Assembly (NCBI GenBank): GCA_965261085.1
Contig: OZ253442.1
Coordinates: forward strand, 3,328,001 to 3,392,000
Direction of reading: 5' to 3'
Origin: a bacterium
Lineage (GTDB): Bacteria > UBA8248
DNA length: 64,000 bases
Shown one piece after another: positions 1 to 64,000 of the stretch. Every line of letters begins with the position of its first letter. Position 1 is the stretch's first letter. Both the position numbers and the translations under genes were made by a program. The notes below the pieces were generated by a model, which ran no database searches, was not told where the DNA came from, and saw only the letters and a list, made by a program, of their open reading frames with translations.

Positions 1-12
1 TCTTTATGTACC

Positions 13-41
13 TTGATTACCGGATTCATCCATTGTAGCAT
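13..41 (+). promoter_or_regulatory. sigma70-like promoter, probably the original promoter of the ABC operon at 3254
   Basis: TTGATT-17bp-TAGCAT just left of the IS insertion site. Confidence 0.45.
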
Positions 42-65
42 CGTGCGTAAGCCATTAATTCAACT

Positions 66-73
66 GAATTATC
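66..73. repeat. 8-bp target site duplication, left copy (GAATTATC)
   Basis: Identical GAATTATC at 66-73 and 3143-3150, directly outside the inverted repeats. Confidence 0.9.
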
Positions 74-91
74 CGTGATTATGCACTTGAC
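74..91. repeat. terminal inverted repeat, element 1
   Basis: CGTGATTATGCACTTGAC vs reverse complement of 3125-3142 CGCGATTATGCACTTGAC. Confidence 0.9.
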
Positions 92-115
92 TAACCTTGG
101 CCCAACATGTAGTGT
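87..115 (+). promoter_or_regulatory. TIR-embedded promoter for passenger ORF 122 (probably leaderless)
   Basis: TTGACT-17bp-TAGTGT; the ATG at 122 begins 7 nt after the -10 and has no SD. Confidence 0.45.
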
Positions 116-121
116 CGTGGC

Positions 122-586
122 ATGTGGATACATATTCGCCTCACCCTCTGGTTTGGTTTTGCGTATGTTGTCGAAAGGGCGGCTGCCGTAATGTGGCCAG
201 AAGCGTCCATTTCTACATGGCTGACATTAGCCGCCATGTTCGTCATTGTGATTATAGTCGGTAATTATTGGCAGAGCGTCTCGGAAAAATATACTTGGAA
301 CTGGGGCCGTAAAGAACCGGATAATTTTTGGAACAACGTGGAGAAAGCAAATATCATCGCCAGAACAATCTATGCCGGAGAGAACTCTTTACTTCAATCA
401 AGGCGAACGGAAACCATCCTTACCGCACAGGAGACGATAAATGACATCCGCCAGCAAATGTCGGTGAAAGGATATATGGATATGCCTGATCCGATTGACG
501 TCGATCCTACGGGCAAGGATTGTTTGGTTGCCTTCAAGGCCTGGTACAAATACTTAAGTAAATTCCGAGCGAGACGAGGCCGATGA
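122..586 (+). CDS. hypothetical membrane protein (two N-terminal hydrophobic segments), IS passenger
   Basis: 154-aa ORF with hydrophobic N-terminus and soluble C-terminus; fills the space between TIR and the convergent lipoprotein gene. Confidence 0.65.
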   Translation: MWIHIRLTLWFGFAYVVERAAAVMWPEASISTWLTLAAMFVIVIIVGNYWQSVSEKYTWNWGRKEPDNFWNNVEKANIIARTIYAGENSLLQSRRTETILTAQETINDIRQQMSVKGYMDMPDPIDVDPTGKDCLVAFKAWYKYLSKFRARRGR

Positions 587-624
587 GAAAACGACCAATT
601 CCCCATCGGCCTCGCCCTTCACGA

Positions 625-1524
625 TTACCGCCGCGCCCCAAACGCGCCTGCTACCTCGTCGCGGATGAATACGCCACCCACTTCTTCGTGATTCGGGCCA
701 TAGAAGCGGCCCGTGAGCGAGTTGAAGCCATCACCCCGGTCTGCAAATGCAACGCCCACGGACAGATCGCCGTTATGGTCAAATGCTCCATTTCTCACGG
801 GCATATTGCTCCAAGACATGCTGGCTCGCCTCTCGTTCGTCGTTTGGTCAACGAGATTCGTGAACGAGACGCTGGCCGATGGATTGCTGAAATTGCTGAT
901 GCCGACCATGGCGTCGCCGATAATGACGTTGCCCTTGTCGTCCGTCTCGCTCGCATCGACACCAACGACGGCCCCGCGCCAAGTCGCGCTACCGGATATG
1001 GGGTTCGTGCCGGTCGCGTTTCCGACCGAGAATACGTCCGCGAAAACCTGCTCGGAAGGGTCGAGCGGATCATTGTCCATGGGATTCCATACGGCGAGAA
1101 GAAAGAAGCTGTGATCCATCCATCCGCCATAATCGAAGGCGTTTCCGGTGACGCCCCTGCTATGGGTTCCGGCCAGGGGGACTTCATGTCGGGTTTCGAG
1201 GCGTTGAAGGGCGCCGCCGCGCCGAGTCATGTCCGAGAGGTCAAGGTTCGTGGGAGTGGGCTGGGTTATTCTGGTGCTCCAGATATCCGCATTGATCGTG
1301 TTGGATTTGATCACGACGGTGGAAGCGTCGATCAGGCCATTCATGATTTCTCTCACCGCCCGAGGTTCAGGAGCAGGAGCGACTGGTGGTTGCTGTGGAG
1401 GCTCTCCGCCACCGGGCATTACCGGTGGAGTGGCTGGAACAGGAACACTCGATTTCTTGCCTCCACCACCACAACCTGCAATCAGAATTGCTACGAAGAG
1501 GCTCAGTACGATGTTCTTGATCAT
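625..1524 (-). CDS. surface lipoprotein with transferrin-binding-protein-like (TbpB-type) beta-barrel, IS passenger
   Basis: Lipobox IAGC-GGGG, Pro-rich linker, SATWRG and C-terminal GRFYGPNHEEVGGVF...GAFGA motifs. Confidence 0.75.
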   Translation of the reverse strand: MIKNIVLSLFVAILIAGCGGGGKKSSVPVPATPPVMPGGGEPPQQPPVAPAPEPRAVREIMNGLIDASTVVIKSNTINADIWSTRITQPTPTNLDLSDMTRRGGALQRLETRHEVPLAGTHSRGVTGNAFDYGGWMDHSFFLLAVWNPMDNDPLDPSEQVFADVFSVGNATGTNPISGSATWRGAVVGVDASETDDKGNVIIGDAMVGISNFSNPSASVSFTNLVDQTTNERRASMSWSNMPVRNGAFDHNGDLSVGVAFADRGDGFNSLTGRFYGPNHEEVGGVFIRDEVAGAFGARR

Positions 1525-1577
1525 GGAAGTATCCACCTCTATGGCGATATCCCGACCTCCCAGCGAGGCCGGGCCTT

Positions 1578-1709
1578 ATCACCATCACAGAGAAAAGTGA
1601 AGTCCCGCCTATTCACCTTTTGTCCGGGTAGCGAACCCGGAATCGGTGCAAGGCTGTTGTATTCAGCGAGCGACCCGACTCAGAAAGCAGGTCCCTCTGC
1701 GATGGTGAT
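1578..1709 (-). ncRNA. candidate structured leader RNA (closed multibranch) upstream of the lipoprotein gene
   Basis: 15-bp closing stem (1709-1695 with 1592-1578; one G-U pair on minus strand only), three internal hairpins, promoter directly upstream. Confidence 0.55.
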
Positions 1710-1715
1710 GAATGG

Positions 1716-1745
1716 AGTGTGCCGCGTTTTATCCGGTAACGTCAA
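1716..1745 (-). promoter_or_regulatory. sigma70-like promoter for the leader RNA and lipoprotein
   Basis: TTGACG-18bp-CACACT; predicted start ~1709 is the first base of the closing stem. Confidence 0.45.
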
Positions 1746-1783
1746 GGAGAATGTTCAAAAAGGGGTGTTCAAATATATATTCA

Positions 1784-1849
1784 ATGGGTGGCCCCACCCG
1801 CACCACTTCTGGGGAGAAATGGTGATTCCTGGCGAGTGGGGCCACCTAT
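1784..1849. repeat. long inverted repeat/hairpin in the IS interior
   Basis: GGTGGCCCCAC (1787-1797) / GTGGGGCCACC (1836-1846) enclosing CACCA-TTCT/AGAA-TGGTG. Confidence 0.6.
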
Positions 1850-1939
1850 CAGATTCTTTGCTGCGGCTACAATGGGGTCATCGCGCCTCATTCACATCAC
1901 CCCCTCTCGGATCGGGCGGGATAGACGCACTTTCCCTGC

Positions 1940-2037
1940 TTGACAAAGGTGCTCGGTATTTTGTAGGGTGGGGTTATTCGGATTTTTCACCCTTCAAGTC
2001 CCGAGCCGCCAGCGCCAACTGGCGGTTTACCTTTTCT
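1940..2037 (+). ncRNA. candidate small counter-transcribed RNA with its promoter
   Basis: TTGACA-18bp-TAGGGT, then hairpin GAGCCGCCAG-CGCCAA-CTGGCGGTTT (G-U pairs on plus strand) and a T-rich tail. Confidence 0.4.
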
Positions 2038-2043
2038 GGCAGT

Positions 2044-2931
2044 CTACGCTACCAGCTTCTTGTACTCAAGAGGTTTCGTGTTCACGATTCGCTTGAGCGT
2101 GTCGTTGAAAATGTAGTGGTTCTTGCGGTTGTTGTATCGCCATTCAAGCTCATCGAGATAGCGATCCATGTGCTTGACGCTCATCTTGTGGAACGCGCCC
2201 GTGAGCGAACGCTTGAACAGCGACCACACGCCCTCGATGCTGTTCGTATGGACATCACCCACGACCCATTCTTCCTCGGAGTGGTTCACGGTTTCATGGC
2301 GCGTGTCGCTGTCCTCAATGCCGATATAGGATTTGAGTTCATCCGTGTAAATGGCTTCGGCCTCATCCCGGATGGTGCGCTGGATGAAGTCGTGGAGCGT
2401 GTTCTTCTTGATGTTCGGAATTCGCTCAAGACGCACCTTGCCGCCGCGCTGGATGGCTCCCGCGACCCATTGCTTGTTCTTCTTGTAGCCCTTGCCTTTG
2501 CCCTTCGCCTTGCCGCCCACGAGCGTTTCATCGACTTCCACGACGCCCACAAGGGTGGGGCCGGAAAAAGGCTCGTTTCCCATGGCCTCGCGGATGCGGT
2601 GGCACAGGTACCACGCCGTGCGATAGGCCACGCCAAGCGTTCTCTGCATCTGGCAAGCGGAGATACCCTTCTTGGATTCACACATGAGATAGATGGCGAG
2701 AAACCACTTACGCAGGGGCAGGTGGGAATCATGCATAATGGTGCCCGATGTAACGCTGAACTGGTAATCACAGGACTTACACTTCCAGCGGTTGTGTTTT
2801 TCCAAATCCAGCACGTCCATATCGCCGCACCTGGTGCAACACACACCCGCAGGCCAGCGAATATCCTGCAACATCTTGCGGCAGGTATCATCGCAGTTGA
2901 ACTTATCAATCAAGTGCATGAGGTTCACCAT
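2044..2931 (-). CDS. tnp: IS1595-family transposase
   Basis: RWPAG..CTRC..CKSC..FSVTSGT Zn ribbon, EVDET, YTDE, VNHS, HTNSIEG.WSLFKR motifs; SD AGGAGG. Confidence 0.95.
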   Translation of the reverse strand: MVNLMHLIDKFNCDDTCRKMLQDIRWPAGVCCTRCGDMDVLDLEKHNRWKCKSCDYQFSVTSGTIMHDSHLPLRKWFLAIYLMCESKKGISACQMQRTLGVAYRTAWYLCHRIREAMGNEPFSGPTLVGVVEVDETLVGGKAKGKGKGYKKNKQWVAGAIQRGGKVRLERIPNIKKNTLHDFIQRTIRDEAEAIYTDELKSYIGIEDSDTRHETVNHSEEEWVVGDVHTNSIEGVWSLFKRSLTGAFHKMSVKHMDRYLDELEWRYNNRKNHYIFNDTLKRIVNTKPLEYKKLVA

Positions 2932-3097
2932 GGCTCAAAAGCCTCCTGGTAAGGGAAAACTCCCGAAGGACGCGCTCAAGCGGCCTGGGCGCGAACTCAT
3001 GGAGCATATATTCGGAACCACGATCATGAAAGAGGTGGACAAACTGACGCCCGACAAATCAAAAGACGATGAAAGTGATGATGAGGTATCCATATGA
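2930..3097 (+). CDS. small 55-aa ORF divergent from the transposase, start codons overlapping in CATG
   Basis: SD GAGGT; MAQKPPGKGKLPKDALKRPGRELMEHIFG... Confidence 0.45.
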   Translation: MAQKPPGKGKLPKDALKRPGRELMEHIFGTTIMKEVDKLTPDKSKDDESDDEVSI

Positions 3098-3100
3098 GGA

Positions 3101-3129
3101 AATATACATCTTGTGGCTCAGTTTGTCAA
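3101..3129 (-). promoter_or_regulatory. transposase promoter with -35 inside the TIR
   Basis: TTGACA-17bp-TATATT. Confidence 0.65.
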
Positions 3130-3142
3130 GTGCATAATCGCG
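3125..3142. repeat. terminal inverted repeat, element 1
   Basis: GTCAAGTGCATAATCGCG. Confidence 0.9.
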
Positions 3143-3150
3143 GAATTATC
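3143..3150. repeat. 8-bp target site duplication, right copy
   Basis: GAATTATC identical to 66-73. Confidence 0.9.
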
Positions 3151-3253
3151 TGCTTGTTCCTTGAACGCTGCGCAGAGGGGGGAAAGCCTTGAAGTTTCTT
3201 CCCGTTTTAGAGGGTATTTGTCCCATCGGCGCTCATGAATAGGGGGAGTTGAA

Positions 3254-4237
3254 ATGAAGAAATTCCTTATGCTCGCGGCGATTTCAGCAACGGTGTTCTT
3301 GTTTTCATCTGAGGCGTACGCGGCATACAACATCAGGTTGTCCACGAATCGAAGCCCTCAGGCGGTCGTAAATGAAGTGGCGGAACAGAGGGGGTTTTTC
3401 AAGGAGCAGGGGGTCAACGTCAAGGTCTTCGCGGAGAGTTCGGGGAGCGCTTCCCTGCAGGCCGTCGTAGGCGGTTCCGCCGAAATGGGCGTCGGTCTGC
3501 ATGTTCGCGTCCTTCAGGGGCTCGCCAAAAAGCTCCCTCTCTGCGTCATCGGAATGGTCCAATACGGCCTCACTTCCAAAATCGTCGTTCCGGTCCGGGA
3601 CAAGACGTCCAAGTCGCTGGCGGATCTCAAAGGCAAGCGCCTGGCGGTCCAGATGGGATCGGGCACCTACACGGCCTGGCGGATTCTGCTCAAATACCAG
3701 GGGTTGAAGGAAAAGGATTTCGTCCTCAAGAACATGAAGACGAGGCTCATCCCCGCCACGTTCGAGTCCGGCTCGATCGACGTCGCCGTGGCGTGGGAAC
3801 CCTATGCCTCGATCCTGGTCTCCAAGGGGCTCGCTCGCGTCCTGGTTTCCAACGAAAAGTGGTCGAAGCTGGGAAAGATTGTGTATCCCGTTTTTCTGTA
3901 CGCCAATTGCGGCTGGGTGAAAAAGAACAAAGAAGCCACCCAGCGATTCGTGAACGCCTGGCTCAAGGCGATTAAATTCATCAACTCCAACCCCGAGGAA
4001 TCGGTCGACATCCTGGCAAAAGCCTATAAGGGATGGGGGCTGAAAATTCCGAGAGCCAAGATCAAGGCGGGCATCTATGTCGCCGATTATGACAAGCTGA
4101 CGGTTGACGACGACGTCATGAACGACGTCAACAATTTCGCGCAGATCATGCACGAAATAAAAAAGATCAAGTTCATTCCCGATTTCAAGAAAGCACTGAT
4201 GCTTGAATTCACCAACAAGGCGCTTTCGAAAAATTAG
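3254..4237 (+). CDS. NitT/TauT (SsuA/THI5-like) ABC substrate-binding protein
   Basis: Signal peptide; GFFKEQG, LADLKGKR, G.ID...WEP motifs. Confidence 0.85.
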   Translation: MKKFLMLAAISATVFLFSSEAYAAYNIRLSTNRSPQAVVNEVAEQRGFFKEQGVNVKVFAESSGSASLQAVVGGSAEMGVGLHVRVLQGLAKKLPLCVIGMVQYGLTSKIVVPVRDKTSKSLADLKGKRLAVQMGSGTYTAWRILLKYQGLKEKDFVLKNMKTRLIPATFESGSIDVAVAWEPYASILVSKGLARVLVSNEKWSKLGKIVYPVFLYANCGWVKKNKEATQRFVNAWLKAIKFINSNPEESVDILAKAYKGWGLKIPRAKIKAGIYVADYDKLTVDDDVMNDVNNFAQIMHEIKKIKFIPDFKKALMLEFTNKALSKN

Positions 4238-4392
4238 GGGGACCTTGAATACGCCGTCCGGGGTCCGCAGGGGGAGCGACGGCTCCCTCGGCGGATCGGG
4301 CGTTTGTCGGCGGCCCCGGCCGATTTCTTTCGAGCCTTCAGAGTCGGTCAAAGAGCGTCTCTTTGATGCTACGAAAGAAAAACGTGCAAGAT

Positions 4393-5240
4393 ATGGCTAA
4401 ACTCCTGGTCCAGAATCTGAACAAATCCTATATCATCAATGAAGGCTTCGGTAAGCGCTCTCGCGTCCACGCCCTCCGGGACCTCAATCTCGAAGTGAAC
4501 GAAGGCGAGTTTGTCACCGTCATCGGCCCCAGCGGCTGCGGCAAGTCCACCTTTTTGATGGTGGTGGCCGGAATCCATCCATTCGACTCCGGGGTCCTTC
4601 TTCTCGACGGCCGGCCCATCAGCGAACCCGGCCTTGACCGGGGCGTCGTGTTTCAGGATTTTGCGCTCTTCTCCTGGATGACGGTTCGCGACAACGTCAA
4701 ATTCGGACTTTCGATGAAAGGGATGCCCAGGAGGAGCAGCACCGGATTTCGGAACACTATCTCCGCCTCGTCAATCTCCAGGAATTCGCCGACGTGTTCC
4801 CCCATCGCCTCTCGGGCGGGATGAAACAGCGAGTGGGCATCGCGCGGGCGATGGCGACAGAACCCGAAATCCTGTTGATGGACGAGCCGTTCGGCTCTCT
4901 GGACGCCCAGACCCGCAAGAGCCTTCAGATTCAGTTGCTCGACATCTGGCGGGAGACGAAAAAAACCATCGTCTTCATCACGCACAGCGTCCGCGAGGCG
5001 GTGTTCCTTTCGCAAAAAGTGGTGGTTTTGAGCGCTCGCCCGGGCAAGGTGGTGGAGACGATTCTGATAGACCTCACCTATGAAGAGCGCATTTCGCTTT
5101 CCGATCCTTTGATGGAGCATGAGCGCCGCCTGGAAAACCTCATCGAACAGCAAATCAAGGGCGATTTGTCGATGCGACCGATTCAGAAGCCGCCGCTTCC
5201 GAAATCTCCCGGCATTTTGGAGCAGGATATGCTGGAATGA
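4393..5240 (+). pseudogene. NitT/TauT ABC ATPase with a 1-nt frameshift near 4730
   Basis: Walker A GPSGCGKST in one frame; LSGGMKQ and LLMDEPF in another; one added base at CCCAGGAGG restores a continuous protein. May be a sequencing error. Confidence 0.8.
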
Positions 5241-5309
5241 ATTCCTGCGGGGGAACGTCCCGGCTCGACGTATGTGACGCCGCATAAAAGATGAACACGG
5301 GAGGGCAAA

Positions 5310-6152
5310 ATGGTTCACTCCGATGCGCTTATGGATACCGAAGCCGTTGAAATCATCGATCCGGGCAAGGGGAAGTGGGCGTACTACATCTTAACGGCAT
5401 GGGAGAATACATGGCCGCTGCTTTGCCTGTTCGTCCTTTGGGAACTCGTGGCGCGCTCGGGGATCATTCACGAGGCGCTTTTCCCCACGGTGACGCAGGT
5501 CGCCCAGACCATCGTGCACATCTTCAACGAAGGGATCCTGATGAAGGACATTACCGCGTCCCTGAGCCGCGTTCTCATTGGCGGATTCATCGCCTGCCTG
5601 ATTGGCACCGTCTTCGGCCTCATCATGGGAACGAACCGTTTCGCGGAAAAAATCATTGTCCCTCCCCTGAATTTTTTCCTCTCGATTCCAGGGATCGCCA
5701 CCTTTCCCATCGTCATACTCTTCCTCGGCCTTACCGAAACAACCCTCATCGTGACCCTCGGATTCGAGGCCGGCCTGACCGTTCTGGTGAACACCTGGAT
5801 GGGTGTGAAATCCGTACCGCCCAACATGCTGTACGCAGGGCGTGTTCTCGGGGCCAGGGGATGGCCGTTTTTCCGGCGCGTTCTTTTTCCCGCGGCTCTT
5901 CCTTCCATCATCACGGGCTATCGACTGGGATTTTCCCGGGCCTGGCGGATACTGGTTGGAGGCGAATTGCTCGTTTCCATCGGGACGGGACTCGGCTACC
6001 GGATATTTCTGGCCCAGGATTTTCTCCAGATCGACGTCATGTATGCAGGCGTATTGCTTATCGGCGTGTTCGGCTTCCTGCTCGAGCGTGTCGTGCTCCG
6101 TTCGTTGGAAGTTTATACGGTTCAGCGTTGGGGGATGATCCGGGAGCTTTGA
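5310..6152 (+). CDS. NitT/TauT ABC permease (SsuC-like)
   Basis: Multiple TM segments, EAA-like loop, AWRILVGGE..GLG. Confidence 0.88.
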   Translation: MVHSDALMDTEAVEIIDPGKGKWAYYILTAWENTWPLLCLFVLWELVARSGIIHEALFPTVTQVAQTIVHIFNEGILMKDITASLSRVLIGGFIACLIGTVFGLIMGTNRFAEKIIVPPLNFFLSIPGIATFPIVILFLGLTETTLIVTLGFEAGLTVLVNTWMGVKSVPPNMLYAGRVLGARGWPFFRRVLFPAALPSIITGYRLGFSRAWRILVGGELLVSIGTGLGYRIFLAQDFLQIDVMYAGVLLIGVFGFLLERVVLRSLEVYTVQRWGMIREL

Positions 6153-6291
6153 TGCCATGGAGCATCTTTGCGACAGCGCGTGCGAGAGAACCTGATTCCG
6201 TATGTATGCGGGAGGACCCGGAGCGAAGCCGTTGACCAATGAAGCCGGGGCTTATCCGGCGTGAACGATTCAGTGAAGAGGAGAAAATCCC

Positions 6292-6717
6292 ATGATTGAC
6301 GGCATCAAGGAAGTTCATCCGAAACCCGAGGAAAGGCAGAACATGCCCTACGCCCCGGCGATTCACGTCGAGGGCGGATGCGATATCCTCTTTCTATCGG
6401 GGTCGACGACGTCCCCTCTCTACCATCAGCATCCCCACGTGCCGGAGGAGCATGTTTTGCCGCATGACATCAAAGAGCAGACCCGGCGCGTAATGGATAA
6501 CATCAAGATGGTTCTCGATGCGCGGGGCCTGACCTGGCGCAACGTCGTGAAGGTGACCAAATACTTTACCGACAACCGTGAGAGAGACGACGTAAACGCG
6601 GTGCTGAGGGAGTATTTCGGGGACTGGAAACCGGCGAGCACGGGACTGTGCGTCCAGGGGTTGAGCGCTCCGGGCGCCCGCCTGGAACTCGACATGATCG
6701 CCGTCGTTCCGAAATAA
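6292..6717 (+). CDS. RidA/YjgF/UK114 family protein
   Basis: LFLSG, EQTRRVMDNI, PAST, LELD motifs. Confidence 0.85.
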   Translation: MIDGIKEVHPKPEERQNMPYAPAIHVEGGCDILFLSGSTTSPLYHQHPHVPEEHVLPHDIKEQTRRVMDNIKMVLDARGLTWRNVVKVTKYFTDNRERDDVNAVLREYFGDWKPASTGLCVQGLSAPGARLELDMIAVVPK

Positions 6718-6933
6718 TAGTTTTTCGCGAAATTCGCATTTCTGGTGAACTCCTACGGAATTTTTACGCCTGAATTTGCAGCGGTAAGTGTGAATGCAGA
6801 GCGCGGAACAGTGGACTCGAACGCTGCGTCCCGACCTCGATCGCGCTTATGGCTCACTCAAATGAACCAATGCCCGGTGAAATTTGGGTCTCTCATAAAT
6901 CCGATACCAGGAAAAGCTGCCAACTGCCAAGAG

Positions 6934-8436
6934 TCAATTCGCTTCATTTTCCTGAGATGAAGGCTTTGATTCTTGGGTTTCCCGATAAATGGCCCACCCC
7001 AGGGAAACCACCGTGATCAAAAGGAACGCCGCGCTGAGCGGACTCTCTATGAATATCCAGAAACTTCCCTCCGAAAGAATGAGCGCACGCCTTAGCGAAG
7101 TTTCGACCATGTAACCCAGAACCAGCGCGATCACCATCGGAAGCAGGGGAAACTTGAACTTCCTCAAGATGTAACCGAAAAATCCCACGATCAGCATCAC
7201 GACTACATCTCCGATACTTCCATTGATGCTGTACGCCCCGACGAAACTTACGCCGAAGATAAGCGGGGCCAATATCTGCGGGGGGATTTGAACCACCCTG
7301 AGCCAAAATTTGATTCCCATCAATCCCACGGCCAGCATGACGATATTGGCCACGAACAGGACGGAGAAAATACCATAGATGATGTCCGGCCTTTGGTTGA
7401 AAAGGAACGGGCCGGGGGTCAGGTTCTGGAGCATAAGAGCGCCCAAAAGGACGGCGGTTGTCCCCGAGCCTGGAACTCCAAGAGTCAACAGAGGGACGAG
7501 CGCTCCTCCCACCGTCGCGTTGTTGGCCGATTCGCAAGCGACGACACCCTCGATGGAGCCATGGCCGTATTCTTCTGGATTTTTTGAGGTTCTTTTCGCT
7601 TCGTTATAGGCGATGATGCTGCCAATGGAGGCGCCGGCCCCAGGCACGATACCCACCAGCGTCCCAATCAAGCTGGATCGAAGCATACATTTCCAATACC
7701 CGACTATTTCTTTCCATTTCATTCTTTCAGAGGAAAACGAACCTCCCGTGAACCGGCTCCCCTCTCCCTTTTCGATCACGAAAAAGATTTCCGATATGGC
7801 GAATAACCCGAGCATCACCGGGAGAAAACCGATCCCGTCGTACAAAAACGTGAGATCGAACGTAAATCGCTCACTCCCGGTAAGCGGGTCCGTACCTACC
7901 GTTTTGATCAGGAGACCGATGAATGCAATGAGAAGTCCTTTCAGCCAAAATCCGCCCGTCAAGCTTGCGATGACGGAAAGGCCGAAGACACCCAAGCTGA
8001 AATACTCCACCGGACCGAACGCGATCGCGAATTCGGCGAGTGGAATGGAAAACAGGATCAAGATAATCGTGCTGAAGATTCCCCCGAAGGTCGAAGAGGT
8101 GATCGAAGCGCTCAAGGCCCTGCCGGTTTGCCCTTTTCGAGTCAGGGGATAGCCGTCCACCGTGGTCATCGCGGCTGCGGGGGTCCCCGGCGTAGCAATG
8201 GTGATTGCGGTGATGGAGCCACCGTATTCCGCGGCGGTGTACAGGGAAATGAGAAGCGCAAGGCCGACAATGGGCGGAAGCGTGTAGGTGAAGGGCACCA
8301 TCAAGGCAACGCCGGTGACGGCGTTCAGCCCCGGCATCGCTCCTACACAGATTCCCATGAGAACCCCGGCGGCAATAGCCACAAGGACATCCATTTGAGC
8401 CAACTGAGCAGCTCCGACGAGCCAATTCTCAAGCAT
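6934..8436 (-). CDS. tctA: tripartite tricarboxylate transporter large permease
   Basis: GAMPGL, YGGSI, PGTP, ESANNA, LTLGVPGS motifs. Confidence 0.92.
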   Translation of the reverse strand: MLENWLVGAAQLAQMDVLVAIAAGVLMGICVGAMPGLNAVTGVALMVPFTYTLPPIVGLALLISLYTAAEYGGSITAITIATPGTPAAAMTTVDGYPLTRKGQTGRALSASITSSTFGGIFSTIILILFSIPLAEFAIAFGPVEYFSLGVFGLSVIASLTGGFWLKGLLIAFIGLLIKTVGTDPLTGSERFTFDLTFLYDGIGFLPVMLGLFAISEIFFVIEKGEGSRFTGGSFSSERMKWKEIVGYWKCMLRSSLIGTLVGIVPGAGASIGSIIAYNEAKRTSKNPEEYGHGSIEGVVACESANNATVGGALVPLLTLGVPGSGTTAVLLGALMLQNLTPGPFLFNQRPDIIYGIFSVLFVANIVMLAVGLMGIKFWLRVVQIPPQILAPLIFGVSFVGAYSINGSIGDVVVMLIVGFFGYILRKFKFPLLPMVIALVLGYMVETSLRRALILSEGSFWIFIESPLSAAFLLITVVSLGWAIYRETQESKPSSQENEAN

Positions 8437-8477
8437 CCGCGCTCTCTTCGGTTTGCCTGGCGGCCATCGGTTTCACC

Positions 8478-8954
8478 TCAGCCCAACAGGGAGGGGAGAA
8501 ACTCTTGGGGAAGCTGGAGTTGCAATAGCCGGATGAAAAAGAAATACACGAAAATGACGAATCCCGTAGCGACCATGGCTCCAGTTGTCAAGGAAACGCG
8601 CAACGCAACCAAAAAAGCCGTCAGGCCAATCCAGATGGAAGGGATAAACCCCAACTCTTCAAAAGAAATGACCTGAAAGGCCATCGCTCCCATGCAAAGC
8701 GCCATGGTCGTGCTTCGCCCCCATGTAACATCTTCAACATGTTTCTTGGGAGACAAGTTGCGACAAATCAGTAAAGCCGCGCAGATGGCTATTCCCACGG
8801 CCAAAAGCCTTGGGTAATAGGACGGGCTGAGCGTTTTATTGCCGACCAGCGTAGAGCCCATCTCAAAATTACCTGAGATGACCCAAACGGCTACACAGAC
8901 GACCAGCAAAGTCACGCCGATCAGGATTTCACCAATTCGCATACTGACTCGCAT
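8478..8954 (-). CDS. tctB: tripartite tricarboxylate transporter small subunit
   Basis: Four TM segments, SP..YP, LGF, L.LP; lies between tctC and tctA. Confidence 0.8.
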   Translation of the reverse strand: MRVSMRIGEILIGVTLLVVCVAVWVISGNFEMGSTLVGNKTLSPSYYPRLLAVGIAICAALLICRNLSPKKHVEDVTWGRSTTMALCMGAMAFQVISFEELGFIPSIWIGLTAFLVALRVSLTTGAMVATGFVIFVYFFFIRLLQLQLPQEFLPSLLG

Positions 8955-9014
8955 TTCACTCAGGGCAATGGTTGGCGCGAGCGATTAACTCTAGCCCACC
9001 TTCGATATGCGCCG

Positions 9015-9983
9015 TTACTTTTTCATCATCCCTTTCAGAATTTTGCCCAGTTTCTTGTGCTGTTCCACAAAGAAAGACTGAAACTTTTGCGGTCCCCCCA
9101 TATATCCACTGACTTGAGCGGTGGCTTTGTTGAATTTGATGAACTCGGGGTCTTTGAGCATGGACAAAAAGGACTTGTGAATCTTATCCACGATTGGCTT
9201 GGGCGTTCCGGCCTTCACAAAAACACCGCGCCAAAGGCCGTACACCACATCGAAACCCTGCTCCCTGAAAGTGGGCCAATCCGGGAACGGTTTCAGCCTT
9301 TCGGGATGGGCCACACCCATATAACGGAGCTTGCCCGCCGCCACCTGCGCCTGCGCCTCGGAGGGGTTCAATATGGCGATGTCCACGTGGTCTCCCAGAA
9401 GACCGGCCACCATCTTGGGCGGACTGTCGTGAGGGATGTATTTCACCTTAAGTCCGCCGGCAGCCCGAGTGAGAAGACTCACGGTCAAAGGGTCGTTTCC
9501 GATGGCGTGGGAACCCGCCCACCGGAGCTTTCCCGGGTTTTTCTTCGCCCAGGCGGCCACATCCTTGAAATTCTTCCAAGGCTTACGTGAGCTCACAGCG
9601 GCCCCCTGAGGGTCCACCTGCATCCGAATCACCGCTTGCCAGTCGGTGGTTTTGAACTTGATTTTCCCGATGGACATCAGCATGGGCATGTTCGCCGTCT
9701 CGATGATGATATGGGAACCATCAGCTCGTTTTTTCTGAATATATCCTTGGGCCTTTGCGCCTCCGCCGCCTTTTTTCCATATCACCACGAGAGACTTTCC
9801 AAGGTGTTTTGGGGCGAGTTTGGCCATGAACCGCGCAAGACGGTCGACACCTGAACCGGGTCCGGACTTAATGATCAAATTGACCGGGCGATCTGGGTAC
9901 GCGTGGGAAGGAGTAGCAAAAAACAAACCAATCAGGAAAAGCATACAAATTCCCAAACAAGATACGGGTCGAAATGTTTTCAT
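9015..9983 (-). CDS. tctC: tripartite tricarboxylate transporter substrate-binding protein (Bug)
   Basis: YPDRPV, GSG.D, GGGG, PTFREQG, WRG, GTP motifs. Confidence 0.9.
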   Translation of the reverse strand: MKTFRPVSCLGICMLFLIGLFFATPSHAYPDRPVNLIIKSGPGSGVDRLARFMAKLAPKHLGKSLVVIWKKGGGGAKAQGYIQKKRADGSHIIIETANMPMLMSIGKIKFKTTDWQAVIRMQVDPQGAAVSSRKPWKNFKDVAAWAKKNPGKLRWAGSHAIGNDPLTVSLLTRAAGGLKVKYIPHDSPPKMVAGLLGDHVDIAILNPSEAQAQVAAGKLRYMGVAHPERLKPFPDWPTFREQGFDVVYGLWRGVFVKAGTPKPIVDKIHKSFLSMLKDPEFIKFNKATAQVSGYMGGPQKFQSFFVEQHKKLGKILKGMMKK

Positions 9984-10046
9984 CTTCTTCTCCTTTTCAA
10001 TAGGTCAGAACATGGAAACGTTCAGGTTCTTTTGAATCTCCTGCAT

Positions 10047-12041
10047 TCATCCGCTTTTTGGCAGACTTTCCCCTCCTAGTTGTTTCCAAAAAAACCAGCC
10101 GCAGTGGCGTGTCACCTGGAAAACAACGAGAATCGTCAACAACACGAATCCTGAACCTTGGACAGCGTATCCAGGCCAAAGCATCATGAATGCTCCCAGT
10201 AGGAGCCCTCCTCTCTCGACCCAGGTTGTCTTCCCGATCAAATATCCGCTAAGGCCGGCCGTTCCAGCGACAAGCGCAATCCCAGTCGTCAAGACAACCA
10301 GGATGATTTCAGCCACACTTCCGTTCAATAAAATAGCAGGGGAATAGGCGAAAAGAAATGGAATCACATAGAGGCCTTTGGCCGCTCTGAAGGAAGTCCA
10401 GCCGGTCTTCATTGGATCCGCCTGGGCGATGGCGGCGGCAGTATACGCAGGAATGCAAACAGGGGGCGTGTAACAACTATCCAGGCTGAACCAAAAGATG
10501 ATCATATGGGCCGTCACGGCGCTCATATGGCCCAAGTCGATGAGAGCGGGGGCGGCCATGGCCGCCAGAACGATGTAAGCGGAACTGCTCGGAAGCCCCA
10601 TCCCCAGAACGAAGGAGGCCACCCCGACCAGAATGATCCCAAGGAAGAGACTCCCCCCGGAAGCCGAAACAACGATGGAAGAGAACTTGAGTCCCAACCC
10701 CGTGATTGTCGTGGCCCCGATGATGATCCCCGCAGTCGCACAGGCAGCGGCTATCGGGGCGCACTGACGAGCCCCTCGAACCAGCGCCTTGATGAGTTTA
10801 CTCAATCCGCTTCTCAAGTAATCAAGCGCCACTGCAACAGAAAAATTGTTTTTCCGGAACCCTTCACGGAGATAGTCAATGGCTCCCAACAACGCCATGG
10901 AAATAATCGTGGCAATGATTCCGGCTACTCCTGCATACTGCACCGACCTCCCGATGACCATAAAATAAATCAAAACAGCCGGCGGTATGAGAAAAACAAA
11001 CGCGCGCCCGATCGTGCTGAAAATATCGGGAAGTTCCTCCCAACTCAGACCATGAATGTCGTTTTTCGCCGCCTCCAAATGGACGAACACAAATACGGAC
11101 ATGAAATAGAGCAATGCCGGAATGACCGATATCTTGATGATGGTGAAATAGGAAGTTCCGGTGAATTCGGCCATCAGAAACGCCGCCGTACCCATGATGG
11201 GGGGCATAATCTGGCCCCCGGTGGAAGCCGCGGTCTCCACCGAAGCCGCTACGTGGGGCCGATACCCCATCTTTATCATCAAGGGGATGGTGAAGGTGCC
11301 CGTGGTGACGATGTTGGCGGTGGCGCTTCCCGATATGGTTCCCGAAAGTGCGCTGGCCACCACGGCCGCCTTGGCGGGCCCGCCCCGCATCCGGCCGGTC
11401 AGCAAGAACGCGAAGTCAATGTATATTTTCCCGGCGCCCGAAGCATCGAGCACGGCCCCAAACAGGATGAAAAGGAACATGTAATTGACGAAAACGTACA
11501 TCGGAGCAGACCAAAGGCCCCCATCGGTCAGGTAAAAATGATCGATGATGTCCAAAAATCCGATGCCGCCGTGCCTAAACTCCCACGGCATCCAGGAGCC
11601 AAAGTAGGTGTACACAAGGAAGAAAAACGCAATTAAAGGTAAGGTCAGATTGATTGCCCTGCGCGTGGCCTCCAGAACCAAAATGATGCAAATGACTCCA
11701 AAGAAAATATCCAGGAACAGGACATCATCCACATACCGGGTGCGTTCGAGTAGCCGGTCGAACTCCCGAAGCAGCCATATCACGGAAACCACTGCGGCAA
11801 CACCGAGAAAGGTGGCAAGCACCTTGCTCCATTCCGCTGGTAAAATCCTGTCTTTTTTTGAAGAGGGGATAAGAAAGATGATGGCGGCGGCGGCCATATA
11901 AAACATCGGCCGCTCGAAAATGGCGTCCATCCCGCCGGTAACGGCAAGATAGATCTCCGTAAGAGACATGCCGATCGCGATCAGCATGACAAGATAGCCG
12001 ACGATTCCCTTAGGGGGAAAAGTCTCGCCTTGACTAACCAT
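10047..12041 (-). CDS. TRAP transporter 4TM/12TM fused permease
   Basis: GGPAK, SGSATAN, ASTGGQIMPP, LGMGLP, TPPV motifs. Confidence 0.93.
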   Translation of the reverse strand: MVSQGETFPPKGIVGYLVMLIAIGMSLTEIYLAVTGGMDAIFERPMFYMAAAAIIFLIPSSKKDRILPAEWSKVLATFLGVAAVVSVIWLLREFDRLLERTRYVDDVLFLDIFFGVICIILVLEATRRAINLTLPLIAFFFLVYTYFGSWMPWEFRHGGIGFLDIIDHFYLTDGGLWSAPMYVFVNYMFLFILFGAVLDASGAGKIYIDFAFLLTGRMRGGPAKAAVVASALSGTISGSATANIVTTGTFTIPLMIKMGYRPHVAASVETAASTGGQIMPPIMGTAAFLMAEFTGTSYFTIIKISVIPALLYFMSVFVFVHLEAAKNDIHGLSWEELPDIFSTIGRAFVFLIPPAVLIYFMVIGRSVQYAGVAGIIATIISMALLGAIDYLREGFRKNNFSVAVALDYLRSGLSKLIKALVRGARQCAPIAAACATAGIIIGATTITGLGLKFSSIVVSASGGSLFLGIILVGVASFVLGMGLPSSSAYIVLAAMAAPALIDLGHMSAVTAHMIIFWFSLDSCYTPPVCIPAYTAAAIAQADPMKTGWTSFRAAKGLYVIPFLFAYSPAILLNGSVAEIILVVLTTGIALVAGTAGLSGYLIGKTTWVERGGLLLGAFMMLWPGYAVQGSGFVLLTILVVFQVTRHCGWFFWKQLGGESLPKSG

Positions 12042-12145
12042 GAAGAGCGCCTTCCGGAATTATTTGGAAACGGGCGCTAGAAAAATTGCGCGAACCCATG
12101 GTGCCCGATCATTCCTTTAGCATATTGAACTTGCGCCTTCTCTGG

Positions 12146-13168
12146 TTACATTGCCCCCACTTCCTTGTAATAACGGACTGCCCCTGGGTGCATGGGAACG
12201 CCTTTCATATTCTTCACGGAACCCTTGGGCTCCAAAAAACCGTAAAGCCTGTGGGCGCCTTTCAGGTAATCCTTGTTTTCAAAAACGGTTTTGGTCACTT
12301 TGTAGATCAGGTCGGGCGACTGATCCTCTCTTGTGAAAAGAATCGTTCGAAGACCGTAGGTGTTGAGGGGTTTCTTCTGACCGGGATAAGTTTTTGCGGC
12401 CACAACCGATTCCACCAAGCCGAATTTTTCCAGCCTTTGCCGCATGCCCGAAGTGACCTCGGTGAAATTGATAGGGCGGCGCAAGGCTGCTTGTTTAATC
12501 AACCCGTTTCCGGGGCCAGTGTGAAATAAAACAAAGTCCACGTGCTTATCCTGATAGAAACGCATCATGGCGCGACCTCCGCCGAGGCGGACCGTCACAC
12601 CGGCTTTCTTCAGCGCATCGGCCGAAGTTCCATACGCCTTGAAAAGGTAGGTCCCGATGTTGTAGGTTCCCGTCCCTTTCTTCCCGATGGTTATCCCGGC
12701 CTTGGGTTTCTTTTGCACGAAATCCTCGAACGAGTTAATCCCTTTTCCGGCCAACTCCGGCGCCGCCATGAAATGAACGGCGGACGTATAGAGCCACACC
12801 ATTCCTCTCAGGTTCGGGTGCGCTTTTTTGTATGGCTTTTTCCCTGAAATAGCGTTTCCCACGTAATACGTGTAACTGAAAGCAATGTCAGACTTGCCCA
12901 CCCCCACCAATTGGGGATTGGACTTTCCCCCACCCAGGGTGACGTTAAGGGAGTAATCCTTGTTTTTACGATTGAAGACATCCGCAAGGGCGCCCGCCAT
13001 GACATAGAGTGTGCTGGCGACAGTGGCCGCCCCCAATTTGGCCGTTTTTTTCGCAGCCTCGACTTGGGGGGGAGCGACTAACACAAAAGCAAACAGAGAG
13101 ACATACGCTACAATCAATGCTGAGTGCCGGCGACAAGTCCTTTTGAGCATCAATTTACCCTCCCTCAT
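12146..13168 (-). CDS. TAXI-family TRAP solute-binding protein
   Basis: Signal peptide; TYPGQ; C-terminal PMHPGA.RYYKE. Confidence 0.9.
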   Translation of the reverse strand: MREGKLMLKRTCRRHSALIVAYVSLFAFVLVAPPQVEAAKKTAKLGAATVASTLYVMAGALADVFNRKNKDYSLNVTLGGGKSNPQLVGVGKSDIAFSYTYYVGNAISGKKPYKKAHPNLRGMVWLYTSAVHFMAAPELAGKGINSFEDFVQKKPKAGITIGKKGTGTYNIGTYLFKAYGTSADALKKAGVTVRLGGGRAMMRFYQDKHVDFVLFHTGPGNGLIKQAALRRPINFTEVTSGMRQRLEKFGLVESVVAAKTYPGQKKPLNTYGLRTILFTREDQSPDLIYKVTKTVFENKDYLKGAHRLYGFLEPKGSVKNMKGVPMHPGAVRYYKEVGAM

Positions 13169-13229
13169 GAGAACAGGATGAATCTACATCATTGAATGGG
13201 ACGATTCTAACCAACGCCTCGAGTCTTAT

Positions 13230-13634
13230 CTAAGCGCTCGGATTCATAGTGGCAATCGCTTTCTCCGTATATTCCTTGAGGTGGTTGTAGGCCCTGTCGG
13301 AAAGTTTGCATACCTCGGGGCCATAGGTGCCGGGTCCCCGCGCATGCGTTGTTCTCAGGCTCTCGAATACGGTCAATTCGGTGAGGGCCCGCCGGGCCTC
13401 CTCATCTATGTTGGCCTCCAGGAAATCGTGGTCCGCGTAATCAAAGAGATACCATGTATGGGCAACGTCATCTTTTTCGGGAATGATTCCTTTTGCATGC
13501 AGGGCGGCATTTATCCAATTCGAACAGATGTGCATCCGGGCCCACATCACCGCCTCGAAATCTTCCTCGGGGTGAAGTTTTTGCATCGATTGCACAAATC
13601 GGTCGGCTTTGGCCATATGCTCCTCGATTTTCAT
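13230..13634 (-). CDS. hypothetical helical protein, HEPN-like; paralogue of 13656..14063
   Basis: H.AKA.R, NAALH..GI, D.AHT, E.LR..H.R shared with its neighbour; SD GGAG. Confidence 0.7.
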   Translation of the reverse strand: MKIEEHMAKADRFVQSMQKLHPEEDFEAVMWARMHICSNWINAALHAKGIIPEKDDVAHTWYLFDYADHDFLEANIDEEARRALTELTVFESLRTTHARGPGTYGPEVCKLSDRAYNHLKEYTEKAIATMNPSA

Positions 13635-13655
13635 GGTTTATCTCCAGAATTTTAG

Positions 13656-14063
13656 TTAAACCACTCTCCAGACCGTGGGCCGTGCTGCATCTCCGACGAT
13701 TCCCAGAAAACCCGCTTTTGCCTCCTCCAGACTTAGAAGGCATTTATCTATGATCGCCCGGCTAATCGGTTCATTGTCCCGACAATGTTTGGGGCGAAGC
13801 TGCTCGATAAATTTGAGCGGTTCCATCGCAGCTTGAAGATTTGCGCTGGGCTTCTTGATGTATCCGTCCAAAGTGGGTCGGAAGGTATGGGCGTGGTCCA
13901 TCAATTGGGTAGTGATCCCTTCCACGTGGAGAGCCGCGTTAAAATAGTGCGTGGCGGTAAGCATACATGTCTCGATGATCATCTCGGGGTCGTTATCGGG
14001 ATCTAATTTTCGAAGAGAGGTTTCGATTCTTTGCGCTTTTGCGACGTGGTCACGGGGTTCCAA
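13656..14063 (-). CDS. hypothetical helical protein, HEPN-like; paralogue of 13230..13634
   Basis: TTG start with GGAGGAG SD; aligns by eye along the length of the downstream ORF. Confidence 0.7.
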   Translation of the reverse strand: MEPRDHVAKAQRIETSLRKLDPDNDPEMIIETCMLTATHYFNAALHVEGITTQLMDHAHTFRPTLDGYIKKPSANLQAAMEPLKFIEQLRPKHCRDNEPISRAIIDKCLLSLEEAKAGFLGIVGDAARPTVWRVV

Positions 14064-14458
14064 TATGGATCTCCTCCGCTTTCCGGTGGGGGCTCTAAGC
14101 GAACACAACTGTATCTACACTCATTCCCCCCTAACCCCTTCGTCCCAGGGAATTGCACCATCAGCTTCAACATAGCTCAGATTAACTATCAAATATCTCC
14201 CGCTCAGGAGGGGTATGTCAACTACCTGAAAAACAACCTCTCGGTCACATTGAATTTATATAGAAATCATGCCCGGGTGTTTTCATGTAAAACAATTTCC
14301 CGTTAGTTAAAGTGAGACCATACCAAGCGGGTTAGATGGTTCTGAATTCCCTTCATGGGCGTCTTGAAACCATGTTATTTGACTTCACTTCGCATCAGAC
14401 ACCATATTATGGGCACTTCGCGAAACCCCAATCTCACCTATGAGTTGGAGGCCTACCC

Positions 14459-15646
14459 ATGAACCCAGTCGAGCAAGTGGAAACCACGGACGTCTTTGAC
14501 GCCTCAACCGGAAAAAAGATGAACATCATCGATTGCGACGTGCATCCCCGAATGCCGAAAGGGGTTCAATCCCTAAAGCCCTATCTTCCCGAAAAGTGGC
14601 AGGCCCGGCTCGGGATGAAGGGCGCTCTGGTGAAAGACGAAGCCAATCCCCGAAATACATTTGCAGTGCCCCGGCGCGCTTTCTTTCATCCTCATCCGGG
14701 GGGGTCGGGGAGAGTGGACGCCAGACCACCCGAGGGCGGACCCATTGGCTCCAGCATCAATTTCTTGAGAAGCCAGCTTCTTGACGAACACGATATGAAC
14801 TACGCCATTATCGTCGGGCAAGACGCCACGGGGGTCTCAGGAATTCCGGATGCAGACCTAAGCGCTGCTTATGCCTCTGCTTACAACGATTTTGTTCTGG
14901 CCGAATGGGCCTCCACCGATCACCGTCTCAAGGCCTGCATCTGGGTGAGCCCGCGCGATCCGCAACTTGCAGCAGATGAAATCGACCGATTGGCCGATCA
15001 TCCGGATATCGTTTCGGTCCAGATTTGCCCGATGGATATCCCCCTGGGCAAGCGATACATGTGGCCGATATACGAAGCGGCTTCGCGTCACAATCTCCCC
15101 GTTGCGATCCACGGCGGCGCTGAAACCTCCGGCGTCAATCCACCGATGCTGGCCGTGGGGATGCCTTCTTATTTCATCGAGTTGCATAGCGGTTTGCCCC
15201 AGGTGGGGTGGATGCACGTGACGAGCATGGTATGCGAGGGGGTGTTCGAGCGTTTCCCGAACCTGAAATTCATTGTCCAGGAAATGGGTTACGCATGGGT
15301 CGTGGGTCTCATGTGGCGTCTGGACAAGGAGTGGAGATCCCTGCGGCTGGAAGTTCCCTGGGTCAAGAAGCCGCCCAGCGAAATCATTCGGAAGAACGTT
15401 CGGTTTACGAGCCAGCCTGTCGAGGAGCCGCCCAAGCCCGAATTCAATGTACAAATGCTGAAAATGATTTATGCGGAAGACACGCTTCAGTTTTCATCCG
15501 ACTACCCGCATTGGGATTTCGACGATCCGCGCTATGTTTTCCCCAACATCGACCCGGAACTGCGCAAGAGCATCTTTTACAAAAATGCGCTGGATACTTA
15601 CCCGAAAATCAAGAAACTCGTGGTGGGGGAAAACGGGGTAACCTGA
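14459..15646 (+). CDS. amidohydrolase_2 TIM-barrel protein, probable dinuclear oxygenase (AibH/PtmU3-like)
   Basis: DCDVH, IHG, QEMGY.W, TSQP.EEP, SSDYPHWDFD; coupled to a Rieske gene. Confidence 0.8.
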   Translation: MNPVEQVETTDVFDASTGKKMNIIDCDVHPRMPKGVQSLKPYLPEKWQARLGMKGALVKDEANPRNTFAVPRRAFFHPHPGGSGRVDARPPEGGPIGSSINFLRSQLLDEHDMNYAIIVGQDATGVSGIPDADLSAAYASAYNDFVLAEWASTDHRLKACIWVSPRDPQLAADEIDRLADHPDIVSVQICPMDIPLGKRYMWPIYEAASRHNLPVAIHGGAETSGVNPPMLAVGMPSYFIELHSGLPQVGWMHVTSMVCEGVFERFPNLKFIVQEMGYAWVVGLMWRLDKEWRSLRLEVPWVKKPPSEIIRKNVRFTSQPVEEPPKPEFNVQMLKMIYAEDTLQFSSDYPHWDFDDPRYVFPNIDPELRKSIFYKNALDTYPKIKKLVVGENGVT

Positions 15647-16056
15647 TGGGAAGACATATCATATGCAAGGTCTCGGACTTACCTCCCGGCGAAAGGAAAA
15701 TCGTTGAATTCGAAAATCGCTCCATCGGGGTATTCAACATAAAGGGCGACTATTACGCATTGAGAAACATATGTCCCCATCAGGGGGCTCCTTTATGCAT
15801 CGGGCCCGTGCGTGGAACGATGGACGCAAGCGCCCCCCACCAGATTCAATACGTAAAAGATGGCGAAATACTCGTTTGCCCTTGGCATTGTTGGGAGTTT
15901 GATATCCTCACGGGGCGCTCCGTTTTCAATCCCCACCGCACCCGCGTGAAAGCGTACAAAGTGACGGTCGAGCGGCCGGAGGATATAGCGGAAGACCCCT
16001 CGGTGGAAACGTTTCGGGTAAGGGTGGAGGATGATCTCGTCATCTTGTACGTGTGA
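15646..16056 (+). CDS. Rieske [2Fe-2S] ferredoxin
   Basis: CPHQGAPL...CPWH; TGATG overlap with the upstream stop. Confidence 0.92.
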   Translation: MGRHIICKVSDLPPGERKIVEFENRSIGVFNIKGDYYALRNICPHQGAPLCIGPVRGTMDASAPHQIQYVKDGEILVCPWHCWEFDILTGRSVFNPHRTRVKAYKVTVERPEDIAEDPSVETFRVRVEDDLVILYV

Positions 16057-16384
16057 GGCGAACCATTCTGGCCGGATTCTCCTATCAGGCTTCTTCGAGA
16101 GCACTCTGAACTTGTCGAATTTAAGGATCGAAAATTTGAGAGCCTAAGTCAGGAAAACCTATTTTCACTCACTACAGGAGGAAAGGCATGTCGCTAGAAC
16201 CCGTGCGCGCGCTCCACGACGGCGCCCGATTCGTGCTTGGGTCGCATCCGTATGTTGAGCGAGCTCACGTGACCCTGCGTGGCGCAAGGTTACGTGAATC
16301 CATGAGACGCGAGCACATCAAAGCAGGCTGCGGCGCGTAATGTGCTCTTGAGACATCTGGAGACATCCAGCGGGCGATGGACGA

Positions 16385-17626
16385 TCACGATCGAGCGACG
16401 GAATCTCGGCTGCGTTGTGCGCCTCCATCTCCCTCGGCCCATCTCATGGCAGCGTAGGCCCCTACTCCGAAGACCCCGAAAGAGGCAATCAGGGCGTACA
16501 TGGTTCCATCGAAACTTTGGCCCACGAGCGCTCCGAATGGTACCGAGATAAAGGTGGAGAGCGAAGCAACCACTCCCGCTCCCACTCCGGCGATGTGGCC
16601 GAGGGGTTCCATGGCGAGCGCATTGAGATTTCCGAAGAGGAGTCCGATGCAGAGAAAGACGACGAGCAGGTAGGTCATGAACAGCCACAACGGAGGAAGT
16701 CCCTCGAAGGCGAAGGCCAGCGTCCACGCAACGGCCGAGACCAGTGTCATGGACACCGTCGCCGTCCTCGATAGCCGGTGCATCCCATACTTCATAACGA
16801 GCCACCCGTTCACGAGCGAGGCGCCTCCGAAAGCAAGCGCCAGCACGCCGAAATAGGCTGGGAATAGCGCGCCGGTCCTGTAGGCCTCCTGGAAGATTTG
16901 CTGGGCGGAGCTAAGGTAGGCCACGAACGGCGCGAACACGCATCCGGTGGCGACGGTATATCCAAGCGCGGCCCGAATCCGCAACACCTCCAGGACGGCT
17001 CCACCGATGGCGCGCGGGGAGAGGGGTCGCCGACGGGCGGTGGGCAGGGTTTCCGGCTGGCGAAGTGAAAACCATGCGAATGTGATCGCGGCGATGATGA
17101 AGAAGGTGGCGAATATCGCGCGCCAGCCACCCAGCCACATTATCCCCTGTCCGAGGAAAGGAGCGACAGTGGGAACGAGAATGAACACGGCCATCGCAAA
17201 CGACATGAGACGAGCCATTTGGCGTCCTTCGTATTGATCGCGCACCAAGGCAACGGTCACGATGCGCGGTCCCGCGATTCCGATGCCCTGCAGTACGCGG
17301 CCCGCAATCATCACCTCGAAAGTGTGTGCGAAGAAGCTCATGACACATCCCAACATGAACAGAACGAGGCCGGCATGGATAGAGGGCTTGCGTCCGATTC
17401 CGTCAGAGAGAGGGCCAAAAACGATCTGCCCAAAGGCGAGCCCCAGGAACACAGCCGTGACGACGAACTGAACGTCGTTTCTGCGCGGCGCCCCGAGGTC
17501 GTGGCCGATCACGGGCAGCGCCGGCAGTATCGCGTCAATAGCGAGCGCGACGAGCGCCATCAGAAGGGCGACGAGGGGAACGAATTCGCCAAGACGAAGG
17601 GCGGGTCCGATGGACGGTTTGCTCAT
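16385..17626 (-). CDS. Bcr/CflA-family MFS efflux transporter
   Basis: ID..LPALP, GPLSD..GRKP, GR.LQG motifs; about 12 TM segments. Confidence 0.9.
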   Translation of the reverse strand: MSKPSIGPALRLGEFVPLVALLMALVALAIDAILPALPVIGHDLGAPRRNDVQFVVTAVFLGLAFGQIVFGPLSDGIGRKPSIHAGLVLFMLGCVMSFFAHTFEVMIAGRVLQGIGIAGPRIVTVALVRDQYEGRQMARLMSFAMAVFILVPTVAPFLGQGIMWLGGWRAIFATFFIIAAITFAWFSLRQPETLPTARRRPLSPRAIGGAVLEVLRIRAALGYTVATGCVFAPFVAYLSSAQQIFQEAYRTGALFPAYFGVLALAFGGASLVNGWLVMKYGMHRLSRTATVSMTLVSAVAWTLAFAFEGLPPLWLFMTYLLVVFLCIGLLFGNLNALAMEPLGHIAGVGAGVVASLSTFISVPFGALVGQSFDGTMYALIASFGVFGVGAYAAMRWAEGDGGAQRSRDSVARS

Positions 17627-18088
17627 TTTCCCTCCCAGGGCGTCAATACCGATTGAATCGGTGTCGACTCGATCATAGTCCGGCCGGCGACAGCTTGATC
17701 ACGGTTACGCTCCGGCGTGTCGCAGTCTAATCCAGGCTGAAGTGTCTCACCTTTCGCCGCATGATGCGCCTCGAAATCTTCGATCGCCGTCCTGAACTGT
17801 TCCACATGCTCGGGGAGGCGGAGGAAATGGAAAGATTCCGGCACAGGTTTTCAGGCGTGGCCAGAGTGCAAAAAAAGCCGCCGTGGCCGGCGGGGCGCCA
17901 TGCGCCGGATTTGACGATAACCCCAAGCGTTGTGTACATTACTGTGATTAACAGATAATTGAATAAAGTGATTCACCGATCGGTTTTGGCCGAAAGAATT
18001 GGAGGGGTGAATACGGCCGGGCGCGAATCGGTATTTTTCATAGCCGTGATTTAATCATCGTCTATACACTCTAAGGGGGAATTGGGAG

Positions 18089-19159
18089 ATGAGGAATACC
18101 TGGCTGTTTCAACTCGCGAAGACGTTTTTTGTAGTGATGGTGGTTTTTGCTTTTGCTGCTTCCGCAATGGCGGCGTCCAAAATCGGAAAGACCCGGGAAG
18201 AGATCATCAAGCTGTCGAAAAAAGAGCCTCCTGTTCGAATCGCCACGACCTGGGCGGGGAAAATCATCAATTTTCAGAAACGCGGCTTCAAGAAAAAATA
18301 CGGCTTGTCTTTAGACTTCACCAACGTGTCCGGGCTGGCCAGCCGGGAGCGGATAATGAACGAGGCGCTTAGCGGAATCTACGAAAACGACCTCGTGAAC
18401 GTTTCCGGTTCGCTGCGTGATAAATTCATCAAGGTCGGGATCATCGTTCCCATCAATTATGCTTCCCTTTTCCCGGAGGTGCGGAAGGATATCATCAGCC
18501 CCAAGGGCCATTTTCTGGGTACGGGGATGAATCAGTTCGGGATAGCCTACAACCCCAAAATAGTTTCGCCGGGTGATGCGCCCAAGGGCTGGCAGGATTG
18601 TTTGAATCCGAAGTGGAAGGGCAAGCTCGCCGTACTCACGCGCCCCTTGACTTGGATTCAACTGCATTTCTATTGGAAGAAAGAGAAAAGCGTCGCCTAC
18701 CACAAGGCGCTCAAGAACAATAAGCCCGTCTGGATGTCGAGCACGAATTCGACGACCGCGCAGGTAGCCGCCGGCGAGTTCCCGCTCCTTTGCGGCGTTC
18801 AGTATCATGCGGTCAAGAACGTGTTGCGCAGAGACCCGAAAGCTCCGATCAAGTTTACCGTTCCCAAGATATTTCCCTATCAGGTCGGTGAAGCCCTCGC
18901 GGTGATGAAGGGGGGGAAAGCTCCGAACTCCGCTATTCTGCTGGCGTCCTACCTCGCTACGGACGGAGCGCCCGGCTATGGCCTTTACGGGAGGAGCAAT
19001 CCGAATATCAAGGGAACGGATGCCTATAACTACATCAGAAAAGCCGGCGCCAAACCCGTCTGGTTCGGCTGGGAGGCCGCCGGATCGGTTCAGGCCAACG
19101 CATCCAGAGAGATCGTATCCACCTGGGGATTCCCCAAGGGCAGAAAGAGGAAGAAGTAG
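18089..19159 (+). CDS. ABC substrate-binding protein (AfuA/FbpA/PotD-like)
   Basis: Signal peptide; YNP...P..W.D.L.P.WKG; AGE; APNSA. Confidence 0.82.
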   Translation: MRNTWLFQLAKTFFVVMVVFAFAASAMAASKIGKTREEIIKLSKKEPPVRIATTWAGKIINFQKRGFKKKYGLSLDFTNVSGLASRERIMNEALSGIYENDLVNVSGSLRDKFIKVGIIVPINYASLFPEVRKDIISPKGHFLGTGMNQFGIAYNPKIVSPGDAPKGWQDCLNPKWKGKLAVLTRPLTWIQLHFYWKKEKSVAYHKALKNNKPVWMSSTNSTTAQVAAGEFPLLCGVQYHAVKNVLRRDPKAPIKFTVPKIFPYQVGEALAVMKGGKAPNSAILLASYLATDGAPGYGLYGRSNPNIKGTDAYNYIRKAGAKPVWFGWEAAGSVQANASREIVSTWGFPKGRKRKK

Positions 19160-19393
19160 CATCCCGGGCGACGAGCGCCGGGATGCTCCAGGGAGGTTTT
19201 CCGTCGGGGGCCAATGTCTCCGTAATCGATTCGGGCCGCTGGGCGCTCCGTCCGGGAGCGCCCGGCGGTCCATCCGGCGATTCCTTTCGGGGAGGCTCGG
19301 TTTGGCTCTTCCGTGTCCTTATCGACTGGCTCATCTGCGAACAAAAGGAAATGAGCCGCGCTCTTCCGTGCCGTTCGGCGAAGGACGAAAGAT

Positions 19394-21166
19394 ATGAAGT
19401 CCACTTCTTTGTCGCATCCGGTAATATGGGACCGAACTCTCCTGCTGTGGGTCTGGCTCAGGAACAATGCGATGATGCTCGTCATCACGGCGATTGTTTT
19501 GTTCCTCGTACTGGTTCCCGTCACCCGCTTGATTATCACCAGCCTGCAGATTGGCCATCCCGCATTCCCCGAAGGGTGGTCGACGGACAACTATGTCTCG
19601 GCCTTCACCACGCCCAATTTCTATGAAACCCTGGGGAGGACGTTTTGGATCGCTGGACTGGGGACCTTCATTTCCCTGACGTTCGCCGTTCTCCTGGCCT
19701 GGCTGGTCGAGCGGACCGATATGCCGCTTCGCAATCTCGCGTGGGCGATGATCCTGATCCCGATGGCCGTCCCCAACATTCTGTTTGCAATGGGGTGGAC
19801 GTTGCTTCTTTCCCCCAATGCCGGAGCCATGAACGTTTTCTTGCGAAGCGGGCTGGATTTGGCCGGCATCCACCTGACGAAGGGGCCGATCAACATCTAC
19901 TCCGTGGGTGGTCTCATTTTCCTCGACGGCATCCGGGGGGTGACGACGATCTTCCTGATGGTGGTGGGCTGCTTCCGAATGATGGACCCCGCTCTCGAGG
20001 AGGCCGCCAGGGTCTCGAAGGCGAGCGGGGTGGGGACATTCTTCAAGGTGACCCTGCCGGCGCTTTCCCCGGCCATTCTCGCGGCCGGCATGTATTCCTT
20101 CATTTTGAGCATGGAATCCTTCGAGGCCGCCTTGGCGGTGGGACTCCCGGGGGGCGTATTCGTGCTCAGCACGTTGATTTACTTTACGACCCGCGTGCAG
20201 GCTCCGCTGGACTACGGGCTGGGCGCCGTTTTCGGCGTGATTTTCATGTGCATCATGATGCTTCTGCTGATCGCCTACCGCCGCGCCGTGCGGCACGCGG
20301 ACCGGTTCTCGACGATCACGGGAAAGGGCTTCCGGCCCCGCATCATCTCCATCGGCAAATGGCGCTATCCGGCGCTTGGTCTTTTTATCCTTTTTTTCCT
20401 GGTGGCAATCGCCTTGCCCTTCGCCATCCTTCTCTGGACCAGCTTGATGCCGAGCTACCGCGTTCCATCCTTGGATGTTCTGCATCTTCTCACCCTGCGA
20501 AATTTTATCGAGGTTTTGCAGGACGAGCGCGTCTACAAAGTTCTGTGGAACACCTTCTTGCTCATGGTCGTTACGGCCACGGCCACCATGGTGTTCGCCC
20601 TTTTCGTCTCGTGGGTCATCGTCCGGGCCAAAGGGAAGGGAAAGGGACGGGGGGTGCTGGACGCTCTCGTGTTCATACCTCTCGCCATTCCGGGCATCGT
20701 CATCGCGATGGCTCTGTTGATGGCCTATCTGGTCCCCCCCTTCAACTACCTCGGCTTGTACGGGACCATTTGGATCCTGGTGCTGGGGTTGTCCGTGGCC
20801 TACCTTCCTTTCTCCACCCGCCTCATGAACGGCGCCATCGTTCAGATACATAAGGAACTCGAGGAAGCCGCTTACGTGAGCGGTGCGACGACGTTCCGCA
20901 CATTGGTTTACATCACTTTCCCCCTTCTTTTTCCCGCTTTCGCCGCTGGCTGGATATGGGTGGCCGTGCATGCTCTCCGGTCTTTTTCCATTCCTCTCAT
21001 GCTGGCGGGAAGGAATAACCAGGTTTTTGCCGTTCTGTTATGGGAGTATTGGGAGGATACGACTTCCCTGGCGGCGGCGATGGGGGTTCTGCTGATTTTC
21101 GGCTTGATTCCGCTGACTCTTCTCTTGCGGCGTTTCGTTACGCAATTGAGCGGCCAGCAGGGCTAG
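19394..21166 (+). CDS. ABC permease with two BPD domains (FbpB-like)
   Basis: ERTD.P and two LEEAA..SGA motifs. Confidence 0.9.
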   Translation: MKSTSLSHPVIWDRTLLLWVWLRNNAMMLVITAIVLFLVLVPVTRLIITSLQIGHPAFPEGWSTDNYVSAFTTPNFYETLGRTFWIAGLGTFISLTFAVLLAWLVERTDMPLRNLAWAMILIPMAVPNILFAMGWTLLLSPNAGAMNVFLRSGLDLAGIHLTKGPINIYSVGGLIFLDGIRGVTTIFLMVVGCFRMMDPALEEAARVSKASGVGTFFKVTLPALSPAILAAGMYSFILSMESFEAALAVGLPGGVFVLSTLIYFTTRVQAPLDYGLGAVFGVIFMCIMMLLLIAYRRAVRHADRFSTITGKGFRPRIISIGKWRYPALGLFILFFLVAIALPFAILLWTSLMPSYRVPSLDVLHLLTLRNFIEVLQDERVYKVLWNTFLLMVVTATATMVFALFVSWVIVRAKGKGKGRGVLDALVFIPLAIPGIVIAMALLMAYLVPPFNYLGLYGTIWILVLGLSVAYLPFSTRLMNGAIVQIHKELEEAAYVSGATTFRTLVYITFPLLFPAFAAGWIWVAVHALRSFSIPLMLAGRNNQVFAVLLWEYWEDTTSLAAAMGVLLIFGLIPLTLLLRRFVTQLSGQQG

Positions 21167-21178
21167 GGTGGAGGCGCG

Positions 21179-22279
21179 ATGCGGATTACCGTCACCAATT
21201 TAAATAAGACGTTCAAAACGATAGATGGAGAAGTCGCCGCTCTTCAGGATGTGAGTTTCGAGGTCGACACGGGTGAATTTTATACGCTTTTGGGGCCGAG
21301 CGGCTGCGGAAAGAGTACGACGCTCCGGTGCATCGCGGGGCTCGAGAATCCGGACGGCGGTGAAATCCGACTCGGGGATCAAGTTGTCGCAGCTCCCGGA
21401 ATTTCCATCCCCGTGAACGAACGTCCCATCGGGATGGTGTTCCAGTCGTACGCGATCTGGCCCCATATGACCGTCTTCAACAACGTCGCCTTTCCCCTGA
21501 AACAGGGCAAGGCGCGCGTGTCTCGGGCCGAGAGAAACAAGCGCGTCATGGATATTCTCTCATTGATGCAGATGGAGGACCTGGCCCATCGGCCCGCCCC
21601 CTATCTGAGCGGCGGGCAGCAGCAGCGAGTAGCGCTGGCGCGCGCGCTCGTGTCCGGTTCCGAAATTCTTCTACTCGATGAACCCTTGAGCAATCTCGAC
21701 GCCAAGCTCCGGGAAGATTTGAGGCTGGAAATCAAGGATTTGACCCGGAGACTGGGAATTACCGCGATTTATGTGACCCACGATCAACTCGAAGCGCTCG
21801 CCATGTCCGATCGAATTGCGGTGATGCTGAACAGCCGGATCGTTCAAGAGGGCAGTCCCAAGGATCTTTATTTGAGGCCCAAGACCAGTTTTGTGGCCCA
21901 GTTTGTCGGACAGGTGAATTTCTTCGATGGAGTTGTCCAGGAGGAATCCGCTCATGGGCTCGGACTCGTAGAGACTGCCCAAGGGATTTGGCGTTGCTCC
22001 ATACCGGATGGAATGGCCAAGGGAGCGAAGGCCACGCTGGCGGTCAGACCCGAGGGCATGTCGCTTGCCGCTTCCGGGGAGGAGAAGGAAGCGAACATTC
22101 TGGGAGGAAGGGTGGAGAAAATGGTTTTTCTGGGCGAAACGATTGAATGCCAGGTTTTGGCCGGTTCCCGGATCGTGACGATGAAGGTTCCCATCACGGA
22201 GGAAATCACGGAGGGCGAGGAAATCTTTTTGCGGTTTGCCCCCGAGGCGTGCCTGGTTCTGCCGGAAGAATCGCTTTAG
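21179..22279 (+). CDS. ABC ATPase (FbpC/PotA-like, TOBE domain)
   Basis: GPSGCGKST, LSGGQQQR, LLDEPLSNLDAKLR. Confidence 0.93.
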   Translation: MRITVTNLNKTFKTIDGEVAALQDVSFEVDTGEFYTLLGPSGCGKSTTLRCIAGLENPDGGEIRLGDQVVAAPGISIPVNERPIGMVFQSYAIWPHMTVFNNVAFPLKQGKARVSRAERNKRVMDILSLMQMEDLAHRPAPYLSGGQQQRVALARALVSGSEILLLDEPLSNLDAKLREDLRLEIKDLTRRLGITAIYVTHDQLEALAMSDRIAVMLNSRIVQEGSPKDLYLRPKTSFVAQFVGQVNFFDGVVQEESAHGLGLVETAQGIWRCSIPDGMAKGAKATLAVRPEGMSLAASGEEKEANILGGRVEKMVFLGETIECQVLAGSRIVTMKVPITEEITEGEEIFLRFAPEACLVLPEESL

Positions 22280-22352
22280 CGTCTTTTTTTCATTTCCGGG
22301 TAATTTTTGAATCTGCGATTTATGGTGCTCCTTATCATTTGAGAGGTAAAAG

Positions 22353-23606
22353 ATGACCAAGCCCTATTTCGATGAAAACAAGCCCGAAAACGAATACCCC
22401 AGTATCCTCACGGGGCCGCGCCCCGAGGAAGCGAAAAATGTTCGTTTGGTGGCCCATTCCGATCTGAACGGTTGGGGTGATGCGTTCCAGGTACGGGTGC
22501 GGGACGGCCTTTGCTACGTCATGGGCTCGGGCCTATACGGGTCGAACGGGCTCATGGTCCTGGATGTTTCCGATCCTTCCCATCCGAAAGTCATACAACA
22601 AATGGAAGATAATCCCGCTGGAAGAACCCATAAGGTTCTTCTTGTCGACGACGTGCTGATCACAAATGTCGAAAAGCGCGTGGGAATGGAGGACCCCGAG
22701 GTGATAGGTGGGCTTCGGGTTTTCGACAACTCCGATCCCCGTAATCCCAAATTCGTAAAAAACGTCGAGGCGGATGGACGGGGCATTCACCGGCCGGTCT
22801 ATGACTTTGACCGCAAGCTGATGTATAGCGGCGGCTATAAGGACGGATGCAACGGGCGGGCCCTTCTGATCCACGACATGCAGGATCCGCTGAATCCGAC
22901 TCTCATCGGCGAAGGATGGGTGCCGGGCCAGAACGAAGCGGCGGGCGAGGAGCCTACGTGGGATCTGGAATTGGTGCCGAAGGGCGGGGTCGATCTGCAC
23001 GAAGCGATACCGTATGGGAATTACGTTACCTGCGCCTGGCGGCGGGGGGGATTCGGCATGATGGATCTGACGGATCCCGCGAAGCCGGAGTTCATGTGGC
23101 GGCAAAACCCGTATGAAACCCATAACTGGTCGCCCGCGTCCCACACTTTCATGGTCCCGAAGGGGTCGGATTTTGGATTTCTTCTGACGGAGACCCATAC
23201 GACCAATTGCGCCCATCCGCCCGCATTCGCCACGTTTTTCGACATGCGGAACCACCTGCACCCGATCTCGATCAGCACTTTCAATCCCTATCCGATGGAT
23301 CCCGTCACGATGCGGCCGGTGGATTCTTCCTGGTGCCAACAGGGCGCCCGCTACGGAGCGCATAACACCTGGCAATGGATGGAGGCCGACGATTTGCTCC
23401 ACCTTACATGGTTTAATGCGGGCCTTCGGATTGTGGACTGGTCGAATCCCTTCGAGCCGAAGGAGGTGGGCTACTACATTCCGGCCGGGAACAATGAGCG
23501 CTTCTGTCCCCAGACGAACGAAGTCTTCGTGGATCGGGCAACCGGCCTCATCTACATCAGCGACCGGTGGGGGCTGGGTCTTCATATTCTGGAGTTCACC
23601 GGCTGA
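22353..23606 (+). CDS. LVIVD-repeat beta-propeller protein
   Basis: Repeated LMVLDVSDP.HP, LRVFDNSDP.NP, GLRIVD.SNP..PKEVGYY; GAH motif. Confidence 0.8.
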   Translation: MTKPYFDENKPENEYPSILTGPRPEEAKNVRLVAHSDLNGWGDAFQVRVRDGLCYVMGSGLYGSNGLMVLDVSDPSHPKVIQQMEDNPAGRTHKVLLVDDVLITNVEKRVGMEDPEVIGGLRVFDNSDPRNPKFVKNVEADGRGIHRPVYDFDRKLMYSGGYKDGCNGRALLIHDMQDPLNPTLIGEGWVPGQNEAAGEEPTWDLELVPKGGVDLHEAIPYGNYVTCAWRRGGFGMMDLTDPAKPEFMWRQNPYETHNWSPASHTFMVPKGSDFGFLLTETHTTNCAHPPAFATFFDMRNHLHPISISTFNPYPMDPVTMRPVDSSWCQQGARYGAHNTWQWMEADDLLHLTWFNAGLRIVDWSNPFEPKEVGYYIPAGNNERFCPQTNEVFVDRATGLIYISDRWGLGLHILEFTG

Positions 23607-23643
23607 TCAGCGGGCTGAAACGCGCGGCTTTTGAGGAGCGAAC

Positions 23644-24513
23644 ATGCAGCGTGTGGGCAAGCATCTATACGTCGAGACGGGCTACGACTGGGCCAACGTG
23701 AGCGCCGCCGTTACGGACGCCGGTGTGGTGCTCGTGGACAGCCCCGTTCGCCCGTCCGATTCCCAAAAATGGCAGGAGGTTGTCCGCGGGCTGCACCCCA
23801 AGGGCGCGCGATACCTCATCACGACCGACTATCACGGCGACCATACCACCGGAGCATCCTTCATCAAGGGAATCGGCGAGACCGTCTTGTTTCTCGCCCC
23901 CCAGGTCGCCTACGAGGAGATTTCCAAGGGCGATAACGCCTTCTCCAAAGAGATTTTCGTGAACACCCTCCGGGATCTGGGCCACGCGGACGAGGCGGAC
24001 GCCATCGACAACGCCCCGGTTCCTCTGCCCGCTTTCTGCTGGGAGGAAACCATGGTTCTCCACCTTCCGCCTCTCACCTTCCACGTCAAGCGTATGGGAG
24101 GGCACTCCCCCGCTACATCGGCAATCTACGTTCCCGAGGAAGGGGTGCTCTTCTCCAGCGACGTGGTGAGCCACACCGGCGGCGGCATGAGGGACGCCAA
24201 CCTGGGGGAATGGATCCGCGCTCTGGAATGGATCGAGAGCCTGCCGATCGAAACAATCATCCCCGGTCATGGTGAAACTTGCGGGATGGACGTCGTTCGC
24301 CGCCAGAGAGAGCGCATGGTCACGATCCGCGAGGCGGTGTCCGAACTCGTGAAGAAAGGACTCACCAAGGCCGAGGTCGTGGCGGACGAATCCCTCGGCC
24401 GGCGTTTTTTCACAGCCGATGCCTCTCGAGGGGAATACTGGCTCCAGCAGCGCCGGGAGACGTTTCGCGACGGCATTTCACGTGTTTACGATGAAGTTGA
24501 GGAGGAGGTATAA
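23644..24513 (+). CDS. MBL-fold metallo-hydrolase (cyclase-like)
   Basis: TDYHGDH, GGHS, SSD, IIPGHG. Confidence 0.85.
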   Translation: MQRVGKHLYVETGYDWANVSAAVTDAGVVLVDSPVRPSDSQKWQEVVRGLHPKGARYLITTDYHGDHTTGASFIKGIGETVLFLAPQVAYEEISKGDNAFSKEIFVNTLRDLGHADEADAIDNAPVPLPAFCWEETMVLHLPPLTFHVKRMGGHSPATSAIYVPEEGVLFSSDVVSHTGGGMRDANLGEWIRALEWIESLPIETIIPGHGETCGMDVVRRQRERMVTIREAVSELVKKGLTKAEVVADESLGRRFFTADASRGEYWLQQRRETFRDGISRVYDEVEEEV

Positions 24514-24514
24514 G

Positions 24515-24943
24515 ATGTACAGGGCAAGGGAGTTGAAGCTGGGGCGCATCTTCGAAGTCAATTTCGACCCGGGTGATGATTACTTCGAGGAGCTCAACAA
24601 GTTCGTCAAGAAAGAAAACATCCGGGCGGGTTCGGTTTTCCTCCTCGGCGCGCTCTCGGAGACCGAGATGATCTCCGGCTTCCGGAGCATGGAGGGCTAT
24701 GACGTCGCCCGCCACCACTTCGGCGACTGGCGCGAACTCGTTGCCTACGGAAATATTTCCTGGCCCGACAAACCCCCCGCGGCGCTCGGCGAGGGAGTCG
24801 TCTGGGACGAGCCTCAGCCCTACGTTCACATCCACATGGCCCTGAGCGGCGGTCCCGGCAAGAACGAAGACGTTCTCGTGGGGCACCTCAGCAACGGAAT
24901 ACTAAAGGGCGGCATGGCCACCCAAATCTACGAGTTGCTCTAA
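24515..24943 (+). CDS. PPC/DUF296 domain protein
   Basis: LGAL, EL...GN, VHIH...GHL motifs. Confidence 0.8.
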   Translation: MYRARELKLGRIFEVNFDPGDDYFEELNKFVKKENIRAGSVFLLGALSETEMISGFRSMEGYDVARHHFGDWRELVAYGNISWPDKPPAALGEGVVWDEPQPYVHIHMALSGGPGKNEDVLVGHLSNGILKGGMATQIYELL

Positions 24944-25103
24944 CCCGTGGGGGCGGCGCATTGCTTCTCGAACTTCAAGAAGAGATCGAGGAGCTTCGAG
25001 AGCGATACGGCGGGAGAGAGGCCGTCCTCAGTGGAGGCGGCTACTTCGGCTCTCCCACCCCGACCGATTGATGGGTGAACAACCACCCGAAAGAAGGAAA
25101 GAC

Positions 25104-25475
25104 ATGAGAAAGAAACTTCGCATCTACGGCATCGCAATCCTGGCCGCGGTGTGCGTCTCGGGCTCTTCTCTCGCAGAGGCGGCCATGATCACCGCGCAGG
25201 AGAAAAAGCTCATCCGGGCGGCGAAAAAAGAAGGCGTCGTCGTCATTATCAACCCCCTGTTCAGCGACCGGACTTCCAAGGTGATGGCCCCGGCCTTCAT
25301 CAAGCGCTACGGCCTGGGAAGCGGCTTCAAGTTCCGCAACTTGCGCAAAGGAACCGGCTCGACCGTCGCGCAGGTGCGCCAGGAGATCAAGGCGGGGAAA
25401 TTCAAACTCCCTCGTATACCGAAGGAGCCCTGCCGGGCTATTATACGGCTATCCCAAAGAATCTCCCGGATTTAA
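25104..25475 (+). pseudogene. truncated ABC substrate-binding protein
   Basis: Signal peptide and LI.AAKKEG..F..RY..E.KAG N-terminus; similarity ends at ~25405 after about 100 aa. Confidence 0.7.
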
Positions 25476-25634
25476 CCTTCCCGAAAACCGATCAGGGAAT
25501 TATCTGGGAAACGGGTTCGCAATCTGCGCCTTTATTTCTTCTTCATTATGAATTCGCCTTGCACGAAATGGAAACCCGGTGCGGTTTATCTGTGGTTCCG
25601 CTCCTGATGTTTCTACTCGGAACGAACGGGGTTT

Positions 25635-27029
25635 TCACAGGATAGGCCACTTCCCCGGCACTTTTACGCCGCTCCTCTCGAGGATTCCCACCGCACATTC
25701 CTGGCACCTTTCCAGGATCTCCTCCTCATCCACCGTCTTCACCTGGCGATCTTCCATGATGATTTTCCCGTCGATAAACACCGTCTCCACCGAATCGCCC
25801 GAAGCGGAATACACGAGGTTTTGCACTTCACTATAGAGCGGATACCACTCAGGCCGCTTCATGGTGATGATAATCAAATCCGCCTTTTTATCGATCTCGA
25901 GCGAACCTATTTCATGGTCCATTCCAATGGCGCGAGCCCCGTTAATTGTAGCCATTTCAATGGCTGTCTCCGCAGAACCGGCATCGGGGTCGTAGCGATA
26001 ATCCTTCGGGAGGACACCGGCCAGGTACATGACACGAATCATGTCGGCATAATTCGAGCAATCCGAAGCGTCGCTTCCGATTCCGACAATGACCCCTTTG
26101 GCCACCATCTCCGGAAATCTTCCGAATGCCGCGTTGCCGTAGGAAATCTTCAGGGCCGTCGAGGGACAGTGAATCACCCGCGCTTCTTTTTCGACCAGCA
26201 TATCGATTTCTCGCTCGTTCACATGAATCATGTGAACGAGAACCGTATTCGGCCCGAGCACGTCCAAATGATACAAATGCTCGACGGGACGGTGACCGCT
26301 GCGCATGCGCGTAGCTGTCACTTCCTCGAACATGGCCGCAAGGTGTAGGTTCAGGGTGGTCCCGTAATCGTCAGCCATCTTTTTCGAATCGATATAAAGC
26401 TTGTCTGAACAGCGGCCGAGCCCGACGACGTCCACACACGCCTTGATCAACCCACCGTTGTAGCCATCCTTATACTTTTCCAGGAAGGCGAGATTTTCCT
26501 TCAGGCAGGTGTCGGTATCTTCCAAAAGCATGCTGTGCCCCAGAAACTCCTGGTCGAAGGACCGCCTGCCCATCAGGCCGCGCATACCGATGCGCGAGAT
26601 TCCCTCGATTACCGCCGCCGGGTTGTAAGAGCCCGCCTCCAGAAAGGTGGTGGTGCCCGCCTTGAGGGTTTCCAGGAGAATCGTCAGCCCGCCGTAGATC
26701 TCATCCTCGGGGGTGAGGACCGTGGCGATATATCTGTGCACGTAGTCGGACCACGGCAAGCCTCCCAGATTTTCCGGAGCCCGCCCCCGGTGCATGGTGT
26801 GGTAAAAATGCATGTGGGAATTCACGAAACCGGGCATGATGAGCTTCCCCTTTGCGTCAATCACGCGCCCAGCGGTGAATTCCTGGTTCAACTCCTCCGC
26901 CTTTCCGACTGCGGCGATTCGGTCTCCTCGAATGGCTACGGCGCCGTCGCGAATAATGCGGCGCTCTTCGTCCACTGTGATGACGGTTCCCCCGCTTATC
27001 AGATAATCGGCTTCCTGAGGCATTTTCAT
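25635..27029 (-). CDS. metal-dependent amidohydrolase (MTA/SAH deaminase, AtzA-like)
   Basis: PGFVNSHMH, GTTT, HCP, GSD, ATINGA, GSLE..KKAD. Confidence 0.88.
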   Translation of the reverse strand: MKMPQEADYLISGGTVITVDEERRIIRDGAVAIRGDRIAAVGKAEELNQEFTAGRVIDAKGKLIMPGFVNSHMHFYHTMHRGRAPENLGGLPWSDYVHRYIATVLTPEDEIYGGLTILLETLKAGTTTFLEAGSYNPAAVIEGISRIGMRGLMGRRSFDQEFLGHSMLLEDTDTCLKENLAFLEKYKDGYNGGLIKACVDVVGLGRCSDKLYIDSKKMADDYGTTLNLHLAAMFEEVTATRMRSGHRPVEHLYHLDVLGPNTVLVHMIHVNEREIDMLVEKEARVIHCPSTALKISYGNAAFGRFPEMVAKGVIVGIGSDASDCSNYADMIRVMYLAGVLPKDYRYDPDAGSAETAIEMATINGARAIGMDHEIGSLEIDKKADLIIITMKRPEWYPLYSEVQNLVYSASGDSVETVFIDGKIIMEDRQVKTVDEEEILERCQECAVGILERSGVKVPGKWPIL

Positions 27030-27285
27030 TTCCTCCCGAAAAAATCAAGTCTCTATCGGCTGGGTTCGATGTGTGGACAAACTATAATTCAATATGTTCG
27101 GAGTGTCATTGAAGCCTGATCCCCGACGAGGAAAAGATGCGACATTCACAATGACGCAGCGGCGATGGAAATTTCACCCCTCCTTCTCTATCCCATCAAA
27201 TGGCAATCCGCCCTGGAATTCGGTTATGGTGGACTCCGGAAGGGTCGGACCTGCGCCGAATTGTTGACGATCAAGGAGAGAAGAC

Positions 27286-28620
27286 ATGGTAGATAGCTAT
27301 TGGCGGAGATGCGCCCAATCGAGCCGGCAATTTGAAAGAGCACAGAAGTTTCTGGCCGGCGGCGTCTCCCACGAAAGCCGATATGTTTCGCCGTTTCCCA
27401 TCTATGCAAATTGGGCGAATGGTTCTCGCAAACGAGATATCGACGGAAACGAATACATCGACTATTCGATGGGGAGCGCCTCCTTACTCCTGGGTCACAG
27501 TCACCCCAGTGTGGTGGAGGCGCTCAAGGAGCAGGTGACGAAAGGGACCTTTTACGCAAACTGTCACCCTCTGGAGATCGAATGGGCGGCGCGGGTGCAA
27601 GACCTCGTTCCGTCGGCCGAGCGCGTTCGATTCGTCGCCTCCGGGACCGAGGCCACAATGCTCGCGATTCGTCTCGCACGGGCTTATACGGGAAAATCAA
27701 AAATTATCCGCTTCGAGGGTCACTATCATGGTTGGCACGATTACGCGGCTCTCGGCGTCAAGCCGCCATTTCATGAACTTCAATCGGCGGGAGTACTCAA
27801 AACAAGTGCGGAAGAAACTCTTGTCTGCCCAGCGGACATCGCACAAGTCGAGGAGACATTCCACAAAGAAGAGGACATAGCCGCTATCATCTGTGAGGTC
27901 TCCGGCGCCTCCTGGGGCACGGTTCCACTGCCCGAAGGCTTTCTCCCGGGCATTCGGGCGCTGGCCAAAAAGCACAAAGTGGTACTCATCTTCGATGAGA
28001 TCATTACCGGCTTCCGCTGGAACCCCGGAGGGGTGCAGGCCATGACGGGCGTGATTCCGGATCTCACCACCTTGGCCAAAATTCTCACGGGCGGGCTTCC
28101 CGGCGGCGCCGTTGCGGGATGTGAAAGAGTCATGCGCCTTCTCGATCCCCAAGAGCAAGTCGGCGGCTTCTCTCCAGCGGTTTTTCATCGAGGCACCTTC
28201 AACGGCAATCCACTCGCCGCCGCTGCCGGAGTGGCCGCCCTGGACGAAGTTCGCACCGGAAAACCCCAACGCGCCGCCGATTCCATCGCTGCAAAACTAC
28301 GGGACGGATTTCAGAAAATTCTCAAAAAACACGAAGTGGCGGGGGCCGTTTATGGAGAATCGTCCACCTTCCACATATTCTTCGGAAAGGGCGTGCGCGG
28401 CTCCGTCGAAGGCCTGACGCCTGCCGACTTGAAGGGAATGTCCAAGGAAAAAGTGGGAGCCCTACAAAGCGGCCTCCGCACTCGTGGAGTTGACCTCATG
28501 TCCTATACGGGGGGCGTCACCTCCTGCGCGCACACGGATGAAGACGTGGCCCTCACCCTGGTTGCCTTTGAGGACACCATTCGGGATTTGGCGGAAGATG
28601 GAATTTTAGACCTTCTGTGA
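27286..28620 (+). CDS. class III PLP aminotransferase (GSA aminomutase-like)
   Basis: SGTEA, GHYHG, FDEIITGFR, DLTTLAK, GTFNGN. Confidence 0.9.
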   Translation: MVDSYWRRCAQSSRQFERAQKFLAGGVSHESRYVSPFPIYANWANGSRKRDIDGNEYIDYSMGSASLLLGHSHPSVVEALKEQVTKGTFYANCHPLEIEWAARVQDLVPSAERVRFVASGTEATMLAIRLARAYTGKSKIIRFEGHYHGWHDYAALGVKPPFHELQSAGVLKTSAEETLVCPADIAQVEETFHKEEDIAAIICEVSGASWGTVPLPEGFLPGIRALAKKHKVVLIFDEIITGFRWNPGGVQAMTGVIPDLTTLAKILTGGLPGGAVAGCERVMRLLDPQEQVGGFSPAVFHRGTFNGNPLAAAAGVAALDEVRTGKPQRAADSIAAKLRDGFQKILKKHEVAGAVYGESSTFHIFFGKGVRGSVEGLTPADLKGMSKEKVGALQSGLRTRGVDLMSYTGGVTSCAHTDEDVALTLVAFEDTIRDLAEDGILDLL

Positions 28621-28699
28621 GCAGGCGCATCGCTATGCGCCGAAAGGGGTGCTTCCCGTTTGGGGAAATCGCGATGATGAGATATTTGGATCTCCCCGC

Positions 28700-30760
28700 T
28701 CACGAGGCCAATGGGGGATGCGAATAGAGCGTTACAATCGGCCGGACCCATATTTGCTCTCTGTCCTGCAGTTTCAGAATGCTCGCCGCGATGGGCCCGA
28801 TGGAAGTTTCACCCATGGCCAACCCTGGCGTGATCTTCACCCAAGCTCGCAACGGCGCTCCCCGCACCGGAACATACTCTATGAGCATCCCCTCTGAAAA
28901 TCCCTGTTCGCTCGCCGTCTCGGAAGACATCGGGCAAAGTCGTCGACTGCCGCTGTAGGCGTCCTCCTCGTCAACGCGGACGGTGAGATAAACCCTTCTC
29001 CTTCTGAGCCGCTCCCGCGCAGAGGAGGTCGCAGCCACGTCGAGCGCTCCGTCCTTTAAGACCACACCATAGACTTCCCGCGCATCCTCCATTCTGATGT
29101 ATCCCTGCCGGACATCAGCCAGCACCGCCTCGGGAGCGCGGAGCAGAGGATCTCCCCAACCGCCTCCACCCGCAGAGCGGAGGATGACGGCATCACCTTC
29201 TCTGAGCGGAAAGGCCGTGGCCTTTCCAGGCACGCCGGAAGGCTCCACCTCCGAATCTTCCCGGAACACCGTGAACCTGTTTCCTCCGCCCGAGGTCCCG
29301 CCGTCCACCCCGTATGGAGGAATGATCACGCGGTCCGTCAAAACGGTGAGGCCTGCGCCGCCGGCCTCCAGGCGGACCTTCCGCTCCATTCCCAAACCGC
29401 CGCGCCACTCCCCGTGACCGCAGGAGCCAATCCGAAGGCCGCTCTCCTCCACGAGGATCGGAAGCGTGGCTTCCAGGCTCTCTACCGGCTGGACGGCGTT
29501 GAAGTCCCCTTCGGTGTAGGTTCGAATGGCGTGGTCTCCGTCGCTTCCCGCGAGAGCGCCCGTGCCCCCCGCCGGATATTCATAGTAGAGGAAGGCCTCG
29601 CCCGAGTCCGGTTGACTGCCGGCGATGTAGCAATGGTTGGCCGCCCCCTTGGTGTCACCCACCGAAAGGTCGGGCATCGCCTGGACCGCCGCACCTAGAA
29701 CGCACGATTCAATCGTGCGCCGCACGTCGGAAGCGCCGCCGAAAGGAGCGGGAAATTCCGCATTGAGTAGAGACCCCTTCGGGGCTTCCATCGTAAGGGG
29801 GCGGAAACAACCCGCATTCACGCTTAACGCGGAATCCAGGAGCGATTTGAGCACCATGAAGCATGATGTGGCCACCGTGGCCGGTCCCGCATTCGTAGGT
29901 CCTTTCACCTGCCTGGAAGTCCCGCTGAAATCACAGTGGATTTGATCTTCCTTAATCTGGAGGCGAAGCGAAATTCGCAGCGGCTCGGTTCCCGTTCCGC
30001 TGTTGTCGATGTAGTTCTCGTAGTGAAATATCCCGTCGGGAAGCGCGCTTATAGCCACCCGCATCCGTTTCTCCGCCCTGTCGAGGAGATTATCGTTCAC
30101 CGCCTGGAGTGTTTCCCGACCGTATCGATCCTCGATTTCGTCCAGGCGCCGCTGAGCCAGTTGGCAGGTGCCGAGCATGGCCATCAGGTCGCCATGCCTA
30201 TCCTCCCGGCCTCGCATGTTCCGGAGAACGATGTCCAGGCATTCCTGGTTCAACTCACCCCGGGAGAAGAGTCGAATGGGCGGGACGATAATTCCCTCCA
30301 TGAAAATGTGGGAGGCATCACCGGAGAGACTGCCGGCCACGGAGCCGCCGACATCCCCCCAATGAGCGCGGAGCGCCGGGAACACGAGCGCGCGCCCGTC
30401 GTAAAACCGGGGGCAGAACATAGCCATGTCGTTCATGTGGGTTCCGCAAATATAAGGGTCGTTCAGGAGAAAAACGTCGCCCGGATGAATATCGCCGGCG
30501 TAGCGCGTGAAAACCGCTCTGGCGGCGTAGGAGATCGGAAAGATGTGCCCGGGATGATCTTCCGACTGGGCGACCAAACCTCCGTCCGGCGAAAGAAGAG
30601 CACAGGAAAAATCGTGTCCTTCGTTGATGATCGATGAGAATGCGCTTCGCGAAAAAGTAACCCGCATCTCGCGGACCACGGAGATGAGGAGTTCTTGAAT
30701 GACCGAGATCGTGACGGCGTCGGCCGAACCGCTCTCTTGAATCGCCCGGTTATCGTCCAT
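28700..30760 (-). CDS. hydantoinase B/oxoprolinase family protein with C-terminal extension
   Basis: DFSCA, NDPY..GTHMND, HWGDVGG, EG, GGGGWGDP. Confidence 0.92.
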   Translation of the reverse strand: MDDNRAIQESGSADAVTISVIQELLISVVREMRVTFSRSAFSSIINEGHDFSCALLSPDGGLVAQSEDHPGHIFPISYAARAVFTRYAGDIHPGDVFLLNDPYICGTHMNDMAMFCPRFYDGRALVFPALRAHWGDVGGSVAGSLSGDASHIFMEGIIVPPIRLFSRGELNQECLDIVLRNMRGREDRHGDLMAMLGTCQLAQRRLDEIEDRYGRETLQAVNDNLLDRAEKRMRVAISALPDGIFHYENYIDNSGTGTEPLRISLRLQIKEDQIHCDFSGTSRQVKGPTNAGPATVATSCFMVLKSLLDSALSVNAGCFRPLTMEAPKGSLLNAEFPAPFGGASDVRRTIESCVLGAAVQAMPDLSVGDTKGAANHCYIAGSQPDSGEAFLYYEYPAGGTGALAGSDGDHAIRTYTEGDFNAVQPVESLEATLPILVEESGLRIGSCGHGEWRGGLGMERKVRLEAGGAGLTVLTDRVIIPPYGVDGGTSGGGNRFTVFREDSEVEPSGVPGKATAFPLREGDAVILRSAGGGGWGDPLLRAPEAVLADVRQGYIRMEDAREVYGVVLKDGALDVAATSSARERLRRRRVYLTVRVDEEDAYSGSRRLCPMSSETASEQGFSEGMLIEYVPVRGAPLRAWVKITPGLAMGETSIGPIAASILKLQDREQIWVRPIVTLYSHPPLAS

Positions 30761-30762
30761 GG

Positions 30763-32052
30763 TCAGTCGAGGCCTCCGGCGCATACGGTTCTCGCCGCTT
30801 CCAGGAACTCTTCCAGGTCTGATTCGCTGTGGGCCGTGGAAAGATAGTTCTTGGCCCTGCGGCTCATGAAAACGCCTTGCGCGAACATTTTTCGGACGAA
30901 TGATTCGAACCGCTTCCGGTCGGCTTGCGTCTGACCCCGATAGTCCGTGACCTGATACGGCGTGAAGAATACCTGGAATAAGGGGCCGACCCCTTGCACC
31001 TGGGCCGGAATCGCGTGTTCGTCAAATAACGCCGCCAGCTCCCTGCGGTATCTCTCCCCCATCTCGTGGAGGCCGTCGTAGACGCCGGGTCGGGACAATT
31101 CCTGCAAGGTGGCGAGCGCCGCGGCGGCGCACACCGGATTACCCGAGAGCGTTCCGCTGATGTAGACGTACTCCGGCTCCCCCTTGCGGACGGGGTCCGC
31201 CAGCTCCATCACTTCCGCCCTTCCCGCGACCGCCGACAAGGGAAATCCGCACGAGATCGCTTTGCCGTAAGCCGCCAAATCGGGAACGACGCCAAAATAC
31301 TCCTGCGCCCCTCCGTAGGCCAGCCGGAATCCGGTCACCACCTCGTCGAAAACGAGCAGCACCCCGCGCTCCTTCGTCACCTGGCGGAGCTGCTCGAGAA
31401 ATCCCGGGGCCGGGGGAATGGACCGCTGAACAGGCTCGACGATTACGGCGGCAAGCTCCGCGGCGTACTCTTCCACCAACCCGCAAGCGATATCGGTATT
31501 ATTGAAGGGAGCCGTCATTACCAGTTCCTGAACCGCAGAGGGAATTCCGGCCGAATCCGGGTGGGGAGATGGATACAGGTTCGAGCGCGGAGGGGAAACA
31601 CTCATCATTCCGTAATCGCTGTGGCCTATGTAGCTCCCTTCGAATTTCAGAATTTTCTCCTTACCGGTGAAGGCGCGCGCCAGTCGCAACGCGAAGAACG
31701 TGGCCTCCCCGCCCGTTGAAGCAAAACGGACCAGTTCCGCGCAAGGAATCGCCTTCACCAGTTCCTCGGCCAACTCGATGGAGCGATCGCTCAGCGTATA
31801 GAAGGTTGAACCGAGTTCTATTTGCCTTCGAACCGACTCAAGGATAGACGAATGGGCGTGGCCCAAAATCAGCGATCCTCCGCCCATCGTGAAATCGAGG
31901 AAACCACGTCCATCCACATCGTAAAGGCGGCTTCCCTCTCCGCGAGAAGCGACCAGCATCATGTCGTCGGGAAGCGTCAAGTCCCCGAGCCAACCGCCCG
32001 GGAGGCAATCACGTGCCCTTTCCAGGAAATCCGTCCCCTTTTTTGAAGTCAT
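30763..32052 (-). CDS. class III PLP aminotransferase (GSA aminomutase-like)
   Basis: TGGEA, FDEVVTGFR, DLAAYGK, GTLSGN. Confidence 0.9.
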   Translation of the reverse strand: MTSKKGTDFLERARDCLPGGWLGDLTLPDDMMLVASRGEGSRLYDVDGRGFLDFTMGGGSLILGHAHSSILESVRRQIELGSTFYTLSDRSIELAEELVKAIPCAELVRFASTGGEATFFALRLARAFTGKEKILKFEGSYIGHSDYGMMSVSPPRSNLYPSPHPDSAGIPSAVQELVMTAPFNNTDIACGLVEEYAAELAAVIVEPVQRSIPPAPGFLEQLRQVTKERGVLLVFDEVVTGFRLAYGGAQEYFGVVPDLAAYGKAISCGFPLSAVAGRAEVMELADPVRKGEPEYVYISGTLSGNPVCAAAALATLQELSRPGVYDGLHEMGERYRRELAALFDEHAIPAQVQGVGPLFQVFFTPYQVTDYRGQTQADRKRFESFVRKMFAQGVFMSRRAKNYLSTAHSESDLEEFLEAARTVCAGGLD

Positions 32053-32203
32053 CTCTCCACCTCTTTATTCATAACAGGCCATAATTCCAGCGAAAGTTTC
32101 CGTCAAGCCTCAAAATTGTTCGAAATCCTTATATCAGAATCGTCCCGCTTCACTACAACCTCCCGCGAATCATCGAATGCTAAGAACCGGCGCCCTGGTT
32201 GTC

Positions 32204-34255
32204 CTACCGGCGCCGCAACAGGAGATGCCCGCTCGCGTGAACCGTGACGCGCCACCCCGGAGGAATAACCGTCGTCGCTCCGCTCTCTTCTATAATGGCA
32301 GGACCTTCCACGGTCGCTCCAGGACCGACCTCCATTCGGTCAAACACGGAGGTATCGCGCCACTTCCCCTCAAACCAGACTTTCCGGACCTCCCTGGGAC
32401 CCTCGCCACCCCCGCGCCTTGTTCGCCAGGTTTTCGTTGGATACGTCTGGACCTCTCCCTCACCAATAATCTGGATCGAGATCACCTCCCATTCGGTTGC
32501 GGGATCCGGGTTGCGACCGTAGCGTTCGGCATAAATCTTTCGGAAGGCGCCATCGATGGCCGACAGAACCACCTGGTCCGGAGACGGCCCCAGGGGAACG
32601 GGAATCTCATGGGCCTGCCCGAGACAGCGCATCTCCAAAAAACACGACAAAGAGATGCTTTCCTCCCGGACGCCGTCGGCCCGAAGGCGCTCCTCAACCC
32701 CCTTGGCCATTCCTCCGAGCCGCTCGCGCAAGTCCGCTAAATCGAGGGAGGAGGAGCGTTCGAGATAGGTGGCGGTCGCATCCCGGCGCATCTTCGCCAT
32801 CACGAGCCCCATGGCGGAAAAATTCCCCGGGTGAATCGGAACCACAACCGTTTCGATATCGAGTTCATCCGCGATGGCCGTGGCGTGCATGGGCCCTGCC
32901 CCGCCAAAGGCCACGAAAGCGAATTCGCGCGGGTCAAATCCTCGTTCGAGCGAGATTTCGCGGATGACTCGAACTGTTCGAGCCACGAGAATTTTCAACG
33001 TCCCTTCGGCCAACTCCTCGGGCGAGCGAAATTCGAGCTTATTCTGCACCGGGGCCATTGCCCCTCGCGCCAACGAGGCGTCCACCCGTATTTTCCCGCC
33101 GAGAAGGGCGCCGTCTCCGATTCGGTTCAAAATTACGTTCGCGTCGGTGATGGTGGGCTCCACTCCCCCAAATCCATAACAGGCGGGACCCGGCGAGGAA
33201 CCCGCGCTCCTGGGTCCTACGCAAAGCGCCCCGTCAACATCGATCCACACGATGCTCCCGGCTCCCGCACCAACGGTTTTAATCTCGATCTGGGCGGCGC
33301 GGATGGGTATGCCCGAGATAACGGTATCTCCGGCGTAAAGAATCCGGTCTCGAAGGAGGAGGGCGACATCTGCGCTCGTTCCGCCCATGTCGCAGGTGAT
33401 GAGATTCTCAATCTCGAGTTCCTTAGAGATAAAACGCCCCGCGGTGACACCTCCGGCCGGCCCCGAAAAGATGGTCCGTACCGGAAAGGACTCCGCCGTG
33501 TCGATATCCATCACACCGCCGGCCGAGCCCATGATGTAAATGCTCCGGTTGTCCAGCTTCCCGATATCGCCGTCTCGGAGTTTCGAGAGATATCGTCCCA
33601 CGGCCGGACCGACATAGGCGTTCACCACCGTTGTGGAGAACCGCTCGAACTCGCGGTATTGGGGGTTCACGGAGCTTGAGAGCGAGATGTAGACCTCTGG
33701 TCCGAGTTGTTCCCGCAACCACTGCCCGACAGCTTTCTCGTGATCCGGATTCTCGTAGGAATGAAGGAAGCATACCGCCACCGCCTCGACTCCTTCTCGT
33801 TTCAAATTTTCCACTACTCTCGTGAACTCTTCCGGCCGGGGCGAGGCTTCAACGTTCCCATTCGCCCGGAGACGCTCATCCACCTCCTCTCTAAGGCTTC
33901 GAGGAACCAGAGGCGGCGGGCGGCGGAATTGAATATTGAACATGCCGCCCTCGACCAGCCGCCGGCATCTTCCAATTTCGATGACATCCCGGAACCCGCG
34001 TGTGGTCACCATCGCCGTAACGGCTCCGCGCCGCTCCAGGAGCGCATTGGTGGCGACGGTGGTTCCATGAATCATCCGGTCCAATTCCTCACCTTCGAGC
34101 CCGAGATCATAGAGGCACGCCAGGATGGCTCCTGCGGGTTCATCCGAAACCGAGGGGATCTTTCCCGTCCGCACCTCGCCGCGTTCGGGATCGATGGCCA
34201 CAAGGTCGGTAAACGTTCCACCGATGTCGACACCTAACGTAAACAACCGATACAT
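32204..34255 (-). CDS. hydantoinase A/oxoprolinase family protein (ATP-dependent)
   Basis: DIGGTFTD, HGTTVATN, SGPAGG, DMGGTS, GGAGPMH. Confidence 0.93.
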   Translation of the reverse strand: MYRLFTLGVDIGGTFTDLVAIDPERGEVRTGKIPSVSDEPAGAILACLYDLGLEGEELDRMIHGTTVATNALLERRGAVTAMVTTRGFRDVIEIGRCRRLVEGGMFNIQFRRPPPLVPRSLREEVDERLRANGNVEASPRPEEFTRVVENLKREGVEAVAVCFLHSYENPDHEKAVGQWLREQLGPEVYISLSSSVNPQYREFERFSTTVVNAYVGPAVGRYLSKLRDGDIGKLDNRSIYIMGSAGGVMDIDTAESFPVRTIFSGPAGGVTAGRFISKELEIENLITCDMGGTSADVALLLRDRILYAGDTVISGIPIRAAQIEIKTVGAGAGSIVWIDVDGALCVGPRSAGSSPGPACYGFGGVEPTITDANVILNRIGDGALLGGKIRVDASLARGAMAPVQNKLEFRSPEELAEGTLKILVARTVRVIREISLERGFDPREFAFVAFGGAGPMHATAIADELDIETVVVPIHPGNFSAMGLVMAKMRRDATATYLERSSSLDLADLRERLGGMAKGVEERLRADGVREESISLSCFLEMRCLGQAHEIPVPLGPSPDQVVLSAIDGAFRKIYAERYGRNPDPATEWEVISIQIIGEGEVQTYPTKTWRTRRGGGEGPREVRKVWFEGKWRDTSVFDRMEVGPGATVEGPAIIEESGATTVIPPGWRVTVHASGHLLLRRR

Positions 34256-34292
34256 CCTCCACGGAGCATTGGCTCAGCCATATCCAGGAACT

Positions 34293-36242
34293 TCAAGCGG
34301 CCTCCTGATTCGCCTGCCTTCTCCCAAGAATTTGCCACAGAACCACCAACGCGAGGAGAACCACGCCGATGAAATCGAAGAAAAGTCGCGGTTCAAATAA
34401 GGCGATCGTCGCCGCTGCGAGTAAGAATCTCTGCCATATTTTCAAGGGACCCGCCAAGTAGCCAATGATGGCTCCACCAAAGCAAACCGCCGAGAGGGCC
34501 GCCGTCAAAAGTGTCCTGAAGAAGGGGACGTTCAACCCTGGATTCAGGAGATCACCGAAAACGAAAGCGATGGGAATGAGGTAGATGAACAGCCCAATTC
34601 GAAAGGCGAAGAAGCCGGTCCTCCAGGGGTGAGCACCTGCAATGGCGGCAGCGGTGAAGGCGCCGCCGCAGACCGGAGGCGTCAGGTTGGAGGTCTGCGA
34701 ATACCAGATGATCAAAAGGTGGGCCGCCATCGGCGTCGCGCCGAGTTCAATCAGCGCCGGAGCAATCAGCACTGAAAGCAGGAGGTAGTCGGCCGTGACG
34801 GAAGAGACTCCCATCCCCAACACGAACGTCACCAAAGCGGTCAGCAAAACGGCGAAAAGGAGATATCCTCCGGATAGATCGACCACGAGAATCGAGAGTT
34901 TGGTTCCGATTCCCGTCCTGAACACAATCCCGATAATGATACCCAGGCATCCGGCCAATCCGCCGACGGTGAGCGATCTTCGGGCGCCGACCTCAAGGAT
35001 TTTGCCCCATTGGGGAATTGTCAGACGTGTGCGCCTGGAGAGGAGACTTGCCCCCCCCACTCCCAGAATAGCGACAAATACGGCATAATCCGGACTGTAG
35101 CCCGATCCGAGCATGTAGAAAATGAGAGCCAAAGGAACCGCAAAGGTCCAATAATTTCGGATTATCTCCCAGGGATTGCCCAGCTCCTCGGGCGGCAATC
35201 CCTCGATACCCGCCTTCCTGGCATACACGTGGGCCACCACCAGCAGGGACAGCATAAACAATAGGGACGGCAGTATTGATACCTTGACTATCTCCAGATA
35301 GGGAATTCCCGTGAAATCCGCCATGAGGAATATGGCCGCGCCCATCAATGGGGGCATGGTCACTCCGATGGTCGAGGCCGTAGCCTCAAAAGCGGCCGCC
35401 ACGTGAGGCGGGAATCCGGAACGCTTCATCAAAGGGATGGTGAGCGTCCCGGTGCCCACGATGTTGGCCGTGGGACTCCCGGATATCATGCCGAAGAGGG
35501 CGCTCGCCACGGCGCTGAGCTTCGCCGAACCTCCCCGTGTTCGCCCAATGAATGCGAGCGGGAGATTGAGGAAGAGCTCCTTGCCTCCCGACATCTCCAA
35601 AATTGCGCCGAACAGGATGAAGAGAAATACGAAACTCGCAAAGATCCGCGTGATGACGCCATAGATTGATTGGTTGCTGTACAGCCATGCCGCGGTATCC
35701 CAAATACTGATTCCCTGATGCGTCAAATGACCAGGAAAGTAAGGACCGAAAAGGGCATATCCGATCAGGAGAAGCGAGATCAACGGGAGGGCGGGACCCA
35801 GTGTGCGGCGGCAGGCCTCCAGGGCCAATACGATAGCCATGATGCCGAAAATCACATCGTGCGGGAGCGCCTCGCCGAATCGCACGATGTAGCGAATGGG
35901 GAAGTAGACATTGTAATGGTATGTGACCGCGATGGTGCTCAATACCAAAATTCCATCGAACACGGTAATTCGGTCGCGTGGAGATTTTTCCGAGCCGGGG
36001 AAAAGGATGAAAACCAGAACGAAGGTGAACCCCAGATATCCGGAGATGAAGCTCTCGGGTGAGAAATATCCGAACCCGGCATAGTAGACATAGAGAAGAG
36101 AAAACGTGACGGAAACCAGTGTTACAATGGTGCGAAGTCCCTTCGAGCGCAAGCTGCGGGGCAGTGGAATGGCGGTAGTCCGGGTGATGAAGCGGTTGAG
36201 CCAATTATTTCGGGCATCATCGCGCACAGCAACCGTCTCCAT
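34293..36242 (-). CDS. TRAP transporter 4TM/12TM fused permease
   Basis: GGSAK, SGSPTAN, MPPLMG, LGMG, TPPV. Confidence 0.92.
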   Translation of the reverse strand: METVAVRDDARNNWLNRFITRTTAIPLPRSLRSKGLRTIVTLVSVTFSLLYVYYAGFGYFSPESFISGYLGFTFVLVFILFPGSEKSPRDRITVFDGILVLSTIAVTYHYNVYFPIRYIVRFGEALPHDVIFGIMAIVLALEACRRTLGPALPLISLLLIGYALFGPYFPGHLTHQGISIWDTAAWLYSNQSIYGVITRIFASFVFLFILFGAILEMSGGKELFLNLPLAFIGRTRGGSAKLSAVASALFGMISGSPTANIVGTGTLTIPLMKRSGFPPHVAAAFEATASTIGVTMPPLMGAAIFLMADFTGIPYLEIVKVSILPSLLFMLSLLVVAHVYARKAGIEGLPPEELGNPWEIIRNYWTFAVPLALIFYMLGSGYSPDYAVFVAILGVGGASLLSRRTRLTIPQWGKILEVGARRSLTVGGLAGCLGIIIGIVFRTGIGTKLSILVVDLSGGYLLFAVLLTALVTFVLGMGVSSVTADYLLLSVLIAPALIELGATPMAAHLLIIWYSQTSNLTPPVCGGAFTAAAIAGAHPWRTGFFAFRIGLFIYLIPIAFVFGDLLNPGLNVPFFRTLLTAALSAVCFGGAIIGYLAGPLKIWQRFLLAAATIALFEPRLFFDFIGVVLLALVVLWQILGRRQANQEAA

Positions 36243-36308
36243 CCCCTACCCTCTCTGAAGGCATACCTCGTATGGCATGAAGGGCGCCACATGCGGAGAG
36301 GGGAATTC

Positions 36309-37403
36309 TCAGATGACTCTCGAGGGCAGCTCAATCGCCCTTCCGGTTCGGGCGGATTCGTCAATTGCGAGGGTAATTTCCAAAGTCCGCCGCGCTTCTT
36401 TGGCGGTCGGATGCAAGCAAGGATTCCCTGTCGAAAGGTAATCGAGCCAGGCGCGCGTCTCGTGGGCGACGGGTCCGAACATATGATCAAGCGCCCAATC
36501 GCCGGCGGAGTTGGTTCCCAAGAATGCGGTATTTATGTGATGGTCGGGGACATACACGTGAGGATATCCCTTTTCCGTATAGAGGAGGTTCTCCTTTTTG
36601 TCCTCGTCAAAAAGAAGGACCCCTTCTTTTCCGATGATTTCCAGGCGAGTGCCTTGCCCCAGCGTGGGATACTTCGAAGGCAAGGCGTAGCAAATTCCCA
36701 GGCTGAAAACGGCTCCGTCCTCGAATGTGAGAATCGCCCAGGTCGTATCGTTCACCTTGGGGTAACCGGCTTCTTCGAAAACAACCCCATGACCGCGGGC
36801 GAAAACCTCCATAGGGCGGATCCCCTCCATGAGCCAACAAATCATGTCCACGGAGTAGACCAGCACGTCAACCACCGGGGTAACCTCGTCCGTTCGTTTC
36901 AGAATCTCGAAGGCCTGCGCGCGCGAATTGTAGACCCGTGCCGTTCCGCCCAGAATCCGCCCCAACCGGCCCTCCAGGACCTGCTCCTTAGCAAGGAAAT
37001 AGTGCCGCTGATAACGCTTGCTGTAGTTCACGTGTAATTCCACGCCACTGCGCGCGGAAGCTTCAATCAGCCGATCCGCATCATCAAGGGTCAAGGCCAG
37101 GGGTGTCTCGACCACTACGGATTTTCCGCGCTCGATGGTCTGCAAAATCGGATCGACATGCTTGGGTTCGGGGGTGGATACAATGACGGCTGTGACGTCG
37201 GGGTGGGATATCGCCTCCTCATTGCTCCCCGTGGTGAAATGGGCCCCCACTTGTTCGCCCAGCGCCTTTGCCCGGGCGGGATCTGCATCCGAAATAGCCA
37301 GGAACCGAACCGCGGGATGGTTGGCCGCCATTCGCGCGCGATGGGTCCCCATACGACCCGCGCCGATGACGGCGACTCCTAGTGTCTTTCGCTCATAACT
37401 CAT
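36309..37403 (-). CDS. Gfo/Idh/MocA oxidoreductase
   Basis: GAGRMG Rossmann motif; TP...H; ETP in place of the usual EKP. Confidence 0.85.
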   Translation of the reverse strand: MSYERKTLGVAVIGAGRMGTHRARMAANHPAVRFLAISDADPARAKALGEQVGAHFTTGSNEEAISHPDVTAVIVSTPEPKHVDPILQTIERGKSVVVETPLALTLDDADRLIEASARSGVELHVNYSKRYQRHYFLAKEQVLEGRLGRILGGTARVYNSRAQAFEILKRTDEVTPVVDVLVYSVDMICWLMEGIRPMEVFARGHGVVFEEAGYPKVNDTTWAILTFEDGAVFSLGICYALPSKYPTLGQGTRLEIIGKEGVLLFDEDKKENLLYTEKGYPHVYVPDHHINTAFLGTNSAGDWALDHMFGPVAHETRAWLDYLSTGNPCLHPTAKEARRTLEITLAIDESARTGRAIELPSRVI

Positions 37404-37753
37404 CGCACACGGCCCCGCTCTCCTCGATCTCGCAGGAGATCGGGAAACCCCAAATCAAGGATATCTCCCCGATTCTTCAACCCTCTAAAAAACGACAGGA
37501 ACCACCCGTTCTCGCCATCAGTCCAATGAGAAGTTTTCACTCCTGGTATTCGGTTTTCCAACAGGCGAAACCCCGCCGTTTCCCTATTCTATCCAAGGTC
37601 TTCCCGGCCTTTGCGCAGCAAACACATATTACGCATGGCCTTCGCGGGTTTTCCCCCGCAGGAGGTGGAATCCGGCCCCCGCGAAAATGAACAGAAAAGG
37701 CTACCCCAACTCCAAGCCTCCGGGGATATAAACGTGAATATCACCGGCACAAT

Positions 37754-38791
37754 TTACATAGAACCCTCGGCAGGCGCCATATTCTTGATCCCTTTTTCCT
37801 TCCAGTACCGGGCAGCTCCCGGATGAAGCGGAATAACCAGCCCTTCGGTCGGATTGGCGCTCTTCAGGCCGGCCAGGCCGCGGTTGTTCTTGGTCAGGTA
37901 ATCGACGCAGGACTTGCCCCAGATCGTCTTCGTCATTTCGTAAATCAAGTCCGGGGAGGTGTTTTTGTTCGCTACTAAAAGACCGCTCAGGCCCATGGTG
38001 GACACGTCATAGTCCACTCCCTTGTAAGTCCCTTTCGGTATTGTCGTGGGTTCGAAGCCGGGAAACTCCTTCAAGAAACCGCTGAAATCCACCCCCTGAT
38101 CGACGCTGATCAGCCGGACGGGCCGGGACAGGGCCGCCTCCGTAACCGAGGGGTTCGGAAGACCTCCCTGAAGGGCGTAGCCGTCGATCTTGCCGTCCTT
38201 CAGGTAGCTGACCTGCTCGCCGTGGGAGAGGTTGCTAACCCTGATCTTCTTGTACAAACCAATGTGTTTGAGAAAGGAGCCGACGGATGCGTAGCAGGTG
38301 GTGCCGATGGGGCATGGCGAAAACTTTTTCCCGCTCAAATCGGCCAGTTTCTTGATGCCGGAGCTTTTCAAGACAACGAAGTGAAAAATCGAAGAGGAAA
38401 TTCCGAAACCGACCGCGCGCAATTCCCTGTGCTTCTTTCCCTTCCAGCTTCCCTTCCCCTGCCAAGCCGGAAAGGCCACGGTCTGGAAGGTGAACCCCAC
38501 GTCGGCCTTGCCTCCCTGGAGCTTCCTGAAGGCTTCCATCCCACCCGAAGTCGGGACGACGGTGACTTTGATGTCACTATTTTTCCGCATACATTCGCTC
38601 ATCGCGGTCAGGTAGCGGTACCAGGAACCCTTCGCACCGCCCGACATAAAGGTAAGTTGCTTGTCCGCAGCGAAAACGGGGGGCGAGAGAACCGCGCCAG
38701 CGCCAAAAATCGCCAACACCAGAAGCCACCCACCCATTCTCATGGTTCGGTTTTCAACGAGGCTCTTCCTGTTACTTCGAATTCGCCACAT
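37754..38791 (-). CDS. TAXI-family TRAP solute-binding protein
   Basis: GSWY, TSGG.E, IPKGTY.G, PLHPGAARYWKE; start may be 38743. Confidence 0.9.
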   Translation of the reverse strand: MWRIRSNRKSLVENRTMRMGGWLLVLAIFGAGAVLSPPVFAADKQLTFMSGGAKGSWYRYLTAMSECMRKNSDIKVTVVPTSGGMEAFRKLQGGKADVGFTFQTVAFPAWQGKGSWKGKKHRELRAVGFGISSSIFHFVVLKSSGIKKLADLSGKKFSPCPIGTTCYASVGSFLKHIGLYKKIRVSNLSHGEQVSYLKDGKIDGYALQGGLPNPSVTEAALSRPVRLISVDQGVDFSGFLKEFPGFEPTTIPKGTYKGVDYDVSTMGLSGLLVANKNTSPDLIYEMTKTIWGKSCVDYLTKNNRGLAGLKSANPTEGLVIPLHPGAARYWKEKGIKNMAPAEGSM

Positions 38792-39319
38792 AGCCCACCT
38801 CTCCTATCTCTCGGTTGCAGAAAAGGAAAGCGCATCAGCGCCTTCCACGTCTTTTTTCAACTTCCTGGTCGCGCATATTTCTCTGACGATTTCGTTTCGT
38901 ATCCCTTCCGCGAGCACCAGGCTTCGCGACGCGAAGGGTAAAAAGAACATTTCTCCAATATACCGGAGTATCGACGGCGCATGGGGACATCGAAAAAATC
39001 TTCCCTTGGAGAGATATTCGATGTCAGTTTTCCGCCCAGGTTTTTGAAATTGGATTTAGGATCATCACCGGCACGAGGGGCCGATGAAAACCACGCATAT
39101 TTCACGTCCATCGTGGACCTCTTTTAGTGGTTCAGAAATCGCAGGTGGATCTTTGATGGCGTGGTCACAAGTATAATTTATATCAGAGCATGGTTACTGT
39201 ACCACAGAGAATAAGGCTGGGCAATTTGGCGCAATAGGTTCATGGGTTGATGTCGACCAACCATAATTATTTTCAGCTTTCGTATGACAAATGAATAATT
39301 CAGGCCCATAATTAAATTT

Positions 39320-39343
39320 GGGGAATTATATACTTGGGTTGAC
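39320..39343. repeat. terminal inverted repeat, element 2
   Basis: GGGGAATTATATACTTGGGTTGAC vs reverse complement of 42373-42396 GGGGAATTATATATTTAGGTTGAC. Confidence 0.9.
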
Positions 39344-39367
39344 AAATCCCCCGTAAGGCCCTATATT
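39339..39367 (+). promoter_or_regulatory. transposase promoter with -35 in the TIR
   Basis: TTGACA-17bp-TATATT, the same hexamers as in element 1. Confidence 0.65.
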
Positions 39368-39393
39368 GCATGTATCACATAGGGGGATACAAG

Positions 39394-40346
39394 ATGGCGC
39401 AGAAGGCACCCGGCAAGGCATTCAGGAAGGGAATCACGATAATCGAACTGGCGCAGATGTTCCCGAACGAGGAAGCGGCTCGCAAGTGGTTCGAGGAAAT
39501 CATCTGGCCGGACGGATTGAGGTATTGCCCTGAGTGCGGAAGCGTCGATACGCACGAGTGCCAGCACGCCAAGATGCCGTACAGGTGCCGCGACTGCCGA
39601 AAGTATTTCAGCGTCAAGACCGGAACCGTGATGACGGGTTCTCCCGTTCCCCTGCTCAAGTGGCTCTACGCGATCTACCTGGACGTTACGTCGCTCAAGG
39701 GCGTTTCGAGCATGAAACTGCACCGCGATATCGGCGTCACGCAAAAGACCGCGTGGCACATGCAACAGCGCATCCGCGAGGCGTTCCGGGAGGAAGGCGG
39801 TCTGCTTTCCGGCCCGGTCGAAATCGACGAAACCTACGTGGGCGGCCTGAAAAGAAAAAGCACGGAAACAAGCGGCGTCGGGCCGGTCGCGGAGGAACCG
39901 GAAAGGATATCGTGGTCGGCATCAAGGACAGGGCCACGAACGAAATCCGCGCCAAGGTCGTGCCCGACACAAAGAAGGAAACGCTACACACGTTCATCGC
40001 CGAGAACGTGGCCGAGGGAGCCGAGAAGTTCACGGACGAGAATCGTTCGTATCGAGGACTCGACAACCACAGGGCCGTGAATCACAGCCTCGGTAAATGG
40101 GTCGATGAAATGGCCCACACGAACGGCTTGGAGTCGTTTTGGGCGATGTTCAAGAAAGGATTCCACGGCACGTTTCACCGCATGAGCCCGGCTCACCTTC
40201 ACCGCTACATCACGGAATTTGCCGGTAGACACAACATAAGATCTCTTGATACCATCGAACAGATGAAGCGGTTGGCCGAAGGGATGCGTGGAAGGCATCT
40301 TCCCTATAGTGATTTGGTGTCCGGTAATGAAAACAGCTATTCGTGA
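39394..40346 (+). pseudogene. tnp: IS1595-family transposase with a 1-nt frameshift near 39850
   Basis: CPEC..CRDC..FSVKTGT and EIDETY in the first frame; TDE, VNHS, HTNGLESFW in the second; break at CTGAAAAGAAAAAG. Confidence 0.88.
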
Positions 40347-40623
40347 AAATCCTCCTGATCGGTCTCGTGAAGCTCAGGGGCCATCACGTGCGAAACAACA
40401 GCCTCGGCCATCATCTTCATATTCCAAACGACTTCAGGAGCTAATTCCCAAGGATGTTCTGGAACTGAAACGGCGTCTATCCGATTCTGAATACCGTCAG
40501 TTACTTCTAAAGCAAGGTCCAAACCCTTATCGGGCGAATGTCTCCGAATGTTGCGAAGCGCTAAAGCGAGCAGGAGAAGAAACTTGTTTACGCTTTCTTC
40601 GTGGGGATTTTGAGCAGGCATAG
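40327..40623 (+). CDS. hypothetical protein overlapping the transposase 3' end
   Basis: 98-aa ORF followed by a hairpin; no recognisable motif. Confidence 0.4.
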   Translation: MKTAIRENPPDRSREAQGPSRAKQQPRPSSSYSKRLQELIPKDVLELKRRLSDSEYRQLLLKQGPNPYRANVSECCEALKRAGEETCLRFLRGDFEQA

Positions 40624-40653
40624 ATTCGTCCTTCCTTTCTAGGGGTTGGGCGC

Positions 40654-40690
40654 AAAAATACGGCGCTGGGCCTCATCACCCAGCGCCGTT
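40654..40690 (-). terminator. intrinsic terminator of the cargo operon
   Basis: CGGCGCTGGG/CCCAGCGCCG 10-bp stem with a T-rich tail on the minus strand. Confidence 0.7.
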
Positions 40691-40696
40691 GTCGTG

Positions 40697-40843
40697 CTAT
40701 TGCGAGCGTCCAGTCATCCAGCAGAAGATACCATAAACGGCACTTCCCATGCAGATCACGGCAAACAGGATGATCGTCCAGACGAAATCACCTACGAATT
40801 GAAATAAGCTCCATGCCGTGGCGCCTAGAATGTAATCAATCAT
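40697..40843 (-). CDS. 48-aa hydrophobic membrane peptide, IS passenger (not in ORF track)
   Basis: MIDYILGATAWSLFQFVGDFVWTIILFAVICMGSAVYGIFCWMTGRSQ; G-rich SD; fills the gap to the terminator. Confidence 0.55.
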   Translation of the reverse strand: MIDYILGATAWSLFQFVGDFVWTIILFAVICMGSAVYGIFCWMTGRSQ

Positions 40844-40853
40844 CCGCCACCCC

Positions 40854-41351
40854 CTATCGCCCCAGTGATTTTAGTTCGTTCAGGCAGGCGCGGCTGTATT
40901 TGTGACATCCCGTCTGGAAGTAGTAGTTCTTATCGAGCGCGCGGTTTCCGCGCTCCAGTTCTTTGACCTTCCATTCGGGCATCCTGAACCCGCGCGTGTA
41001 CGGTTGGGTCCCGTAGGGGTCGGAAGGGTTGTGTTGTTGGGCGCGTTGTCTCATTTCGCGGAGAGCATTTTGTAGGGCCTGCTGGCGCTGTATCTGTTGT
41101 TGCCTGAGCGCATGGAGGCGTTGCTCGAGGGTCTGCACTCCGCTTTGCCGCGCGGGCGAGTTAAGCGTCGGAAGCGAACCGAGCCCCGATGGCGTCCGGT
41201 ATTGGTGTCCTTGGTTCTGCTGGGGCTGGTATCCACCACCATATAGCGGGCTTCCGCCTTGAGGAAGTTGCGTGTACGGGACGGACTGCGCGGCCGCGGC
41301 CACCGGAAACGACAGAATCAGAAACAGAACTCCTATCTTTATGTGCTTCAT
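40854..41351 (-). CDS. secreted Gln/Pro/Gly-rich protein with coiled coil, IS passenger
   Basis: SD AAGGAG; signal peptide MKHIKIG...AAAA-Q; QQQIQRQQ helix; two C-terminal Cys. Confidence 0.7.
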   Translation of the reverse strand: MKHIKIGVLFLILSFPVAAAAQSVPYTQLPQGGSPLYGGGYQPQQNQGHQYRTPSGLGSLPTLNSPARQSGVQTLEQRLHALRQQQIQRQQALQNALREMRQRAQQHNPSDPYGTQPYTRGFRMPEWKVKELERGNRALDKNYYFQTGCHKYSRACLNELKSLGR

Positions 41352-41362
41352 GGTTTTTCTCC

Positions 41363-41506
41363 TTAATGACAGTGATAGCCGACCCGGACGCCATTGACCC
41401 AGACGTAATGGCATCCACTAAAATTCGTTCCGCCACTGTGCGCGGCCACGATGACTGGCGACAAGAGCGCACCAATGAGAAGCGACACGAGGATTGCGTT
41501 TTGCAT
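41363..41506 (-). CDS. 47-aa secreted YHYH-like (HSGGT..GCH..YHCH) microprotein, IS passenger (not in ORF track)
   Basis: SD GGAGG; MQNAILVSLLIGALLSPVIVAA-HSGGTNFSGCHYVWVNGVRVGYHCH. Confidence 0.75.
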   Translation of the reverse strand: MQNAILVSLLIGALLSPVIVAAHSGGTNFSGCHYVWVNGVRVGYHCH

Positions 41507-41541
41507 GGGGTTTCCCTCCGTTCATGAATGGCCGGTAAAGG

Positions 41542-41650
41542 TTGAGATTGAACGGTAGGATATGATAATCAAGGTATTGCAACGCGTTGTAGTGTGACTT
41601 ACCCCACCACAAGGAGGTCTCGGTTGCCGCCGAGGCCTCCTCACTTTTTT
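41542..41650 (+). ncRNA. candidate small counter-transcribed RNA with promoter and terminator
   Basis: TTGAGA-16bp-GATAAT; hairpin AGGAGGTCTCGG-TTGCCG-CCGAGGCCTCCT followed by T6. Confidence 0.45.
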
Positions 41651-41654
41651 GTGC

Positions 41655-41790
41655 AAAAATGACAACCGGCAGTCCGGGCCGGTTGTCACGCACTCCACTG
41701 GATAGGTGGGTTCCCGCGTATTCCCTCGTAATCGAGGTGTTTTATTTCGCGGGCGACCCGAAGGGCCTGCCCCAGCGAATCACGTGACAA
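41655..41790 (-). ncRNA. candidate attenuator/riboswitch-like leader of the cargo operon
   Basis: Long irregular hairpin whose closing 3' arm overlaps a perfect 11-bp terminator stem (41660-41688) with a U5 tail. Confidence 0.55.
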
Positions 41791-41795
41791 TCGGA

Positions 41796-41870
41796 AATAT
41801 GCTACCTTGCAGGAAATCTGTCAAGGTGCACACAAAGGGTCTTGACGTAACATGAGGCAATCGGGATAAT
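41796..41870. promoter_or_regulatory. back-to-back divergent sigma70-like promoters
   Basis: Minus: TTGACA(41824-41819)-17bp-CATATT; plus: TTGACG(41842-41847)-17bp-GATAAT. Confidence 0.6.
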
Positions 41871-41899
41871 GGCTGACCCTGAACGGAGGACACCAATCC

Positions 41900-42088
41900 A
41901 TGGCCACTAAAAAATGTGAAATATGCGGATCTAAACATTTTGAAGAAGTCAAGCAACATACGTTTTGTTTCAAATGTGGTGCCCGCGAAAGCGCCATTAT
42001 TAAGGATCTTCATCCATTGGCTTGGCAAAAGCGTATAAGTGCCACTAGAACACCGCGACCGACAAAAAAGGTGCGAAATGGACGCTGA
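41900..42088 (+). CDS. small zinc-ribbon protein, IS passenger
   Basis: CEICG...CFKCG; SD GGAGG. Confidence 0.65.
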   Translation: MATKKCEICGSKHFEEVKQHTFCFKCGARESAIIKDLHPLAWQKRISATRTPRPTKKVRNGR

Positions 42089-42257
42089 GCTCAAGGAATA
42101 CCTCGAAGCGATGGAAGCGCGTATAAACGAACGCTTCGATAAGATGCAGGCCGAGAATAACTGCTGGCACGAAAAAACCTATCGTCTGCAAGTTGGCTTG
42201 GAATCACGGGTAAATTCCCTTGAGGATAGAGTGAGTGCCTTAGAGAAGGGGTATTGA
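42078..42257 (+). CDS. small coiled-coil protein, IS passenger
   Basis: MDAELKEYLEAMEARINERFD...LESRVNSLEDRVSALE heptads; SD AAGGT. Confidence 0.65.
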   Translation: MDAELKEYLEAMEARINERFDKMQAENNCWHEKTYRLQVGLESRVNSLEDRVSALEKGY

Positions 42258-42258
42258 C

Positions 42259-42390
42259 ATGACCGACAAGAAACCGAAGCAACCCACCAAGAAAGAGCCG
42301 CTCAAGGCCGATTACAAGGGCGCGACACCCCGACAGGTCGGCAAGGCCGTGTTGACCTATCGTCCGAAGTCCGTCAACCTAAATATATAA
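42259..42390 (+). CDS. 43-aa basic peptide ending inside the TIR (not in ORF track)
   Basis: MTDKKPKQPTKKEPLKADYKGATPRQVGKAVLTYRPKSVNLNI; SD AAGGGG. Confidence 0.5.
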   Translation: MTDKKPKQPTKKEPLKADYKGATPRQVGKAVLTYRPKSVNLNI

Positions 42391-42396
42391 TTCCCC
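42373..42396. repeat. terminal inverted repeat, element 2
   Basis: GTCAACCTAAATATATAATTCCCC. Confidence 0.9.
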
Positions 42397-42765
42397 TAAC
42401 TTTTATTATCTTCCGTCCGCATCAAGCCGTCTTTACCGGACGTGGAATCCTGTTATCTTGTTGATATCATTGGGAGACAATCATAATCAAAAAGCTCGTT
42501 CGGAATCCGCCTTCCGCAACATGTAATCAAAAAGAAAGCGGGCCAATTATAACTCCCGCGCAGAGCGGAGCGCTCCTGTCGAAATGTCCTCCAAAGTCCG
42601 GCCCACAACGGTTTGATTGCGGTTATGCTCCGCTGCCCCGCAACGTTCATTCAGGAACCACCGGTCGGCCCGCGGCGTAGCCTCCGCCGCAGCTTGTTCG
42701 AAGTCGCCGGAGGCTGAAACAACCCGAGGCGGAGCGCGCCGTCCAGTTCCGCGCCGCCGGCGGGA

Positions 42766-43407
42766 TCAGCTCCGATCGAGTCTGCCCGCAGCGGGCTGGA
42801 CGGCCACGTCCATGGCGTTCAGGAACGCTCGCCCGATCAAGTCCATCTTCCGCACCTGTTCGATCCGTGGCGCAGCCTGAGCCAGTTCGCCCGAGGACAA
42901 CAGCGGGCCGACGAGGCCACAGCCGTCCGCGAGGGTGATGATGACGACATCCCTGGGATCGGGAATCACGTCACTCAACAGCACCATTCTGATCCGTTGC
43001 ACCAGTTCACGCTCGATCTTGCCGTCCACGACCGAGTAGCGTTGCGCCCCGAATATCCACAGGAAGCGGTCATCCTCTAGCTGCAGGATGCCGTTCTCGA
43101 TCAGCCGCTCCAACGCGGCTTCGCGAATTTCGTCTGCATGGCGGGTGGCATGATCCACCCAGTAGAGGGCGTTATGGGTCACTTCCGCCCGCGCAATCTC
43201 GGCGAGCATCGGATCGAGCAGAGGGTCACCGACCGGTGTCGAATCCATGAGGAACAACCGGTCGGCATCGCTATCGATGCGGTTCTCGAGTGCGAGATCC
43301 ATCAACACGGCGGCGCCGAGAGCGGGGCGCACCAACCATTCAGCCGTCCTCGATAGCGTTCCGTCCTCGTCGCGGAGCAGGAGGAGGAACTCTTCGGCGA
43401 ATCTCAT
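42766..43407 (-). CDS. GPP34 / GOLPH3-VPS74 family protein
   Basis: AEE.LLL..D, GA.L.DLAL..RI, GDPLLD, L...G.L motifs; TGATG coupling to pit. Confidence 0.8.
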   Translation of the reverse strand: MRFAEEFLLLLRDEDGTLSRTAEWLVRPALGAAVLMDLALENRIDSDADRLFLMDSTPVGDPLLDPMLAEIARAEVTHNALYWVDHATRHADEIREAALERLIENGILQLEDDRFLWIFGAQRYSVVDGKIERELVQRIRMVLLSDVIPDPRDVVIITLADGCGLVGPLLSSGELAQAAPRIEQVRKMDLIGRAFLNAMDVAVQPAAGRLDRS

Positions 43408-44681
43408 CACCCGGCGCTCCCAGTCAAGGTCAGGGTCAAGATGGAATAGAACAGCACCGCGAGCGCGGCTCCTGCGGGAAGCGTCACAATCCAGGACACG
43501 ACGATCGTGCGCACCACGCCGAAGTCGAGGGCGCCCATACCACGGGCAAGCCCGACTCCTATCACTGCGCCTACGAGTGTCTGGGTCGTCGAGACCGGCA
43601 GTCCCGTACCACTCGCCACCACCACCGTCGATGCGGCGGCGAATTCGGCGGCAAACCCGCGGCTCGGCGTAAGTTCCGTGATCTTCCTCCCAATTGTCGC
43701 CATCACCCTGTACCCATACGTTGCCAGGCCGACAACGATGCCAACGGCGCCGACCAGCAGGAGCCAGGGTGGAACCGCCGACTTCGGGGCAACCTCGCCG
43801 GTCGTCACCACGCTGACGATTGCGGCCAACGGTCCGATGGCGTTAGCGACATCATTGGAACCGTGAGCAAACGCCATTCCCGACGCGGTGACGATCATCA
43901 GGGCTCCGAATGCCCTCTCGACGTTGGTAAAGCGCGATTGTCCCCCCGAGGGAGAATCGCCACTTTCGAAGCTAATGCGATTGATGACCACGCGACCGAC
44001 GCACGCGACGACGGCGGCGAACAGCACCGAATACAGGATCGCCAGGGGTGTGCTCAGATCAAGGCCGACGTGCTTCAAGCCCTTGACGAACGTCACCATC
44101 GAGGTTATGAGCACCGCGGCGAAGATGTACACTGGTACATAACGGCGCGCGTACACTGCGGGATCGTCTTGGTTGAAGATCAGCCGCTGCACGCTCAGAA
44201 CCAGCAGATACGAGATCGTTCCGGCGATGATGGGAGTGACGACCCAGCTCGCGACAATCTTTGCCACGCCCCACCAGTGGACGGCCTCGAATCCGAGCGC
44301 AACCACCGCGAATCCGATAATCGCGCCGACTATCGAGTGCGTGGTCGAGACGGGCCAGCCGAATCTGGACGCGACCGTCAACCAGACGGCGGCCGCCAGG
44401 AGCGCCGACATCATGCCGATGACGAGCAGGTCCGAATTATGCCCGAGCGACTCCGCGTCGATGATGCCCTTGCGGATCGTCGAGGTAACTTCGCCGCCGG
44501 CCAGAAACGCCCCGAGAAATTCAAATATTCCCGCGATCACGATGGCGCCACCTACGGTGACGGCGCCCGCTCCAACCGACGTTCCCATCGCATTCGCAAC
44601 ATCGTTGGCGCCGATCGCCCAAGCCATATAGAGACCGGAGCCGATCGCCGCAATCAGAATGACGGTGAGACTCACGTCCAT
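43407..44681 (-). CDS. pit: PiT-family inorganic phosphate transporter
   Basis: GANDVANAMGT, PVSTTH, HGSNDVAN, PVSTTQ. Confidence 0.95.
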   Translation of the reverse strand: MDVSLTVILIAAIGSGLYMAWAIGANDVANAMGTSVGAGAVTVGGAIVIAGIFEFLGAFLAGGEVTSTIRKGIIDAESLGHNSDLLVIGMMSALLAAAVWLTVASRFGWPVSTTHSIVGAIIGFAVVALGFEAVHWWGVAKIVASWVVTPIIAGTISYLLVLSVQRLIFNQDDPAVYARRYVPVYIFAAVLITSMVTFVKGLKHVGLDLSTPLAILYSVLFAAVVACVGRVVINRISFESGDSPSGGQSRFTNVERAFGALMIVTASGMAFAHGSNDVANAIGPLAAIVSVVTTGEVAPKSAVPPWLLLVGAVGIVVGLATYGYRVMATIGRKITELTPSRGFAAEFAAASTVVVASGTGLPVSTTQTLVGAVIGVGLARGMGALDFGVVRTIVVSWIVTLPAGAALAVLFYSILTLTLTGSAG

Positions 44682-45084
44682 GGAATACCCTTTCTTGGGC
44701 GTTACGGTGCGGGAACGATCGGCGCCTGCGTGCGTCGGAGCGTCATGGAAGGGGTGTTCAAGCCGGCAGAAGAGTTGTCCCCATTCGTTACCCGAGACAC
44801 GCCCACTCGGTATCTACGGTCCGGCCTTGTAGCAATAACAGCCGTGCGCGACTCACTCCCAATTCGTTCCGGCCATGTTGGTCCCAAGCAGGCATGCAGG
44901 GGAAACGACGGACCCATCGTCATCGTTAGAGTCGCCATCGCCCACTCCGCCGACAATGCCCCTGGCTTCTTTGACCGGCCCCCGGCGACTGAATCTAGTT
45001 CGAATGCTAGCACATTGAAAGTTGCTTCCCCAAGCTGGGAGCGAAGCGGCCGGCTTGGCGTGACGATCGTCTCCGGAGCCGGCG

Positions 45085-45248
45085 GCGGGCGGGGACGACT
45101 CCCACGCCTCGGCCCCCGAGAAGATTTTGGAGAGGACACCGACCGCCGTGTTGGCCAGGCTGGGTGTGACGCGGAGCCGGTGGTGCAGCGCCGAGACCTC
45201 TCCCCGTTCGACCTAGCCGACCGCCATCCCGCCCAGGGTGTGGCCGAG
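45085..45248 (-). pseudogene. tyrosine integrase core-binding domain remnant
   Basis: LGGMAVG*VERGEVSALHHRLRVTPSLANTAVGVLSKIFSGAEAW with an in-frame TAG at 45213-45215. Confidence 0.65.
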
Positions 45249-45290
45249 CGCTCGTTTCGCGCCCGATGAAAACGGCTTCATCTATCCGAA

Positions 45291-45310
45291 ATAGTGAAAA
45301 ATAGTGAAAA
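45291..45310. repeat. 10-bp tandem direct repeat in an AT-rich att-like region
   Basis: ATAGTGAAAA x2; IHF-like TTTCAGTCAATTA at 45366-45378. Confidence 0.5.
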
Positions 45311-45461
45311 ATCCGATAAATTCCTGAAAATTAATCGCAAGGATAAAAAATGATAATCTATTTTATTTCAGTCAATTATGTAATTTACCTAAAGTAGAAA
45401 AGTAATATATTTCACATAAAAACTTTTTCCCTCCCCCGGTCGAACTACGTCCAGCCGTGCT

Positions 45462-45839
45462 CTAGTAACCCTCGTCGATCACCTCTTTAAGCTGCGTGCA
45501 TCCGGCCACCAGCGCCGTCATCCCGCAGGGGGGCAGCATGCACTCAAGCGCCTCGGTCGCCTCCTCGACGGTCGCGCCGAGTTGCAACGCTTTTTTCAGG
45601 TGGTTCTTGATGCCCTCGGTATCGGAGGGATCGCGCGAGGCGCTCGCCACGGCGATGAAGAGCTCCTTGTATTTCTCGTGAAACGGCCCCTGTTTCTTCA
45701 TGATGTGGTTTTTCAGGTTCTCGTAGTTCTCGAGAAGCTCCGGGTCCACCTCGCACAAGAGTTCATACGCCGGATAGATAAACCCGCGAGCCGCCTTCAT
45801 CTCCTCATACAAGGCCCTGCCCCGTTCACTCATCGCCAT
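45462..45839 (-). CDS. carboxymuconolactone decarboxylase (CMD/AhpD-like) family protein
   Basis: K.KEL..A, H...AL..GAT.EE..E. Confidence 0.85.
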   Translation of the reverse strand: MAMSERGRALYEEMKAARGFIYPAYELLCEVDPELLENYENLKNHIMKKQGPFHEKYKELFIAVASASRDPSDTEGIKNHLKKALQLGATVEEATEALECMLPPCGMTALVAGCTQLKEVIDEGY

Positions 45840-45885
45840 CCTGAATCCTCCCTATACAAATCTTGCCGCCGAGCGTTTTCCGCTC

Positions 45886-46656
45886 CTACGGATACACTTC
45901 CTTCTCCAGCACCGAGGCCTCATGGCCGGGCAGGATGTATTCCTCCTTGGTGGCCCGCTCGATGCACTTCCAGATGGAATCCATCGCATCGCGCATGCTG
46001 GACATCTGGCCGGCGGGAACGCGGCGATCGAGGCCCTCTTGAATCTGGATGACGTCGGCGGCGATGACGTAGGTGCCCACGCGCGTCTCCACGGCGACGG
46101 AGCAATGCCCCGGCGTATGGCCCGGCGTGTGGAAATAGGTGACGCCCGGCACGATCTCGTAATTATCCTTCCAGATGGGCTCGAAGATGATGCCCTGCTG
46201 CGCGATTACCGGCCAGCGGGTGTTGGGATGAATCGGCGCGTCATAGGGTTTCGATTGCAGCGCGACCGGGCAGACGGAGTATTGAAGCTCCTCCGCCCAC
46301 ACGTATTTGATGGCGTTGGGGAACAGGTCGCAGTTCTGGGAATGATCCCAGTGCAGGTGCGAGAGAATCAGGATGTCCACTTCCTCGGGCTTCCAGCCCG
46401 CGCCTTCGAGTTGTTCGCGCACGCTCTGGCCGGGCTCCCTGCTCGCGGGCCACGGGGCGCCGCCTCGCTCGGGGTCGAGAAAACTGGTGTCGACCACGAC
46501 TTTCACGTCCTTGCCGTCGTGATCCTTGGCCCCTTCGATCATGTAGATGAACGAGGGAATGGCGAGTTTCGTCCCGAAGTTCGTCCAATACACCATATTG
46601 GAATAGTCCGTGTGAATGGTGCCGCAATTCAGCGGACGGATGGTGAGGTCTGACAT
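45886..46656 (-). CDS. N-acyl homoserine lactonase-like MBL hydrolase
   Basis: VDT, SHLHWDH, TPGHTPGH, AD, PGH. Confidence 0.85.
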   Translation of the reverse strand: MSDLTIRPLNCGTIHTDYSNMVYWTNFGTKLAIPSFIYMIEGAKDHDGKDVKVVVDTSFLDPERGGAPWPASREPGQSVREQLEGAGWKPEEVDILILSHLHWDHSQNCDLFPNAIKYVWAEELQYSVCPVALQSKPYDAPIHPNTRWPVIAQQGIIFEPIWKDNYEIVPGVTYFHTPGHTPGHCSVAVETRVGTYVIAADVIQIQEGLDRRVPAGQMSSMRDAMDSIWKCIERATKEEYILPGHEASVLEKEVYP

Positions 46657-46775
46657 AGAGACTTTTCCTTTCTGCTTTGTTTCGCGGTCATAACGGGACG
46701 CAAATCAACGATGGCAGTCATTCGCCTGATAATCACCGGCCCAGGCGTCGCAAGGCCGGCAACGGATATATGTTT

Positions 46776-47375
46776 TTAAGCCTGCGCAGTTCTGGAGAAG
46801 CGCACCACCTCCATCAACTCATCGGGGCCTTCTGGTTCGACGGCATCGAGGCCGAGCGCGAGATTCAGCCGGTTGCTCATGTTCCGGTACGACACGGAGC
46901 CGATGATGTCCAGCACGTTCTCATCGCTGAAACCCGCCTCGCGCAGCGCGTCCAGATCCGCCTCGCTCATGGCGTAGTGGTCGAACGTGAGTTTTTCGGC
47001 AAAGGCGAGCATCGCCTTGTCCGCGTCGTCGAGAACCGGGGAATTGTCCCTGTCCATCACCACGGTGGCCACGTCGGCCAGCGTTACGTCATCGCCGCTT
47101 TCAGCACGGAAAGCCTGGCCATGGTTCATCGTTCAGCCATAGCACGCGCCGATGGTGGCCACGTAGTAGGAGATCAACTCCTCGCGCCTTTTCCCAAGCG
47201 TCGAATTGCCGCCGTGCACGGCCATGTTCATCGTCTGGCGTCCGTTCAGGACCTCGGGCCTTCGCGCCATGGTGAGCAACAGCTTGGGCACAGCGCCTCT
47301 TTTCGCCCGTATGCCCTCGAGTATGCCTTTCGCGGGTTCTTGCGCGTCATTCAGCCTTAAAGGGGATACCCACAT
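46776..47375 (-). CDS. AhpD-like peroxidase-related selenoprotein (CxxU), 199 aa
   Basis: ORFs 47133..47375 and 46776..47129 are in frame across TGC TAT GGC TGA ACG ATG AAC CAT (C-Y-G-U-T-M-N-H); FAEKLT, LREAGFSD, NR motifs downstream. Confidence 0.8.
47076..47120 (-). promoter_or_regulatory. candidate bacterial SECIS element
   Basis: GCTTTC-CGTGCT-GAAAGC hairpin, loop 24 nt after the TGA with GT in the loop; outer GGCCAG/CTGGCC stem. Confidence 0.65.
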
Positions 47376-47399
47376 TCTCCGTTCTCCTCAACACCGATG

Positions 47400-48455
47400 C
47401 TAGTCGTTTGAACTCGCCGCGCGCTCCTCCTGGAACGCGGGCATCACCTCATTCGCAAACCTCTCTAACGATTGAATCGCCTCGTCCTGGACGATGCCGC
47501 GCAGCACGAAGATCATGATGTGGTTCACCTTGAACTCCTCCTGGAGCCGCTTGAGATCGGCTATCACCTTATCCGGCGGGCCGATGACGCCGCCTCCCTC
47601 GATAACCTGGCGGATGTCGACGTCGTAGCTCCAGTTGCGCTTGAGCGCTTCTTTATCCTCCAGGGGCATCTCGATGGAATTCACCGCGCTGCGGTAGGAG
47701 AGATACCAGGATTCGGAAGGTTCGATTTGCTTCCAGGCGTGTTCGGGGTCGTCGCAAACATGGACGTGGTGCGCCATGAGGGAGGGATAATCATTCGGGT
47801 CACCGCCCCGGTTGCGCACGGTTTCGTTGAACAACGCCATTTTCTCGAGATACACGTCAGGCCCCTTGAAGGTGCCCGACGCCATGATGTTGTACCCACT
47901 CTGGCCGGCGAAGACATAGGTTTCGGGACTCGTGCCGGCCAACCAGATGGGAGGACGCGGCTTCTGGATGGGTTTGGGGAAAATCTCCGCGTCGATGCAG
48001 CTATAGTGCTTACCGTGGAAAGTGAGGCATTCCCCCTCCAGCAGGCGGGTCATCACCTCGAGGCCCTCCTGCATCTTCTCTCTGCTCTCGGTGGGCGAGA
48101 TGTTGAAGCCCTGAAATTCCTTGGGCTGGGAACCTCGTCCGACGCCCAACTCCAGACGCCCGCCGCTCAAAACGTCGACCAGGGCGGCCTGCTCGGCCAG
48201 ACGCACCGGATTATGGAAAGGCATGATGCAGATGGCGGTGCCGATTCTGATCTTTTTGCTTCGCTGCGCGATGGCGAGCGCGACCATCAAGGCGTCGGGA
48301 CACATACCCACGCGGGAGAAGTGGTGCTCGGCCAGAAACACGGTGTCGTAGCCGAGTTCGTCGGCCACCTCGCACTGTTCGAACAACTGCTCGAACTCGT
48401 GCTTGTAGGTTTCTCCCTCCTGACAGGCAGGAATATAGAAAAGCGAGAATTTCAT
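47400..48455 (-). CDS. luciferase-like monooxygenase (LLM) family oxidoreductase
   Basis: AEHHF, PVRLAEQAA.VD.LSGGRLELGVGRG, PKP.QKP.PP. Confidence 0.9.
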   Translation of the reverse strand: MKFSLFYIPACQEGETYKHEFEQLFEQCEVADELGYDTVFLAEHHFSRVGMCPDALMVALAIAQRSKKIRIGTAICIMPFHNPVRLAEQAALVDVLSGGRLELGVGRGSQPKEFQGFNISPTESREKMQEGLEVMTRLLEGECLTFHGKHYSCIDAEIFPKPIQKPRPPIWLAGTSPETYVFAGQSGYNIMASGTFKGPDVYLEKMALFNETVRNRGGDPNDYPSLMAHHVHVCDDPEHAWKQIEPSESWYLSYRSAVNSIEMPLEDKEALKRNWSYDVDIRQVIEGGGVIGPPDKVIADLKRLQEEFKVNHIMIFVLRGIVQDEAIQSLERFANEVMPAFQEERAASSND

Positions 48456-48502
48456 CTTTCAGGTCTCCATCCCGTACATGATAATCGTGTGCGCAGGGCG
48501 TC

Positions 48503-48901
48503 TTAAGCACCCATCGTGAATACCTTGTTCGCCCGGATGCGGTAGATAACGCGCACCTGGCCCTCCTGGCGGTTGGGGTAGCTGTCCACGCCCAGATATT
48601 TTTTCGCCAAAGCGTCGATGTGCTCCTCCGCCCCGTTTTCCGTGACCTCCACCACCGTACCCTGCATCCCCACCCATTTGTAGGGATTTTCCGGGTCGAC
48701 GATGGCGATCGACACCTGCGGACGCACGCGCATGTTGAGGTCCTTCAGGCGGCCTTTGGCCGAATTGATCTCGATGATGTCCCCATTGGTATCGAACCAG
48801 ACGGGAGAGACCTGGGGGGAGCCGTCCTTGTTCTGGGTTCCCAGATACAAGAGGGCCTTGGTGTCGAGAATGCCGGCATGAGAATCGGGTATCAGCGCCA
48901 T
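48503..48901 (-). CDS. PPOX-class (F420-dependent-like) split beta-barrel oxidoreductase
   Basis: DGSPQVSPVW, K..N....P.V, HID.LAKKY.G. Confidence 0.88.
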   Translation of the reverse strand: MALIPDSHAGILDTKALLYLGTQNKDGSPQVSPVWFDTNGDIIEINSAKGRLKDLNMRVRPQVSIAIVDPENPYKWVGMQGTVVEVTENGAEEHIDALAKKYLGVDSYPNRQEGQVRVIYRIRANKVFTMGA

Positions 48902-48949
48902 TTTAGGTTCCTCATATGAAAAAGACGGTCGATTACGCCCGAGATGCGC

Positions 48950-49930
48950 TCATACGCACTTGGGCAAAACCTCTTCGGTGAACATTTTGAGAGATTCGTC
49001 GAAATCCTGGTTCGGGGGGTCGATCATGATGCTCTTGACCCCGTAGGATTCAATCTCCTGGATGCGATCGACGCACTCCTCGGGCGTTCCCGTGATGGTG
49101 AAGCGATCCAAAATGTAATCGGTGATGAGGGGCACGTGCTTCGGGTCGCGCCAGTTGCTCACGTCGAAATTGTCCAGGAGGTGTTGAATTTCGGGCTTGA
49201 ACGCATCGGGCACCGAGTCGAGCGTCATGCGGAAATTATGATGCGCGCGGTTCGCCACCCGCGCCCGCACCTTCTCACGCGCGCGCGTACTGTCGGTATC
49301 CACGGAGACGACCGCGCCGAAAATCACGTCCATCTCACCAAGAGAGGAATCGCGATTGGCAATCCCCTCGTTCAGGTACTTCAAAACCCAGTCCACCGTC
49401 TCCTTGTAGACGCCCGAACCCACGATGACGCCGTCCGCGATTTCACCGGACATGGCGAGCGTCCTGGGGCCTTCGGCGGAGGTGTATATGGGGATTTCGC
49501 GCGCGCACCACATGCTCACGTCCACGCCCTCGGCGTATTCAACCGTCTCGCCGCGCGTGAACGCGCGAATGGCCGCGATGGACTCGCGCATCCTGGCGAG
49601 TCTGGCCATCTTCTTGCCCAGGGTATAGACGGGCGTATCGCCCGAGCCGATGCCGAACAGCACGCGGCCTCCCGATAGTTCATCGAGCGTGGCGATAGCA
49701 CTCGCCGCGACGCTGTCGTCGTGAAGAACCGGATTCGTAACGCCCGGACCGATTTTCACATGCGAGGTCTTCTCGATCGCCAGAGCGAGCGCGATGTTGT
49801 GATCCCGGCAGGTGAGATGGCTCTCCGCTATCCATACCTGTTCGAAACCGTTGTCCTCGGCGTATTTCGAGCGCTCCGCCACGACCCGGACGTCATCCGG
49901 CACCAGATGAAGACTAAAGCTCATACCCAC
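48950..49930 (-). CDS. LLM-class oxidoreductase (Mer-like)
   Basis: GPGVTNP, ATLDELSGGR...GIG.GD, GPRTL...GEIADG. Confidence 0.88.
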   Translation of the reverse strand: MGMSFSLHLVPDDVRVVAERSKYAEDNGFEQVWIAESHLTCRDHNIALALAIEKTSHVKIGPGVTNPVLHDDSVAASAIATLDELSGGRVLFGIGSGDTPVYTLGKKMARLARMRESIAAIRAFTRGETVEYAEGVDVSMWCAREIPIYTSAEGPRTLAMSGEIADGVIVGSGVYKETVDWVLKYLNEGIANRDSSLGEMDVIFGAVVSVDTDSTRAREKVRARVANRAHHNFRMTLDSVPDAFKPEIQHLLDNFDVSNWRDPKHVPLITDYILDRFTITGTPEECVDRIQEIESYGVKSIMIDPPNQDFDESLKMFTEEVLPKCV

Positions 49931-49978
49931 GACAAAGCGCCTCCCGAATTTTCAGAGAAAAAAGAAACCATCAAGGTA

Positions 49979-51049
49979 TCAAGACTGACTTCCATTGGAG
50001 CCGACGGGCGCGGTGGCGTTCACCAGCGGCATGACGTCGTTGGCGAAGCTCTCAATCGACCGCATCACCGAGGCGTGGTCCGGCCCGCGCCAAGGCGCCA
50101 GGATGACGTGATTGACACCGTAATCATCCCGCAGCCTGCAGATATCTTCCGTCACGGCCTGCGGATCGGCAATGATGCCGCCGCCCCTGACAATCTCGGC
50201 GACGTCCAGTTCATAACTCCAGTTGCGCTTTAAGTGCTTCGCCTCTTCCTCGGGCATTTCCACCTCGTTCATCTTCGCCCGGTATCGCAGATACTCACCC
50301 TCGCCCTCTACCGTGAGCTTGAAGTTTTCATCCGCATCCTCCGCATCGCACACGTGGATGTGGTGAACGAGCGGCCGCGCGGTTCCGGAGGGGTCGCCGC
50401 CTGATTTTCTGATGGCGTCCTCATAAAGCCCGAACTTTTCCTTATAGACCTCGGGGCCCGTGAAGCCGGCCGAGGCCATCACCTTGAAGCCGTTCTCGCC
50501 CGCGTAGGTGTAGGTTTCCGGGCTCGTTCCCGCCAGCCAGATGGGGGGCCTGGGCTTTTGCAGAGGCTTGGGGAAGATTTCCACATTCTTGCACTGATGA
50601 TGCCGGCCCTTAAACGTCACCTTCTCTCCTTCCAGAAGGCGGGAGAGAATGTGGAGTCCCTCTTTCAAGCGCTCGCGGCTTTCGGAGGGCCTCACGCCGA
50701 ACCCCTGAAACTCCTTGGGCTGGGAGCCGCGCCCCACCCCCAACTCGAGCCTGCCGCCGCTCAAGAGATCGACCATGGCGGCCTGCTCGGCCAGCCGGAC
50801 GGGATCGTGGAACGACATGATGGAAATGGCCGTGCCCACATGTATTTTTTTCGTCTTCTGGGCCACCGCCGCGCAGATGAGGAGGGGATCGGGGATCATC
50901 CCGACGCGCGAGAAGTGATGCTCGGCGTACCAGACGCACGAGTAGCCCAACTCATCGGCCAGCACGCTTTCTTCGATCATCTCCTCATGGACCTGCGCCT
51001 CGGTCATGTCTTCGGGACGATACAGGATGTAGAACAAGGAAAAATCCAT
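49979..51049 (-). CDS. LLM family oxidoreductase, paralogue of 47400..48455
   Basis: AEHHFSRVG, GRGSQPKEFQGF, PPIWLAGTSPETY shared between the two. Confidence 0.9.
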   Translation of the reverse strand: MDFSLFYILYRPEDMTEAQVHEEMIEESVLADELGYSCVWYAEHHFSRVGMIPDPLLICAAVAQKTKKIHVGTAISIMSFHDPVRLAEQAAMVDLLSGGRLELGVGRGSQPKEFQGFGVRPSESRERLKEGLHILSRLLEGEKVTFKGRHHQCKNVEIFPKPLQKPRPPIWLAGTSPETYTYAGENGFKVMASAGFTGPEVYKEKFGLYEDAIRKSGGDPSGTARPLVHHIHVCDAEDADENFKLTVEGEGEYLRYRAKMNEVEMPEEEAKHLKRNWSYELDVAEIVRGGGIIADPQAVTEDICRLRDDYGVNHVILAPWRGPDHASVMRSIESFANDVMPLVNATAPVGSNGSQS

Positions 51050-51313
51050 TCAAAACCCTCGATTCCAGTGCGTCGAAGCCGTGGTTCACGGCTCTATTCC
51101 AGATGCCGAAAGGGGCATCCGACACTTGATGATGAAACGATCCTGTGAGGTTTCCCGTAAGCAAGGTTGGCGGTTATAATGCCGATATAATCACAGCGGC
51201 GTCAAGGTTCAGCGCCTAATTTGCGGATTTCTCGCGATAAACCATTCACGTCTTCGAGAGACGCTTTCGGCCTTATCTCGCCTGGAGCAGAAGTTCTTTT
51301 TAACGGGGTTATT

Positions 51314-52072
51314 TTGAGTCCTCTGGTCTACATTCTGGTTTTTTGCGCCGCATTCGTCGGCTCGGGACTAAAAGCGGTGGGCGGATTCGGCTTCGCCACC
51401 CTGACGACGCCCACCGTGGCCATTTTTTGGGACGTGCCGACGGCCATCGCCGTCATCTCCATCCCCACCCTGTGTACGAGCCTCATGAACGCCTGGCGAA
51501 CGCGCGCGGCCGTTCAGGAGGGGCTCAGGCCCTTCATTCCCTTCTTTTCGATGAGCCTGGTGGGCCTGGGCGTCGGCTTGACGATTCTCCTGAACACGGA
51601 CCCGCGCCTGATGAAATTCATACTCGGCGCTTTTCTCATCTGCCAAATCGTCTGGCAATGGATGCAGCCCGAAAAATCGGCGCCCGAGGATTCCCTGAAA
51701 CGCTCGCTGGGCATGGGAGCGGTCGCCGGGCTGATGCTGGGCACCATCAACATTCCTTCCCACGTCATCGCCTCCTACCTCACGGGAATGAAAATTTCCA
51801 AAGAGCGCTATCTGTTCGTTCTGAGCGCCAGCCAGGTCGTGCTCCGGGTCGCGGCCATCGCTTCTATCGCGGCCGCGGGTTACATCGACTCCACGGCCTT
51901 GTGGCTCATCCTCGTCTTGACGGCGCCCGTGCTGCTCGGGTTTTTCGTGGGCACGAAGATATACAACATTTTTACGGATCAGCTGTTCTTCCGAATCGTC
52001 ACGATCATACTGTTCATAATGGGCGTCCTCCTCCTCGTGATGAACTTCGAGGCGTTCGTCGCCTTTTTCTGA
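51314..52072 (+). CDS. TauE/SafE (TSUP) family exporter
   Basis: GFGF....P motif, about 8 TM segments; start uncertain (TTG). Confidence 0.8.
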   Translation: MSPLVYILVFCAAFVGSGLKAVGGFGFATLTTPTVAIFWDVPTAIAVISIPTLCTSLMNAWRTRAAVQEGLRPFIPFFSMSLVGLGVGLTILLNTDPRLMKFILGAFLICQIVWQWMQPEKSAPEDSLKRSLGMGAVAGLMLGTINIPSHVIASYLTGMKISKERYLFVLSASQVVLRVAAIASIAAAGYIDSTALWLILVLTAPVLLGFFVGTKIYNIFTDQLFFRIVTIILFIMGVLLLVMNFEAFVAFF

Positions 52073-52216
52073 TTATTCCGAAATGAATCGCGGAGCCTGA
52101 CGGAATTGACGGGGGCGAATAATCTGCGCTATTTTCTGGATTCATCATAAATAATGGCAAAAAATTGATGAAAGGCGTGACTGCGTTCATCGGATATTTC
52201 AAAAGGGCCGAATAAA

Positions 52217-52969
<753 letters not shown>

Positions 52970-52996
52970 CGTCACCTCCGCATCGGAATCACAAAC

Positions 52997-53031
52997 AAAA
53001 AGGCCGGCCCCCGAGGGAGCCGGCCTTTCTT
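52997..53031. terminator. bidirectional intrinsic terminator
   Basis: AAAAAGGCCGGC...GCCGGCCTTTCTT between convergent genes. Confidence 0.8.
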
Positions 53032-53052
53032 ATGGCCTTTCGATTTTATTCG

Positions 53053-53919
53053 TTATTGGCGCTGTCCGCCGACCTCTTCCATCATGCCCCACTTGACGAC
53101 GGTCACTTTTTCGAATTTCTCAAAAATGAATTTCTCCATCACGAACCCGACCAGGGCGATGGCCGCGATTCCCACCAGCATGAAAGCCGTATCGAGGTCT
53201 TCGCGGCTGTCGAAGATGGCGTAGCCCAGGCCCCAGTCACTCGCGGCCACCATCTCTCCGGCGATGCCGGCGCGCCATGCGCGCGCGAGGCCGATGCGGA
53301 TGCCCGAGAGAATGAACGGCAGCGAACCGGGGAAAATGACTTTCCAGAACAGAGTCATACCCTCTGCGTTCATCGATTGCGCCGCGCGTATCCAAATCGG
53401 GTTGATGGTCTTCACCCCCGTCCACGTCGAGGAGATGGCCGGCAACGCCGCGGCGAATGCGGTGATGAAAATCATGGTCGTGTTGCCGAGGCCGAACCAC
53501 AAGACAAGAATCGGGCTCCAGGCCAGGGCCGGAATGGGCAGCAACATGCTCAGGATGGGGATCATGAACTTCTCGAACCAGCCGACGCGCCCCATGGCGA
53601 TGCCGATGGCTATCCCCACGAAGCCTGCGATGAGCATTCCTATCATGATCCGCCAGGCGGTGTGGTAGGAGTGTACGCACAAAACACACGTGGTCTCACC
53701 GGACTTCAGGAAGGTGACCTCATAAAAGCGGTGGACAATGGGAAATACGCGCGGAAACAACGCGGGTTCGTTCACGTACCAGGCGATACACTCCCATATC
53801 ACGAGCACCGCGATGAAGCTCGGGATGTTGTCCTTGATCCACATCCAGAATCTTTCTTGCCTGGTGTACTCGGTAGCTAGTTTTACGTCATCCCTTCTGA
53901 CTTCACTCGCCGTGGCCAT
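53053..53919 (-). CDS. NitT/TauT ABC permease
   Basis: IP.LAW.P...WFG.G, AWR....EM...GLG; SD GGAGG. Confidence 0.9.
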   Translation of the reverse strand: MATASEVRRDDVKLATEYTRQERFWMWIKDNIPSFIAVLVIWECIAWYVNEPALFPRVFPIVHRFYEVTFLKSGETTCVLCVHSYHTAWRIMIGMLIAGFVGIAIGIAMGRVGWFEKFMIPILSMLLPIPALAWSPILVLWFGLGNTTMIFITAFAAALPAISSTWTGVKTINPIWIRAAQSMNAEGMTLFWKVIFPGSLPFILSGIRIGLARAWRAGIAGEMVAASDWGLGYAIFDSREDLDTAFMLVGIAAIALVGFVMEKFIFEKFEKVTVVKWGMMEEVGGQRQ

Positions 53920-54182
53920 CAAACAGCCTCCCAAATCATGCGAAATTCAAGACATCTCATATACGTTTCTCTCATAGCCGAAGCCATGGAATCATCCCGT
54001 CTGTTCTGTGTGGTTCATTGCGGGCTACGTCCAATATGCGGCCATTCTTGCAAAAATACTATTTCAAGTCAAAATCTTCGAGCAAAATACGCGCGTTTTC
54101 AGATCATGGAATTGCGCGCGAATATCGCCTCATCCCGCTTTTTCCTGCCCTACTCCCCTCGCCGGGGATTTTCTTCGCTCGT

Positions 54183-54644
54183 CTACTGCCGGCCTAAATC
54201 AATTGCCGCCTGATTCGGGACCTTCTCGGCAATATCCCGAAAACGGGCGGCCACGCTCTCATCCGCGCCCTCGCCGATATACGCGCCATACGCAGAATCA
54301 TCCTCGGCGACTCCCTCGATCTGCCAGGTCGTATCCTTCGCCACGATGAAAATAACGTCCTCATCATCCGTGGCCACCATGCTGTGGAGCGAATTCGCCG
54401 GTATGTGGATGATGCCCCCCGCGCCGACCGTTTTCCGCTCGCCGTCGATCATCGCCTGGAGGCTGCCCTGCTGCACGAGAATGAACTGCTCGTTGGGATG
54501 GCGGTGTGGTCGGCTGCCCGTGCCCGCCGGCTTGTTGATGACGCCGAATATGACGCGCTCGCCGTCGACCCACACGCCCTCGGAGGTGCTATAGCTCGCC
54601 CCCGCCAGTTTTTGCTCCATCGTTTTTGGATCATAAAAAGGCAT
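54183..54644 (-). CDS. cupin domain protein
   Basis: PHRHPNEQ, G..IHIP....H. Confidence 0.88.
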   Translation of the reverse strand: MPFYDPKTMEQKLAGASYSTSEGVWVDGERVIFGVINKPAGTGSRPHRHPNEQFILVQQGSLQAMIDGERKTVGAGGIIHIPANSLHSMVATDDEDVIFIVAKDTTWQIEGVAEDDSAYGAYIGEGADESVAARFRDIAEKVPNQAAIDLGRQ

Positions 54645-54712
54645 TGTCTTGCGTTTCCTCCAATCGGTTGTTCAAAGGCTCATAGATAAATTTTGCGCTT
54701 CCGCTCGTTTGG

Positions 54713-55747
54713 TTATATTTCCCTGAATTCGGTGGCGACGGCGAACCCCTTGTTCCCCACCTCGAGCGGCCCGCTGCACCTGCTGAAGAAAAGCACGCCA
54801 TCGGCGGGACTGCGCAATTCCTCCACCACCTCGAGACTGAAAGGATCGAGCATTTCACCCAGTAATTCTCCTTCGCTCACCTTGGCGCCCAGGTCTGCGA
54901 AATGCGTTTTTCGCGAGATGAGGTATCCCCCGTTCGAGGGGTTGGCCTCTGCGCGATGGGCGAAATCGAAATAGGTGATCCTCAATCTCATCTCATCTCC
55001 GGCCATCATCCCGAGATGAACGAGGAGATTCAAAAAGCCTTTCTCCAGGTCGCCGCGATAGAGATTCTCCTCGCACTCAGGGAGGTAGGCGCCGCCAATT
55101 TCCACGCTGATGGCGGGTATCTTCTGCGTGAGCGCATAGCCCGAAGCGCTCGATTTGCCGAAGGGCACGCCATGCACCAGCGCAGCACCACCGCTTGCGA
55201 AAGCGATTGCCATCTCGCGCGATTTTTCGGCGAGCGGGCCTTCGGTGTCCGGGTCCGTATCAACGCGCCTTTGGATTCTTCCCGCCGCCCCGCCCGAGTG
55301 ACATTCCACGAAATAATCCGCGCCCTCGATCAGGATTTCACGAATCTTGTGCGCATAGCGCTGCGTGAGCGTCCCTCTGGCCGAACCCGGAAAAGCGCCC
55401 CAAAGATTCGTCTGCTCGTGCTGATCCGGGGATTGACGCGAGAAATGCGCGAACGCGAACGGGTTCGCCACCGGAACGAGCAACAGGGCGCCGCTCAATT
55501 GCGCGCGATCTATTTGCCCCAGCACATTTTGAAACGCGCGAATCGGCTGCGGCTCATCCCCGTGGACGCACGCCAGAACGGAAAGGGTGGGGCCAGGCTT
55601 TGCCCCTCTCACGCAATGAAGGGGCAGACCCGTTTCGGAGCCTGTGAGCATTTGCGCCACGGGGATTTTCACGTATTCATACGCGCCGGGGGCTATCGCC
55701 ACACCTGCGATTTCCCAGGTATCCGCACTCGTTTCGCTCACCCTCAA
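54713..55747 (-). CDS. succinylglutamate desuccinylase/aspartoacylase (M14) family protein
   Basis: HGDE, ANP, FPG, HSG, EIGG. Confidence 0.87.
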   Translation of the reverse strand: MRVSETSADTWEIAGVAIAPGAYEYVKIPVAQMLTGSETGLPLHCVRGAKPGPTLSVLACVHGDEPQPIRAFQNVLGQIDRAQLSGALLLVPVANPFAFAHFSRQSPDQHEQTNLWGAFPGSARGTLTQRYAHKIREILIEGADYFVECHSGGAAGRIQRRVDTDPDTEGPLAEKSREMAIAFASGGAALVHGVPFGKSSASGYALTQKIPAISVEIGGAYLPECEENLYRGDLEKGFLNLLVHLGMMAGDEMRLRITYFDFAHRAEANPSNGGYLISRKTHFADLGAKVSEGELLGEMLDPFSLEVVEELRSPADGVLFFSRCSGPLEVGNKGFAVATEFREI

Positions 55748-56745
55748 TGCCCCCTGATCTCGGAAACCTCGACCACGCGCCCGCTCCTAGCACTCTCGAC
55801 GATCGACTCCAAAACGGCCACGACTTCCCGCGCGGCCTTGCCGTCCGTCTCGGGCGTGGCCTCGCCCCGGATACATTTGCCGAATTCCTTTATCTCTTCT
55901 GCGAGCGCATCGCCGCCGTCTACGGACAACTCGCTTCTTTGGTTTTCGTCCTTTTTCTGGAGATAAAGCTTCTCCCCCTCGTCCTCGCTCCATGCAGAGG
56001 CTTCGGTGCCGTGCGCCGACGTCGTGCATTGCTTGGGCGTGACGTAGCAGGTGGTGATGTACCCGAGCGGTCCGCTCTCGTATTCGAGAATGATGTTCGT
56101 CACGTCATCGAGATTGCCCGCGCCGAACAGTTGTTTGCTGAACGCGCTCACCCGCTTCGCGGGGCCGGTCAGGTACTGGAGATTGTCCACCATGTGGACG
56201 CCCAGCCCCGTCATCCCCCCCGCCGGGCATTCCGCCGGGTCGTTTCTCCAGCCGCTTCTCGGGTTTTGCCCGTTGGGATTCGAAAGATTCGCCTCCAGAG
56301 CGTGAATCATCCCCAGTGCACCCTCGTCTATCATCTCGCGTATCTTCCGGTTCGCTCCCTGCCGCCTTCTGTGGTGCCCGATCAGGAGCGTAACGCCTAC
56401 TTTTTCAGTGGCGTCGATGCACTTGTCCGCATCGGCGACCGTCAAGGTGAGCGGCTTTTCGACAAACACGTGCTTGCCCGCCGATGCAGCCTGTGTAATC
56501 AGGTCCGTATGCGTGGAATGGGGCGTGGCGATCAATATCCCCTCCACCTCGCTATCCATCAGGACTTCTTCAAAAGACGCCGCCGGGCGGCACCCGAATT
56601 TCTCGGCGAATTCCTCGCGCGCCGATTCGGTTCTCGTGAAACACCGAACGATTTCCACGTTTCCCGCCCTTTTCGCGGCATTCGCCAGCATGGTTCCCCA
56701 ATTCGCCAAACCGATGGACGCCAATCGAACCTTTTCATCCCCCAT
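55744..56745 (-). CDS. Gfo/Idh/MocA oxidoreductase
   Basis: ATPH..H, GKHVFVEKP, GVH.VD. Confidence 0.9.
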   Translation of the reverse strand: MGDEKVRLASIGLANWGTMLANAAKRAGNVEIVRCFTRTESAREEFAEKFGCRPAASFEEVLMDSEVEGILIATPHSTHTDLITQAASAGKHVFVEKPLTLTVADADKCIDATEKVGVTLLIGHHRRRQGANRKIREMIDEGALGMIHALEANLSNPNGQNPRSGWRNDPAECPAGGMTGLGVHMVDNLQYLTGPAKRVSAFSKQLFGAGNLDDVTNIILEYESGPLGYITTCYVTPKQCTTSAHGTEASAWSEDEGEKLYLQKKDENQRSELSVDGGDALAEEIKEFGKCIRGEATPETDGKAAREVVAVLESIVESARSGRVVEVSEIRGH

Positions 56746-56991
56746 AACAACCCCCAGTAAGTTTGATATATGCCGTTAAAAATCCACGTTCGCGCCCATC
56801 GCCATGAAAAGGCGGAGGGAAGCTTCATCTTTTTTGTCGAACATAAATTGTCAGACGCGACGGGAAAGGGTAACATTCGCCCCTTGGGTTCAACAAACCT
56901 GATAATAAAATTTTTGATTCTCGGCGACACCTTGCCGTGATTCACCGAAAATCCCTGTACGGACAATTTCGTCAAAAAAGGAGTTTGCTGG

Positions 56992-57819
56992 ATGCCATTT
57001 CACCGTTTCGAAGAAATAGAGAAAAAAGCCGTCTCGCCCCATCTCTCCTCGGGACAAGGCGCCATCGTCGAAGGGGAATTCATGTATTTCTGCCAGGTCA
57101 GCAAGGTGGCCGGCACGGGTTCCCAGATACATTATCACCCCAACGAACTCATGATTTTTCCCATCCGGGGGAAAATAAACGCGCTCGTCGGAAAGGACAG
57201 GCGAGTCGTCTCTCCGGGCACCTTTGTTCACGTGCCTGCGTACGCGCAGCATCAGATGATCGCCACCGAAGACGGCGACATGGACTACCTCTACGTGAAG
57301 GACCGCTCCTGGACGGTCGTGGGTCTGGATAGGGACCAGGTGGTGCCGGACAAGGCGCTCACCGTCGAGGAGATCAACGAACAATACGAGGGAGGCACCG
57401 CCGCCGACGTCGAAAGAGACGTCGAAAAGGCGCAAATCATCGTCGAGGGCTTGAAGAACTCCTATTACCCGCTTATCCCCTCCTTCGACGCCCCTGAATG
57501 CTCGGGACACCATACCGTGTGGATCGAAGGCGAACGCCTCGCGTTCGGGTATGGAGAAATACCTGAGGGCTTCGAGGATTCGACCACCGAGAACGCGCAC
57601 GAACAATTCGTCTACATTCTCAAAGGAGTCATCGACGCCCAGGTGGACGATGATCGGCAACAGGCGGGTCCCGGTTCCATCATCCATATTCCCAAGGGTT
57701 CGAAGCGAAACCTCTCCACCCAGAGCGGCCAGCATGCGCGCTACGCATCGGTGCGGGCCATGCTGAGGCTCGAGCAGATGTTGAGAGAAAAGGCGACGGG
57801 CATGGCGGCGCAGAACTAA
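56992..57819 (+). CDS. bicupin protein
   Basis: HYHPNE...H in domain 1; degenerate second cupin (HEQF, IIHIP). Confidence 0.82.
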   Translation: MPFHRFEEIEKKAVSPHLSSGQGAIVEGEFMYFCQVSKVAGTGSQIHYHPNELMIFPIRGKINALVGKDRRVVSPGTFVHVPAYAQHQMIATEDGDMDYLYVKDRSWTVVGLDRDQVVPDKALTVEEINEQYEGGTAADVERDVEKAQIIVEGLKNSYYPLIPSFDAPECSGHHTVWIEGERLAFGYGEIPEGFEDSTTENAHEQFVYILKGVIDAQVDDDRQQAGPGSIIHIPKGSKRNLSTQSGQHARYASVRAMLRLEQMLREKATGMAAQN

Positions 57820-57836
57820 GACGGGGCGAATCACAC

Positions 57837-58235
57837 ATGGCGAAACACCTGGTGTGCAAAATATCGGAACTGCCCCCCGGTGCGCGGAAGATAATCGAGA
57901 TCGAGGGCCGCTCCATCGGCGTGTTCAACATCAAGAATTCCCTATATGCGGTGAGAAACTCCTGCCCGCACCAGGGCGCGCCGCTTTGTCTCGGCAAGGT
58001 CAAGGGCACGATGAAATCGTCCAAGCCGCATACCTATAATTACGTGATGGACGAGCAGGTTCTCGTGTGCCCGTGGCATTGCTGGGAGTTCGACATCACG
58101 AACGGGCGTTCCGTATTCAACCCCCACAGAATGCGCGTCAAAACCTATGAGGTCACGCTCGAGGCGGAAGAAGACCCCTCCATCGAGACCTACCAAGTCA
58201 CTCTCGAAAAAGACCTGGTGATGCTGCACGTGTGA
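57837..58235 (+). CDS. Rieske [2Fe-2S] ferredoxin, paralogue of 15646..16056
   Basis: CPHQGAPLC...CPWHCWEFDI. Confidence 0.92.
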   Translation: MAKHLVCKISELPPGARKIIEIEGRSIGVFNIKNSLYAVRNSCPHQGAPLCLGKVKGTMKSSKPHTYNYVMDEQVLVCPWHCWEFDITNGRSVFNPHRMRVKTYEVTLEAEEDPSIETYQVTLEKDLVMLHV

Positions 58236-58245
58236 TTCCTCGCTA

Positions 58246-59361
58246 TTGGAGCCAACAGCACAAATGAAAAAAATCGAGAAAATAGAGCTCTTTCCCGTCG
58301 CCATCCCCCTCAACCATCCCTACAAGAGCGCTACACGCATGGCGACGCATTCTGAGGACATCGTCGTAAAAATCACCTGCGACGGCGTTTCCGGCTGGGG
58401 AGGAGCGCCGCTCCGCTCGTTCCCAACCGGGGAGACCTTGAAGAGCGCGTATCAGATTCTCGAGGAATACCTGGTTCCCGCCATCGCCGATTGCAACCCC
58501 TTCGATCGGGAACTCATCGTCCACAAGATGGACAAGGCCATTCCCTTCCACTATTCGCCCAAAGCGGCCATCGATTGCGCCGTGCACGACCTGCTGGGCC
58601 GCATGCTGGGCTGTCCGGTCTACGATCTGCTCGGCGGAAAAATCAGGGACGAGATGCCCGCTTTCGACATCCTGCCCCTCGAATCACCCGAAAGAACCGC
58701 CGAACTCGCGGCGGAATCCATGGCTTTAGGGATAACGTCGTTCAAGGTGAAGATGAACCGCGACACGAAGACGAGCATCGCGCGCGTGGCGGCGGCCAGA
58801 GAGGCGGCCGGGGATGAGGCCCACATCGTCGTCGACGCGAACATGAGCTGGACGCCCAAGCTCGCCGTGCAGATGTGCGCGCGCATCGAGGAATACGGCA
58901 TCACCATGGTCGAACAGCCCGTGCCCGGCAACGACCTCGACGGCCTGGAATTCGTCACCAAGAACACGCGCATCCCCATCTGCGCGGACGAGTCCTTCCG
59001 CCCCGACTACCTGGCCGAAATCGCCCGCAGGCGCGCCGCCGACATCGTGAACCTGAAGGTGAACCGCGAGGGTGGGCTGCTTCACGCGAAAAAGGCCGCC
59101 GCCCTCATCGAGATTCACGGCATCGAGGGTATTTGCGGCAGCGTGATTCACAGCGCACTGAACGACGCCGCCTGCGCGCACCTTTTCGCCTCCACGCCCG
59201 CCATCGTCTACAACGAATCGGGCAAGGCCCCCGCCTGGCATGATGAGGACATCGTCACCGGCTTCAAGGCGGAAGGCGGGGTCGTCAAGGTTCCCGAGGG
59301 TCCGGGTCTGGGGGTGGAAGTGAACGAGGAGGCGGTTCACAAATTCCGCCTCGATATTTAA
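58246..59361 (+). CDS. enolase superfamily, muconate lactonizing enzyme/dipeptide epimerase subgroup
   Basis: KVK, DAN, EQP, DES, NLK, PGLG. Confidence 0.88.
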   Translation: MEPTAQMKKIEKIELFPVAIPLNHPYKSATRMATHSEDIVVKITCDGVSGWGGAPLRSFPTGETLKSAYQILEEYLVPAIADCNPFDRELIVHKMDKAIPFHYSPKAAIDCAVHDLLGRMLGCPVYDLLGGKIRDEMPAFDILPLESPERTAELAAESMALGITSFKVKMNRDTKTSIARVAAAREAAGDEAHIVVDANMSWTPKLAVQMCARIEEYGITMVEQPVPGNDLDGLEFVTKNTRIPICADESFRPDYLAEIARRRAADIVNLKVNREGGLLHAKKAAALIEIHGIEGICGSVIHSALNDAACAHLFASTPAIVYNESGKAPAWHDEDIVTGFKAEGGVVKVPEGPGLGVEVNEEAVHKFRLDI

Positions 59362-59439
59362 TACGGGCAGACTTTCCCGGGCACTCGACTTTTTGTAGCC
59401 CAAGCCTATGCGCCGCGCCTCTCCCGAGCCGCCGCCTTG

Positions 59440-60585
59440 CTAGAGCTTGTGGCCGTAGAGCTCCTCGGCGCTCTCATGGTAGATGCGGCGCCTGAGTTCA
59501 TCCGAGACTTCCTGAAAAACCTGCCTGGGATTGTCGAAATCCCAATGCGGATAATCGGACGCGAACAGCAGCGTCTTCTCCGCTTTCGCCATCCTGAGAA
59601 TCTGGCGATGATCCTCGTTCGTGGGCGGCTCCGCGATGGGCTGTGTGGTCAGCCGGATGTGATCGACGATGTATTCACTCGGCGGACGCTCGAGCCAGGG
59701 CACCTCCGCACGCAGCGAGCGCCATTCCTGATCGAAACGCCACATGATGCTCGGCAACCATGCGTAGCCCATCTCCTGAAAAACGACCTTGAGTTTCGGG
59801 AAACGCACGAACACGCCCTCGCACACCAGACTGATGACCTGGGCTTGCGCGATGGTCACCGCTCCCGTATGCACCTCGATGTAATAGGCTGGAACGCCCG
59901 TCGGGTTCATGGGCGTGTTCACGCCCGCCCCTTCTCCTGCGCCGTGCATCCCGATGGGCAGCCCCATGGCCTCGGCGGCTTCGTAGATGGGATAGTAATG
60001 GCGGTTTCCCAATAAAACGTCCATCTGCGGAATTTGCACCTGCACCACGGCGGGATGAGCGCCGATTCTCTCGATTTCCTTGACGGCGAGCCCCGGGTCG
60101 CGCGGGCCGACGTGAATCGCGAGCTTGAGCCGAGGTTCCGGTTCGCACCACTCATGAAGCAGCCAGTCGTTGTTCGCCGCAATAAACGCCGCCGCCATGT
60201 CGGCGTCCGGCAATCCCCCGATGCCGAACAGATCGCCCGCGATCAGGATGCCGGTGTCGACCCCGTATTTGTCCAGATGGTGTGAGCGCAACATCTCGAG
60301 GCTAGAACCAGGCCTCCCGCCGTCGGGCGGCAGGGCGTCGGGACGCTCGGCGCCGTGGGGGTGGTAATACCAGCGCTTCGGAATCGAAAAGACGTTTCTC
60401 GCGGTGGTCGGGTCTTTCGCGGAACTGAGCGGCGCCACGCCCATACGCTTGCGCCATGATTCTGAGAGATACGGATGAAGCTGGTACATGCCGTTCATTC
60501 GCGGGTGGATATCCGCATCTATTATCTTGAGTTTCACCTCATCCGCCGTTTCCGGCGCTGCCGTTTCAAGTCCGGTCTCGTTCAT
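59440..60585 (-). CDS. amidohydrolase_2 protein, probable dinuclear oxygenase; paralogue of 14459..15646
   Basis: DADIH, MHG, QEMGYAW, TTQP.AEP, ASDYPHWDFD. Confidence 0.8.
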   Translation of the reverse strand: MNETGLETAAPETADEVKLKIIDADIHPRMNGMYQLHPYLSESWRKRMGVAPLSSAKDPTTARNVFSIPKRWYYHPHGAERPDALPPDGGRPGSSLEMLRSHHLDKYGVDTGILIAGDLFGIGGLPDADMAAAFIAANNDWLLHEWCEPEPRLKLAIHVGPRDPGLAVKEIERIGAHPAVVQVQIPQMDVLLGNRHYYPIYEAAEAMGLPIGMHGAGEGAGVNTPMNPTGVPAYYIEVHTGAVTIAQAQVISLVCEGVFVRFPKLKVVFQEMGYAWLPSIMWRFDQEWRSLRAEVPWLERPPSEYIVDHIRLTTQPIAEPPTNEDHRQILRMAKAEKTLLFASDYPHWDFDNPRQVFQEVSDELRRRIYHESAEELYGHKL

Positions 60586-60627
60586 TTCCGACCCCTCAAT
60601 GTCATGAACTCAAAAATTTGCGAAGTC

Positions 60628-61971
60628 TTAAAATTCCGGAAACTCCGCCCTCCAGCCCATCTCGTCCTCAAACCACTTCGCCATCGCCAGGAGCTTCTCC
60701 TCGCCGCAGCGCATGGCCCCGAACTGGATTCCCAGGGGGAGGTTCATGTCCCCGCGTCCCAAAGGCAGGGTGATCGCAGGCTGGCCCGAAAAGGTAAGCG
60801 GCTGCAAAAAGGCCGGCCCCCCGGTGGATTCCTCCCACGGCGGTGGCCCCGCATCGAAACTCGGAAGCACGAACAAATCGTAGCGGTTCATCAAATCGTC
60901 CATTTTCCGGGTGAAATTCGTGCGAACGCGCATCGCCTTCACGTAATGAACCGAGGGCGTCATATAGCCAATCGTGAAACTCCTGCGCACGAAAGGCGAG
61001 AGGTCATCCTTGTGCGCCGCGTACAAATCCTCATGGCAGGATGCGAAATCCACGCACCGGACGATGAAATGCGCCGCGTTTATCTCATCCATGCTCAGAG
61101 GCAACTCCACCTCGTGGACGGCGACGCCCTTCGATTCGATTCGGGCTATGGCCCGTTCGGTCCACTCGACGACTTCCTCGCTGGCAAGCGCGAGCAAATG
61201 CTTCAAATATGCGATTTTCTCCGGTTTCCGGGGCGTCTGGTTCGCGGCGGGCGGGGGGGACTGCACGGCGCTGTGATCCATCCCATCCGGTCCGGCCGCC
61301 ACTTCGAGAATTTTGGCGATATCTTCTACTGTGCGCGCTATGATTCCTGGGTGATCGAAATTCCACGAAACTTCGATGACGCCCGTTCTGGGAATGCGTC
61401 CATAGGTGGGCTTCAGACCCGGTACGCCACAATACGCGGCGGGGCGAAGCGTGGAGCCCGTCGTCTGGCTGCCGAACGCGGCGGGCACCATCCCCGCGCC
61501 CACGGCCGCGGCCGAGCCGCTGCTCGACCCGCCCGGGCTTCGCTCGATGTTCCAGGGATTGCGGGTGATCGATGGATCCCCCTGCGCGAAAGGCGTGGTC
61601 ACCGCCTTGCCCAGGGCAATCGCGCCCGCACTCCGCAAGCGCGCCACGCACTCGGCGTCATCGGAAGCTATCTGTCCCTTGAAAATCTCCGTTCCCGCTT
61701 CGAGCTTGAGTCCCCGGATGCCGAAAATATCCTTGGCCGCAAAAGGCGCCCCCGCCAGAGGGCCTAACTCCTCCCCGGCGTTCCTGGCGTCATCCACCGC
61801 CTTCGCCGCCTCGAGCGCGCCCTCATTATCCACCTGCACCCAGGCTTTCACCTTATCCTCACACGCGTCGATACGGGATAAAAGAGAGCGCACCCATTCC
61901 GTCGCGGTGAGATCGCCCTCCTCCATCTTGCGCAAACCATCGCTCAACGAGAGCCGCCAGTGTTCACTCAT
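60628..61971 (-). CDS. amidase signature family enzyme (GatA/AtzE-like)
   Basis: AKD, PGGSSSGSAAAV, GSQTTGS..RPA. Confidence 0.92.
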   Translation of the reverse strand: MSEHWRLSLSDGLRKMEEGDLTATEWVRSLLSRIDACEDKVKAWVQVDNEGALEAAKAVDDARNAGEELGPLAGAPFAAKDIFGIRGLKLEAGTEIFKGQIASDDAECVARLRSAGAIALGKAVTTPFAQGDPSITRNPWNIERSPGGSSSGSAAAVGAGMVPAAFGSQTTGSTLRPAAYCGVPGLKPTYGRIPRTGVIEVSWNFDHPGIIARTVEDIAKILEVAAGPDGMDHSAVQSPPPAANQTPRKPEKIAYLKHLLALASEEVVEWTERAIARIESKGVAVHEVELPLSMDEINAAHFIVRCVDFASCHEDLYAAHKDDLSPFVRRSFTIGYMTPSVHYVKAMRVRTNFTRKMDDLMNRYDLFVLPSFDAGPPPWEESTGGPAFLQPLTFSGQPAITLPLGRGDMNLPLGIQFGAMRCGEEKLLAMAKWFEDEMGWRAEFPEF

Positions 61972-62183
61972 TTCGCGCCCTCATCAGCCTTAAGATTTTC
62001 GAGTGGGGGGATAAACGGTTCATCGGTGGATTCCACGGGTATATTGGAGAGGATTTGAAGCATCCGGGCGCAATCATCCGCCGTCTTGAGGCCTAGTTCA
62101 TCCTGGGGCACGTCAAAGACGGCAGCGGCCATCTCGCTTATTCGCGCCGCTATTTTGTGATGACCCTCTTGTGGTTGTGGCAT
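61968..62183 (-). CDS. small GatC/AtzG-like amidase partner
   Basis: 71 aa, ATGA overlap with the amidase, L..IP....EP tail. Confidence 0.55.
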   Translation of the reverse strand: MPQPQEGHHKIAARISEMAAAVFDVPQDELGLKTADDCARMLQILSNIPVESTDEPFIPPLENLKADEGAK

Positions 62184-62303
62184 ATTCACTCTCCCGATTG
62201 CATGGATGTCACCCAGTCCGGCATATCGCGTTAGGCATTTCGCATGAAAGCATCATACTATAAAGGAGCCGCCATGATTAAGGGCGATGAGAGGGAAAAA
62301 CGC

Positions 62304-62756
62304 ATGAAAATCTGGGTGGATGCGGACGCATGCCCACAAGATGTCAAAGAGATCCTCTATAAAACCGCAAATCGGCTCGATATTCCCACCGTGCTGGTGG
62401 CCAACATGAAGCTGAGGACGCCGGATATTCCCTCGGTTTCCATGATACAGGTCCCCGGCGGAGCGGACGTGGCCGATGAGTACATCGTAGAGCACTTGAG
62501 CTCAGGCGATTTCGTCATCACCGCGGATGTTCCCTTCGCGGCGAAAGCGGTCGAAAAAGGCGCGCTGGCCATCGACCCCCGAGGCGAAGTCTATAGCGAA
62601 GAAAACGTGGGCGAGCGGCTTTCCTTGAGAAACTTCATGATGGATATGCGCTCGGGCGGCCTCGTCCAGGGCGGCCCGCCACCCATGGCCACCTCGGATC
62701 GCCATAAATTCGCAGCGGCGCTCGACAGGGAATTGACGAAAAAACGGAACAGCTAG
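62304..62756 (+). CDS. yaiI: YaiI/YqxD (DUF188) family protein
   Basis: MKIWVDADACP, VAD..I, ITAD.P.A, PRGE. Confidence 0.92.
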   Translation: MKIWVDADACPQDVKEILYKTANRLDIPTVLVANMKLRTPDIPSVSMIQVPGGADVADEYIVEHLSSGDFVITADVPFAAKAVEKGALAIDPRGEVYSEENVGERLSLRNFMMDMRSGGLVQGGPPPMATSDRHKFAAALDRELTKKRNS

Positions 62757-63739
62757 GCGTTCACGTCGACGACCACGCGGCCCCTCACCTGTCCTTTCAG
62801 GATATCACCGCCCAGGCCGGCCAGATCGGAAAGCGTCGCTTCGGTGATCATGGATTCGAGTTTGTCCATGGGCATCTGCTCCGCAAGCCGCGCCCACGCC
62901 TTTTGACGAGGTTCATAGGGGCACATGACGGAATCGATGCCCAGAAGATTCACGCCCCGCAGGAGAAACGGGATCACCGTCGTCTCGAGCGCGCTCCCGC
63001 CGGCCAGACCCACCGCCGCCACCGAGCTTCGGTATTTCATCTGCGTCAGCAGACGCGCCAGCGTCGTGCCGCCCACCGAATCGACGCACCCCGCCCAGCG
63101 CTCGCTATCGAGCGGGCGTTTCGTGGGTTCGGCGAGTTCGCTCCGGGCAATGATGTTCGAAGCGCCGAGTGATTGGAGATATCCGTGGGTCTCCTCCCTC
63201 CCCGTCGACGCGGTGACGGAATAGCCCTGACTCGCAAGAACGGCCACGGCGACGGAACCCACCCCACCGGCGGCGCCTGTGACCAGGACTTCCCCGTCTT
63301 CGATGCCCAGGCCATGGTCTTCTAACGCCTGAACGGAGAGCATGGCCGTGAAGCCGGCCGTGCCGAGCGCCATCGCCTGTCTCGTTGAGAGATTCTCCGG
63401 CAGGTGGACCAGCCAATCCCCCTTCACGCGCGACTTTTGGGAATATCCCCCCCAGTGCGCCTCGCCGACCCGCCAGCCGGTGAGGACTACCTTGTCTCCG
63501 GTGTGATAATCGTGGTGCGCGCTCTCCTCCACCGTGCCCGCGAAATCGATGCCCCCGATGTGGGGATAATTCCGCACCATCCGCCCGACGCCGCCCAGGA
63601 TCATCCCGTCCTTATAGTTGAGCGTAGAATAATCAATCGCGACCGTCACGTCGCCATCCGGCAGGCTCGCCTCGTCGAGTTCCTGAATCGATGAACTGAC
63701 TTTCCCGTCCGCTTCCTCTAAAACCAGAGCACGAAACAT
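62753..63739 (-). CDS. acuI: acryloyl-CoA reductase AcuI/YhdH (MDR family)
   Basis: YSTLNYKD, GTAGFTAML, VTGAAGGVGS, PFLLRGV.LLGIDSV. Confidence 0.88.
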   Translation of the reverse strand: MFRALVLEEADGKVSSSIQELDEASLPDGDVTVAIDYSTLNYKDGMILGGVGRMVRNYPHIGGIDFAGTVEESAHHDYHTGDKVVLTGWRVGEAHWGGYSQKSRVKGDWLVHLPENLSTRQAMALGTAGFTAMLSVQALEDHGLGIEDGEVLVTGAAGGVGSVAVAVLASQGYSVTASTGREETHGYLQSLGASNIIARSELAEPTKRPLDSERWAGCVDSVGGTTLARLLTQMKYRSSVAAVGLAGGSALETTVIPFLLRGVNLLGIDSVMCPYEPRQKAWARLAEQMPMDKLESMITEATLSDLAGLGGDILKGQVRGRVVVDVNA

Positions 63740-63759
63740 AACGCATCATCTCCATATGG

Positions 63760-64000
63760 TTAGCTTAGTTCGATTGCCTCTTTGAGCTGGCCGAGCGTCG
63801 CCTCGGCAAACGCCCACATGTTCGCCTCCCTGTCCGCGCTGCCCGTCTCCAGCGTCATCACCTTGTTCACCGGGCCGGAAACCGCCATGCACGAGTGCCC
63901 GGGCGCATCCCCGTATCTGTTTCCCGAAGGGCCTGCGGCCCCGGTTTCGGAAACACCCCAGGTCGATCCGAGCCTGTCCTTGATCGCCGCGGCCAGCTTC
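63760..64000 (-). CDS. CinA/PncC family protein, 3' part (cut by the window edge)
   Basis: TWGVSETGAAGPSGNRYGDAPGH...TLETG..DR..NM. Confidence 0.8.
   Translation of the reverse strand, partial: KLAAAIKDRLGSTWGVSETGAAGPSGNRYGDAPGHSCMAVSGPVNKVMTLETGSADREANMWAFAEATLGQLKEAIELS

Follow-up and report, generated by a model that had tools for sequence, protein, structure and literature searches.

What kind of RNA precedes the lipoprotein gene near the start of this stretch, and what could it do for that gene? In the window, by which we mean the whole 64,000-nt stretch of DNA analysed, an initial annotation had drawn a structured leader RNA on the minus strand at 1540-1745, laid out as a cloverleaf. 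We found that the minus-strand leader is a real, strongly conserved folded RNA; its overall fold and its closing stem stood, whereas the cloverleaf layout mostly did not. Judged by covariance-model comparison, the RNA at 1551-1709 (minus strand) is a divergent, extended member of the sRNA-Xcc1 superfamily (Rfam RF02221), a distant relative of the catalogued RNA, and the leader probably controls expression of the adjoining lipoprotein gene. The elements of the leader are listed below in the direction of transcription.

1716-1745, minus strand: putative sigma-70-type promoter, with -35 TTGACG (1745-1740), an 18-nt spacer and -10 CACACT (1721-1716)
1692-1709, minus strand: S1a, 5' arm of the long stem S1, paired with S1b and resembling the downstream ribosome-binding region
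1688-1693, minus strand: seg1 (GACCUG), a local competitor that can pair with seg2/P0a as a small hairpin, paired in the MFE structure
1672-1679, minus strand: P0a, also seg2, GUCGGGUC, 5' strand of helix P0, nearly invariant family-wide
1604-1670, minus strand: P2 domain, defined by invariant columns in alignments of 71 and 67 sequences
1670-1666 / 1608-1604, minus strand: P2 helix CUCGC / GCGGG
1665-1655 / 1614-1609, minus strand: invariant asymmetric internal loop of P2, UGAAUACAACA / GAAUAG
1654-1652 / 1617-1615, minus strand: P2 helix GCC / GGU
1641-1623, minus strand: P2c, a variable hairpin in which every pair covaries
1578-1595, minus strand: S1b, 3' arm of S1, paired with S1a and with the ribosome-binding region as a possible alternative partner
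1568-1575, minus strand: P0b, also seg3, GGCCCGGC, 3' strand of P0 by comparative pairing and 5' arm of seg3:seg4
1551-1573, minus strand: seg3:seg4 hairpin, CCCGGCCUC / GAGGUCGGG, seen in the MFE structure and excluding P0
1522-1550, minus strand: ribosome-binding region, comprising AUAUCGCCAUAGAGGU (1550-1535, resembling S1a), the Shine-Dalgarno sequence GAGGUGG and the likely ATG at 1524-1522

The comparison with shuffled sequences that the initial annotation had proposed came out in favour of a folded RNA. The MFE of 1540-1745 on the minus strand was -83.6, compared with -64.45 ± 4.12 for 200 shuffles (z -4.65), none of which was as good; the plus strand of the same interval likewise beat its shuffles, with a z of -3.38. 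The predicted 15-bp closing stem was recovered as an inverted repeat (1578-1592 / 1695-1709, 93% complementary), and it is indeed wholly paired on the minus strand only, the sole exception to Watson-Crick pairing there being one G-U. This stem, S1, reaches 18 bp (1709-1692 with 1595-1578, -28.5 kcal/mol) and joins the extreme 5' end of the predicted transcript to a strand 100 nt downstream. Among 11 same-genus sequences, compensatory changes were present at 12 of 14 pairs and 98.3% of cells were paired, a value that none of 500 shuffles equalled. Across 71 relatives the mean S1 duplex energy was -29.2 kcal/mol for arms from the same sequence versus -14.5 kcal/mol for arms combined across sequences, and the own-sequence duplex lay under the 5th percentile of controls in 58 of the 71. 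The strand is indicated by 118 G-U pairs versus 9 A-C mismatches, which point to a minus-strand RNA; the duplex energy on the opposite strand was -27.8 versus -29.2 kcal/mol.

Inside S1, comparison of relatives gave a different picture from the three hairpins of the cloverleaf. The middle one, UCCGGGU/ACCCGGA (1641-1623), is present and recurs in relatives, as does the separate hairpin CCCGGCCUC/GAGGUCGGG (1573-1551) that had been noted before the ribosome-binding site. In contrast, neither GCUG-AAUACAA-CAGC nor AAAAGGUGAA...UUCACUUUU had comparative support in 65 distinct relatives: with these two hairpins 65.4% of cells were paired, compared with 64.7% after shuffling, and 84 of 500 shuffles reached the observed value. 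Their nucleotides instead make P2 (CUCGC/GCGGG and GCC/GGU) and the long-range helix P0. The structure composed of P0, P2 and P2c paired 91.1% of cells versus 84.4% in shuffles (0 of 500 as good), and slid controls did not exceed 50%. P0 was 95% paired, and its inner pairs covary: one pair occurs as CG (26), UG (22), GC (9) and UA (7), the adjacent one as GC (31), AU (11) and UA (4), and a U-G at one pair in 52 of the 65 sequences again points to the minus-strand RNA. P2a was 99% paired, with one pair seen as GC (40), CG (9), GU (8) and AU (6), and the letters of the P2 loop recur in the Rfam consensus of sRNA-Xcc1.

Two local hairpins compete with P0. Pairing of seg1 with seg2 at -6 kcal/mol or lower was found in 69 of 71 relatives, with means of -10.4 kcal/mol for own, -9.1 for cross and -7.8 for shuffled sequences, and the equivalent of seg3:seg4 reached the same value in 68 of 71. 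Hence, the four competing segments are retained throughout the family (P0 in 71 of 71, seg1:seg2 in 69 and seg3:seg4 in 68). The notion that seg3:seg4 generally acts as a terminator was rejected, since just 6 of 71 relatives have a U-rich tail after it and the copy in the window has none. The leader thereby combines features typical of riboswitches, namely covarying helices, invariant unpaired nucleotides and alternative pairings.

At the upstream end, the proposed promoter TTGACG-18-CACACT received support from relatives but not from a generic promoter scan. Both hexamers are present, and the -35 TTGAC is kept at the same place in same-genus relatives. In 37 of 71 relatives, 5-11 nt separate the end of the best promoter-like hexamer pair from the first base pair of S1; the generic scan did not flag the site because its -10 hexamer has only 3 of 6 matches. 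The putative transcript start would thus lie a few bases before S1a. At the downstream end, the ATG at 1524-1522 was chosen as the start because MIKNIVLSLFVAILIAGC is a lipoprotein signal peptide, whereas the open-reading-frame listing begins instead at GTG 1536. In the copy in the window, S1b pairs with 1550-1535 at -14.9 kcal/mol, no better than cross-sequence controls (mean -15.9), and when S1a is removed from the leader S1b folds onto the ribosome-binding region in the MFE structure. This pairing was above the 5% control level in 12 of 71 relatives (p 0.0014), with no excess in the other 59, and it was absent in most of the 7 copies in the window's own genome. In the second copy in the window, S1b/P0b forms the 5' arm of a terminator, and terminator-like sites built on S1b were present in 5 of 71 relatives. 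The leader carries expression platforms that differ by copy, some with a terminator and some with pairing to the ribosome-binding site.

The leader is one member of a large family. A single pattern scan returned at least 81 distinct copies across many phyla. The window's genome holds 7 of them; a DNA similarity search of that genome returned only the locus itself, and the six other copies came via a covariance model. Among 22 other genomes of the same genus that were searched, 20 contained the RNA. A likely downstream ORF on the same strand was found for the 52 copies examined, and the products are mostly exported or surface proteins. As these genes share export only and no metabolic theme, they do not point to a ligand. 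The earlier remark that the RNA could not be matched by eye to common riboswitch consensuses was borne out by Rfam, which gave no match at gathering score in the whole 64-kb window; when the threshold was relaxed to E up to 10 for 1300-2100, matches other than sRNA-Xcc1 were at chance level. The blastn search against plasmid and phage collections gave no match, and a literature search for an IS1595-linked RNA motif or the loop word returned nothing relevant. The label 'orphan', however, had to be dropped, as the RNA belongs to the sRNA-Xcc1 superfamily and is transposon cargo.

Kinship with sRNA-Xcc1 was established from both directions. The gathering cut-off of RF02221 is 53 bits; the copy in the window scored below it, at 16.5 bits (E 7.4), and a search of the window's own genome with RF02221 gave no match. 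The same model recognised six short-form copies of the leader family at 40-46 bits (E 6e-5 to 1e-3). Conversely, R1, a covariance model built from 67 copies of the leader family, matched 12 of the 17 loci found with RF02221 (14 of them over cut-off) at 26.7-41.1 bits and at the same coordinates, so that the reciprocal search between the two families succeeds. Common to both are the closing helix G-CGGG / CCCG-C, a P2 helix whose internal loop reads AAUACAA-A / GAAUA, a mobile-element context and, between P2 and P0b, a strand with complements on its upstream and its downstream side. For the 12 genuine sRNA-Xcc1 loci as a set, this strand paired with its upstream complement at -21.0 versus -14.5 for cross-sequence pairs (p 1e-4) and with the ribosome-binding region at -17.6 versus -12.2 (p 5e-5).

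The differences are equally clear. The copy in the window carries a 35-nt hairpin inserted in P2 and lacks both the local P3 hairpin between P2 and P0b and the NCC after P0b. The partner of its S1b is the 5' end of the transcript, only 12 nt upstream of P0a, whereas genuine sRNA-Xcc1 loci have a hairpin with a U-run between the upstream complement and the core. Its cargo is an exported lipoprotein, whereas the sRNA-Xcc1 loci precede genes for small proteins, SymE-like or other, that show no clear signal peptide; SymE-like ORFs followed 2 of the 12 loci inspected (L124 and L112). The catalogues have listed sRNA-Xcc1 since 2010-2011 as a small RNA whose mechanism is unknown, and reports place it in integron cassettes, Xylella islands and APSE phages. 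In the cassettes it precedes symE, according to the accessible text of bioRxiv 10.1101/2025.06.18.660453. This best-studied relative is, in Xanthomonas campestris, a discrete 88-nt RNA with mapped ends and a Northern band of ~100 nt, as given in the available portion of PMC2996969, an observation that runs against a cis reading. In the accessible parts of the sRNA-Xcc1 literature searched, neither a long form nor a leader role beyond the position upstream of symE was described.

That a structured leader RNA stands in front of a lipoprotein gene was likewise supported. The features of the mobile unit in which both reside are as follows.

67-3149, no strand assigned: whole mobile unit, a 3.07-kb IS1595-family transposon, delimited by inverted repeats and target duplication
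67-72 and 3144-3149: 6-bp target duplication AATTAT
73-111 and 3105-3143: terminal inverted repeats (40-nt repeat, 80% complementary)
122-586, plus strand: 154-aa ORF within the mobile unit
625-1524, minus strand: cargo gene for a 299-aa lipoprotein with a TbpB-type C-terminal beta-barrel
2044-2931, minus strand: IS1595-family transposase gene, 295 aa, assigned by Pfam and NCBIfam

The cargo protein has the lipobox LIAGC and matches Pfam TbpB_B_D at 28.2 bits (cut-off 26) over residues 267-303 only; its NCBIfam match to Slam-dependent surface lipoprotein, at 27.2 bits, is under the cut-off of 80. A terminator-like site is located by the gene at 611-593. The transposase matches Pfam DDE_Tnp_IS1595 (1.3e-37), Zn_ribbon_IS1595 (3.6e-10, an N-terminal zinc ribbon) and NCBIfam transpos_IS1595 (213.6 bits, cut-off 75). 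Between them, the ends of the mobile unit enclose the transposase gene, the promoter and leader, the lipoprotein gene and the 154-aa ORF. The target duplication is 6 bp here, and the usual length in the IS1595 family is 8 bp. Elsewhere in the genome, a transposase copy of 75% identity has the same terminal repeat at its end, and 26 of the 81 leader copies lie near an IS1595-type transposase. The 75%-identical IS copy carries a secreted-protein cargo without the leader, so the transposon can do without it, and an obligatory role of the leader in the IS was ruled out.

Taken together, we lean towards reading the RNA as a 5' leader of the sRNA-Xcc1 superfamily, carried as a portable, transposon-borne module, that controls its own cargo in cis through alternative pairings; we would put this at a little better than even. 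The promoter, leader and cargo gene would form a portable expression module travelling as passenger of the IS1595-family transposon, with the leader acting on its own cargo. P0 (GUCGGGUC / GGCCCGGC) would cross S1 in the manner of a pseudoknot, with seg1:seg2 and seg3:seg4 competing against it. S1b would be the pivot strand, either held by the 5' arm S1a, which may serve as a decoy for the ribosome-binding region, or paired with the ribosome-binding region itself; in some copies it would form a terminator with downstream sequence instead. As S1a wins in the full-length transcript, the default state would be ON. A purely thermodynamic switch appears unlikely, since S1a:S1b is far stronger than any alternative. 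The choice between the S1b pairings would then fall to the frozen P0/P2 core. Either a universal ligand or protein would bind there, or the core would direct a processing step that cuts off S1a, in the way of P4 CI and P1 C4.

A different fate of the same transcript, to which we give perhaps a one-in-four standing, is that of a processed small RNA capable of acting in trans, comparable to C4/CI or a type I antitoxin. A nuclease, perhaps RNase P acting on the acceptor-like P0 stem, would release the core, from P0a to P0b, which would accumulate as a stable sRNA. On other transcripts from the same module, S1b would then repress the ribosome-binding site that it matches, and S1a would mask S1b in the precursor only. 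The Northern band and mapped ends of sRNA-Xcc1, its position upstream of symE with SymE-like ORFs after 2 of 12 loci, and the two-sided complementarity of its strand across the 12 genuine loci all fit such an RNA. NCC follows P0 in 50 of 67 relatives and NCCA in 33 of 67, as in a tRNA acceptor stem, yet NCC after P0b occurs in 0 of the 11 same-genus copies, that in the window included. [quoted passage not shown] The C4 model RF01695, however, did not match, and pairing of S1b with the ribosome-binding region in the window was not above chance. Since S1 differs in sequence from copy to copy, moreover, an RNA acting in trans could serve only the module it comes from. Action on unlinked host genes through a conserved single-stranded loop, as a general trans-acting sRNA, we regard as very unlikely. 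The title of Chen et al. 2011, as given in reference lists, calls sRNA-Xcc1 trans-acting. Target predictions have been published for its Xylella homologues, as far as the available text of PMC12189769 goes. Nevertheless, complements of the first loop showed no enrichment across the genome of the window (44 ten-base sites versus ~41 expected), the element moves between phyla in which host targets differ, and it is followed by a same-strand ORF.

It is also conceivable, but improbable in our judgement, that the element is constitutive: the 5' stem and core would only stabilise the mRNA or insulate the cargo, with no switching, and a transposon-borne gene would thereby be expressed in many hosts. 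S1 does lie at the predicted 5' end of the transcript, and its great stability leaves the ribosome-binding region unpaired in the MFE fold; many phyla have the module, and its cargo has no common metabolic theme. For a stabiliser, however, the 20-odd invariant loop nucleotides would be superfluous, as would the retention, in 68-71 of 71 copies, of four segments whose pairings exclude one another, and some copies have terminators or ribosome-binding-site pairing built on S1b. Least credible of all is a DNA-level element, whether a protein-binding inverted repeat or a transposon recombination site, or a chance palindrome. The plus strand beat its shuffles (z -3.38) and the S1 duplex was nearly as strong on the opposite strand (-27.8 versus -29.2 kcal/mol), but the frequent G-U pairs are workable on one strand only, the invariant nucleotides lie in loops and not in the repeat arms, and the structure sits inside the transposon, not at its ends, with a related IS copy lacking it. 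Chance is excluded by the covariation.

If the preferred cis-acting leader is extended to the whole superfamily, sRNA-Xcc1 RNAs might be seen as controllers for mobile elements, a proposal we make tentatively and hold to be rather less probable than its opposite. Such a controller would combine a private address strand, S1b, with a universal P0/P2 core that is a ligand sensor or is cut by an RNase, and would need no host-specific factor. Each S1b would be matched to its own S1a decoy and to its own ribosome-binding site or terminator, and the core would read a ubiquitous ligand or be cut by a universal RNase such as RNase P. If true, this would be a new class of regulatory RNA, or a new riboswitch class, specific to mobile DNA. 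The sRNA-Xcc1 core exists in a longer form, under the Rfam cut-off and spread over many phyla; this form is part of the 5' end of mRNAs whose products are exported or surface proteins, and IS1595-family transposons carry it. Three covarying elements, namely the upstream decoy, the pivot strand and the ribosome-binding site or terminator, supply a hypothesis testable by mutation. Should the core be a sensor or processing signal, it would explain host-independent regulation carried by mobile cargo genes and open a way to study how surface proteins vary in uncultured bacteria that appear to be host-associated.

Among known systems, the comparison with P1 C4 and P4 CI made in the initial annotation proved apt as a way of working, but not as family membership. 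The RF01695 covariance model matched nothing in the window at its gathering score and nothing in 1300-2100 even with E up to 10, and the leader has no sequence or structure match to that family; its context is a transposon, whereas theirs is phage immunity. The likeness lies in the logic of an operon-leader RNA with a strand complementary to one upstream and one downstream site, as in P4 CI and P1/P7 C4, and in an acceptor-like stem with a CCA-like tail in half of the leader relatives. P1 C4 has the a1/b1 and a2/b2 layout. For the corresponding strand in the window, the upstream partner S1a is clear, and the downstream pairing, at -14.9 kcal/mol, is no better than controls. With riboswitches and attenuators the leader shares a 5' UTR position, covarying helices around invariant loop and junction nucleotides, mutually exclusive pairings and expression platforms that vary between copies. 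It differs in matching no described class, in a gene content that gives no ligand lead, and in being carried by transposons across phyla. A further parallel, drawn by description only, is with the Bartonella Brt RNAs, which are ~200 nt long, highly expressed and each directly upstream of a poorly transcribed gene, and for which a dual role as sRNA and cis-acting riboswitch was proposed, according to the available part of Tu et al. 2016 (PMC5387305). The genes downstream of the Brt RNAs, as described there, encode DNA-binding proteins, whereas those downstream of the leader family encode exported proteins.

On reading the sequence, the elements that the initial annotation had listed for the leader, the structured RNA upstream of the TbpB-like lipoprotein gene, are all present on the minus strand at 1540–1745. 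The inverted repeat described as its closing stem (1578–1592 / 1695–1709) is 15 nt long and 93% complementary, the sole exception being a G-U pair on the minus strand, and flanking pairs extend it to an 18-bp helix, S1 (1709–1692 with 1595–1578, −28.5 kcal/mol). The 206-nt stretch folded at −83.6 kcal/mol, compared with −64.45 ± 4.12 kcal/mol for 200 dinucleotide shuffles (z −4.65), none of which was as good as the minus strand; the plus strand gave a z of −3.38. Since the minus strand surpassed both the shuffles and the plus strand, we regard the fold as real and the minus strand as favoured. The first and third of the annotated small hairpins did not hold, being 65.4% paired against 64.7% in shuffles, and were rejected; their nucleotides belong to an invariant internal loop and to strands of P2, a further helix of the fold. 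The proposed promoter, TTGACG-18-CACACT, stood in its placement, which fits 37 of 71 relatives whose best sigma-70-like hexamer pair ends 5–11 nt 5′ of the first S1 pair, but the site was not flagged by a generic promoter scan.

The leader sits between a transposase gene and its cargo, the gene 3′ of it, within a unit bounded by inverted repeats.

Features around the leader
67–72 and 3144–3149, AATTAT flanking both terminal repeats (sequence reading)
73–111 and 3105–3143, terminal inverted repeat of 40 nt (inverted-repeat search)
2931–2044, minus strand, IS1595-family transposase gene (protein family matches)
1849–1784, minus strand, long hairpin with U-rich tail (18-nt inverted repeat, 89% complementary), between transposase stop and leader promoter
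1524–625, minus strand, lipoprotein gene (cargo), C-terminus matching TbpB_B_D at 28.2 bits
611–593, terminator-like site 3′ of the lipoprotein gene

Because the inverted repeats are flanked by AATTAT on both sides, we take the 3.07-kb unit to have transposed as one piece; the target duplication of IS1595 elements is usually 8 bp. The hairpin at 1849–1784 is probably the terminator of the transposase gene, and with this hairpin after that gene and the site at 611–593 after the cargo, the cargo looks like its own transcription unit. The match of the lipoprotein to Slam-type lipoproteins was below cut-off. Inside the transposon, a 154-aa ORF with hydrophobic segments (122–586, plus strand) is convergent with the lipoprotein gene and matched no Pfam or NCBIfam family. 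Another IS1595-type copy in the same genome (1113537–1115200), 75% identical and with a terminal repeat that matches, has as its cargo a convergent gene for a 179-aa secreted protein, and no leader copy precedes that gene.

By DNA similarity, the own genome held no second copy beyond the locus itself and 38 more distant genomes gave no match; homologues were found as 17 partial matches in 8 of 22 other genomes of the genus. Their alignment displayed an invariant core, GUCGGG..CUCGCUGAAUACAACAGCC..GGYGAAUAGGCGRG..GGCCCGGC, and a closing stem that varied on both sides with pairing kept. A degenerate 27-letter pattern taken from this core matched 85 stretches in one-genome-per-species contigs, with about 2 expected by chance according to our own estimate. 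The source taxa, as annotated, were Alpha- and Gammaproteobacteria, Nitrospirales, Acidobacteria, Gemmatimonadota, Acidimicrobiia, Limisphaerales, Rhodothermales, Latescibacterota, Caldilineaceae and Entotheonella, and several sources were annotated as sponge-associated. Together with the same-genus loci these made 98 instances, or 81 distinct copies after removal of 16 exact duplicates and 1 at a contig edge. Setting aside 10 without the 3′ half gave alignment A1 (71 sequences), and leaving out 4 with long insertions gave the core-model alignment A2 (67 sequences), the basis of covariance model R1. With R1, 7 copies were found in the own genome, including one at window 41668–41764 (minus strand). 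Of the 22 other genomes in the genus, 20 carry 1–10 copies each; the family's other genera (19 genomes) gave none, and in a further family of the class 2 of 7 genomes matched. Overall, 23 of the 101 genomes searched, the window's own included, carry a copy, and the remainder gave no match. No record in the plasmid and phage collections matched the stretch.

Comparison among these relatives supported two helices besides S1, namely P0 (strands P0a and P0b) and P2 (P2a, P2b and hairpin P2c). In A2, 91.1% of cells were paired in the P0/P2a/P2b/P2c structure against 84.4% in column shuffles (0/500 reached the observed value), sliding the partner columns by 1–3 left 50% paired at most, and A1 agreed. 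P0 (consensus GUCGGGYYR / YRRCCCGGC) covaried at its inner pairs, one being CG 26, UG 22, GC 9 and UA 7 and the next GC 31, AU 11 and UA 4; one P2a pair was GC 40, CG 9, GU 8 and AU 6, and the variable hairpin P2c covaried at every pair. Outside the window's genus, most copies have N-C-C(-A) after P0b (A2 columns 143–146), which resembles the 3′ terminus that follows the acceptor stem in tRNA. S1 was tested sequence by sequence because MAFFT could not align it across phyla: the duplex between the 5′ flank and the strand between P2 and P0b averaged −29.2 kcal/mol within own sequences vs −14.5 kcal/mol cross-sequence, 58 of the 71 relatives fell under the 5th percentile of cross-sequence controls, and the helix had a median of 19 pairs. 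Within the genus, where S1 is alignable, 12 of 14 pairs had compensatory changes and 98.3% of cells paired (0/500 shuffles). The strands run in the order S1a–P0a–S1b–P0b, S1a and S1b being the 5′ and 3′ arms of S1, so that S1 and P0 interleave in pseudoknot fashion and may either coexist or alternate. P0 has two small hairpins as competitors, one just 5′ of it (seg1:seg2) and one just 3′ (seg3:seg4). Stabilities of at least −6 kcal/mol were reached by seg1:seg2 in 69 of 71 copies and by seg3:seg4 in 68, and both outdid cross-sequence and shuffled controls. One P0 pair was U-G in 52 of 65 sequences, and S1 pairs among relatives comprised 118 G-U vs 9 A-C mismatches; hence the structure fits one strand only. 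The relatives thus share a conserved fold at the predicted mRNA 5′ end, with a frozen core and four mutually exclusive segments, seg1–seg4.

Of the 81 distinct copies, 26 have an IS1595-family transposase within the flanking DNA retrieved, either on the same strand upstream of the leader or convergent beyond the cargo, and in the own genome such a gene adjoins 4 of the 7 copies. Under a strict rule, 35 of 52 downstream ORFs had a signal-like hydrophobic N-terminus (12 of these also a lipobox), and about ten more were judged signal-bearing by eye. The few Pfam matches were nearly all to surface or exported types (OMP beta-barrel, SLH, LRR, PEGA, Ig-like, collagen-like, inverse autotransporter, trypsin-like), with one glycosyltransferase as the exception. 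Relatives of the TbpB-like cargo (27–43% identity, C-terminal part) occur near leader copies at loci L014, L037, L055 and L008, directly 3′ of the leader in the first three; L037 and L055 are alphaproteobacterial MAGs, as annotated. A further module of this type lies elsewhere in the window.

Features of the second module
39370–42000, whole module: TTGACA promoter, leader, small ORF, secreted protein, transposase
41668–41764, minus strand, leader copy 2 (R1 match, 45 bits)
41505–41362, ORF for a 47-aa secreted peptide
to 40854, secreted protein of 165–186 aa
39370–40080 and 39534–40346, plus strand, IS1595-type transposase split over two frames, convergent

In copy 2, the S1b/P0b strand supplies the 5′ side of a hairpin, GACAACCGG/CCGGUUGUC, after which U5 stands. 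At leader copy c6 (L106, own genome 1672770–1673140), a near-duplicate of its own S1a lies 137–163 nt downstream, followed by an apparent degenerate second core, a layout that suggests tandem units. Such an arrangement is reported for five spaced homologues of sRNA-Xcc1 (Rfam RF02221) in Xylella (PMC12189769).

The first description could match the leader by eye to no common riboswitch consensus, and Rfam 15 at curated thresholds gave zero matches in the whole window. A relaxed scan aligned 1559–1680 to sRNA-Xcc1 at only 16.5 bits, with P0 and the AAUACAA / GAAUA loop in register. Six short-form copies without the P2 hairpin, including Sphingomonas, Novosphingobium, Croceicoccus and Sphingorhabdus (as annotated), scored 40–46 bits against RF02221 (E 6e-5 to 1e-3) and so fell short of its cut-off of 53 bits. 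Conversely, of 17 loci that RF02221 had located, R1 detected 12, with identical coordinates and at 27–41 bits. The 17, of which 14 were above the RF02221 cut-off, came from 151 genomes sampled within a single class, with the loci of two genomes flagged unpublished omitted; 9 genomes were over the cut-off, a tally that includes one of the two.

In the 12 genuine sRNA-Xcc1 loci detected by R1, the S1b-equivalent strand is complementary to both an upstream segment and the ribosome-binding region, which are near-duplicates ending in ..AGGCGG and ..AGGAG (own-sequence means −21.0 and −17.6 vs cross-sequence −14.5 and −12.2 kcal/mol; p 1e-4 and 5e-5). Several such loci (L111, L112, L119, L124 and others) have an upstream complement of the P3 strand, then a hairpin and a U7 run, 10–25 nt before the core, and SymE-like proteins are among the downstream ORFs. 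We found no description of this three-part layout in the portions of the sRNA-Xcc1 literature consulted. In the leader family, pairing of S1b with the ribosome-binding region exceeded the 5% control in 12 of 71 copies (p 0.0014), some having a 20-bp match across the Shine-Dalgarno sequence. In the window copy, S1b can pair with 1550–1535, which contains the Shine-Dalgarno sequence, at −14.9 kcal/mol, not better than controls; when S1a is removed, the MFE fold contains this pairing. We infer that S1b is the pivot strand. From its pairing at sRNA-Xcc1 loci, in relatives and in copy 2, we lean, by a little, towards a cis-acting leader that would regulate the cargo 3′ of it according to which partner S1b takes. 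The P0/P2 core would then be a sensor or a signal for processing, with ON as the default state. That S1b would also close onto the ribosome-binding region of the window copy, as an anti-RBS step, seems rather doubtful.

The main rival to this cis-acting leader is a processed RNA along the lines of P4 CI or P1 C4. In P1 the layout is a1/b1 and a2/b2. P4 CI is cut from a leader and pairs with an upstream site, seqA, and a downstream one, seqC (PMC4825925); both CI and C4 serve as substrates of RNase P (PMC5499578); and sRNA-Xcc1 is itself a discrete 88-nt species (PMC2996969), found 5′ of symE in integron cassettes (bioRxiv 10.1101/2025.06.18.660453), all of which would suit processing. NCC follows P0 in 50 of 67 relatives and NCCA in 33 of 67, again in its favour, but NCC is found in 0 of 11 same-genus copies, which argues against it.

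We conclude that the leader RNA belongs to the sRNA-Xcc1 superfamily, outside the curated family RF02221. The feature is genuine and adds a new form, long and of the leader type, to a known, poorly understood kind of RNA; it is notable for being widespread, mobile and structurally elaborate. Compared with sRNA-Xcc1, it is without the local P3 hairpin, because the equivalent strand pairs with the transcript 5′ end, and has an extra hairpin inserted.

Follow-up and report, generated by a model that had tools for sequence, protein, structure and literature searches.

A riboswitch-like leader RNA family with a putative four-segment ON switch ahead of cargo genes on an IS1595-family element

Results and Discussion

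A leader hairpin on the minus strand of the window (the whole 64,000-nucleotide stretch of DNA analyzed here) is a member of a previously undescribed, multicopy RNA family from uncultured marine bacteria with helices P1 to P4 and a probable pseudoknot, and judged from its sequence the locus is read as one copy of a new riboswitch-like leader family. Three attributes by which riboswitches are recognized can be found in the letters, namely, a covarying structured domain, a predicted 5′ leader on the same strand as the genes, and a platform that excludes the domain structure. Our preferred, although tentative, interpretation is that the locus is the leader of an operon of three cargo genes on an IS1595-family element and acts as a four-segment ON switch stabilized by an effector.

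A multicopy family of structured leader RNAs

A covariance model (R2) built from 38 sequences, with those of the window excluded, returned only two matches in the 64-kb window, at 41663-41789 (89.4 bits, E = 1.6e-18) and 1558-1710 (59.6 bits). Ten matches to the family lie in this genome, and 20 of 22 congeners carry 1 to 17 copies each, counts that overstate the number of independent events because many members are orthologues or paralogues. Relatives were recovered from 21 of 60 other genomes by a DNA search with the element, and an exact search for a core 18-mer over 185,579 species genomes gave 35 loci, 20 of which are true family members; all of these with a lineage label belong to Nitrospinota or Nitrospinaceae. 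The other 15 loci, from other phyla, were chance matches. The model R1 had no match in the 19 genomes of a neighboring phylum, and a BLAST search of 72,556 plasmids with the element also returned none. Rfam 15 at gathering scores yielded nothing in the 64-kb window; relaxed Rfam scans gave chance-level mir-TAR, PtaRNA1 (on the terminator hairpin), and lncRNA fragments together with a faint signal for sRNA-Xcc1. At the level of bibliographic records, the literature on Nitrospinota riboswitches and on structured RNA linked to sponges or lipoproteins held nothing relevant.

The helices are supported by compensatory change. Across 108 distinct sequences, 90.2% of cells pair, compared to 33 to 42% with partners slid, and both partners vary at 33 of 37 pairs, an outcome that also holds on smaller sets. 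Compensatory changes occur at all 20 pairs of P1 and P2 (108 sequences) and at all 4 pairs of P4, the 6 pairs of P3 are each changed on both sides, and RNAalifold on a MAFFT alignment without the window found 26 of 30 pairs to be compensatory. An extension of P3 taken from the MFE fold (GGGU:ACCC) was rejected, showing no covariation and failing when position 4 is C. About 30 unpaired bases in the domain are conserved, and the P3-P4 hairpin contains conserved A-rich internal loops. Such a conserved, covarying domain in relatives makes a regulatory leader much likelier than it would be from a single sequence.

Two further pairings show almost no sequence variation. Pairing of the pseudoknot reaches 91.5% over the 108 sequences and 97.4% on the MAFFT alignment, with one pair found as CG in 65, UA in 26, and UG in 11. 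A homologue of the hairpin between segments 1 and 2 (Table 1) was predicted by RNAalifold with the window excluded (90% paired, 9 cells changed on both sides). Few independent covariations lie behind either pairing, and column shuffles come close to the observed values (96.3% versus 97.4% for the pseudoknot; 87.0% versus 90.0% for the 1:2 hairpin). We infer the pseudoknot from complementarity and a few covariations, and a 1:2 pairing is likewise proposed.

Frequent G-U pairs in the family (UG 49, 39, and 25 times at three pairs) would be mismatches on the opposite strand and thus support the minus strand, as does a conserved promoter distance, so that the strand called in the original prediction was right. 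TTGACA (at least 5 of 6 bases) lies 27 to 34 nt before the first model base in 77 of 109 members, against 9 of 109 shuffled sequences, and in most members the first base of P1 coincides with the predicted +1. The inspected members are followed, on their own strand, by open reading frames that have ribosome-binding sites.

The leader and its terminator

The original prediction had described, on the minus strand, a TTGACA-17-CATATT promoter with a start near 41789, a long closing helix, two inner helices, and a perfect 11-bp terminator with U5 that overlaps the closing-helix 3′ arm, all of which are present and are listed in Table 1 (closing helix, P1; inner helices, P3 and P4). The promoter is the only minus-strand sigma-70-like site in a scan of 40500-42500, and the transcription start is predicted to fall on the first base of P1. 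The minus-strand fold reaches -66.4 kcal/mol (z = -4.30; equalled by 1 of 200 shuffles), and the plus-strand fold has z = -2.97.

Table 1. Features of the leader, cargo operon, and mobile elements in the window
Feature	Position	Strand	Details
Element 1	inverted ends 72-111 and 3105-3144		transposase 2931-2047; encloses second leader copy
Second leader copy, long-P4 type	1553-1713	-	R2 59.6 bits; ahead of TbpB-like lipoprotein gene 1524-628
Element 2, IS1595 family	39314-42402	.	30-nt inverted ends 39314-39343 and 42373-42402, 87% complementary; encloses leader and cargo genes
Operon-end terminator	40660-40689	-	12 bp, then ATTTTT (from scan)
Cargo gene 3, 48-aa hydrophobic peptide	40697-40843	-	no Pfam family
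Cargo gene 2, 165-aa secreted Gln-rich protein	40854-41351	-	no Pfam family
Cargo gene 1, 47-aa secreted Cys/His-rich peptide	41363-41506	-	RBS GGAGGG; no Pfam family
Second leader hairpin	41612-41641	-	GGAGG-containing 5′ arm with CCTCC; on plus strand, reads as a terminator then T6
Intrinsic terminator, putative	41655-41688	-	stem TGACAACCGGC 41688-41678 / GCCGGTTGTCA 41670-41660, 11 bp; loop 7 nt; U5 41659-41655
Structured leader RNA domain, ~127 nt	41663-41789	-	R1 108.5 bits; R2 89.4 bits, E = 1.6e-18; fold z = -4.30
Segment 3 (putative pseudoknot 3′ strand), CGGCCCG	41675-41681	-	41681-41678 in terminator stem; 41677-41675 in terminator loop
P1 3′ arm, CGTGACAA	41683-41690	-	41688-41683 common to terminator 5′ arm
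P2 3′ arm, CCAGTGGA	41694-41701	-	partner 41779-41772
Conserved unpaired run, AACCCACC	41705-41712	-	between P3 and P2
P3 3′ arm, CGCGGG	41713-41718	-	partner 41753-41748
P4 hairpin, CCTCG-ATTA-CGAGG	41724-41737	-	conserved unpaired runs AAATAAAACA and GGAATA on its flanks
P3 5′ arm, CCCGCG	41748-41753	-	partner 41718-41713
Segment 2 (putative pseudoknot 5′ strand), CGGGTCG	41754-41760	-	partner 41681-41675
Segment 1, GGCCC	41763-41767	-	able to pair with GGGTC 41759-41755 of segment 2; mapped to the window by eye
P2 5′ arm, TTCGCTGG	41772-41779	-	partner 41701-41694
P1 5′ arm, TTGTCACG	41783-41790	-	extreme 5′ end of predicted transcript; pairs with 41690-41683
Sigma-70-type promoter, predicted	41796-41824	-	TTGACA 41824-41819, 17-nt spacer, CATATT 41801-41796; 10 of 12 consensus matches

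Seven of the 11 pairs in the terminator stem are G-C, and the hairpin alone is worth -18.6 kcal/mol. It was omitted by a consensus terminator scan of the region, probably because an extra G-T pair lengthens the stem and leaves only 4 T in the tail window; the omission weighs against the switch reading. Its 5′ arm shares 6 nt (41688-41683) with the P1 3′ arm and 41681-41678 with the pseudoknot; because of this shared strand the pseudoknot and P1 on one side and the terminator on the other should be mutually exclusive, and as far as the letters of this copy go the overlap geometry of an ON switch is real. When nested pairs only are allowed, the form with full P1 and a partial hairpin of 7 bp, at -59.2 kcal/mol, hardly differs from the form with the full terminator, at -58.5 kcal/mol, so the pseudoknot duplex, worth about -11.3 kcal/mol, can tip the balance. 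The earlier claim of an antiterminator/terminator switch thus stands in its geometry and gains from the finding that the hairpin is a conserved, covarying RNA domain; it needs revision in that the terminator's competitor is probably the pseudoknot (41760-41754 with 41681-41675) more than P1. The nested fold alone retains P1 and only the 7-bp hairpin, with no need for an effector, an observation that counts against the switch reading.

In the interpretation that we prefer, the first ~115 nt of the RNA would fold into a long P1-P2 helix, the P3-P4 hairpin, and a pseudoknot between CGGGUCG and CGGCCCG. The leader could then behave as a four-segment attenuator in which segment 1 is 41767-41763, segment 2 the pseudoknot 5′ strand, segment 3 the pseudoknot 3′ strand with the P1 end, and segment 4 41670-41660. 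In the 2:3 state the pseudoknot would be closed and P1 intact, no terminator would form, and transcription would continue through the cargo operon; in the alternative state, with 1:2 and 3:4 paired, the 11-bp/U5 terminator would stop transcription at about 41655. The closed form, we propose, is stabilized by an effector, most plausibly a small molecule or an ion bound at the conserved junctions, which would make this copy an ON switch. That such an effector exists, what kind it is, and in which direction control runs are points that we infer.

Across the family, a strong contiguous 3′ stem on the pseudoknot 3′ strand is found in 23 of 41 members, compared to 12.7% of shuffles, and the mean stem score of the 41 members is 7.99 versus 3.55 when shuffled (top shuffle-set mean, 4.87). 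This contiguous-stem measure was used in place of whole-segment MFE sequestration, which is weak as a measure: by that criterion downstream pairing of the pseudoknot strand is seen in 33 of 41 members, yet 46% of shuffles show it too. A terminator-like hairpin is present in 17 of 109 members by a loose rule, and versions of it recur with unrelated stems (in the window, L026, L121, and others). Since so few members carry one, the general switch would be between the pseudoknot and a 3′ hairpin, with termination as one of several outputs. Consistent masking of the ribosome-binding site was not found across members, which, together with the 92 of 109 that have no terminator-like hairpin, leaves the output in most copies unexplained.

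Cargo genes and mobile elements

The operon behind the leader has a homologue behind another family member, L149. The mature part of the cargo gene 1 product is identical to its L149 homologue at 21 of 25 positions, and cargo gene 2 and its homologue share 23 identities over 56 positions. For the products of cargo genes 1 and 2, protein-atlas look-ups returned no match better than lead level. By eye, hairpins homologous to the second leader hairpin, with pairs changed and followed by GGTGGGGTTAGCCAC, occur in both L149 and L102. On the plus strand, a promoter at 41542-41569, with the second hairpin as terminator, could give an antisense RNA of ~75 nt; judged by eye, this promoter is not conserved in the homologous L149 leader.

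Both copies in the window are leaders of cargo genes inside IS1595-family elements. In element 2 the transposase is split, its two domains lying in different frames (39370-40346, plus strand; Zn_ribbon_IS1595, 1.5e-8; DDE_Tnp_IS1595, 8.3e-33), and no clear target duplication was seen. In element 1, the transposase is intact (295 aa; DDE_Tnp_IS1595, 1.3e-37; zinc ribbon, 3.6e-10) and AATTAT flanks both ends; a target duplication of 8 bp is expected for the family. Like known IS1595 insertion sequences, these elements are bounded by terminal inverted repeats and carry additional genes next to a transposase with DDE_Tnp_IS1595 and zinc-ribbon domains; element 2 differs in its split transposase and in that no target duplication was seen. 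The association extends beyond the window, since 19 of 56 IS1595-type transposase loci in the genomes searched have a family copy within 5 kb. We know of no report of a conserved structured leader RNA heading IS1595 passenger genes, and the literature on such genes, at the level of bibliographic records, does not mention a leader RNA. IS1595-family insertion sequences with passenger genes were reportedly described by Siguier, Gagnevin and Chandler in 2009.

Downstream genes and the effector

Most copies precede lipoprotein, secreted, or envelope genes. Their products include TbpB-like lipoproteins, CsgG, O-antigen ligase, sugar transferases, outer membrane β-barrels, and Sel1 proteins, a set so broad, with 43 of 71 downstream proteins outside any Pfam family, that no ligand can be deduced from it. 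The surface and biofilm genes raised c-di-GMP as an effector, a candidate weakened by the finding of a single GGDEF gene in the genome, since a large c-di-GMP regulon would not be expected there; window scans for the c-di-GMP riboswitches RF01051 and RF01786 gave no match. A search with RF01051 over the whole genome was also empty and, its controls being equally silent, uninformative. The shape of the hairpin had also prompted integron attC sites and retron RNAs as candidates; both were set aside, the retron RNA after Pfam scans of the inspected downstream open reading frames showed no reverse-transcriptase family.

Alternative explanations

Control might instead be exerted by a factor other than a ligand, with the RNA domain serving as a site for a protein (an antiterminator or translational regulator) or a trans-acting RNA that coordinates a regulon of surface genes by picking the pseudoknot or the 3′ hairpin. 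A regulon of 1 to 17 copies per genome ahead of envelope genes would suit this, gene functions that point to no ligand agree with it, and confinement of the family to one lineage is what co-evolution with a lineage-specific factor would produce. We nevertheless hold it to be unlikely. Protein-binding leader sites are usually smaller than a ~115-nt domain of four helices, to which the pseudoknot and ~30 conserved unpaired bases are added here, and no candidate regulator gene lies beside the inspected copies. A constitutive leader that senses nothing, protecting the mRNA 5′ end or insulating the cargo promoter and using the terminator for fixed attenuation, strikes us as quite unlikely. Base-paired 5′ ends are known to stabilize mRNA, e.g., in the ompA leader, and P1 starts at the predicted +1 in most members; moreover, the nested MFE already prefers the P1 form, and the output platform is not conserved. 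A terminal hairpin would suffice for such a role, however, which leaves the junction conservation, the pseudoknot complementarity, and the recurrent 3′ hairpin unexplained.

The unit from promoter to terminator (41789-41655, ~135 nt) could also be a stand-alone, trans-acting sRNA, with the cargo genes transcribed from another start. This copy does have its own promoter and a good predicted terminator, some members (the L035/L036 group and L025) lack an obvious close downstream gene, and the C-rich conserved loop AACCCACC could, speculatively, be a seed. A separate downstream promoter was looked for, but there is no second minus-strand consensus promoter between 41655 and gene 1. In the homologous L149 cargo operon, no U-tract follows the leader, which continues into the same second hairpin and the same genes, and most members have no terminator, making an sRNA very unlikely in our view. 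Proximity to transposases raises a last explanation, that of a transposase-binding or recombination site acting as DNA and not as RNA: an IS1595-type transposase is found no more than 5 kb away for 19 of the 149 family matches (~0.9 expected) and for 4 of the 10 in this genome. This idea, already disfavored, is scarcely credible given compensatory changes with many G-U pairs, which are strand specific, the fixed promoter spacing, the 130 of 149 matches that are not near a transposase match, and the position of the copies inside the elements and away from their ends.

Comparison with known regulatory RNAs

The effector-stabilized ON switch that we prefer has a close parallel in transcriptional ON riboswitches such as the adenine-sensing pbuE/ydhL, in which an intrinsic terminator takes its 5′ arm from the 3′ strand of the closing helix or pseudoknot and platforms vary. 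Here too, a conserved structured domain lies at the (predicted) 5′ end of an mRNA, shares its 3′ strand with a terminator, and is joined to varying platforms. In contrast to those riboswitches, most members of the leader family have no terminator, the RNA is predicted to start exactly at P1 at a fixed distance from the promoter, and many copies reside on insertion sequences. The arrangement also recalls trp-type attenuators, where a translated leader peptide selects among alternative 1:2, 2:3, and 3:4 pairings, 3:4 being the terminator and 2:3 the antiterminator. The leader has four segments as well, and all three pairings are possible in this copy and its relatives. It differs in that segments 2 and 3 are ~70 nt apart across a conserved folded domain, so that 2:3 would be a pseudoknot, and no leader peptide is evident here, although none was specifically looked for.

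HK022 put and the Bacillus EAR of eps operons are cis-acting RNAs for processive antitermination that require no competing hairpin. Like them, the leader is a promoter-proximal structured RNA that precedes terminators and genes for surface polysaccharide or the envelope, a likeness seen in some members that precede sugar transferase, O-antigen ligase, and glycosyltransferase genes. Unlike them, its terminator shares bases with the domain, and no Rfam match to such families was obtained.

The only Rfam family to recur in relaxed scans was sRNA-Xcc1 (RF02221), in three of four members at 16.0, 13.9, and 16.5 bits, which are far below the gathering score of 53; the fourth member gave no hit, and the whole genome had none at E ≤ 10. 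The outer GC-rich helix of sRNA-Xcc1 aligns to the pseudoknot strands of the leader, and its core (P3, AAUACAA.A, hairpin, GGAAUA) matches. In sRNA-Xcc1, however, the outer helix is nested around two hairpins, whereas in the leader family the second helix uses the transcript 5′ end, so that the outer helix becomes a pseudoknot; hosts and downstream genes also differ. A preprint places sRNA-Xcc1 upstream of symE on integron cassettes (bioRxiv 10.1101/2025.06.18.660453), and to that extent both RNAs lie upstream of a gene on mobile DNA. Homology between the two is not established.

Implications

A broader proposal, which we regard as possible but doubtful, is that the family constitutes a new class of effector-sensing riboswitch, a four-segment attenuator whose middle pairing is a pseudoknot. 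As a portable cassette of promoter and sensor on IS1595-family transposons and at chromosomal loci, it would give sponge-associated Nitrospinota one signal in common for the control of fast-evolving surface lipoproteins and of envelope genes, with sRNA-Xcc1 perhaps a distant topological relative. Were that kinship true, the leaders would belong to a wider group that heads the cargo of mobile elements. Should no effector exist, the family would still be a well-supported new structured leader RNA. If the preferred interpretation holds, the leaders would make up a riboswitch-like orphan family new to description, with a well-defined fold, over 100 examples, and a switch open to testing, and would delimit a regulon for surface and envelope proteins in uncultured symbionts without genetics. 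The family would also offer a rare case of a structured sensor RNA that travels with its promoter as a control module for transposon passenger genes and would bear on how mobile elements keep the expression of their cargo under host-relevant control.

A family of structured leader RNAs

On the evidence of sequence comparison, the leader RNA encoded at 41663-41789 is real, conserved, and strand-specific, and it belongs to a new family. A DNA search recovered relatives of the element from 21 of 60 other genomes: 19 of the 22 congeners and 2 of the 7 that belong to another family of the class. These relatives have in common four helices (P1 to P4) and long conserved unpaired runs, seen by eye and then in alignment A1. 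In alignments fitted to our own structure model, paired cells made up 93.9% across 19 sequences (29-42% with the 3' partners slid), 92.8% across 43 sequences, and 90.2% across 108 distinct sequences (33-42% slid), the last with two-sided changes at 33 of 37 pairs. As a control, 38 members were aligned with MAFFT, window sequences excluded; RNAalifold recovered P1-P4 from this alignment, with 26 of 30 predicted pairs compensatory. A covariance model built from it (R2) had two matches, and no more, in the 64-kb window: one at 41663-41789 (89.4 bits, E = 1.6e-18), the other at 1558-1710 (59.6 bits). Covariance and Rfam searches had been named as checks on the original prediction: the helices covary, a model built without the window finds this copy, and no Rfam 15 family matches at gathering score in the 64-kb window.

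Another covariance model (R1) gave 10 matches in the source genome and was matched in 24 of 51 genomes of the phylum, the source genome counted. Matches occur in 20 of 22 congeners (1-17 copies each) and, outside the genus, once apiece in one genome of each of three other genera. The weakest match in the source genome (2082302-2082446, 29.5 bits) is preceded by a TTGACA box and followed, 654 nt further on, by a lipoprotein gene. An exact core 18-mer occurred at 35 loci in 185,579 species genomes; 20 were true members, with labelled records all Nitrospinota or Nitrospinaceae. The family was found neither in 19 genomes of a neighboring phylum nor in 72,556 plasmids, and a shallow literature search returned no account of it.

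Two variant arrangements were also seen. A 109-nt mini leader, with a very short P2 and with core and pseudoknot strands intact, occurs at eight places in genome G002 (e.g., L150, L151), three in G013 (e.g., L152), and at L169; it has many copies of near-identical score (~42 bits) in two genomes and, because no TTGACA box accompanies it, could be a repeated element in its own right. Tandem copies on the same strand, 150-650 nt apart and some with their own promoter box, precede one lipoprotein gene at L023 (G000:1672659-1673075), L035, L036, L125, and L127.

In narrow relaxed Rfam scans, the only recurring family was sRNA-Xcc1, found in three of four members scanned (none in the fourth) at 16.0, 13.9, and 16.5 bits compared to a gathering score of 53; the whole source genome gave no match to it. 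sRNA-Xcc1 matches the leader-family core (P3, AAUACAA.A, a hairpin, GGAAUA) and its outer helix aligns on the pseudoknot strands; its helix topology differs. According to a preprint, sRNA-Xcc1 precedes symE in integron cassettes of Xanthomonas (bioRxiv 10.1101/2025.06.18.660453), and the Rfam 15 paper only names it among structure-improved families (PMC11701678). We would regard this likeness as resemblance, not membership.

Promoter, strand, and probable pseudoknot

The promoter (with its predicted start near 41789), the closing and inner helices, and the overlapping putative terminator of the original prediction are all present on the minus strand at the positions given there, with six bases common to the terminator and the 3' arm of P1.

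Features of the two leader copies and their elements (window positions)
Feature	Position	Strand	Details
Promoter	TTGACA 41824-41819; CATATT 41801-41796	minus	17-nt spacer; start predicted ~41789 (sequence, promoter scan)
Closing helix (P1)	41790-41783 with 41690-41683	minus	TTGTCACG with CGTGACAA
Inner helix	41753-41748 with 41718-41713	minus	CCCGCG with CGCGGG
Inner hairpin	41737-41724	minus	CCTCG-ATTA-CGAGG
Terminator	41688-41678 with 41670-41660	minus	Predicted; TGACAACCGGC with GCCGGTTGTCA, then T5 (41659-41655)
Segment 1	41767-41763	minus	Four-segment scheme
Segment 2	41760-41754	minus	Pseudoknot 5' strand
Segment 3	41681-41675	minus	Pseudoknot 3' strand, with end of P1
Segment 4	41670-41660	minus	Terminator 3' arm
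Second leader hairpin	41641-41612	minus	Between switch and gene 1
Cargo gene 1	41506-41366	minus	47-aa secreted Cys/His peptide
Cargo gene 2	After gene 1	minus	165-aa secreted Gln-rich protein
Cargo gene 3	After gene 2	minus	48-aa hydrophobic peptide
Operon terminator	40689-40660	minus	Ends three-gene unit
Element 1	72-3144		IS1595 family; inverted ends 72-111, 3105-3144 (40 nt, 80% complementary)
Element 1 cargo	Leader 1713-1553; gene 1524-628	minus	Family-type leader; TbpB-like lipoprotein
Element 2	Inverted ends 39314-39343, 42373-42402		Transposase 39370-40346, split over two frames

A promoter scan of 40500-42500 returned this promoter as the sole minus-strand sigma-70-like site. The RNA read from the minus strand has a folding energy of -66.4 kcal/mol (z = -4.30, equalled by 1 of 200 shuffles), and the plus-strand fold of the same region has z = -2.97. 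G-U pairs are common (UG counts of 49, 39, and 25 at three helix pairs, as examples, among 108 sequences), and because they are mismatches on the opposite strand, they support the minus strand. In 77 of 109 members (9 of 109 when shuffled), TTGACA is matched at five or more of its six positions 27-34 nt upstream of where the model begins, and in 47 of those 77 the distance is exactly 29 nt. Counted from TTGACA, the 17-nt spacer, the 6-nt -10 box, and a further 6 bases make +1 coincide with the start of P1, so that promoter and RNA move together as a unit. The strand-specific G-U pairs and fixed TTGACA spacing uphold the minus-strand call made earlier.

In every member, CRRCCCG directly 3' of P1 is complementary to CGGGYYG directly 5' of P3. 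The strands pair in 91.5% over 108 sequences and in 97.4% on the MAFFT alignment, where column shuffles reach 96.3% because the strands are nearly invariant; covariation is seen at one pair as CG 65, UA 26, and UG 11, and at another as UG 49, CG 31, and UA 12. This complementarity and the few covariations argue, with moderate rather than strong force, for a pseudoknot. RNAalifold also predicted a small hairpin between an upstream GRCCU run and GGGYC of the pseudoknot 5' strand (90% paired, nine cells changed on both sides). The 3' strand is in turn the 5' arm of a local downstream hairpin, with a strong contiguous stem in 23 of 41 members (12.7% in shuffled downstream sequences) and a mean score of 7.99 compared to 3.55 shuffled (highest shuffle-set mean 4.87); a cruder MFE measure of downstream pairing was weak (33 of 41 members versus 46% of shuffles). 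Together, pseudoknot and flanking hairpins make up a four-segment scheme in which 1 can pair with 2, 2 with 3, and 3 with 4, as in trp-like attenuators, except that here 2:3 is a pseudoknot spanning the P3-P4 domain.

A putative switch in the copy at 41663-41789

The terminator stem takes up four pseudoknot bases (41681-41678), and the terminator loop three. When folding is restricted to nested pairs, the form with full P1 and a 7-bp partial hairpin (-59.2 kcal/mol) hardly differs in energy from that with the full terminator and a shortened P1 (-58.5); the terminator by itself is worth -18.6 kcal/mol and the pseudoknot duplex ~-11.3. These energies suggest that the antiterminator is likely the pseudoknot, not P1 alone. 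Stabilizing the closed domain would then give more read-through, which is ON geometry. The overlap on which the original ON switch rested thus stands, with the antiterminator's role likely moving from the closing helix alone to the pseudoknot. The 41655-41688 hairpin was absent from terminator-scan output, possibly because an extra G-U pair would leave fewer T's to count in the T-run.

That the pseudoknot forms, that an effector exists, and which way control runs are inferences for this copy; our leading, still tentative, reading is of an effector-sensing, riboswitch-like ON switch. The same geometry could be worked by a protein or another RNA, which we consider unlikely. By a loose rule, 17 of 109 members have a terminator-like 3' hairpin; the clearest by eye (the 41663-41789 copy, L026, L121, L139, L040, L114, and L116) have unrelated stems, and L026, from the source genome, likewise lies beside a transposase. 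In the other 92, the same rule gave a hairpin with no U-tract or none at all, and no consistent mode of translational control was found among them. This scarcity of terminators would suit a constitutive structural leader, a reading that we think quite unlikely. A stand-alone small RNA, ending at the terminator, seems improbable, and a DNA-level site of the transposon highly improbable given the strand-specific pairing.

Cargo and downstream genes

The second leader hairpin recurs in the homologous cargo leaders L149 and L102, where, by eye, some of its pairs have changed. It pairs a GGAGG-like run with CCTCC and is followed by GGTGGGGT(A/T)AG(T/C)CAC (41641-41570, minus, in the window). Genes 1 and 2 occur together behind another family member in G013 (21/25 and 23/56 identities). 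The gene 1 peptide, which has no Pfam family, ends ...NFSGCH(Y/W)VWVNGVRV(G/S)YHCH, 84% identical over 25 residues between two genomes (homologue L149:1184-1330, minus); its Cys/His pattern suggests, speculatively, metal binding. On the plus strand, a promoter-like TTGAGA-16-GATAAT (41542-41569) faces a 13-bp hairpin and T6 (41612-41641), and the unit 41542-41651 could produce an antisense RNA of ~75 nt opposite the cargo leader. It has a faint Rfam BSnc120 match (23.9 bits, E = 0.007; gathering score 114), and the L149 leader, judged by eye, does not conserve the promoter-like site.

A crude ORF and signal heuristic, which includes spurious frames, classed the first RBS-preceded ORF behind 109 hits as having a lipobox (29), another signal or membrane segment (24), or neither (48), with no such frame in 8. 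At the thresholds used, 43 of 71 downstream proteins scanned had no Pfam family; the remainder are mostly envelope or surface proteins. They include TbpB-type lipoprotein barrels (four above the curated cut-off, two below), bacterial sugar transferase (four), Sel1, DUF4875, OM beta-barrel, and glycosyltransferase 25 (two each), and CsgG, O-antigen ligase, GH113, SWM repeat, 17-kDa surface antigen, SNase, HAMP, and GAF-HisKA (one each).

Carriage by IS1595-family elements

Each of the two window copies is enclosed by an element that has inverted ends and carries an IS1595-type transposase. In element 1 the transposase (295 aa, 2931-2047) is intact, and AATTAT stands at both flanks; a clear target duplication was not seen at element 2. 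A 789-aa plus-strand ORF (583-2952) that overlaps the element 1 genes matches no Pfam family and is likely spurious. At the right end of element 2 (41900-42390, plus), three small ORFs (62, 72, and 43 aa), the first beginning with a zinc-ribbon-like CxxC...CxxC, run divergently from the leader promoter behind TTGACG-17-GATAAT (41842-41870). Positions 4637-4724 and 52452-52539, 47.8 kb apart, are direct repeats of 88 nt with 77% identity.

In the source genome, 4 of 10 leader matches are within 6 kb of one of nine IS1595-type transposase loci. Across the genomes searched, 19 of 149 leader matches lie at most 5 kb from a transposase match and 130 adjoin none; of the 56 transposase loci, in turn, 19 have a leader match within 5 kb, with ~0.9 expected by chance. 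The names "element" and "cargo" in the original prediction are therefore apt, the leader and genes being enclosed by IS1595-type inverted ends, and elements of the IS1595 family often carry the promoter-leader-gene module.
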